Below, piece by piece: positions 1 through 64,000 of a stretch of 64,000 nucleotides of DNA. Where the stretch lies: assembly GCA_034780895.1 (NCBI GenBank), contig JAUZTB010000048.1, positions 43,379,718 to 43,443,717 of the forward strand, read 5' to 3'. The DNA is from Rhynchobatus australiae (taxonomy: Eukaryota). The notes below the pieces were generated by a model that ran no database searches, was not told the origin of the DNA, and worked only from the letters and a program-made list of their open reading frames with translations. The stretch's first letter is position 1; the number at the start of each line of letters is the position of its first letter. The position numbers and the translations under genes were made by a program.

Positions 1-26940: not shown

Positions 26941-28849
26941 CATCCTCCTTCTCCCCCACCACCACCTCCCCAATACAATTGTCAAAGAAAACTGTGCTGG
27001 ATCTCGTATCCCTTTCAAGATTGTTAAGCAGAGGCAAGTGCAATGACAAACACTAATAGGAAATTGGTGTAAGGGAGCAAGTTCAGGGGTGAAAGCTGGC
27101 AGGGCTGGAGATGATTGCATTTTGGCCAAGTTGGAATATACAAGGAATGGAAGGTAGGTCCACAAGGAGAACAGTAGTGTAATTCAGCTTGTGGCTGACT
27201 AGAACAAGATATTGTGATGGGCCAAGATGGTAAGAAGATGCCTGGGTGATGGTTCAAACCATCTTGCTTTCTAAGTGTCCAGATAATGAAGACTGTGGAA
27301 CATGTTCAGTCAGACAGGATGAGAGAGCTAAAGTTTCTGGAGTTTAATTTGCGTGATTTTAGTTAGCACAAGAATTTAGAAAACTGAGCTTTAGATTCAA
27401 TGCTGAATGTTGATTCAAGTGTTGGTGGTTGTTTAAAAGGTCTAAGGGTTGATCAAATTTGGGAATTTAAGGCTGTTATAGGGTTTAATTGGGTAGATGG
27501 AGAGAAATTATTTCCTTGTGGGGGAGGACAAAAGAAAGGGGGATGACTTTAAAATCCGCAGGGACAACATCAGGAAGCAAATCATCACAAAAGATAAGGG
27601 AAATCTAAACTTGCTTTCACACCACAAAACAGGTGGAATCAACTGAAAATTTACAAACTGTGATGAATAGGTTTGGTTAGGAATGGTTACAGAGCCAGTA
27701 CTGGTCATTCAAATGAAGGTGCAGAACACCCACGATCAAATTGAATTGAGGAACAGTACGGCCTCCTGTTCTTCAGTTCCTAAATAAGATTTTGAGAGTT
27801 TCTTACCATAGCCCCAGTTGTTGCAAAAACAAATGTTGGAATCTTCTAGGCAGGCACCACTGCTCTTTTTTTTCCCCAAAGGTGAAAGCACCTTGTTCTT
27901 GCTTGTCATAATGTGGAACTGTGGCATAGGGCAAAATAATTGTAACTTCAGAGCAAAGGGATATGGTCAACAATCTTGTGCAGATAACTTTTCTATTCTC
28001 ATCAACAACAACAAAGCATTACTGGCATTATCTAAGTTATCCCTGAATAACATGATGGACACTAGTAATGGTGAGTCAATCAGTAGCAGCTGTTTCCCCT
28101 CTTGGCTGCTTCTCCCAACCAAGTTATTTCGTTTTTGTACCAATATCCCCCATTAAATAATAAACTGTGATATTAAAAGATTTCACTAGGTTAAGCATCT
28201 TCACCCGGATTCTCTTTTTTTTTTCCCCCACTTCCCACCTTTTCGTTGCCCAAATGTTCATATCTGTGCTGTGTCCCTTTTGTTTCTTGTTCTGTGTGCA
28301 ATTCTGTGAATTGTNNNNNNNNNNNNNNNNNNNNNNNNNNNNNNNNNNNNNNNNNNNNNNNNNNNNNNNNNNNNNNNNNNNNNNNNNNNNNNNNNNNNNN
28401 NNNNNNNNNNNNNNNNNNNNNNNNNNNNNNNNNNNNNNNNNNNNNNNNNNNNNNNNNNNNNNNNNNNNNNNNNNNNNNNNNNNNNNNNNNNNNNNNNNNN
28501 NNNNNNNNNNNNNNNNNNNNNNNNNNNNNNNNNNNNNNNNNNNNNNNNNNNNNNNNNNNNNNNNNNNNNNNNNNNNNNNNNNNNNNNNNNNNNNNNNNNN
28601 NNNNNNNNNNNNNNNNNGAGTACAACCCTTCAGGAGATGGGTTCTAGCTTATCTGGGTCTCAGCCCTCTGACAGAAGGAACAGAGGCTACATCTGGCCCC
28701 AGTAAGATGAGAAGTATGAAGACCAGCATGTGACAGGATTGAAACTCAGTTGTACATTCAGGCCTGATCACAAAAATATCCTCATTATCTTATAATAAAT
28801 TAATTTGGTCCCTAAAGTAAACTACAATCTGTTTTGTGTATTTATTATG

Positions 28850-29170
28850 ACCCTGGAGGAGCCTATTCAGCCAATCAGGTCCATGCCAGTTTCCAGGGGA
28901 ATAGTCCCATTTTCCCCTTTCTTTATTTCCCTGTGTCCCTGCTCTCACTCACACCCAGTAAATTCCATTTTACTTCATTTTGGCATTAACGTATACCAGG
29001 GAGTAATTTCAAACAGCTTATTAACCTACCACTACATCTCTTGGATGTGAGAGGAAATCTGAGCACCTAGCGATGGACAGAATGTGCAGACTCTGCACAG
29101 ACAACACCCAAGGTTAGGATTGAACCTGGGTCCCAGGAGCTCTGAAGCAACAGCACTAACTGGTTTACCA
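28850..29170 (-). mobile_element. V-SINE (HE1-like), minus strand
   Basis: Reverse-complement B-box (gattgaacctgggtc) and V-domain (gaatgtgcagactctgcacagac). Confidence 0.65.
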
Positions 29171-32100
29171 CCACATCTCCCTGGGTGACCACCGTTAGCA
29201 GAGCTTCTCTCAACAGAAATTTTGGAGATAAAGGTGTATGGATTGAACAGATGAAAGCAGAACTTCCATCCCCAATTTCTCTCCACTTTGGGCCCCATTC
29301 TATTCTATTAAATCTGTGTTTTTAAAAATAGTGTCAAAAGCTGCACTATAACTCGGCTTCATACCAAGTATGTTTACTGGAAATGTAAAGTGTTTGGTCA
29401 GGATCCACAATAAGGTTATTCCCATTTCCCACAAATCCCCTCAACCCTCCCCACTGTCACCTTGGCCACCTTGGCTTTTTGAATTGTAAAATGTTTTGCC
29501 CAAAGTGTACTAAAATAATGTGTGTCTGATAGTATGAGCCTAAGTTATGGACGTCTTGTGACTGCTGATCCTTCTGTTGAATATTGTCATTTTTATATTC
29601 ATCAGACTGTAATAGATTAACATTAGTAAAAATAAATACCAATTAATTATAAAGTAGGTGGGCCTCCTGTAGTTTGAACTAGTCTCATCTAAAATGATAA
29701 AACCTTAATTAATTCTGATGGGGTTAGGTGTAATAATCACTGCCAATCAAAGCATGTAGGAGAAGAAATTTTAATGTCCGTGCATGTTTTTACTGAGTCA
29801 TGTGAGTAAATTTAATCCTAAATGTGATTGCTAATTGTGATCAGCACTCCATGCTGGAAGTTTAACCTCAGCCATATTATACATGATGCATTTAAGCACG
29901 GAGGTCATTGAGCACACAGCAGTGATAGTCAGCGACATGTAATGCATATTTGCCATTACTGCTGCAACAGTTATCTTCATGTATGTTTCAGGACATGTGT
30001 GAGCCTCCACTGAAAGAGCAGGCCTTAACAGGCAGAAGAAAGCCTGTTTCAGCAAAAGTTTATGGGCCAGTGCTTTGCTGAGCCNNNNNNNNNNNNNNNN
30101 NNNNNNNNNNNNNNNNNNNNNNNNNNNNNNNNNNNNNNNNNNNNNNNNNNNNNNNNNNNNNNNNNNNNNNNNNNNNNNNNNNNNTTTGCCTTCATTGTAA
30201 ACTGCAGTTTGAGCCAATTCCTTCTATCTGACCTTGACCCAGATGCATGTTGCTGGATGGGGTAGTGGACTTGGGACACTTTTTTTGCAGACACGTTATC
30301 TCAATTTTTGTGGAAAGAAGATGAACGTTTAATCACATCTTTGCAATCCTGAGACACAAATGGAATACTGGCTCGTTACTTTATCTCCGTATAATGTCCT
30401 CCAGAAGCCGCTACAGCATCCTTATTACACAAGAACCAAAAATTATTGTAACTGGCTCTTCAGTAAGACATTTTTGATGAAATGGTATGGTGCTAAATGC
30501 ATAATCAGTTAATTGAATTTAAGATTGGTTATGGGGCTCACATCACTCTTAATAGGCTATTGCTGGCTTTCTGCAAAACTGAAAGGCTGTTCAGATAAAA
30601 CTGCATGACTTAAGGTGTCTCAATACAGATTTCATGACATCATCACTCAAAGCTATTGGACTTGGATTGCAAATGTTATTGCTCCCTCCCTAACCCTATC
30701 ATGGCCCAGTAGGGGTTTGCTGAACTCCATTTAGGCAGGTAAGCAGTGCACTTGTTCTAGTCATGTCTATGCTGGGAGAGGAAAGATCTGATCCAGTTCC
30801 TGCACCTGACGTACCCATAAGCCCCAAGTGCAAGTTGAATAGTTGGGTGGGGCAGGGAGGAAGCAGTGTATCTATAGGTTTGCCAGCACTCTCTCTTGGT
30901 TGTCCTCTCTGGAACCTGGGTATGAGGGAGAGAAAAGAAATGCTATAGTTTCTGCCTTTCAATGAAGTGGAACTTTCCAAGAATGAATAAAAAATTCAAG
31001 TTTTCCATATTGGATCCCCACCTGCAGATATCCTCCATGTGTTTTGGATGGATGATCATCTCTGTTTGAACTCATCACACAAAACCATTATAACACTAAC
31101 TTCAACTGCAGTTTTATTTCGGCAGAATCACAACTGCTTTAGAACTGTTTACCACCACTGTGCAGCCACCAAGCTTTATTCTTGCAACCCCACCTACACC
31201 ATGGCCAACCTAGCCTACAAAGTCAGAGCCACCTATTGAATGAAATTAAGTCATGCCTTGTATTGTGTTTGAACATTGATAATTAATTGTAGGACCACAG
31301 GATTTAATGGCAGACCCTGCTATGTGTTGTTCAATCAGGTGAAAAATGGTCCATTCTTCTTTGAGATGTTCAGTGGTTCAGGAGGAATTCTAGTAGCATT
31401 TTGGGTTGATTGTCTTTTGATAGATATGTTTGTTCAACCTGTTGAAATCTACTTTTGCTGGTCGCATAGATTTTTGACAGTAATTAGTTTATTTTTCATA
31501 CGATTCTGATTTGGTATTTCCCGGTAAGCTAAGGAGAATTTAAAAATCCACAATCCAAGAAACGGGTTTTCCCACAATATCCCAGAAAGGTTTTAAAAAC
31601 TGTTCTAAGCTTATTTTCAAAAGCTAAATCTGTAGTGAGACACCTTCCAGAATCTGTAACATCTCAATAAATTGCAATCTTCTGCAGTATTGTTTCTGAA
31701 CAGAACCTTGAAAGTTCTATTGCTTGTTCATGCGAGTCTACATATAAACAATATGCAGTAATGCTCTATGTATATGGGCAACATTACTTTTTTTTTTGCT
31801 TTCAATTGGCCATTATTGAGCAGCTGAGCCAATTGCCTTCTGGTTTGGCCACTGGTATTCTTTTGGGCTCTTTTGCAGGTAATCCTATCGTCTCCAATGT
31901 TTAAGTAAGCCAATTGTGCTCACCATCATGTATGTCAAACAGGCATTTCCATAGAACCATCCAATGGAAAGAGTATAACAATTTAGTAATACAAAAACCC
32001 AGTTGTAGATCTGTTGGATTAGTATACAGCAGCAGAAGAAGGCGGCCTGTGACTAGGCTCGGAAAGTGGTCACCCTATAGTCTATTTTGTCTCTTCCTTA

Positions 32101-34250
32101 CATTAACTCCCTACCATCATCTCTGCAATTGGAATGCCTTCTACTATAATGTTTTGCACAGTCAGGTAATCTTCTAAAGATCATCAAATATTGGATATGC
32201 AATTGCCACCTGTGGAAAGTACCCCAAGGGAGCAAGCGCAAAGGTCAGTGTCTTCATTAGAACAAATGAAATAAGAGCGGGCCTATGTCAGTTGACCCTT
32301 GCCTGCTCTGTCATTCAGTAAGGTTGTGACTGATCTGATCTTGGCCTTGACTCCACTTTATTCTGGTCTCCCCATAAGCCTTGATTCCTCTCTAGACCAA
32401 AATCTGTCCATATCAACTTTGAATGTATACAATGACANNNNNNNNNNNNNNNNNNNNNNNNNNNNNNNNNNNNNNNNNNNNNNNNNNNNNNNNNNNNNNN
32501 NNNNNNNNNNNNNNNNNNNNNNNNNNNNNNNNNNNNNNNNNNNNNNNNNNNNNNNNNNNNNNNNNNNNNNNNNNNNNNNNNNNNNNNNNNNNNNNNNNNN
32601 NNNNNNNNNNNNNNNNNNNNNNNNNNNNNNNNNNNNNNNNNNNNNNNNNNNNNNNNNNNNNNNNNNNNNNNNNNNNNNNNNNNNNNNNNNNNNNNNNNNN
32701 NNNNNNNNNNNNNNNNNNNNNNNNNNNNNNNNNNNNNNNNNNNNNNNNNNNNNNNNNNNNNNNNNNNNNNNNNNNNNNNNNNNNNNNNNNNNNNNNNNNN
32801 NNNNNNNNNNNNNNNNNNNNNNNNNNNNNNNNNNNNNNNNNNNNNNNNNNNNNNNNNNNNNNNNNNNNNNNNNNNNNNNNNNNNNNNNNNNNNNNNNNNN
32901 NNNNNNNNNNNNNNNNNNNNNNNNNNNNNNNNNNNNNNNNNNNNNNNNNNNNNNNNNNNNNNNNNNNNNNNNNNNNNNNNNNNNNNNNNNNNNNNNNNNN
33001 NNNNNNNNNNNNNNNNNNNNNNNNNNNNNNNNNNNNNNNNNNNNNNNNNNNNNNNNNNNNNNNNNNNNNNNNNNNNNNNNNNNNNNNNNNNNNNNNNNNN
33101 NNNNNNNNNNNNNNNNNNNNNNNNNNNNNNNNNNNNNNNNNNNNNNNNNNNNNNNNNNNNNNNNNNNNNNNNNNNNNNNNNNNNNNNNNNNNNNNNNNNN
33201 NNNNNNNNNNNNNNNNNNNNNNNNNNNNNTTTGCATCATCACATTTACCCATAGTACACTTGGTCCCTTCATGTGCCATTAATATGGACTGCAAGTGGCT
33301 GAGGCCGTAGCACTGATCCCAGCGGCACCCAACTACTTGCAGTGAACATTAACGTCACTCTAAAAATGGTAAACACCATTGCACGATACTCTTCATTTCT
33401 GGAATCACATTATTGTTTAATGTAAAGGTTCACAAGCACTTTGGAAGTTATTGCCAATGGTATAGATCATGCATGATCAAATTGAATAGTGGAACTAGTT
33501 TGAAGGGTTAAATGGTCATCTCCTTTTCCGATACTATTGGATTCTTACTGGGTATAGAACCCAAGATCCTTTAGGTGGTAATCAGATGCTCAGTATGTGG
33601 TCATTTTAAAAATCATTTGGGATTCCTTTCATTGCAATCCTAGAAAAACCTGCCTTTCATTAAATTGTCAGCCAGATTTGTATCCTGCAATTTGCTGGAT
33701 GATCCCTTATTAAAATTAAGGTTTGAAGTTCTGGATATATATGGCTTCAAATCTGTAAAGTCTAATGTGCTCCCCTTGATCCCAGTGTGGAGTTGCACTG
33801 ATATCAGCTCATTCCTATATTATTCAGTGGAATGGTTCGTATGCAGATAATGGCAGTGGGAAGGGGGTGAAACCCATTTCATTTTGGCAGAATAGAGCAA
33901 ATTTCAGTGTTTGACTTTGAAGAACTGGATTGAAAAAATTTTTGGGCAAAATATTTTTAACTGAAGCTGCCCTGTCATGTAACAATCGCTCATTCTTTTT
34001 GTTCTGAAATTGGTCCATTGGTGTGGAGTACCTGGTCCTCCATTGTTAATATGCAGACTCAAGTCCTTTTGATTCTAAAGCTCAGATTAATGGCTACCAA
34101 ATTGTCACAGCCTCATTGCTACTGGGATGGGAGCAGTTTTCCTTTTTGAATGCTGTTCTTTGCTGCATGGGTTTATGAGCTTGTGCTGGTTTTGATCGCT
34201 TTNNNNNNNNNNNNNNNNNNNNNNNNNNNNCCCTCCCCTGTGGTGTGTGA

Positions 34251-34409
<159 letters not shown>

Positions 34410-34639
34410 TAATATTAACATTTCTTTCACTGCACACAATATACTTAAATGTGTGAACAATTGCTCTTGTAATTTCAACATGAAGTCACAGACTGACAGA
34501 ATCTGACCATTCTGGCTGCTTTCATCAACATTTAGCTGTTAAGTTTTCTGTACTCATCGCCTACTCCTTGCACATCTAACTAGAAACTAAGCTAAGCTAA
34601 AAACAAAAGTACTGGAAATGAACCAATTGTAATGAAGGG

Positions 34640-34840
34640 TGAAATAAAACACAGAATTCTGGAAGTATCAGCACTCAGCCAGTCAGGCAGCATCTGTGGA
34701 GAGAGAAATTCCTTTCATCAGTTGCCTTTGATTGATTTGAAACATTAACTCTGTTTTCCTCGCTCACCATAGATGCTGCCTGACTAGCTGAATATTTCCA
34801 ACATTTTATCTTTTACATCAGATGTCTGGCATCTGCAGAA
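34640..34840. mobile_element. Older fold-back PLE-derived element
   Basis: Inverted arms agtcaggcagcatct and agatgctgcctgact, with ttcatcag (minus CTGATGAA) and gaaacattaactct remnants between them. Confidence 0.65.
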
Positions 34841-37133
34841 TATTGTTCACATATTAAGGACAAGGAAGCTGTCTGTTAAAGACTGGGGGTCTAGAAACTG
34901 CAAAACTGCTCAGAAATTTGAATTTCAAGGTCCTGAGTATCATGGTGGAGCTGAAGCAGTTCATTTGGCAGTTGTTCATATGATATTTTGGTAGTTGAAA
35001 TTCTGTCTCGTTCTTGGTCAGATGGGTTTCTCTTGGATCGCAATAACTAGTGAAACCAGTGCTGTTTGACAAATCCCTGCATGGATAGGGTAAGCTGGTT
35101 GTCCCCATGTGCTGTGAGGAGAACTCCCATGGAGGGTTGTGAACAAGGGAAGGGGTGGCAAACAGTAGCATTTTTGTTTTTTCTTCCCTAGCCCCCCAAC
35201 TTCAATCCCTCTATTTAAAAAAAGTACAAAAATACATGTATAAAACACGAGGTCATGGATATACACACAAATACATTACCCTGTAATGTTAAGACTTGCG
35301 GCTGCGTTCCTCCCAAAACCAGCCAATTTAAATTCCTGCACTCACAGCTGAGTGTATGATGTTTTGTCTTGATCTGGGAGCTTTAGAGCACAGTGCTGGG
35401 TTGCAGTGCATATAACAGACTGACCTAAATAAATTGCAATCGGAACATTAAAGACCACCAGCAGCAGCATTGCTTCAGTCTATAACCTGCAGTGGCTGCG
35501 TTGCAAATCAGAGTTGTGGTCAAGAGGTGCTTTTATCTGCACTTGTGCATAAAAGTTTATCCACTCCTCTAACATTTAAATGAGTTCTGTTCCAATTTAT
35601 AAAATGCCCAGATTCTAATAGTTCCTACAGCACTTCCTGAAGCTAGGTACAGCACCACATTGGGAGGATAACTACATTGTACAAAGGTGTCTTTACATGC
35701 AACTTGCAAAATGGGTTACATCTGATATTTTTAGGTTTCTAGGAACTAGAAGGTTATATGCATTATTTGAGTGCGTGCTAGCTTTTAATAATTTATTTCA
35801 ATACAGCCTCTGCAGTTGCACAGCTGATGAATGCTTGATAGTTCTAGTGGTCAATCTGAGGTTTTTAAGACGATCACACCACCACCCAGTATCAGTCCAG
35901 GAACAGAGAATGTGCAGCATGCAAAAGCTGTAGTGTCCATGTGGCAATGAAATTCAAATCCAGCCCTAAAGCTCTGGGAGGTTTAGTAGGTCTTCATTTA
36001 CATAGTGAGCTCTGAACTGCACGACAATGTTAGTCTGCTGACCTGAGTACTCAGAAGTGGCCAAACTAAAACTTAATGTCTTCCCTAGTTCATACCCTCA
36101 CATTGTGTGAGAAGCATGCTTAGAATGCAGGTTTGTTTTGGACTGGGGTGTCACCTTGTGTAACTCGTGCTTGTTTTCTTTTGATCATCAACAAAAGACC
36201 ATGTAATTTCTTTCACACATTTTCTGTAATTTATTTTTCATTTATTTGTTCACTGGATGTGAAATTTGCTGGCGTCAGCATTTATTGCCCATCCTAAATA
36301 GCCCCTGAACATAGGCCAGATTGGGTAACAATGGCAGATTTTCTTCTGAAGAACATTAGTGATGTAGGTAGGTTTTTACAGTAAACTGATAGTTTAAGTT
36401 TACTCAGATTGACTTTCTTTTTCTAATTCCAGATTTATTTGATTACTTGAATTTCAATTCCTCAGCTCCCAGGGTGTGATTTGAACTCTTGTCCCTGGGT
36501 GACAGCCTATAATGTGTCAAAGTTGTACCAGTAGGCAGGATTTCAGTAATATTATATCTTGTATTGCACTCATGTCATTGACTGGACCTTGGCAAATTCT
36601 GGGGGACAATCTGTAACTGAGATGTAAGTCAATGTTTTGCATGCAGGTTGAGTTACATAATTGAATTTGTAAAATTTTAGGTATTTAATTTTCAAAGATA
36701 TAATGAATGCAAAATAAAAAATGGGAAATTGAATGCTATAACAATGGGTTCAAATAAAGCTGGGCTGAAGTGTTAAAATATTGAAGTCTGGAATATCCAT
36801 AGAGTTGTACAGCACAGAAACAGGCCCTTTGGCCCACCACATCCATGCCAACCTTTTAGCCCATCTACACTAATCCCATTTGTCTGCATTAAGTCTGTAT
36901 CCTTCTACACCTTGCCTATTCAAATGGGGAATTAGACAAAACTCTAACCAAGTATGGTGTTGGAATAAACCTGTAAGAAGGTGAACAAAGTGGAAGGAAC
37001 AGGGCCTTGTCATTGTTTCAAATTGACTTTTCCTATCTTGAGATGTTGAAACTTCAGCAGCCTCCCTTCCACCATCCTTCTTGCCTTCTTTATCAGCTGA
37101 TCATGGTTACTAATTGTTTGTTTTGTAAAACAG

Positions 37134-37316
37134 GTAAAGGTGAGCGTGGACTCATCAGACAGAAAGCGTGCAGTTAGTTCTGTGTGCGGCTACATCGTTT
37201 ACCAGTGTAGCCGGCCTGCTCCGTTTCATTCCCGAGACCTACACTCCATGATTGTGGCAGCCTTTCAGTGTCTCTGTGTCTGGCTCACAGAACATCCAGA
37301 CATGCTAAATGAAAAG
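37134..37316 (+). CDS. RALGAPB: RALGAPB coding exon: [61 protein letters not shown]
   Basis: aacAG / GTACTT; 183 nt, phase 0 to 0; ORF 37140..37367. Confidence 0.96.
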
Positions 37317-38521
37317 GTACTTTTGACACCAGGCAGGAAAGATCTATTATCATCATTTTTCTGGTAGTTTGAATGATTTGTAACAATTTGTGCTGTCAAT
37401 CTGTTGATCTTGCCTGTCACATTTCCCTACTTTTTTCCACCCACCATCACCATCTTCACTTGGGGATTGTTAGTAAGAATTAAGAGATTGGAGAACCACA
37501 GAACCTCCCTGGATTAGTTCAGAAATGATGACTCAGTCTTCATCTGTCTATGTCGTTAATACACACAGGTTTAAGAACGTAAGAAAATAGGAGCAAGATT
37601 ATGTCATTTGGCCCCTCAGACCTGACCTGCCATTCAATATGATCTTGTCTAATCTGCTCCGGGCCTTAATTCCCTCATCTTTCAAAAATGTATCTGTTCC
37701 TCTTTAAATTCCCCCAATAATCTATCCTCCAGTCAGCCTCAGGAGTAGAGAATTCCAGAGGTTCATCAGCCTCTGCAAGAAGTTGTTCCTACACTTTTTT
37801 AAACGACCACGCCTTGTCTTGTAACTATGTTCCCTCATTTGAGATTCTCCCTCCAGTGGAAATGCCACCACAGGATCTTGTATACTCAAAAAGATCCATT
37901 CCCGTTCTTTAAAACCTNNNNNNNNNNNNNNNNNNNNNNNNNNNNNNNNNNNNNNNNNNNNNNNNNNNNNNNNNNNNNNNNNNNNNNNNNNNNNNNNNNN
38001 NNNNNNNNNNNNNNNNNAACCTCCTGAACTAGACTGAAAATGTCAAATCAGTCTTCATCCAACTTCACCATTAATGTATGCCGATCTGGAGAATCTAGAA
38101 CCGGGAGTACAGTTTAAAAATTAGGGTTGACCATTTAAGACCAATGAGGAGAAATTTTTTCTGAGTGTTAATTTTGGAACTTTCTTCCTCAAAGCGTGAT
38201 GGAAGCGGAATCTTTGAATGTGTTTTAGGCAGAGGTAATTAGATTCTTGATAAGCAAAGGGCTGAAAGGTTTCAATGAGTAGATAGGAATGAGGAGTTAC
38301 GATTGCAGTCAGATCAGATGTGATATTAAATGGCAGAGCAGTCTTGAGAAATTCTTACACCTGCTGCAATTCATGTTTTCCGATATGAAGAGAATAATCA
38401 AAATCCTTGGCTCAACATTATTTACTTCAAAGATCAAGAGAATAGAGTGTTGTTGCATCACTTTAACTTGATCTTGGCTTGCTGCCTTTGTTTCAGTCTA
38501 ACTTTCTATCTGCTTTGTCAG

Positions 38522-38673
38522 GACTGCCTGATTGAGGTGCTGGAGATTGTGGAGTTGGGTATCTCAGGAAGCAAGTCAAAAACCAGTGATCAGGAGGTAC
38601 GATACAAGGGAGATAAGGAGCTGAACCCTGCTTCAATGCGAGTGAAGGATGCCGCTGAGGCTACACTTACTTG
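38522..38673 (+). CDS. RALGAPB: RALGAPB coding exon: [20 protein letters not shown]...[16 protein letters not shown](C)
   Basis: gtcAG / GTAAGA; 152 nt, phase 0 to 2. Confidence 0.96.
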
Positions 38674-41389
38674 GTAAGAGACGTAACTAACAGTTAAGAC
38701 AGATTTCCTTGAATTTATCCCACAGATTCCAGCATAGTTTTAACTAGCTTTGGGGGCAAAGAGCTATAGCAAAATTCCTTTGGTTTTATTCCTGGCAGTA
38801 CAAAACAATCAACAGTGCCTGCTATGATGACATAGATTATGGTTTCATTGTGCATGACTCAGACAGAAATGTGTACTTGCTTTATATTACACATAATTGG
38901 TGATGCTTATCGTTGCTCCAGTGTGCAGTAGTGCTGAGCCAGTAACCCAGAGATTCTGTCATTAAAAGTAGGAATTGTCATAAAATTCCACCCAGTGCAC
39001 AAGTATCCTTTTTTAAGTAAAAGCTTCCAATTATTCTTACCCAGCCTTAGTNNNNNNNNNNNNNNNNNNNNNNNNNNNNNNNNNNNNNNNNNNNNNNNNN
39101 NNNNNNNNNNNNNNNNNNNNNNNNNNNNNNNNNNNNNNNNNNNNNNNNNNNNNNNNNNNNNNNNNNNNNNNNNNNNNNNNNNNNNNNNNNNNNNNNNNNN
39201 NNNNNNNNNNNNNNNNNNNNNNNNNNNNNNNNNNNNNNNNNNNNNNNNNNNNNNNNNNNNNNNNNNNNNNNNNNNNNNNNNNNNNNNNNNNNNNNNNNNN
39301 NNNNNNNNNNNNNNNNNNNNNNNNNNNNNNNNNNNNNNNNNNNNNNNNNNNNNNNNNNNNNNNNNNNNNNNNNNNNNNNNNNNNNNNNNNNNNNNNNNNN
39401 NNNNNNNNNNNNNNNNNNNNNNNNNNNNNNNNNNNNNNNNNNNNNNNNNNNNNNNNNNNNNNNNNNNNNNNNNNNNNNNNNNNNNNNNNNNNNNNNNNNN
39501 NNNNNNNNNNNNNNNNNNNNNNNNNNNNNNNNNNNNNNNNNNNNNNNNNNNNNNNNNNNNNNNNNNNNNNNNNNNNNNNNNNNNNNNNNNNNNNNNNNNN
39601 NNNNNNNNNNNNNNNNNNNNNNNNNNNNNNNNNNNNNNNNNNNNNNNNNNNNNNNNNNNNNNNNNNNNNNNNNNNNNNNNNNNNNNNNNNNNNNNNNNNN
39701 NNNNNNNNNNNNNNNNNNNNNNNNNNNNNNNNNNNNNNNNNNNNNNNNNNNNNNNNNNNNNNNNNNNNNNNNNNNNNNNNNNNNNNNNNNNNNNNNNNNN
39801 NNNNNNNNNNNNNNNNNNNNNNNNNNNNNNNNNNNNNNNNNNNNNNNNNNNNNNNNNNNNNNNNNNNNNNNNNNNNNNNNNNNNNNNNNNNNNNNNNNNN
39901 NNNNNNNNNNNNNNNNNNNNNNNNNNNNNNNNNNNNNNNNNNNNNNNNNNNNNNNNNNNNNNNNNNNNNNNNNNNNNNNNNNNNNNNNNNNNNNNNNNNN
40001 NNNNNNNNNNNNNNNNNNNNNNNNNNNNNNNNCAGCAGTTCCTGTTTCCCTTGTCTGATCAGGTGTTGACCAAAACTAAACCCCACAACAATCCTGATCT
40101 CACTGTCATTGAGTCATCCAATGATACAGCACAGAGACAGGCCCATTAGCCCACCATGTCTATGAAGTACCAATCTATACTAATCCCAGTTCCTAGTACT
40201 TGATCTGTGGCTGACCATGCCTTGAGGATTTCAATGCCCATAGATGTTGTGAGAGACTGGTGTCTCAACCTCCTCCTCAGATAGTGCATTCCAGACTCCA
40301 ACCCCACTTTGAGTGAAAAGAAATTATTCCTTGGAATTCTCTAAACCTCTTGCTCCTCATGACCTTGAGCCCTCAGGTTTTAGGCACCTCTGCCATGAGG
40401 GAAAAGTTTCTTACTATTCACCCTTCTATGTTCCTTTTAATTTTATACACTTCTACCAATTCCCCTCTCAGCTTCCTCTGCTCAAAGGAAAACAAACCCA
40501 CTCAATCCAGTCTCTCCTCGTTATTGAAATATTCCACCCCAGGCAGCATCCTAGTGAATCCTAGTGAATCTCCACGGCACCCTCTCCAGTGTAATCACAG
40601 CCTTCCTGCAGTGTGGCAACCAGAACTTCACATTGTATTCCAGCTGTATCCTTCCTGTACTCCAAGTTTTTACAACTACGATATGATGTCCCATGTGTTG
40701 TGCATTAATCTCTGGATCACTTGTGTCAGTTCTTTGTCTAGTGGAACAGTATGGAAGCTGTTTCCATAATGAGGAGATGCTGTATTCCTGGCAATTATGC
40801 TATCTACCTGTCAGGAGAGGAAGTAACATCTCCTCTCCTGTTTTAAGGCATACAACCAGACTTAGTTTTGATTGCAGCCAGCAGTTGCATCCATTTTGTT
40901 CCTATATAAGATTTGATCCATTCTCCATCTGTGCTGTGTCTTTTCATTGCCCAAGTATACTAAAGATTAAAGCAACTGAACTTGCACTCTCTATTTCCAA
41001 CGTTGGATAAGTGATAGATACTGACTTTCCAGTGACATCCACGTCCTGAAGGAGTTTCAGAATGTGGATGTCACTGGAAGAAAGAGATCCTGCTTGTCTT
41101 GGGTTTTTGGTTTCTCTAAATTGTATGAATAACTCCACTTCAGAACTACTTCATTGGGTTGTGAAGTCCTAAGTATGTGAAAGGTTGTGAGTATGGTTAA
41201 TCTTATTGTCTTGGTATCAGTGATTAAAATTAGAGTTGGTCAGATCTGGGTAACTTGAATTTTGTACACTGTAGCTGCATGATGTACAATTCTATAAGCA
41301 TGAAATTTCCTGTGGAATTGGTTTATTGCGTATGGCCTTTTTTTCAAATATGTACAAATGGCTGTGATATTTAATCTCTTCCTTCCCAG

Positions 41390-41577
41390 TATTATGCAGT
41401 TGCTTGGAGCATTCCCCTCTCCCAGTGGGCCTGCCTCACCATGCAGTCTTCTGAATGAAGAGACACTAATCAAATACTCCAGGCTGACCTCAACCAGCAA
41501 GAACCACTTCAGATACTTTGTCCTGGATAACAGCATCATCTTAGCAATGCTGGAACAGCCCCTGGGCAATGATCAGA
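41390..41577 (+). CDS. RALGAPB: RALGAPB coding exon: [32 protein letters not shown]...[23 protein letters not shown]
   Basis: cccAG / GTGAGT; 188 nt, phase 2 to 1. Confidence 0.96.
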
Positions 41578-42670
41578 GTGAGTTCTAAATCTCTGTCAGG
41601 TCAAGTATTTGGTAGTTTTTGTGTATATTTTGAGGTCAGGGTGGTGTGTAACTTGAAGGGGAACTTGTGGGTGCTGNNNNNNNNNNTGAGGTCAGGGTGG
41701 AGGAGGAAAATAGATTTCATTAAAGGTGTTCAAAAAGCACAAAGTTTCAAGCATTGTCCTACTTTTCTTTGTGCTCCAGCTTTGTTGTAGACCTTTCTGT
41801 TCAGACAGATGGATGAGTTTAACCACCTATTATAAAGTGGAAAACCTAGGGACTCCATATTCTTCATGGTTTTAAATATATCTATCAGCTTCCCTCTTAA
41901 CTCACTCTGTTATAAAGTGAAACAACCCAGCTTCTCCATCCCATCCACATAAAGTCCCTCAAGTCTGGAATCATTCTCTCCTGCACCATCTCTAAGCACC
42001 TTCATATCTCTCCTAAAGTTTGTTGCCTAGAACTGGATACAATATTCTATTTATGGTCAAAACCTTGATTTGTAAAAGTTTGTCATGACTTCCTTGCTCT
42101 TGTACTCCATAGCTCTGCTTATAAAACCCAGCATCCCAGTTGCTTTTTAAATGCTTTCTCAACCTGCTCTGCCTTTTCAACCATTTATGTACATATGGCA
42201 CTATTCCTGTATCCCTTTTAGAACGTTGTCTCTCATCATTCTTCCTGATAACATATATCATTTTTCTGTGCATTGTATCTGTCCATTCTACTAATTTGCC
42301 TAAGTCTGATGAAAAATTCTCATCAACCTTGTATCAGACTGAGCTGAGTCCTGTTGTCTAATACTTTTCTTCTGCTTATTCCAAACTCCACCAGTGAAGT
42401 TCTGATTTACCTAGATTCAATTTGTGCTTTTCCCTTCCCACATCTTGAAAATCTGTTACCAAGCACATTTCCAGATGCCCAGGTTATGCAGGGAATTTTG
42501 CCATTTTGAGCAACCAAGTGAAATAGTGGGACTTTGGTTATTGTCTCCTGTCTGTGTAACGATGAAGGATTCAGTGAGCAAGGAAGTAATTTGTAAAAAT
42601 GCTGCTAATCATTGTAAATTTAAGCTGCATTTGAGTATTCTGCAATGTGTTTTGTCGGCTCTTCCAACAG

Positions 42671-42774
42671 ATCCTTGCCCCTCAGTTACTGTGCTGCTCC
42701 GGGGAATGTCTGGAAGGCATGCGTGGACCATGCAACTCCATCACCAGCCGAGAGGATCTCGAGCAAACCAAAAG
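42671..42774 (+). CDS. RALGAPB: RALGAPB coding exon: (N)PCPSVTVLLRGMSGRHAWTMQLHHQPRGSRANQK
   Basis: caacAG / GTTTGA; 104 nt, phase 1 to 0. Confidence 0.95.
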
Positions 42775-43329
42775 GTTTGAATTCAATGCCCCAGTGCTAT
42801 ATTACCCCAAGTAACAATGACATATTTTAGTAGCAACTTGATTAAAGTGATAAACCTAAATTAGTTTTGTATATGGAAACCCCACCAAAACACTGAAATG
42901 TCAACTGGTATTATAACGGTGAAAAGCTCCACTTGTGGTGGAATCACTGCCAGGCAGAAGGGAAGCATAGCCAGCAATATGCATGTTGGAGTGAGTATGC
43001 TAGAGTTCATGCTAGTAGTGCAGGCTGGAGTGCCAACAAACTCCAGCAAATCCCAAAGGAGACATTACATTCAGCAAGTATTGCCAGGTGTATTTTTCAC
43101 TTCCTGCTAGAACTAGTGATTTCAACACTACCATTGTACCTGTGATCTCACATTTTGATAGAATGGTGATGCAGTACTCAGAATAGTTTGTCATTCAACA
43201 TCTGGAGATGTTAAACCAGGGCTGTTTATATCTCTGTGGCCATTTAGTTTGATGCAAGAACTGAATTCTAGACAGCAAGGCAGCAATGTGTTGCATTAAG
43301 GAGCCTAACTAAACTAAAGGCAGTGGGAA

Positions 43330-44530
43330 TACAAGAAAACTCTCCACTGACTGGAGTTATACCTTGCACAAAGGAANNNNNNNNNNGTTCTCAGGGAAGT
43401 GTTCTATGTCCAGGCATCTTCAACAATGACCTTCCCTGCATTATGAAGTCAGAAAGGAGAATATTCTTTGATAGTTGTACAAGGTTCAATTCTATTTGCA
43501 TTCCTTCAGATCCATCTGTCGACACAACAGAACCAGGGCAACAGTCATATATGGGCCAATAAGTAACAAGTAACATTCATGGTGTACAAGTGCCAGCAAA
43601 TGGCCATCTCCAATAAGAGAGAGCCTAGCCACCTCTTTGAATGTAATAATGACATTGCCATCTCTGAATTACCCAACTGTCAACATTTCAGGGATCACCA
43701 TTAACCAGAAACTTGAATGGACTATCTGCCTAAATACTGTGGGTACAGGGGCTGGCTGTTGTGTGATCTGACCTGCCTCCTGACTCTTAAGCATTAATAA
43801 AGCATGAGTCAGCAATGATAGAATGCTGCACTTGGATGAGTGCTGCTCCAGCAACACTTAAGAAACTCAAGAGTGCTGGACTGAGACCCTACCACCTTGT
43901 ATATTCAAAGCCCCTCTCATTTTAAGGGATCAATGTGTACAATTACAAGGTACACTGGACCAACCACAAGTATTGGGCTACAAGAACAAGTCAAAGGCTT
44001 GGTATCCTGTAACATATGACTTACCTCCTGGCACCTTTTTCTACTCTTCAAGGCAAGTCAGGAATGTGATGGAATACTCACCACATATATGGAAAAACGC
44101 AGATCAAATAGCAGTTAAACAGCTAGGTGCAATCTAGAACAAAGCAGTCTTCTTGGTATCCCAAGCACCGCACTTAACATTCATTCTTTCCACAACCACA
44201 ACACCGTGGCGACAATGTGTGACACCTACAACATGCACTACAGTTACATGCCCAGGCAGTTCCACCATCACCTCCCAAACCCATGACCTCTTCCATCAAG
44301 AAGGGCGAAGGCAGCAACCATATGGGAACATGTTTTTTTGCAGGTCACAGACCAGCCTGACTCAGAAATATATTACAGTTCTTTCATTGTCTACTCAACA
44401 ACCCTGTGGGCACACCTTCCATCAGAAGGACCACAGCAGTTCAACCACCTTCTCACAGTTGGTTAGAGACAGGCAATAAATGCCAGCCTTGATGGCAGTG
44501 CTCTACCTCCCAAAAAATGAATAAATGAAA
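43330..44530 (+). mobile_element. Decayed CR1/L2-clade LINE RT and 3' tail
   Basis: ORF 43323..43562 SQGSVLCPGIF..NDLP..I resembles RT motif PQGSVLGP..F..INDL; tail ggcaataaatgccagcc. Confidence 0.7.
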
Positions 44531-45496
44531 GATAACCCCAAAGGCATTTTTAAAGTCCTAGAATCATACAACACAGAAACCAGCCCTTCAGCCCAACTGG
44601 ATGCCAAACAAGATGCCCATCTAAGCTAGTCCCACTTGCATTTGGCCCATATCCCTCTCAACCTTTCCTACCCATGTACCTGTCCAAGTGTCTTCCTTAG
44701 CACCTCATAAACCCATGATTTCTGGCAGCCAGGAGGACAGGGATAGATGGTGTATAAGAATGCCTGCAGGGTCCCCTCAAGGTAAAGCACCATCCTAATT
44801 TGGATATATGTCACCTTTCCCTCATCATCACTAGTCAGAATCATGGAACTACTCACTGAAAGCACTCTGCAAGGACTGCTGCACTTCAAAAAAAATGGAC
44901 ACCTAGAGATGAGCGTTAGTTCCTGACCTTTCAGAGATAGCACCCACCTAGCACTAAAAGAAAATTCAAAGCTAATCACCCTTGCTCTTCTTTGCTGTCT
45001 TTTTCTCCATTTCAAATATTTGTTAGGCATTCCTTGGAAAATTGCCTACCTGTGGCAAAGCATTCCATGCTACAGCAACCACTTAGGCAAAGAATATCTT
45101 TAGTTATTCTCAAAACAAGTGAAATATATTTAAACATCAGTTCCTGGTGGTGCGGACGATATGAAACTCAGCCACTTGGTCTAGGTTTAGTTTGTCTTTG
45201 CTGAGTTAGCAGTTCTCAACCATAATTGACCACATCCTTCCTGGCAGAGAGGATTAATCAGCCTGGCGTCCTGCTCCTGGTAATTAGCCAGTATTCACTG
45301 CTGGAAACTGTACATGGAAGTTAGTCACGGCTTCGACAGTTTAAAGCCACATAGCTTAACAGCATTCTGGCACTTTTAAGTTGGAGATACACCCCAGCAG
45401 GATTCAGGAACATCTGTGAGGAAGAAGGGGTTGGTGTGTGAAGAGAAATGTGCATGAGAAAGATGATTGTAATATAATATGTAATATTATCCACAG

Positions 45497-45649
45497 GCAT
45501 TTGTTCCTGAACCTCACCCTCCTCCAAAAGATAACATGGGGATCAAGTACAACGTTAAACATCGGCCTTTCCCTGAGGAAGTAGACAAAATTCCATTTGT
45601 TAAAGCAGATCTTAGCATTCCAGATCTCCATGAGATTGTTACCGATCAG
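45497..45649 (+). CDS. RALGAPB: RALGAPB coding exon: [51 protein letters not shown]
   Basis: ccacAG / GTAAGA; 153 nt, phase 0 to 0; translated by hand. Confidence 0.96.
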
Positions 45650-47149
45650 GTAAGAGTACAAATAGAGACTGGACGGACGCAGTAAATCATCCAGCAGTTG
45701 TTGAAGTGTTTCCAAAGTACAGCACATCTGTTAAACAACTACCCAACAGGGAATCAGTCAAAAAACTGCAGAAGCTGGAAATATGAAATAAGAACAAAAA
45801 TGCTGGAAACATTCAGGTAATGAGGCACCATCAATGGAGAAAGAAACAGAATTAATGTTTCAAGCTTTGTGCCTTTTTATTTTAAATGAATATTGGTTCA
45901 GTACGTTGGCATTCTGATGAGTTAACCCCTCAGTGTCCTACTCCTTTCTAGGAGAGCCAGGTGTAGCCATACACAAAATGTTGATGTGAGTTCTAGAAGC
46001 CGTCATGTTGCTATTTTATTGAGCATCTTAAAATTAAGGTACTCAAGTTTAAAAAGATTGGGTTGTAGAAAGTTCTTCAGTGTACTCCCCTACATATTGG
46101 ACAGTTTGCACTGGCATCATAGCACCTGTCATGTTAAGCAAACTATTCTCTTTTATGTCGAATCCTGCCATAAGAGTCTACCTTGCTCAAAAAATTTGGG
46201 GATTTCTAATTGTTTTGAAGAGTTTAAAACACAAAAAAAAGGAACGTGTATTTTTGTCAACTCATGGGCAGATATGAAGGGGCGTGACCCTATTATCTCA
46301 GTGGATACTTTACCCAGTGGAACAGTGCTGCCATCGTGTGTCAGTCACTAGTACAAAATAGCAGAGTGTCTGAGGTTCAACTGCCAACATGTTGTTCACA
46401 CCGTAAAGATATTCATCTAAACAAGCTCATCAAATCTCTGTAATGAATCAGTTCCACATCTGAGGTTTATTTATGAAGCTCACGTAACTCACCAGCAAAA
46501 AAAAACTTGATAGGATTTGGGTGATATTGACATNNNNNNNNNNNNNNNNNNNNNNNNNNNNNNNNNNNNNNNNNNNNNNNNNNNNNNNNNNNNNNNNNNN
46601 NNNNNNNNNNNNNNNNNNNNNNNNNNNNNNNNNCACCAGCAAACAAAAACTGGATAGGATTTGGGTGAGATTGACATCCTCAGTATTTTTGATGGGCTAT
46701 TTGTGGGTATTGGAGCAATCATTTTGTTTAGACTAAAGTTGTCTGGACAAACTGGATAATGATGGCAAAATCCTTGCCTAAAGGAAATTAGTTAACTAGG
46801 TGGGTAATTTTCATTCACAGTCCATCCACTCTCCTTGTAATTATCTTGGGTGTGGGCCACAGATTATCAAATACATGGAATTCAGTTTCACAACTTGTCT
46901 TGGTTGCTAGTTCCATAAAGCATTATAGCACAGAGTGAGGTCATTTAGCCCACCCACACCAGCTCTCCACAACAGAAGTCCAGTCAGTCCAATTCCCCAT
47001 TTCTTTTGTCACAGCCAGGATCTTTTTTTTCTCACTCCAGCATTTATCCAGTTGCCTTGTGAAGTGGCAATTGAATCTGCTTCCATCACTCTCTTGGGCA
47101 GTGAATTCCTGTATTTTGGGATATTGATGATATTGACTGTATTCCCAAA

Positions 47150-48095
47150 GTTCGATGAGATTTCATCAGACACCTCCACACTGCTTTCAGCATTTCAAAG
47201 GACTCCTTGGCTTACTCTTCCATTGCCACCTATCACTCACCTTCAGTGTACTCCCCTTTGCAACCCTCTTATCTCACTCCTTCCCACCATCCAGAAACCT
47301 AAATGGTCCTTCCCAGTGAAACAGGGATTCACTTGCACTTCTTCAATTTAGCATATTGCTCACACTGTGGTGGTCTCTACAGTGGAGAAACTAAATGCAG
47401 GTTGGGTGAGCACTTTGCAGGACACCTCTATATGGTCCACGAGGATGGTCCTGAACGTCTAGTTGCCTGTTATATTAATTCTCCCTCCCACTCCCACTCT
47501 TACCTCTGTCACTCTGCTCCCTGCACTGTTCCAATGAAACTCTAGGCAAGTATAACAAACAGCACCTCATCTTTCATCTAGGGAAGTTGTATCCCTCTGG
47601 ATTCCAATATTGAATTAAACAGATACCCAACCTTTCCTGTTTGTGTCAGAACTGGCCCATTTCTGATATATCATCATCCACCTGCAACTTTAACTCAGTT
47701 TTTCTCTCTCCACAGATGCTGAATGATCTGCTGAATATTTCAGCATTCTCTCTAACTTCACATTTTCAGAAGCTGTTGTGCCCTGCCTCTCACAGTTCCC
47801 ACGCATTGATCTTCCTTCTCTCTAAATGCCCTCACTTATCTTCCTCTATTTATAGACAGATCAGACCAGTGATCACCTGGGATTCATTCCCCTCTGAGAG
47901 ATGGTGTACTTGGACAACCTTTGTCTCCTCCCTTTCATAGATATTCCCCTTGTTCTCCCCATCCCTCCCCTGTCTGCAACTGTTTTCTCACTTTTCCTCT
48001 TCTGACGAAGGATCACTGACTTGAAATGTTGACTCTATTCTTTCTCCAGATGTTACAAGACCAGCTGAGGCCCACAACCATTTTCTGTTTTTATC
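47150..48095 (+). mobile_element. Penelope-like retroelement 3' remnant: GIY-YIG endonuclease plus terminal repeat with hammerhead relics
   Basis: Frameshifted FTCTSS/NLAYCSHCGGLYSGETKCRLGEHFAGHL...LVACYINSPSHSHS...QHLIFHLGKLYPSG matches the PLE GIY-YIG (YIGET.R.L..RF.EH); CTGACGA...GAAA at 48002-48026. Confidence 0.85.
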
Positions 48096-48289
48096 CCAAA
48101 TTTAATATCAGGTTGATTGAGTTTAAAAAAAAGATTATCATCTCTTGATTCAAAATTCTGAGAGTTCAAATCATTTTAGGATTCTCAACATTTTAGTGGG
48201 TATTGAAATTGTTTTTGGATTGTAGAGATTGTTTTAAAAAAAACTTGGCAGAAGACACGATATCAGTGTGATTATGCAGCTGAACTGTA

Positions 48290-48690
48290 AAAGCAACCAA
48301 AAAATGCAGATGCTGGAAACTGAAATAATAGAAAATGCTAGAAATGTTCAGGTGGTCAGGAAGCATCTGGTTTTAAGTTGCAGAGAGAGTAAGGGAGAAA
48401 TGTAGGGCAAAGGGAAAGTCTCTAGTGTGAGGCCAGGGTTGACAAGGCAATATGCTATGATGAAAGAAGTTGGAGTGAACATGACAAAGGAACATAAAAG
48501 CTATGAAATGAGGGCAGTTAGAAAGAAAGAACACAAACAAAAGAAACCAAAAGCTGTGAAATGCAGAGCTGTAGAAAATGTCAAGCAGGTCAGGGCACAC
48601 TACGGGAGGAAAAACTAAGCCATCATTACAGATGGGTGACTTTCAATAGAAGTGGCCAGCTCTGATACAAACAGAGAAAACAAGTTACCT
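48290..48690 (-). mobile_element. Inverted (tail-to-tail) copy of the PLE terminal region
   Basis: 48646-48672 reverse-complements to gtttgtatcagagctggccacttct, similar to gtttgtgtcagaactggcccatttct at about 47639; also carries the tgcagatgctggaaa family end. Confidence 0.7.
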
Positions 48691-49084
48691 GGAATGGGAT
48701 CTTGATTTATCGTCTCATCCTAGATACAGTGCTACTAACGAGATAGTGTCTCTATACTGCAGTGATGCGTCAATCTTGTCTACATTAAGTTAATCTCTGC
48801 CCTTATTAATCTTTTGCACAATGATTGAGGCAGGCACAGGCCTGGTATATCTCCTCAAAGGAGATTCACTGGTCACTTGAGACTTGAATGATCTGGTTTG
48901 TGACTGCAACTAAATTCATTGAGATGTACAGCAGGGAAACAGGCCTTTCAGCCCAACTTGTCCATGCTGACCATGGTGTCCACCTGAGCGAGTCCCATTT
49001 GCCTGCATTTGGCCTGTCTCCCTCTACACTTTTCCTAACCGTGAACTTGTCCAAATGTCTTTTAAATGTTGTAAGTTCACCCAT

Positions 49085-49612
49085 GCCATACATAATTACA
49101 TCGAGGTAGTAAAACAAAAACAGAATGCAGAATATAGTGTTGTAATTACAAAGAAAGTGCAGTAGAGGTAAACAAAGTGCAAGGGCCACAACGAGGTAGT
49201 TTGGGAGAACAAGAGCTCATTTTGTAGCATATGAGTGGTCTGTTCAAAAGTCTGATAACAGTAGGATAGAAGCTGTCCTTGAGCTTGGATGTACATGCTG
49301 TCAAGTTTTTGTATCTTCTGAGAAGAGAGAATGACTAGGGTGGGAGGGAACTGAGCTGCATTTACAACTCAGTACAATTTCTTGCAGTCTTGGGCAGAGC
49401 AGTTGCCATACCAAGCTGTGATGCATCCAGATAGGATGTGTTCTGTGGTGCATCTGTAAAAATTGGTAAGAGTCATCAGGGACATGCCAAATTTCCTTAG
49501 CTTTCTAAGGAAGTAGAGGTGTTGGTGTGCTTTCTTGGCCATAGCATCTACATGGATGGACAAGGACAAATTGGAGATATTTATACTTAGGAACTTGAAG
49601 CTCTCAACCATC
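49085..49612 (-). mobile_element. Rex1/Babar LINE 3' fragment
   Basis: ORF 49369..49614 (-) ESFKFL...KKAHQHLYFLRKLRKFG...NFYRCTTEHILSGCITAWYG. Confidence 0.85.
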
Positions 49613-50253
49613 ACCCATGTGATCTCATTTTCAGACCAGTCTATTATTCAGGACCTTATCAAAGCTCTTGATATAGTCAATCCTCTTGGTGACCTCTTTC
49701 AAATAAAACTCAATTAAATTTGTGAGACATGATTTCCCACACCCAAAGCAATGCTGGCTATCCCTAATCAAAGGGGAAGATTTTGTAATTGGCAGAAAAG
49801 AATATCATGGAATTCCAGGAAAACATAATTGGTAAAAGCCAGATAAAGTGCAATTGAAAGTTTTAATTCGCTTGTTTATGCTTTAGGTTTTTGATGTAGT
49901 TGGTTAAGTACCAAATTAACTTGAATTCAAGGTGAAATGTACTATCTGTGCAGCTTTTATACTTGGGAGTTTTGGTGCTGGGTTATGGTTTCTGAAGTTT
50001 CTTACACTACAAAATGTGAAGATAACTCCCAACATCACTTTATTAGGAACCAATCACTCATTTGGAAACTGGCGTTCATTGAGCTCGCTTTAAAGTAATG
50101 CAAAAGATGCTAGTGGATTTGCATTTCTGTGGCGCCTTTCAAGACCTTGTACCATCTTAAAACATTTCACAATCAGTAAAGTAATTTGTGTAAGCACTGT
50201 TATAAAGTGGGGATATCTTTTGACACTACTGAATTCTAATTAAACTTTTCCAG

Positions 50254-50463
50254 ATGGAAGTTCAACATGAGAAGCTGAAGAAGTTGATGGAAAATCAAAT
50301 TCTCTATGAAAATGCATTGGAAAAAATCAGTGAGGAGAAACTGTCCAAAACCATATTCCCTGATCCAGACACTGAATGCATACCCCCTCCACCAGCCCAG
50401 GAGTTCCAAACTGCTCGTCTTCTGCTCTCGCACTTTGGGTTCCTTTCTTTGGAAGCACTGAAG
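50254..50463 (+). CDS. RALGAPB: RALGAPB coding exon: [19 protein letters not shown]...[27 protein letters not shown]
   Basis: ttccAG / GTATCG; 210 nt, phase 0 to 0; ORF 50254..50505. Confidence 0.96.
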
Positions 50464-51291
50464 GTATCGTGGATTATTCCTGAGATCACTCAACAGCTTT
50501 GTTAATTATTACTTTTCCAACTGCACATTGGGTGGCTTCCTGCACTGAAGTGAGTGGCAAAATCAGATTCCATTTCTTATAACCATGCTTTAGCTATGGG
50601 CCATAGCTCCTATTATTTTTATCAATGATGAAGTAAAATCATGTTCTTCCAAAAATTAGGGTTGCCACGTCAGATTTTTATAGATACATAAACATTTTGT
50701 TGAATGAATTGAAGAAATGGGAACGAGAACAGGCCATATGGCCATTCAAACCTTCTCCGCCACTCATTAAGATGATGGCAGATCCAACTTTAAGTTCACT
50801 TTCCTGTCCTTTTCCAATATTGATTCCCCTACTGATTAAAAATTTATCTACCTCAGATTTGAATATTTTCAAGAATTCAGCCTCCACAGCTTTCTGGAGC
50901 AAAGAACTCCAAAGAACCACAATCCTTTGTGAGAAGTAATTCTTCTTAAATGATTATCCCCGTATTCTGGAGACCTGCCCTCTGGTGATTAGGAGAATAT
51001 TTCCCCTCATGGGCAAGTTGAGGACCAAAGAATTTTAAAATGTTTCATTAAAATTGCCTCTCATTCTTATAAATTCTAATGAGAATAGGCCCAAAGTTCA
51101 ACCTTTCCTCATGAACCTGGAGGAACTAGTTGATCCTAGTGGACCCTCTCTGAGCTCCCTCCAATGATGATGTGTTTCCTTAAAAAAGGAGACCAAGACT
51201 CTACCTGGATGTGGTCTCACTGGTGCCCTGTATAGAAGTGGTAAAATTTCCCTATTTTTATACTCCAACCCTCTAGAAGTAAAAACCTGTA

Positions 51292-51610
51292 CAGGTCCTC
51301 CCCAGGTTTTGGCAGGGTTCCATTCCTGTGAACTATTCACAACCCAGACAGTTCACAAGTCGGAAATGTGACCGTGAACCCAGTTCCCACACGGCAGAAG
51401 GTAACTGAACCCCACAGCAGCCNNNNNNNNNNNNNNNNNNNNNNNNNNNNNNNNNNNNNNNNNNNNNNNNNNNNNNNNNNNNNNNNNNNNNNNNNNNNNN
51501 NNNNNNNNNNNNNNNNNNNNNNGCCAGCAAATCCATCCCATTGGTCTCCCAAACATCATTCATACATACGGGCTGTGCACAAGTCTGGTGTCTAAGCTGG
51601 GGAGGACCTG
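51292..51610. mobile_element. Tigger-like MITE nested in a minus-strand CR1 fragment (interior partly gapped)
   Basis: Perfect TIRs CAGGTCCTCCCCAG / CTGGGGAGGACCTG, with TA at 51290-91 and 51611-12. Confidence 0.88.
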
Positions 51611-51799
51611 TATTACTTTCCAGAGTGAACAATGCATTTCAACATATTTTCCCACGTTGTACTGTGTTTGCCAGCTTTTTGCCTACTCACTTTACCTATC
51701 TATATCTGTATAAATTGCTTTTATCCTCACAGCTTGTCTTCACACCCCACCTACATAATCCACAAATTTGGCTACAGTAAATTCACTTTTCCCTAATTG

Positions 51800-52065
51800 G
51801 CAAAGTGTTGCAGCTGGTCGAGCTGCTGTCTTTCAGCTCCAGTGACCTGGGTTCATTCCTAACCTGGAATGTGTACATTCTCCCTGTGACTACATGGGTT
51901 TCCTGTGGGTCCTCTGGTTTCGCCCCACATTCCAAAAGCGTGCAGGTTGGTAGGTTAATTGGCCACTGTAAATTGCCCCTATTGTGTGGATGTGGTGGAA
52001 TTCAGTGGCGGGGTAAAGGAAGTTGATGGGAATATGAGAGGAATAAAATGAGGTAGGTTTTGACA
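51800..52065 (+). mobile_element. HE1-like V-SINE
   Basis: B-box gggttcattcc; V-domain gtacattctccctgtgac...tgggtttcc...cccacattccaaa. Confidence 0.75.
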
Positions 52066-52234
52066 NNNNNNNNNNNNNNNNNNNNNNNNNNNNNNNNNNN
52101 NNNNNNNNNNNNNNNNNNNNNNNNNNNNNNNNNNNNNNNNNNNNNNNNNNNNNNNNNNNNNNNNNCCCACTATGTCTGCACTGACCAAGATGCCAATCTA
52201 AACTAATCCCATCTGCCTGCATGTGGTCTGTATT

Positions 52235-52752
52235 CCAATGTTGTCACCTTTTCAAAAAGGACAGCAGGGATAAAACAAGAAACCACAGGCCAGTGAGCCT
52301 GATGTCAGTGGTAGGGAAGTTGTTGGCGAATATTTTGAGGGACAGGATTTATGTTCACTTGTTAAAGCAGGGACTGATTAGGAGGTAGCGTGGTTTTGTG
52401 CAGGGGAGTTCATGTCTTACAAATCTGATTCAGTTTTTTGAGGAGGTAACTAAGAAAACTGATGAAGGCAGAGCAGTTGATGTGGACATTAATAAGGCTT
52501 TTGACAATGTCCCACAGGTTGGCTGGTCCAGAAGCTTCTGGCACAAGGGATCAGAGGCATGCTGGCAAACTGGATCCAAAATTGGCTTGGTGACAGGAGG
52601 CAGAGGGTAGAGGTGAATGGCTGTTTTTCTGACTAGTGTACCACAGCAATCGGTGCTAGGACCTTTGTTGTTTGTCATGTATATAAATAACTTTGGATGA
52701 GAATGTAGATGGTGTGATTAGTAAGTCTGCAGATAACATGAACATTGGGGGA
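52235..52752 (+). mobile_element. CR1 RT fragment
   Basis: ORF 52398..52610 SCLTNLIQFFEEVTKKTDEGRAVDV..NKAFDNVP. Confidence 0.88.
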
Positions 52753-53282
52753 GTCCATCCTAATGTGCTTCAAGATGTCTCACACTTCCTCCTTCCTGAT
52801 ACAGATGTGCTCCAGAATATCAGTGCACCCTTCCTTAACTCTGCAGTCTCCACCTCCTCCTCCCTGGTGAACACTGACGAAAAGTATTCATTTCTATCTC
52901 GCTCACGTCCCCAACTCCAAGTGTAGATTACCCCACTTGTCCCAAAAGGGACCTATTCCTTCCTTAGCTCACCTCCTGCTCTAATGTACTTGAAGTAGAT
53001 GCAGTAAAGCATACGAGCCCTCTCATGTTTCCCTTCCTGTCACTGCCTACTCTTCCCACTCGATCTGCCTATTCTATTTTCTATAGATGAGTCAGCCTCC
53101 CCTGCTGCCCTGTTGGGGTCCCCCCCCACCCTCCCCCCAGCATCACTTGCTTAAACCCTCCCAAGTAGCATTAGCACCCTCCAGTTCCGGTGAAACCTGT
53201 TTTTCTTGTACAGATCACCCCTGCCCCAGAATAGATCCCAATGATCCAAAAACCTGAAGCCTCCCTTTGGCACCAGCTCTAA
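52753..53282 (-). mobile_element. CR1 5' region fragments including an ORF1 SGNH-esterase-like remnant
   Basis: Minus strand 53186-53280 reads, with one frameshift, WCQRE-FRFLDHWDLFWGRGDLYKKNRFH, resembling the CR1 ORF1 esterase D.LH region. Confidence 0.65.
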
Positions 53283-53470
53283 TTTTTAAAATACTGACGT
53301 AGTCAACATAATAAGAGGGGTACATGCTTAACAAATTGCTGCTCCATTAGTACTTGTATGCTGCCCTGAAGATGTTGCACATCTTTTTGATCTTCCCCAG
53401 TATCTAGCCCCCAACCTTGTCTATTACTTAATGGGTACTCATTTACAGCAGTGTTTGTACCTTTCCCTAG

Positions 53471-53629
53471 GAGCCAGGTAACAGTCGTCTTCCTCCTCAC
53501 CTTATTGCACTTGACTCCACTCTCGCTGGGTTTTTTGATGATATCAGCTACTTGGACTTGCTGCCATGCAGACCGTTCGAAACTGTCTTCATATTTTATA
53601 TGAAACCAGGACAGAAAACCTGTCAGGAG
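53471..53629 (+). CDS. RALGAPB: RALGAPB coding exon (near start of the Rap-GAP-like domain): [53 protein letters not shown]
   Basis: ccctAG / GTAAGG; 159 nt, phase 0 to 0; translated by hand. Confidence 0.96.
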
Positions 53630-53794
53630 GTAAGGACTTTGATTGTTTGTTCGCCAAGTGTCAACAAAATAATTTTATTTTCATGATACTTAATTCTACC
53701 ATAAGGCACAGAGGAAAAACTTAATTACTTGGAGTACAGTGAATCCTTGAAACTGAATCATTGTAAAAATGTTCCACTCTATTGTGGAACATCT

Positions 53795-54275
53795 AAGATG
53801 GCTCCGGGACTGGAATGGTTGCTTCAAGTGCTGGGTTTTAGATGTTTCTGACAAGGAGGGAGGCAAAAGAGGTGGGGGAGAGGCACTGTTGATCAGAGAT
53901 AGTGTCACAGCTGCGGAAAAGGTGGACGTCGTGGAGGGACTGTCTACGGAGTCTCTGTGGGTGGAGGTTAGGAACAGGAATGGGTTGATAACTTTACTGG
54001 GTGTTTTNNNNNNNNNNNNNNNNNNNNNNNNNNNNNNNNNNNNNNNNNNNNNNNNNNNNNNNNNNNNNNNNNNNNNNNNNNNNNNNNNNNNNNNNNNNNN
54101 NNNNNNNGGTGGTGGAGGCGGATACGATAGGGTCTTTCAAGAGACTGTTGGATAGGTACATGGAGCTGAGTAAAACAGAGGGCTATGGGTAAGCCTGGTA
54201 ATTTCTAGAGTATGTGCAGCCCAGCTTTGTGGGGCAAAGGGCCTGAATCATGCTGTAGTTTTATATGTTCTATTG
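53795..54275 (+). mobile_element. Probably near-complete CR1 collapsed into an assembly gap (endonuclease start and 3' end)
   Basis: DKEGGKRGGGEALLIRDS...STESLWVEVRNRNG (AP endonuclease) before the gap; VVEADTIGSFKRLLDRYM and 3' UTR after it. Confidence 0.8.
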
Positions 54276-55719
54276 TAGGAGCACTTTATTTGATAGAGAT
54301 ACTCCGTGTCCTCACCAAGAACCTGCTTAAATCTCATCCTGGTTTCAGAATAAGCATGAAGCCATTCTCCATCTACGCTCATTCACTCTTGCAGGTTCCA
54401 TTTCTAATAGGCATGTGCACTGTCTCATTACTTGGTGAGACAAATGAAGTCGTGGCTTGTGCTGATCAGGAGGAAGCATGGGGATGGTGAATGGAGAAGG
54501 AGGAGAGCAAAGGGAATGAGAGTGCAAGAAGGTAGATGGTTCTTCAGTATAGAGGATTGAACAATACTGGAGGATGAGAATGGTTTACTGATAGCTTTAT
54601 TATGGTCCACAAGATCCTTAGCGTCTCGGATTAAGGTCATGGAATAATATTCAGTTGCTGTCGGGAGATAAATATGTTGGAGGGTAACTGGATTCTTTTG
54701 AAATGGCTGAATTCTGTGACAATCCTGTTGTTTCCCCTGTCTAGGTTATCTAGAATTAGGAAGAGACAGTTTCAGAGCAAAGAATTGCCATAAGATACTG
54801 AGATGAAGAGAAATTTCCTTTCACAGAGGGTTGTAACTCTCTGAAACTCCCTTCCACACAGGGCTGTACATATAATGGTTGTTGAGTATATTTGAGGTTG
54901 ACATTAATAGAATTTTGGATGGTAAGGAAAGTGGAAGATGTAGGGATCAGGTCAACAAATGGACTTGAAATATAGGATCAGTCATGAAATTATGGACTGG
55001 TGGTGCAGGCTTGAGTGGTCATACGATAAACTCCCGCACATGTTTGAAATCTTTGCGTTGTGGTTTGCACAATGTGAGAAATTCTTTTACAAGTTGTATC
55101 TCATACGGAGTTGATTGTCATACTTCATGTGATTGGCCTGCTGTGATGACTTTTTTCTTGAGGACTAGCTTTTTCTTCAAAATTCAGTTTACCATCATCA
55201 TGTTGGTGTACCCATCCTACAACTAATAATCTTGCAAGATATTTATTGGATATAAATTAGTTTAGAATTGCAGATGCACATTGTTATTATTGAAGATGAT
55301 GAGTTGCAGAATGAATTCATGTTTGACTTGAACTCAGCTAATTGCCATTTCGTTGTTTCATTTAGGCAAATGTTTTTAGGCTGTACCCAATATTGATTCA
55401 TCTAGTTTAAATGTGGTGCACTTGGACCACATTAAATACATGGAATGAAGCATCTCAGACAAGAGCCTAGAAGAATTTAGGCATTTGGCATTCAGCCAAA
55501 CCATTCAAAAATAACAAATGAAACTTGTTTTGATCTGATATTCTCCCTCAGTGCAATTGAAACGAGCAACGGTGATTCATTCAAATTAATGCTTTGTTTA
55601 CCAAATGCACCCAGCTCTCAACTAGCCTCCAGTTGTGTAATTAATTGATCCCACTTTTGATATTGCTGGCCTTTATTTTAGGTTTCATTTATCTTTGATT
55701 ATTTTCCTTGTCTTTGCAG

Positions 55720-55885
55720 ATTCTCAGGAATGTAGAATCCTCCAGTAACGTGCAGTCTAATTTCCTGGAATTCCTCTTGTCATTGGGATGGCCAGTGGAA
55801 GTTGGAAAGCACCCAGGGTGGACTGGTCAGATCTCGACCAGCTGGCTAATTAACACAGGGAGTGGCAATGAAGGGAAAGAACAAA
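55720..55885 (+). CDS. RALGAPB: RALGAPB coding exon: [55 protein letters not shown]
   Basis: ttgcAG / GTATGT; 166 nt, phase 0 to 1; FLxxLGW motif of the Rap-GAP-like fold. Confidence 0.96.
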
Positions 55886-57792
55886 GTATGTTGACAAGGG
55901 AAATTAGCAATTGCTGAATGTAACATTAAAAAACTTAATCCATAGTAGATTTCCTAACTTAACAGCACATACAGCAAGTCTGAAATATAAACAGAAAAAG
56001 GAAGATATACATGAGCAGCATCGGTGGATAAAGAAAAAGGGTTAATGTTTCAGGCCGATGACCTTTTCCTTTGCACAAGTTACCTCCTGAGACTATTGAA
56101 GAGGTACAATTGCAAGAGGTTATTTTGACGTCTAGTTTGTAGCTTGGCCAATATGGTAGCTGTTTTGCACACAAAATCCTGTTTTTAAAAAAAAATCATT
56201 GAAATAGACATCTAGCTAGTCTTATTTTGGTATTAGAATAGCAGGGGATAACACAGTTTGAAATCTTCAATCAGTCATCAACTCCCTCTCCCCTCCCCCT
56301 TTCCATTTGACACCGGCTTTTGATGGAAGCTGATCCAGATATCCACAACTCCTCATGTGAAGAAGTGCTTCCTGACTTCACTCTGAACCATCTGGCTCTA
56401 ATTTAAAGGTTACACCCTCTCATTCAAGTCTGCCTCACCAGAGGAAATTGTTTTGCTCTCACTCTCCCTCCTTTATCAACCTAAACACCAAATCAGACCA
56501 CACTTTAATTGTCTATACTAAGAGGAATGTACACCTAGACTGTGTATCTTATGCATATTAGGGTTAAATTATTGTATATAGCTGAGTCTTTAGAGAACCT
56601 TTTCAAATCTTTTTTTCTTCATTCTGATCTTGGACCAGTTTATAATGTAAGACCAGTGAATACACCATTCCAAGTTCTGTCTCATCAAGGGTGTTGTCTT
56701 AGGTTCAGTGCCATCGATCACTGCCATAAATGGTTTGATAGTACAGCTTATTATGATCATCAGTATGTCAGTGATTTGAGTCCATGCAAATTGACCATGT
56801 GTCTCAGTGCTATTTTATTATGCAACTATTGAGAAAACTGCTATTTAAAAAAGGTTAGAAATAACTAATACTTTTTAAATTAATCAAATGAATATTGCAC
56901 ATTACCTGATATATGCCTGAGTTTAAGGGAACTGTTTGGTCTACAGCTTTTTATTTATCCATGTCTTTAACGCAGTAAAGCGGCTTCACAGAAATATCAG
57001 TCAGAGTTTGACACTGAGCCATATTAGGAGATGATAAGACTGCTAACCCAAAGCTCAATCAAAGAGAGAGGATTTAAGATGAGTTTTAAGGAAGGAAAGA
57101 GAGCCAGAAAGGTTTGTAGAGAGAATTTCCAGAGCTTAGGGCCTTGGTAGCTGGAAGTATAATTGTCAGTGGCGGAGTGAAGAAAATTAGAAGTGCACAG
57201 AAGATCAGAATTGGAAGGCCAGTGCCTGCAAATTGTCCTGCAAATTTCATCCCAACCTTCATCCTCACTGGGTCAATATCCTGCAGTTCCTTATCTGTAT
57301 TGCTCTGGAAGCATCGTTAATGTACAGATGGCTTGCACCTTCTCTGGTCAATGAAATATGACTGTCTGTATTGACCACATCCCATGAACCAATATTTTGG
57401 AATCTGTCACCCATATTTATTCAGACTGGCAATTGTCTGAGAAGATCGGAAAGAGATGGAGGCCAAGGTATTCTTATAAGATGCATTGCTCTGAAAATAA
57501 CTCTCCTGTTTAGGTGATGTATTGACAAGTCAACCTTTCTATCCTGTATTTGTCAGTTGGATTTGAGGGAGAAAAGAATAAAGAGTTACAGCGATGCATT
57601 TAGAGGCAGGAGGAAACTTGAATGGAGTTTAAGCTCTGACATAGGCTGCTCAAGTTAAATGGTCTGTTTCCATGCTCTCTATCCTTTGTAAGGACAGTGA
57701 AGTTTGAAGCAAAGAAAACAGGTCAGTAGCTTGTCTATTTTAACTTTACCAATCTTGGACCAAACTTTGTAAGATCTGTCTGATCCTTTCAG

Positions 57793-57915
57793 AGGACTTG
57801 TTGACGCCTGAAGACACTGGAGGAGGTGTTTTTAATGGGGAGAAGAACGCACTGTATTATGCCGATGCCTTGACAGAGATTGCCTTTGTTGTTCCCTCTT
57901 TTGTGGAGTCATCCA
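57793..57915 (+). CDS. RALGAPB: RALGAPB coding exon: [40 protein letters not shown]
   Basis: tttcAG / GTAAGT; 123 nt, phase 1 to 1; [16 protein letters not shown] motif. Confidence 0.95.
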
Positions 57916-59565
57916 GTAAGTCAAAATTTGGAGTTTGAGAAATCCATTTGACACTAAATACAGCAAAGTGTCACGTAAACTCTCTTGACATGCAGCCTGA
58001 CCTCTTCACATAAAAATACTTTATATTTTATGGACAGTATTAAATCATTAAGAGTTGGGCCTTTGATTATTAGNNNNNNNNNNNNNNNNNNNNNNNNNNN
58101 NNNNNNNNNNNNNNNNNNNGTTCCCATGCTGTGCTGTTCTAGGATGTTCCACTGGCCAGGGATTTCAGTTTGGATCGAGGGCCATGTTAATGAAGTAAAC
58201 TTTTATTGGAACCAATTATCAGCCTCAAATTTAAAACTCTACATGCTGAAGAATAACTAAATACAAATATCTAAACTTACAAGCAGAGCATATTTTGATA
58301 CCAGGTGGAAGTTCCTGCCTGATTCCCATACCTCAAGATTTCCCTCCTATTTCAAAAAAGTCTATTTTTTCTCACTGTATACGGTGCTCAAGGTGTGTAT
58401 GAAGGTCCTTGCAATTACAGCAAGACTTCCTCACTCCTGCATTCAAACTCCCTTGCAATAAAGACCAATATACAATTCTGCGAATGAATTCTTTGCCAGC
58501 ACTTCCTTGTTAATTTAATATTTCATGAATCAGCCCACTAACTTTGTTTTATGACCTTTGCAAGCTTGTTTTAACTTTTTAAATATTCTTTTCTTTCTAC
58601 CAAAATGGATCTGTATTCCCCACATTATTCTCCATCTGCTATTGTCTACCCACTTGTTTAACCTGTCTCCATCCCTCTGCTGACTCATCCTCTACATCTC
58701 AATTTCCTCCTAGCTTTGTATTGTCTGCAAACCTGCATACAGTACATTGTCATTTTATCTAATTCATGAATGTAAACTGAATAACTGAAATCCTAATACT
58801 GATCCCTGTGAACCCCAGTAGTAACACTTTCATAGTTAAATATCCAGTGAATACAATTTATTCATACTGTTTTCTGTTTGTTCACCAATGAAGGCAGCGT
58901 ATTACCCCCCCCCAATCCTTCTCGTGACACTTTATTGAAGCCTTCTGAAAGTTCAAACGCACAATGCCCACAGGGTCAGTGGCCACCTTTTACAAACCCT
59001 TGGAATGTGAGTCATTGATCCTGGCATTTATTGGCATTTAGTCCCATTAATTTCTCTAATGCTATTTTGTCACTAACATCAATTTCTTTCTCTTCCTCCT
59101 TCACTGTTGACCTCTATTAAACTCCACTATTTCCAGGTTTTCTGTGTCATCTTCTACGAAGATGGGAACAAATATTTGTTTAATATTTCTGCATTTTTCT
59201 ATATTTCCTAGGCTCAAAAATATTTTCTGTTAGTGTACTCCCCTCTCCTCTGAAGAAGTTGTCTCCTTATTGGTTAAATTCTGTATGCATCATGTTCCTG
59301 GTATACATTGTGACCCTAAACTATGACCAGGACATTTTATACATGTTAGGAGAAGGGAGGAGGGTGTCTCCATCTCAGACAAGCCCTAATATGCCTTTGC
59401 CAAAATCTACCTGCATGTTTCCACTTGCATTACTGATATCTGACAAGAGCACCAGGCCTGATGTGTTTTCACTTTTCCAATTCACTGCCAACACAGTAGC
59501 ACTTAAATGGACTGACTATACCATACTGAACACCTCCCAGAACAACAAACTCAGCAGTCTTCCAC

Positions 59566-59603
59566 CTGTCCTGATGAAGGGTCTCAACCCGAAACATCGA
59601 CTG
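59566..59603 (+). ncRNA. Minimal type I hammerhead ribozyme motif (PLE type), sense to the RALGAPB pre-mRNA
   Basis: ctGTC-CTGATGA-A-GGGT-ctca-ACCC-GAAA-ca-TC-GACtg: intact core boxes, 4-bp stem II, short stem I, predicted cut after 59598. Activity is not demonstrated. Confidence 0.6.
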
Positions 59604-59700
59604 TTTATTTCCCACCATAGATAATGCCAGGCCTGCTGAGTTCCTCCAGCACTTTATGTGTGTTGCTCCAAATTCCAGCATCTGCAGAAGCTTTAGAGTT
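59570..59700 (+). mobile_element. PLE-derived 131-bp insertion with a 10-bp TSD
   Basis: TTCCACCTGT direct repeats at 59560-59569 and 59701-59710; family sequence ctgctgagttcctccagc...ttccagcatctgcag. Confidence 0.85.
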
Positions 59701-60025
59701 TTCCACCTGTTGTGGTTTCTAAAAAACTGGTGCTTGCACTGAACCACCATGTGAAGCTTCATTATGAGAAAAGAATACCTCTTTTCACTCTGGTCGAAAT
59801 GCTAATTTAGTAAGAAATGAGCATTAAATAGTTTAAAACAAAATTCTATATTCTTCAATTGTGATTGCAATGAAATATTCATTGAAATGTTAAACATCCA
59901 TTTAACATACCTTTTGATTTAAAAATAATGTTGGTATTTTAGCTGCCACTCCATGCTCATTGAATCCATCATCTTGAGTGCCACAATATTGCAGAGTGAT
60001 CATTACTTTACTGTTATGTTTGTAG

Positions 60026-60162
60026 CTGACTCTTTGGAGAGTGGACTTGCAACACAAGAGACAGAGACACAGATGGACCTGCTGCCAAGCCTCCTGAAAC
60101 AAGCCCCACTGACCTTGGAGCTCTTCCCAAATCATTCTGACAACCTCGGCAATTCGCAAAGG
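60026..60162 (+). CDS. RALGAPB: RALGAPB coding exon: (T)DSLESGLATQETETQMDLLPSLLKQAPLTLELFPNHSDNLGNSQR
   Basis: ttgtAG / GTGAGA; 137 nt, phase 1 to 0. Confidence 0.94.
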
Positions 60163-61474
60163 GTGAGATTCTCTCAGCCACAGATTTATTCTTCCAGTAA
60201 TTAAGACTGTAGTATCAGCTTTGTATGTACTGTGTGGAACCCTGCTGCACATTAATGTGTTCAAAAATACCTACCCCCAAATCCTCAATTGTTGTTGTTA
60301 TAAACAAAAGTTAATCAAAATTCTGCTTTTGTTTAACTTTTTTCATTATGAAATCCTGCACAACAATACCTTTTACTTGGGTGAGATTTGGACAGCATTC
60401 CTTCCTAAACCACAACCTCTGAATATTAGCAGCTTACCCCCTTACTCTTTGCTATGAGCAAACTACTGGCTGCATTTCCCTGCGTGGTGGCTTTCACTGT
60501 TGAAGTTCATTGTCAGCTTCATTCAATGTTGGTATTCTCATCCTTGGCGTAGAGGCTGTGGACTTTAAGTACAGTATCAAAGGGTGCAGTCTTTTAGTCT
60601 TGTTTTAATCAAAGAACCAATCTGTCTTCTCAAGTGGATGTTCGCCATCCATTATTTTAAAGAAGAGCATGGGGACAGCATCATGAAAGCCTTTAACTGA
60701 TCTTCTATCTCACAGTCAGTGGGAGCAAACTTCTTGCTGTCATCTGTGTAATGAGCAATTGNNNNNNNNNNNNNNNNNNNNNNNNNNNNNNNNNNNNNNN
60801 NNNNNNNNNNNNNNNNNNNNNNNNNNNNNNNNNNNNNNNNNNNNNNNNNNNNNNNNNNNNNCTGTCATCTGTGTAATGAGCAATTGAATTTAAAGAATGC
60901 TTTCATTTAATGTGAAGCATTTTAGGACGATGGGTGCAAAATGTGTTTTGTAATGCAGATTATTACTTCTACTGGGAGCCATTGAAATCACCAATGGGAT
61001 TCTACTGGGAGCCATTGCAATCATCATTAGTGGCTTGCCCCTAGCTGGAGCACTGTTGTCACCGAGAGTCACTGCCAGGTGACCTATCCTGAGCACACAA
61101 CCATGCTGAGCTTAGTCCACAGCCTAATGTTGGCAATCAGATTCAACTATGCACATCAATTGTTGTTTCCCCCCGAATTTAACTCCAGTCCTGTGGAGGC
61201 TGTCAACGATGATGGTGTGCATTCTGATGTGGTTGGTTGAGTTGTCTGCCCAGACGGTGTGTCTGAACAAGTGAAATCTTCTGACCTGACCACTTCAGTC
61301 ACCAGCAGAAGTGCTGCTCAACAGCAAACCTCAATGCTGTTAATGTGCTTGCTGAAGCAGATCAGAGTATTTATCACTGGCTGAATACCTCCAGTTTCCA
61401 ATGCAGAGAAGTCTCATTGGCCATGTCTCTGAGCCCTGCAGCAGTACTAGGAGGATGTGCACATTGCAGAGGTG

Positions 61475-61930
61475 AATCTCAGAATCAGATTTATTATCAC
61501 TGACTTAGATGACGTGAAATTTGTTGTTTTGCTGCAGCAGTACAGTGTAAAGACAAAATTACTATAAATTACAAAAATAAATGATGCAAAAAGAAATAAC
61601 GAGGTACAGTTCATGGATGGTTCAGAAATCTGGTGACAGAGGGGAAGAAGCTTTCTGAATCGTTGAGTGTGGATCTTCAGGCTCCTGTACCTCTTCCCTG
61701 ATGGTAGTAACGAGGAAAGGGCATGTCCTGGGCGGTGAGGGTCCTCAGTAATGGATGCCACCTTCTTGAAGCACCACCTCTTGAAGATGCCCTCGATGGT
61801 GGGGAGGGTTGTGCATGTGATGGAGCTGGCTGAGTCTACAACCCTCTGCAGCCTCGTGCGATCCTGTGCATTGGAGCCTCCATACCAGGCGGTGATGCAA
61901 CCAGTCAGAATGATCTCCTCCATACATGCT
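61475..61930 (-). mobile_element. Rex1/Babar LINE 3' fragment, relatively young
   Basis: ORF 61447..61923 (-) ILTGCITAWYG...RLQRVVDSASSI...DPHRPGHALSSLLPSGKRYRSLK; tail aataaatctgattctg. Confidence 0.88.
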
Positions 61931-62063
61931 GGAGCAAGAGATGTGTCTGAGCTGTTTCATGTACTTATGCGCAAGTGAGTTTGTCTTTTAATTTCTGCCT
62001 TGCTTCTCGTATGTTGCAGGTTGTAACCAAAAACTCTCTATTTTCAATTTCTCTCTTCTAAAG

Positions 62064-62172
62064 CCAAGTCCAACACAGAAAACCAAGAAGCTGCCACTTG
62101 GCCGCACAGTACCTCCACTGGGCCCTGAAACCAAGGTTATTGTTGTGTGGGTCGAACGCTTTGATGATATAG
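62064..62172 (+). CDS. RALGAPB: RALGAPB coding exon (last in window): [36 protein letters not shown]
   Basis: Pyrimidine tract with aAG acceptor, GTATAG donor; 109 nt, phase 0 to 1. The exact acceptor is slightly less certain. Confidence 0.9.
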
Positions 62173-63059
62173 GTATAGTATTGTTTTACTAAGAGCTTTC
62201 GTACAACCCTGCATTACTGCACCATCATATGCCACTGTGTGTTACCGGTCTCAGTTACTTGTGCACTTAGCTCAGCTCATTGTACTATGAAATAATTTTT
62301 TAAACTTAGCCTCCCATGCTGCAAAAATTATAGTCCCTACTTTAGGAGCATCTTGTTATATATGTAGCACTAAGAATTTGCATCTGTAAAGCACCAATAC
62401 CATTGCAAAAGCATCCTAAAACATTTCATGGAAGTGTTATCAGACAATAGATTGATGCCAAGCTATTTAGGGGGACTTGAGAGCAAGTGATCAAAAGCTT
62501 ATTCAAGGTGATTTCTTAAAGGAGTAAAGAGACGTGAAGAGGTTGAGGAAAAGAATTCCAGGACTGCTGGACTCTCAGCACCGACAAATTAAATTCAGGG
62601 ATGTTCAGGAGGCCAGAAATGGAGGAGTGCGGATCTCTCGGGTAGTCGTCAGAAGTTGTAGGGCCAGATTAGATTACAGAAAAAGGGAGATCAAGACCAT
62701 AGATTTATTTGGAAACATGATTAAGAATTCTTGAAACTGAACTCCAGCCCTGAGAGAAGGTTAGCATAAGTCAGCCAGCACAAGGGCGATGGGTGGACTG
62801 GACAGTGTGGGCTTGGATCTGAGGTTTTGTTGAAGTAGAAGTAAGGATGCCTGCCAGGAGGACATTGAAACAACCGAGACCAAGATAATAAAGGATGAGG
62901 GTTTCAGGAGCAGATTAAGTGTTGCAGGAATACAGTTGGGCAATTGGTGATAATATTGAAAACCAAACCTGCAGATGCCAGAAATTAGAAATATAAATAG
63001 AAATACTCAGCAAGATAGAGAGAAATGGTGACACAACCACAGCCTGGGTTCAGACTATT

Positions 63060-63790
63060 GCCAGGAAAATACTTGCTGTGGAGAAGGTTGTGGAAGCTAG
63101 AAAGAACAGTGATGTCCTGAAACATCTCAACATTATGAAAGAGGAGGTACTGGCAGTCTTGAGGCACATAAAGGTCTGTAAATCCCTAGGGCCTAACCAA
63201 GTGCATCTTAGGACGTTGTGGGAAGCTAGGAACGAAATTGGTGCGGGCCTGGCAGAGATTATTGTATCTCCCTTCACCACAGGTGCGGTACCAGAAGACT
63301 AGAGGGTGGCTAATGTTGTGCCTTTACTTAAGGAGGGCTGCAAGGACAAGCCAGAGAACAATAGGTCAGTGAGCCTAACATCAATAGGAAAGTTACTGGA
63401 GGGGATTCTGAGGGACAGGATCTATCTGTATTTGGAAAAGCAAGAATGGATTAGGGACAGTCAGCATGGTTTTGTGCGTGGGAAATCATGTCTCACAAAT
63501 TTGATTGAGTTTTTGTTTTGAAGAGGTGACCTAGAGGGTTGATGAGGGAAGGTGGGTAGACATCGTCTACTTGTACTTCAACATGGCCTTTGACAAGTCC
63601 CACATGGTAGGCTGGTCTGGAAGGTTAAATCTCATGGGATCCAAGGTTAGCTAGCCAATTGGATACACAATTGGCTTGCTGGTAGGAGTCAGAGGGTAGT
63701 AGTGGAGGTATATTTTTAAAATTGGAGGCCTGTGACCAGTGGTGTGCTGCTGGGATTGGTGCTGGGCCTTCTGTCAAAATTGGTGCTGAA
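63060..63790 (+). mobile_element. CR1 RT fragment
   Basis: ORFs 63078..63302 and 63306..63521: KSLGPNQVHLRTLWE, ANVVPLLK...RSVSLTS, QHGFVRGKSCLTNLIEF. Confidence 0.9.
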
Positions 63791-64000
63791 GACTACAGAC
63801 ATCCACAATTTGCTCCTGGATAGGGTGGGCTTTCACCTCCTAAATGGACTTTGGTGGGAGATGCGGAGAGATCTTGTATCTGTTCTCACTTCCTGTCAAA
63901 TAACACATCCCAAGTTCAAGCAGCCTTTGTGTTTCTCACACATTTGCAGTGCACCTAACACCACTCCCGTTGATGTAACATGGCTAATGGACAGGCACAG

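Follow-up and report, generated by a model that had tools for sequence, protein, structure and literature searches.

The 131-bp insert in an intron of RALGAPB is most probably one copy of a very abundant repeat, namely the 5'-truncated 3' end of the pLTR of a GIY-YIG Penelope-like element (PLE), with a hammerhead motif that is predicted to be inactive. The window, i.e. the whole stretch of DNA that was analysed, comprises 64,000 nucleotides from Rhynchobatus australiae (contig JAUZTB010000048.1), and all positions refer to it. The insert belongs to a dispersed repeat family, is truncated relative to that family, is present in relatives, and lies in sense orientation to its host gene. By the sequence features tested, its hammerhead motif belongs to the minimal hammerheads of PLE pLTRs.

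Host intron and hammerhead motif

With two ray RALGAPB proteins as queries (tblastn), 21 and 20 exon blocks were found in order on the + strand, and the 46-residue translation of the exon downstream of the insert matched human RalGAP beta (PDB 9qwp_B, E 1.8e-12) as well as RALGAPB of rays and skates (96-98%) and of sharks (85-91%), which makes a batoid host likely. The placement made in the original prediction, intronic and sense to RALGAPB, is thereby confirmed. The insert lies 315 nt ahead of the acceptor, and from its sense position inside the intron its transcription is predicted. Three of the RALGAPB blocks are crowded at 23341-23979 with gaps of about 75 and 200 nt; introns elsewhere in the gene are of kilobase size. 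The features of the insertion site are:

57916..60025, + strand: host RALGAPB intron (GT...AG); the next exon is 60026-60162
59560..59569, + strand: left copy of the 10-bp direct repeat, likely a target-site duplication, with final bases similar to the family sequence preceding the hammerhead (microhomology)
59566..59570, + strand: hammerhead stem I, 5' strand; 3 pairs, then 1 past a U-U mismatch
59570..59700, + strand: repeat copy of 131 bp, likely the end of a Penelope-like pLTR after 5' truncation
59571..59578, + strand: core C3-A9 (CUGAUGA) and extra base 9/10.1 (sequence inspection)
59579..59590, + strand: stem II of 4 bp, capped by a tetraloop; its pairs are predicted with a probability of 0.74-0.99
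59591..59598, + strand: G12-A14, stem III remnant ACAU, and C17; A at 59596 breaks the palindrome, and the cut is predicted after 59598
59599..59603, + strand: hammerhead stem I, 3' strand
59690..59700, + strand: likely decayed 3' end of the family (in related runs, about 14 shared letters and then mixed flank)
59701..59710, + strand: right 10-bp direct repeat

Inspection of the sequence bore out the original description of exact 10-bp direct repeats (TTCCACCTGT) that enclose 131 bp opening at a hammerhead core. The complete minimal type I hammerhead extends over 59568-59601: GUC (59568-70) is paired with GAC (59599-601) in stem I; the core C3-A9 (59571-77) is intact and is followed by an extra A (59578) between positions 9 and 10.1; stem II (GGGU/ACCC) carries the loop CUCA and is closed by G10.1-C11.1 (G59579-C59590); and G12-A14 (59591-93) are followed by A15.1, C15.2, A16.2 and U16.1 (59594-97) and by C17 (59598), with the predicted cut between 59598 and 59599. 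Present among the membership features are thus the core CUGANGA with GAAA, U16.1-H17, helices I and II, the extra base (A59578) and G10.1-C11.1; the palindromic 15.1-16.1 is present as the family majority and absent from this copy. A minimal-hammerhead descriptor, run on both strands, had 59568-59601 as its sole match in the window and matched none of 60 Markov-1 null windows. The Rfam hammerhead gave no match in the whole window at gathering score and none in 59300-60000 even at E<=10, so that the model search proposed earlier was negative with Rfam and positive with the minimal descriptor. These results support the assignment to the PLE type that had been made from the sequence.

A 10-nt antisense match between the left flank (59548-59557) and the element (59633-59642) is predicted to pair around the hammerhead. 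It had been considered as an inverted element remnant and was set aside; two related runs (X9, X10) read G at 59553, which makes a chance match likely.

Folding predictions suggest that the hammerhead of this copy is likely inert, as the original prediction of a weak or inactive copy had it. The change of G16.2 to A breaks stem III (ACAU has two mismatches in a homodimer); stem I is cut to 3 contiguous pairs by flank DNA, unlike in two other family copies in which all 5 positions are paired; the lowest-energy fold pairs G5-G8 with C15.2-C17 and so occupies the core (z -0.70, a folding energy not improved over shuffles); and there is no intact partner in the window. Stems I and II are predicted to form. 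In published systems, minimal motifs did not cleave as monomers and cleaved little as dimers (PMC4209133); in an Anolis PLE, cleavage by the hammerhead depended on the protein of the element, insertion did not require the motif, and read ends were absent from the cut site (PMC11167929); and one of nine Xenopus dimers was cleaved (bioRxiv 10.64898/2026.07.22.740005).

The repeat family in the window and in related runs

A profile built from four copies gave 12 matches in the window at E<=0.0013 (5 sense, 7 antisense), of which four are the training copies; a reversed decoy gave 0. The copies diverge by 7-12% from the four-copy majority. The match nearest to the insert is 11 kb away, and the only other sense copy in the window that bears the core, 11.5 kb upstream, is decayed. 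Two family units are head-to-head pairs (4836-5080 and 34645-34844), and an exact 10-bp direct repeat surrounds only one of eight family units examined. Two same-subfamily features are:

4836..5080, no strand assigned: head-to-head pair of same-subfamily copies (profile and repeat comparison)
22008..22146, - strand: single same-subfamily copy, antisense to RALGAPB; ACGU intact, G12 lost

Both head-to-head pairs sit in RALGAPB introns. The pair at 4836-5080 has 77-nt arms of 94% complementarity, which in the pre-mRNA would fold into a long hairpin and might be a substrate for editing. A 75-bp inverted repeat (21413-21487/22148-22222, 93% complementary) has one arm abutting the 5' end of the copy at 22008-22146, and may possibly represent flank DNA that was duplicated and inverted at insertion.

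Five copies retain the whole motif. Their column majority at stem III is ACGU (C at 15.2 in 3/5, G at 16.2 in 3/5 aligned copies), complete in one of the five. CpG decay yields CA or TG forms, and the copies without ACGU carry CA or TG variants as such decay predicts, in agreement with the original proposal of an ACGU consensus broken by a CpG-type change. Across the five copies 36 of 45 cells are paired (80%), vs 16-42% in slid controls; covariation in so few copies amounts to one change from C-G to U-A and is not above shuffles (173/500). AUGU or ACAU after CpG decay is found among the copies at 4900-4944 (-), 48001-48038 (+) and 59594-59597 (+); since AUGU and ACAU are fully complementary, a mixed dimer could in principle restore stem III.

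Contigs of four related runs (X2, X3, X9, X10) were aligned on 59100-60250. The element is at this place in all four, with its core letters there masked by repeat depth. Right-flank contigs start inside the element, at 59660-59670, in 4/4 runs, and this junction passes the 31-letter rule of the comparison in each (31-41 letters), if the boundary is 59700. Left-flank contigs extend to 59595 in two of the runs and end at 59564 in X3, and X2 has no cover there; the left-junction contigs thus cover 26 letters of the element at most, short of the 31-letter rule. The flanks differ from the window at 28 of 498 letters in X9 and at 20 of 348 in X10 (5-6%), and since the insert is present in both, the insertion predates that split and is old. 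The direct repeat TTCCACCTGT is likely a target-site duplication; no empty site was seen at 59560-59710 among the joints listed for the four runs, and no listed joint skips the element. Both repeat ends resemble the family's own ends, so the borders of the element are uncertain by a few bases. In one orthologous contig (X9, record 25) the alignment ends immediately ahead of 59596, which hints weakly at a difference between species in this base.

The summed element depth was 28,000-102,000 in X2, 224,000-593,000 in X3, and 0.95-1.96 million in X9 and X10, and the depth of single-contig flanks in the related runs was 2-15. The summed depth is not a copy number; the ratio of element to flank (about 10^4-10^5) points to a very abundant family. 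In each of the four runs 162-910 contigs continue 5' of 59568, and the sister copy described below follows a GIY-YIG remnant; both speak against the original claim of a distinct mini-element that starts at the hammerhead. Upstream of 59568, about 15 pyrimidine-rich consensus letters are common to the four runs, and the agreement of the upstream loose ends is only 0.34-0.39. On the 3' side, about 14 shared letters after 59687/59689 give way to mixed flank, i.e. the family has a sharp 3' end. The exact 31-nt family pattern matched neither viral nor metagenome contigs (0 in each).

On the 5' strand of stem I, the pyrimidine tract of the family closes with CAG and resembles a splice acceptor, as is also seen at 22776-22800 (-); the copy at 59570 is without this acceptor-like AG. 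An intron of the Drosophila virilis Penelope ends at the 5' end of helix I (PMC4209133).

GIY-YIG remnant and comparison with known systems

The family was linked to PLEs through a second locus of the window, about 11 kb upstream of the insert, with the following features:

47223..47604, + strand: decayed, frameshifted C-terminus of a Penelope-like GIY-YIG endonuclease (HMMER relatives, alignment)
47698..47736, + strand: partial repeat copy between the remnant and the copy at 48001
48001..48099, + strand: sister-subfamily copy with decayed hammerhead (E 1e-7), about 400 nt after the GIY-YIG remnant

The region 47223-48368 has the appearance of a decayed Penelope-like 3' end, with GIY-YIG, a partial tandem of two pLTR pieces in sense orientation, and a further pLTR piece in antisense at 48305-48368. 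A full HMMER search with the remnant gave 16 relatives, 13 of them from sharks, skates and rays; all 16 align back to 47223-47604, and five have Pfam GIY-YIG at E<=0.01, one of these above the cut-off. Atlas ranked a GIY-YIG cluster third for the remnant, at 0.93. The remnant has no Pfam match of its own and was spotted by eye; GIY-YIG was absent when 150 of the 161 stop-free frames with at least 70 aa were compared with Pfam, and a word-based homolog search with the remnant was blank, which is weak evidence. No reverse transcriptase or full-length element was found by a word-based search for a full-length ORF (likewise weak evidence).

The copy at 48001 represents a diverged subfamily and was absent from blastn with the 59570 copy. 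A whale-shark protein (P0124) ties the 59570 subfamily indirectly to the endonuclease: its N-terminus is an antisense reading of this subfamily that runs into a GIY-YIG fragment, with scores of 57 and 53 vs a 99th-percentile null of 28. That the repeat follows the end of a GIY-YIG ORF is thus seen in sequence for the sister subfamily, and would hold for the 59570 subfamily by analogy. Seven metagenome loci with GIY-YIG were retrieved, two of which (L006, L007) were discarded as short matches of 22 residues within long but unrelated frames; all of the remaining five (L001-L005) have a hammerhead core (<=1 mismatch) 105-455 nt downstream on the same strand, for which the chance with the relaxed core is about 0.15 per locus by hand estimate, and the strict descriptor matched at two of them. 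A near-identical hammerhead stem II, resembling the ray motif, is found in four of these loci (L001 2259, L002 761, L003 3445, L004 3503), which likely represent one related element family of another animal. The query P0131 found no related locus in viral contigs.

The motif at 59568 and the PLE minimal hammerheads of PMC4209133 are alike in the core, the extra base 9/10.1, G10.1-C11.1 and the short helix I. The extra base is described there as a conserved trait of these hammerheads; the extra A of the original prediction is present, and is more than the tolerated base as which it was characterized. The published motifs have a palindromic 15.2-16.2 without loop 3, which is lost in the 59568 copy, and helix II is of 4 bp here vs 7-8 bp in schistosome families. 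They are mostly single motifs attributed to truncated PLEs, as here. Cartilaginous fishes are not named in the portions of that paper examined, which include two supplementary files.

Neptune/Nematis-type EN+ PLEs (PMC8557442) have a C-terminal GIY-YIG followed by a pLTR with hammerhead, and share with the family 5' truncation, partial tandems and inverted copies. Their CX2-5CxxC linker is present in three relatives of the remnant (P0125, P0126, P0131); it is not aligned, and so not recoverable, in the window remnant. EN+ PLEs carry a reverse transcriptase, whereas none was seen for the family here, and by this linker the family may belong to these clades. In Poseidon PAc of Anolis carolinensis (PMC11167929) the hammerhead likewise precedes a fixed 3' end by about 110-130 nt (111-118 nt in PAc, counted from the AUG at stem II; about 127-130 nt in the present copy, counted from the core AUG at 59574), and copies of both span the cut site; PAc belongs to another clade by its linker motif, and has an ORF start at the hammerhead.

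Animal non-LTR retrozymes (PMC7229834; bioRxiv 10.64898/2026.07.22.740005) are similarly short and non-coding, have a type I hammerhead and are related to PLE pLTRs, and their monomers are common in introns, where the 59570 copy is also located. They are tandem repeats with mostly canonical hammerheads and circular RNA, in contrast to the single dispersed copy with a minimal motif at 59570, which is without the hammerheads in at least two consecutive tandem units that mark a retrozyme. Of the two terms offered in the original prediction, PLE-terminal therefore stands through the link to GIY-YIG, and retrozyme-like does not (single copy, no tandem). The amniote intronic hammerheads of RECK, CTCL and DTNB (PMC6155905) are of type I in introns of vertebrate genes, as here; these are few, highly conserved, and have tertiary contacts, whereas the 59568 motif is a decayed member of a high-copy family.

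Proposed origin and alternative explanations

In the favoured reading, the endonuclease of the element would have nicked the RALGAPB intron, reverse transcription would have proceeded from the fixed 3' end and been arrested after about 130 nt, and the new strand would have been attached at a microhomology of a few bases within stem I, with the 10-bp duplication at the site as the result. As the copy spans the cut site, the template was likely uncut or rejoined RNA. Position 16.2 would later have changed by CpG-type decay (G16.2>A), and the copy would now be transcribed passively within the intron with no cleavage, since minimal PLE hammerheads need a dimer or the protein of the element, and in this copy stem III is broken, stem I is down to 3 bp, and the window offers no intact partner. 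Target-site duplications of 8-10 bp and microhomology joins have been described for PLEs (PMC3846280), and head-to-head and opposite-strand copies are PLE traits (PMC8557442, PMC3846280); the head-to-head pairs and the copy after the GIY-YIG remnant are as expected for a PLE pLTR. Of the tested features, 5' truncation, head-to-head and partial-tandem copies, and a fixed 3' end were found for the family.

The insert might alternatively descend from the pLTR as a discrete, non-autonomous unit (about 150 nt) that is transcribed by itself and copied in trans by a PLE enzyme (SINE-like or a retrozyme monomer), with its 5' end near stem I. All three same-subfamily copies that retain the core begin within about 8 nt of C3, which together with the short stretch of upstream agreement (about 15 letters in four runs) could mean such a unit; retrozymes derived from pLTRs are reported in one chondrichthyan genome (bioRxiv 10.64898/2026.07.22.740005); and head-to-tail joints exist, in that the 3' end of the repeat is followed by the hammerhead start in one contig of X10 and one of X3 (59569-59687, a unit of about 118 nt). 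Among the 15 joints listed, however, a single one goes back (by 118 nt), as against nine to the opposite strand, with five skips; no copy starts are piled up at the cut site among the 24 loose ends listed; depth peaks in the 3' bin in all four runs, as under 5' truncation; the family extends upstream and the sister copy follows an ORF end; and there is no tandem array at the 59570 site. The discrete unit is therefore considered unlikely. The back-joints of X10 and X3 fall at a five-letter motif common to both repeat ends, and may represent nascent retrozyme-like tandems. More improbable still is that the insert is what recombination or deletion spared of a larger insertion (a solo pLTR), or that its 10-bp repeat is not a true target-site duplication. 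Formation of solo pLTRs by such events is described (PMC3846280), and both the lack of an empty site among the joints listed for four runs and the resemblance of the repeat ends to family sequence would fit, but a full solo pLTR should include the upstream family sequence that is missing at 59570, and a 10-bp direct repeat in equal geometry occurred at only 162 of 181,353 random places (0.0009 per element).

A domesticated ribozyme that cuts RALGAPB pre-mRNA about 430 nt before the exon, slowly or assisted by protein, and alters splicing or level in the manner of the conserved amniote intronic hammerheads, is judged very improbable from the sequence. Its sense orientation, the intactness of every core position, the sole strict descriptor match of the window, the predicted formation of stems I and II, and retention at the site in 4/4 related runs are what such a ribozyme would display. 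Retention across species is explained by fixation alone, though, and an intact core is no sign of selection, because at a divergence of 7-12% roughly a third of copies would keep the 12 core bases (hand estimate); moreover, stem III is broken, stem I is short, a loop for tertiary contacts is absent, the predicted fold occupies the core, and the break before 59596 in X9 weakly hints at change between species. If true, a vertebrate host gene would here be served by a minimal hammerhead of Penelope origin, from a family with perhaps tens of thousands of such motifs in each genome. That the hammerhead consensus was matched by chance is hardly credible: the missing Rfam match and the folding energy and covariation at the level of shuffles would be expected in that case, yet the descriptor was silent in the null windows, pairing in the five copies was well above that of slid controls, and the same core lies downstream of 5/5 independent GIY-YIG loci.

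The truncated pLTR copy at 59570 by itself matters little. Its hammerhead motif is real and slightly decayed, and the copy is an ordinary one, likely a fossil of a kind of retroelement already known (PMC4209133). No description of this family in cartilaginous fishes was found among the matches listed in the literature searched, a search to which Repbase and Dfam were external; the report of retrozymes in one chondrichthyan genome may cover it in its supplements (bioRxiv 10.64898/2026.07.22.740005). The family seems very abundant in rays, and hammerhead matches of this kind are to be expected in many introns when shark and ray genomes are scanned. With thousands of copies one could test if PLE copies arise from RNA that has not been cut, if introns are depleted of intact sense motifs, and if microhomology at pLTR ends gives rise to retrozyme tandems.

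Other mobile DNA is also present in the window. Further dispersed repeat families occur on both strands (18667-18725, 36792-36906, 40109-40167, 44551-44694, 48911-49061 and others) and are likely SINE or LINE ends. Another reverse transcriptase is present in fragments at 9090-9475, 52389-52691 and 63597-63740 (Pfam RVT_1, E 0.007; tblastn) and is likely LINE-type, and a frame at 49372-49647 (-) that matches Pfam ALKBH8_N (E 5e-10) is likely retroelement-derived.
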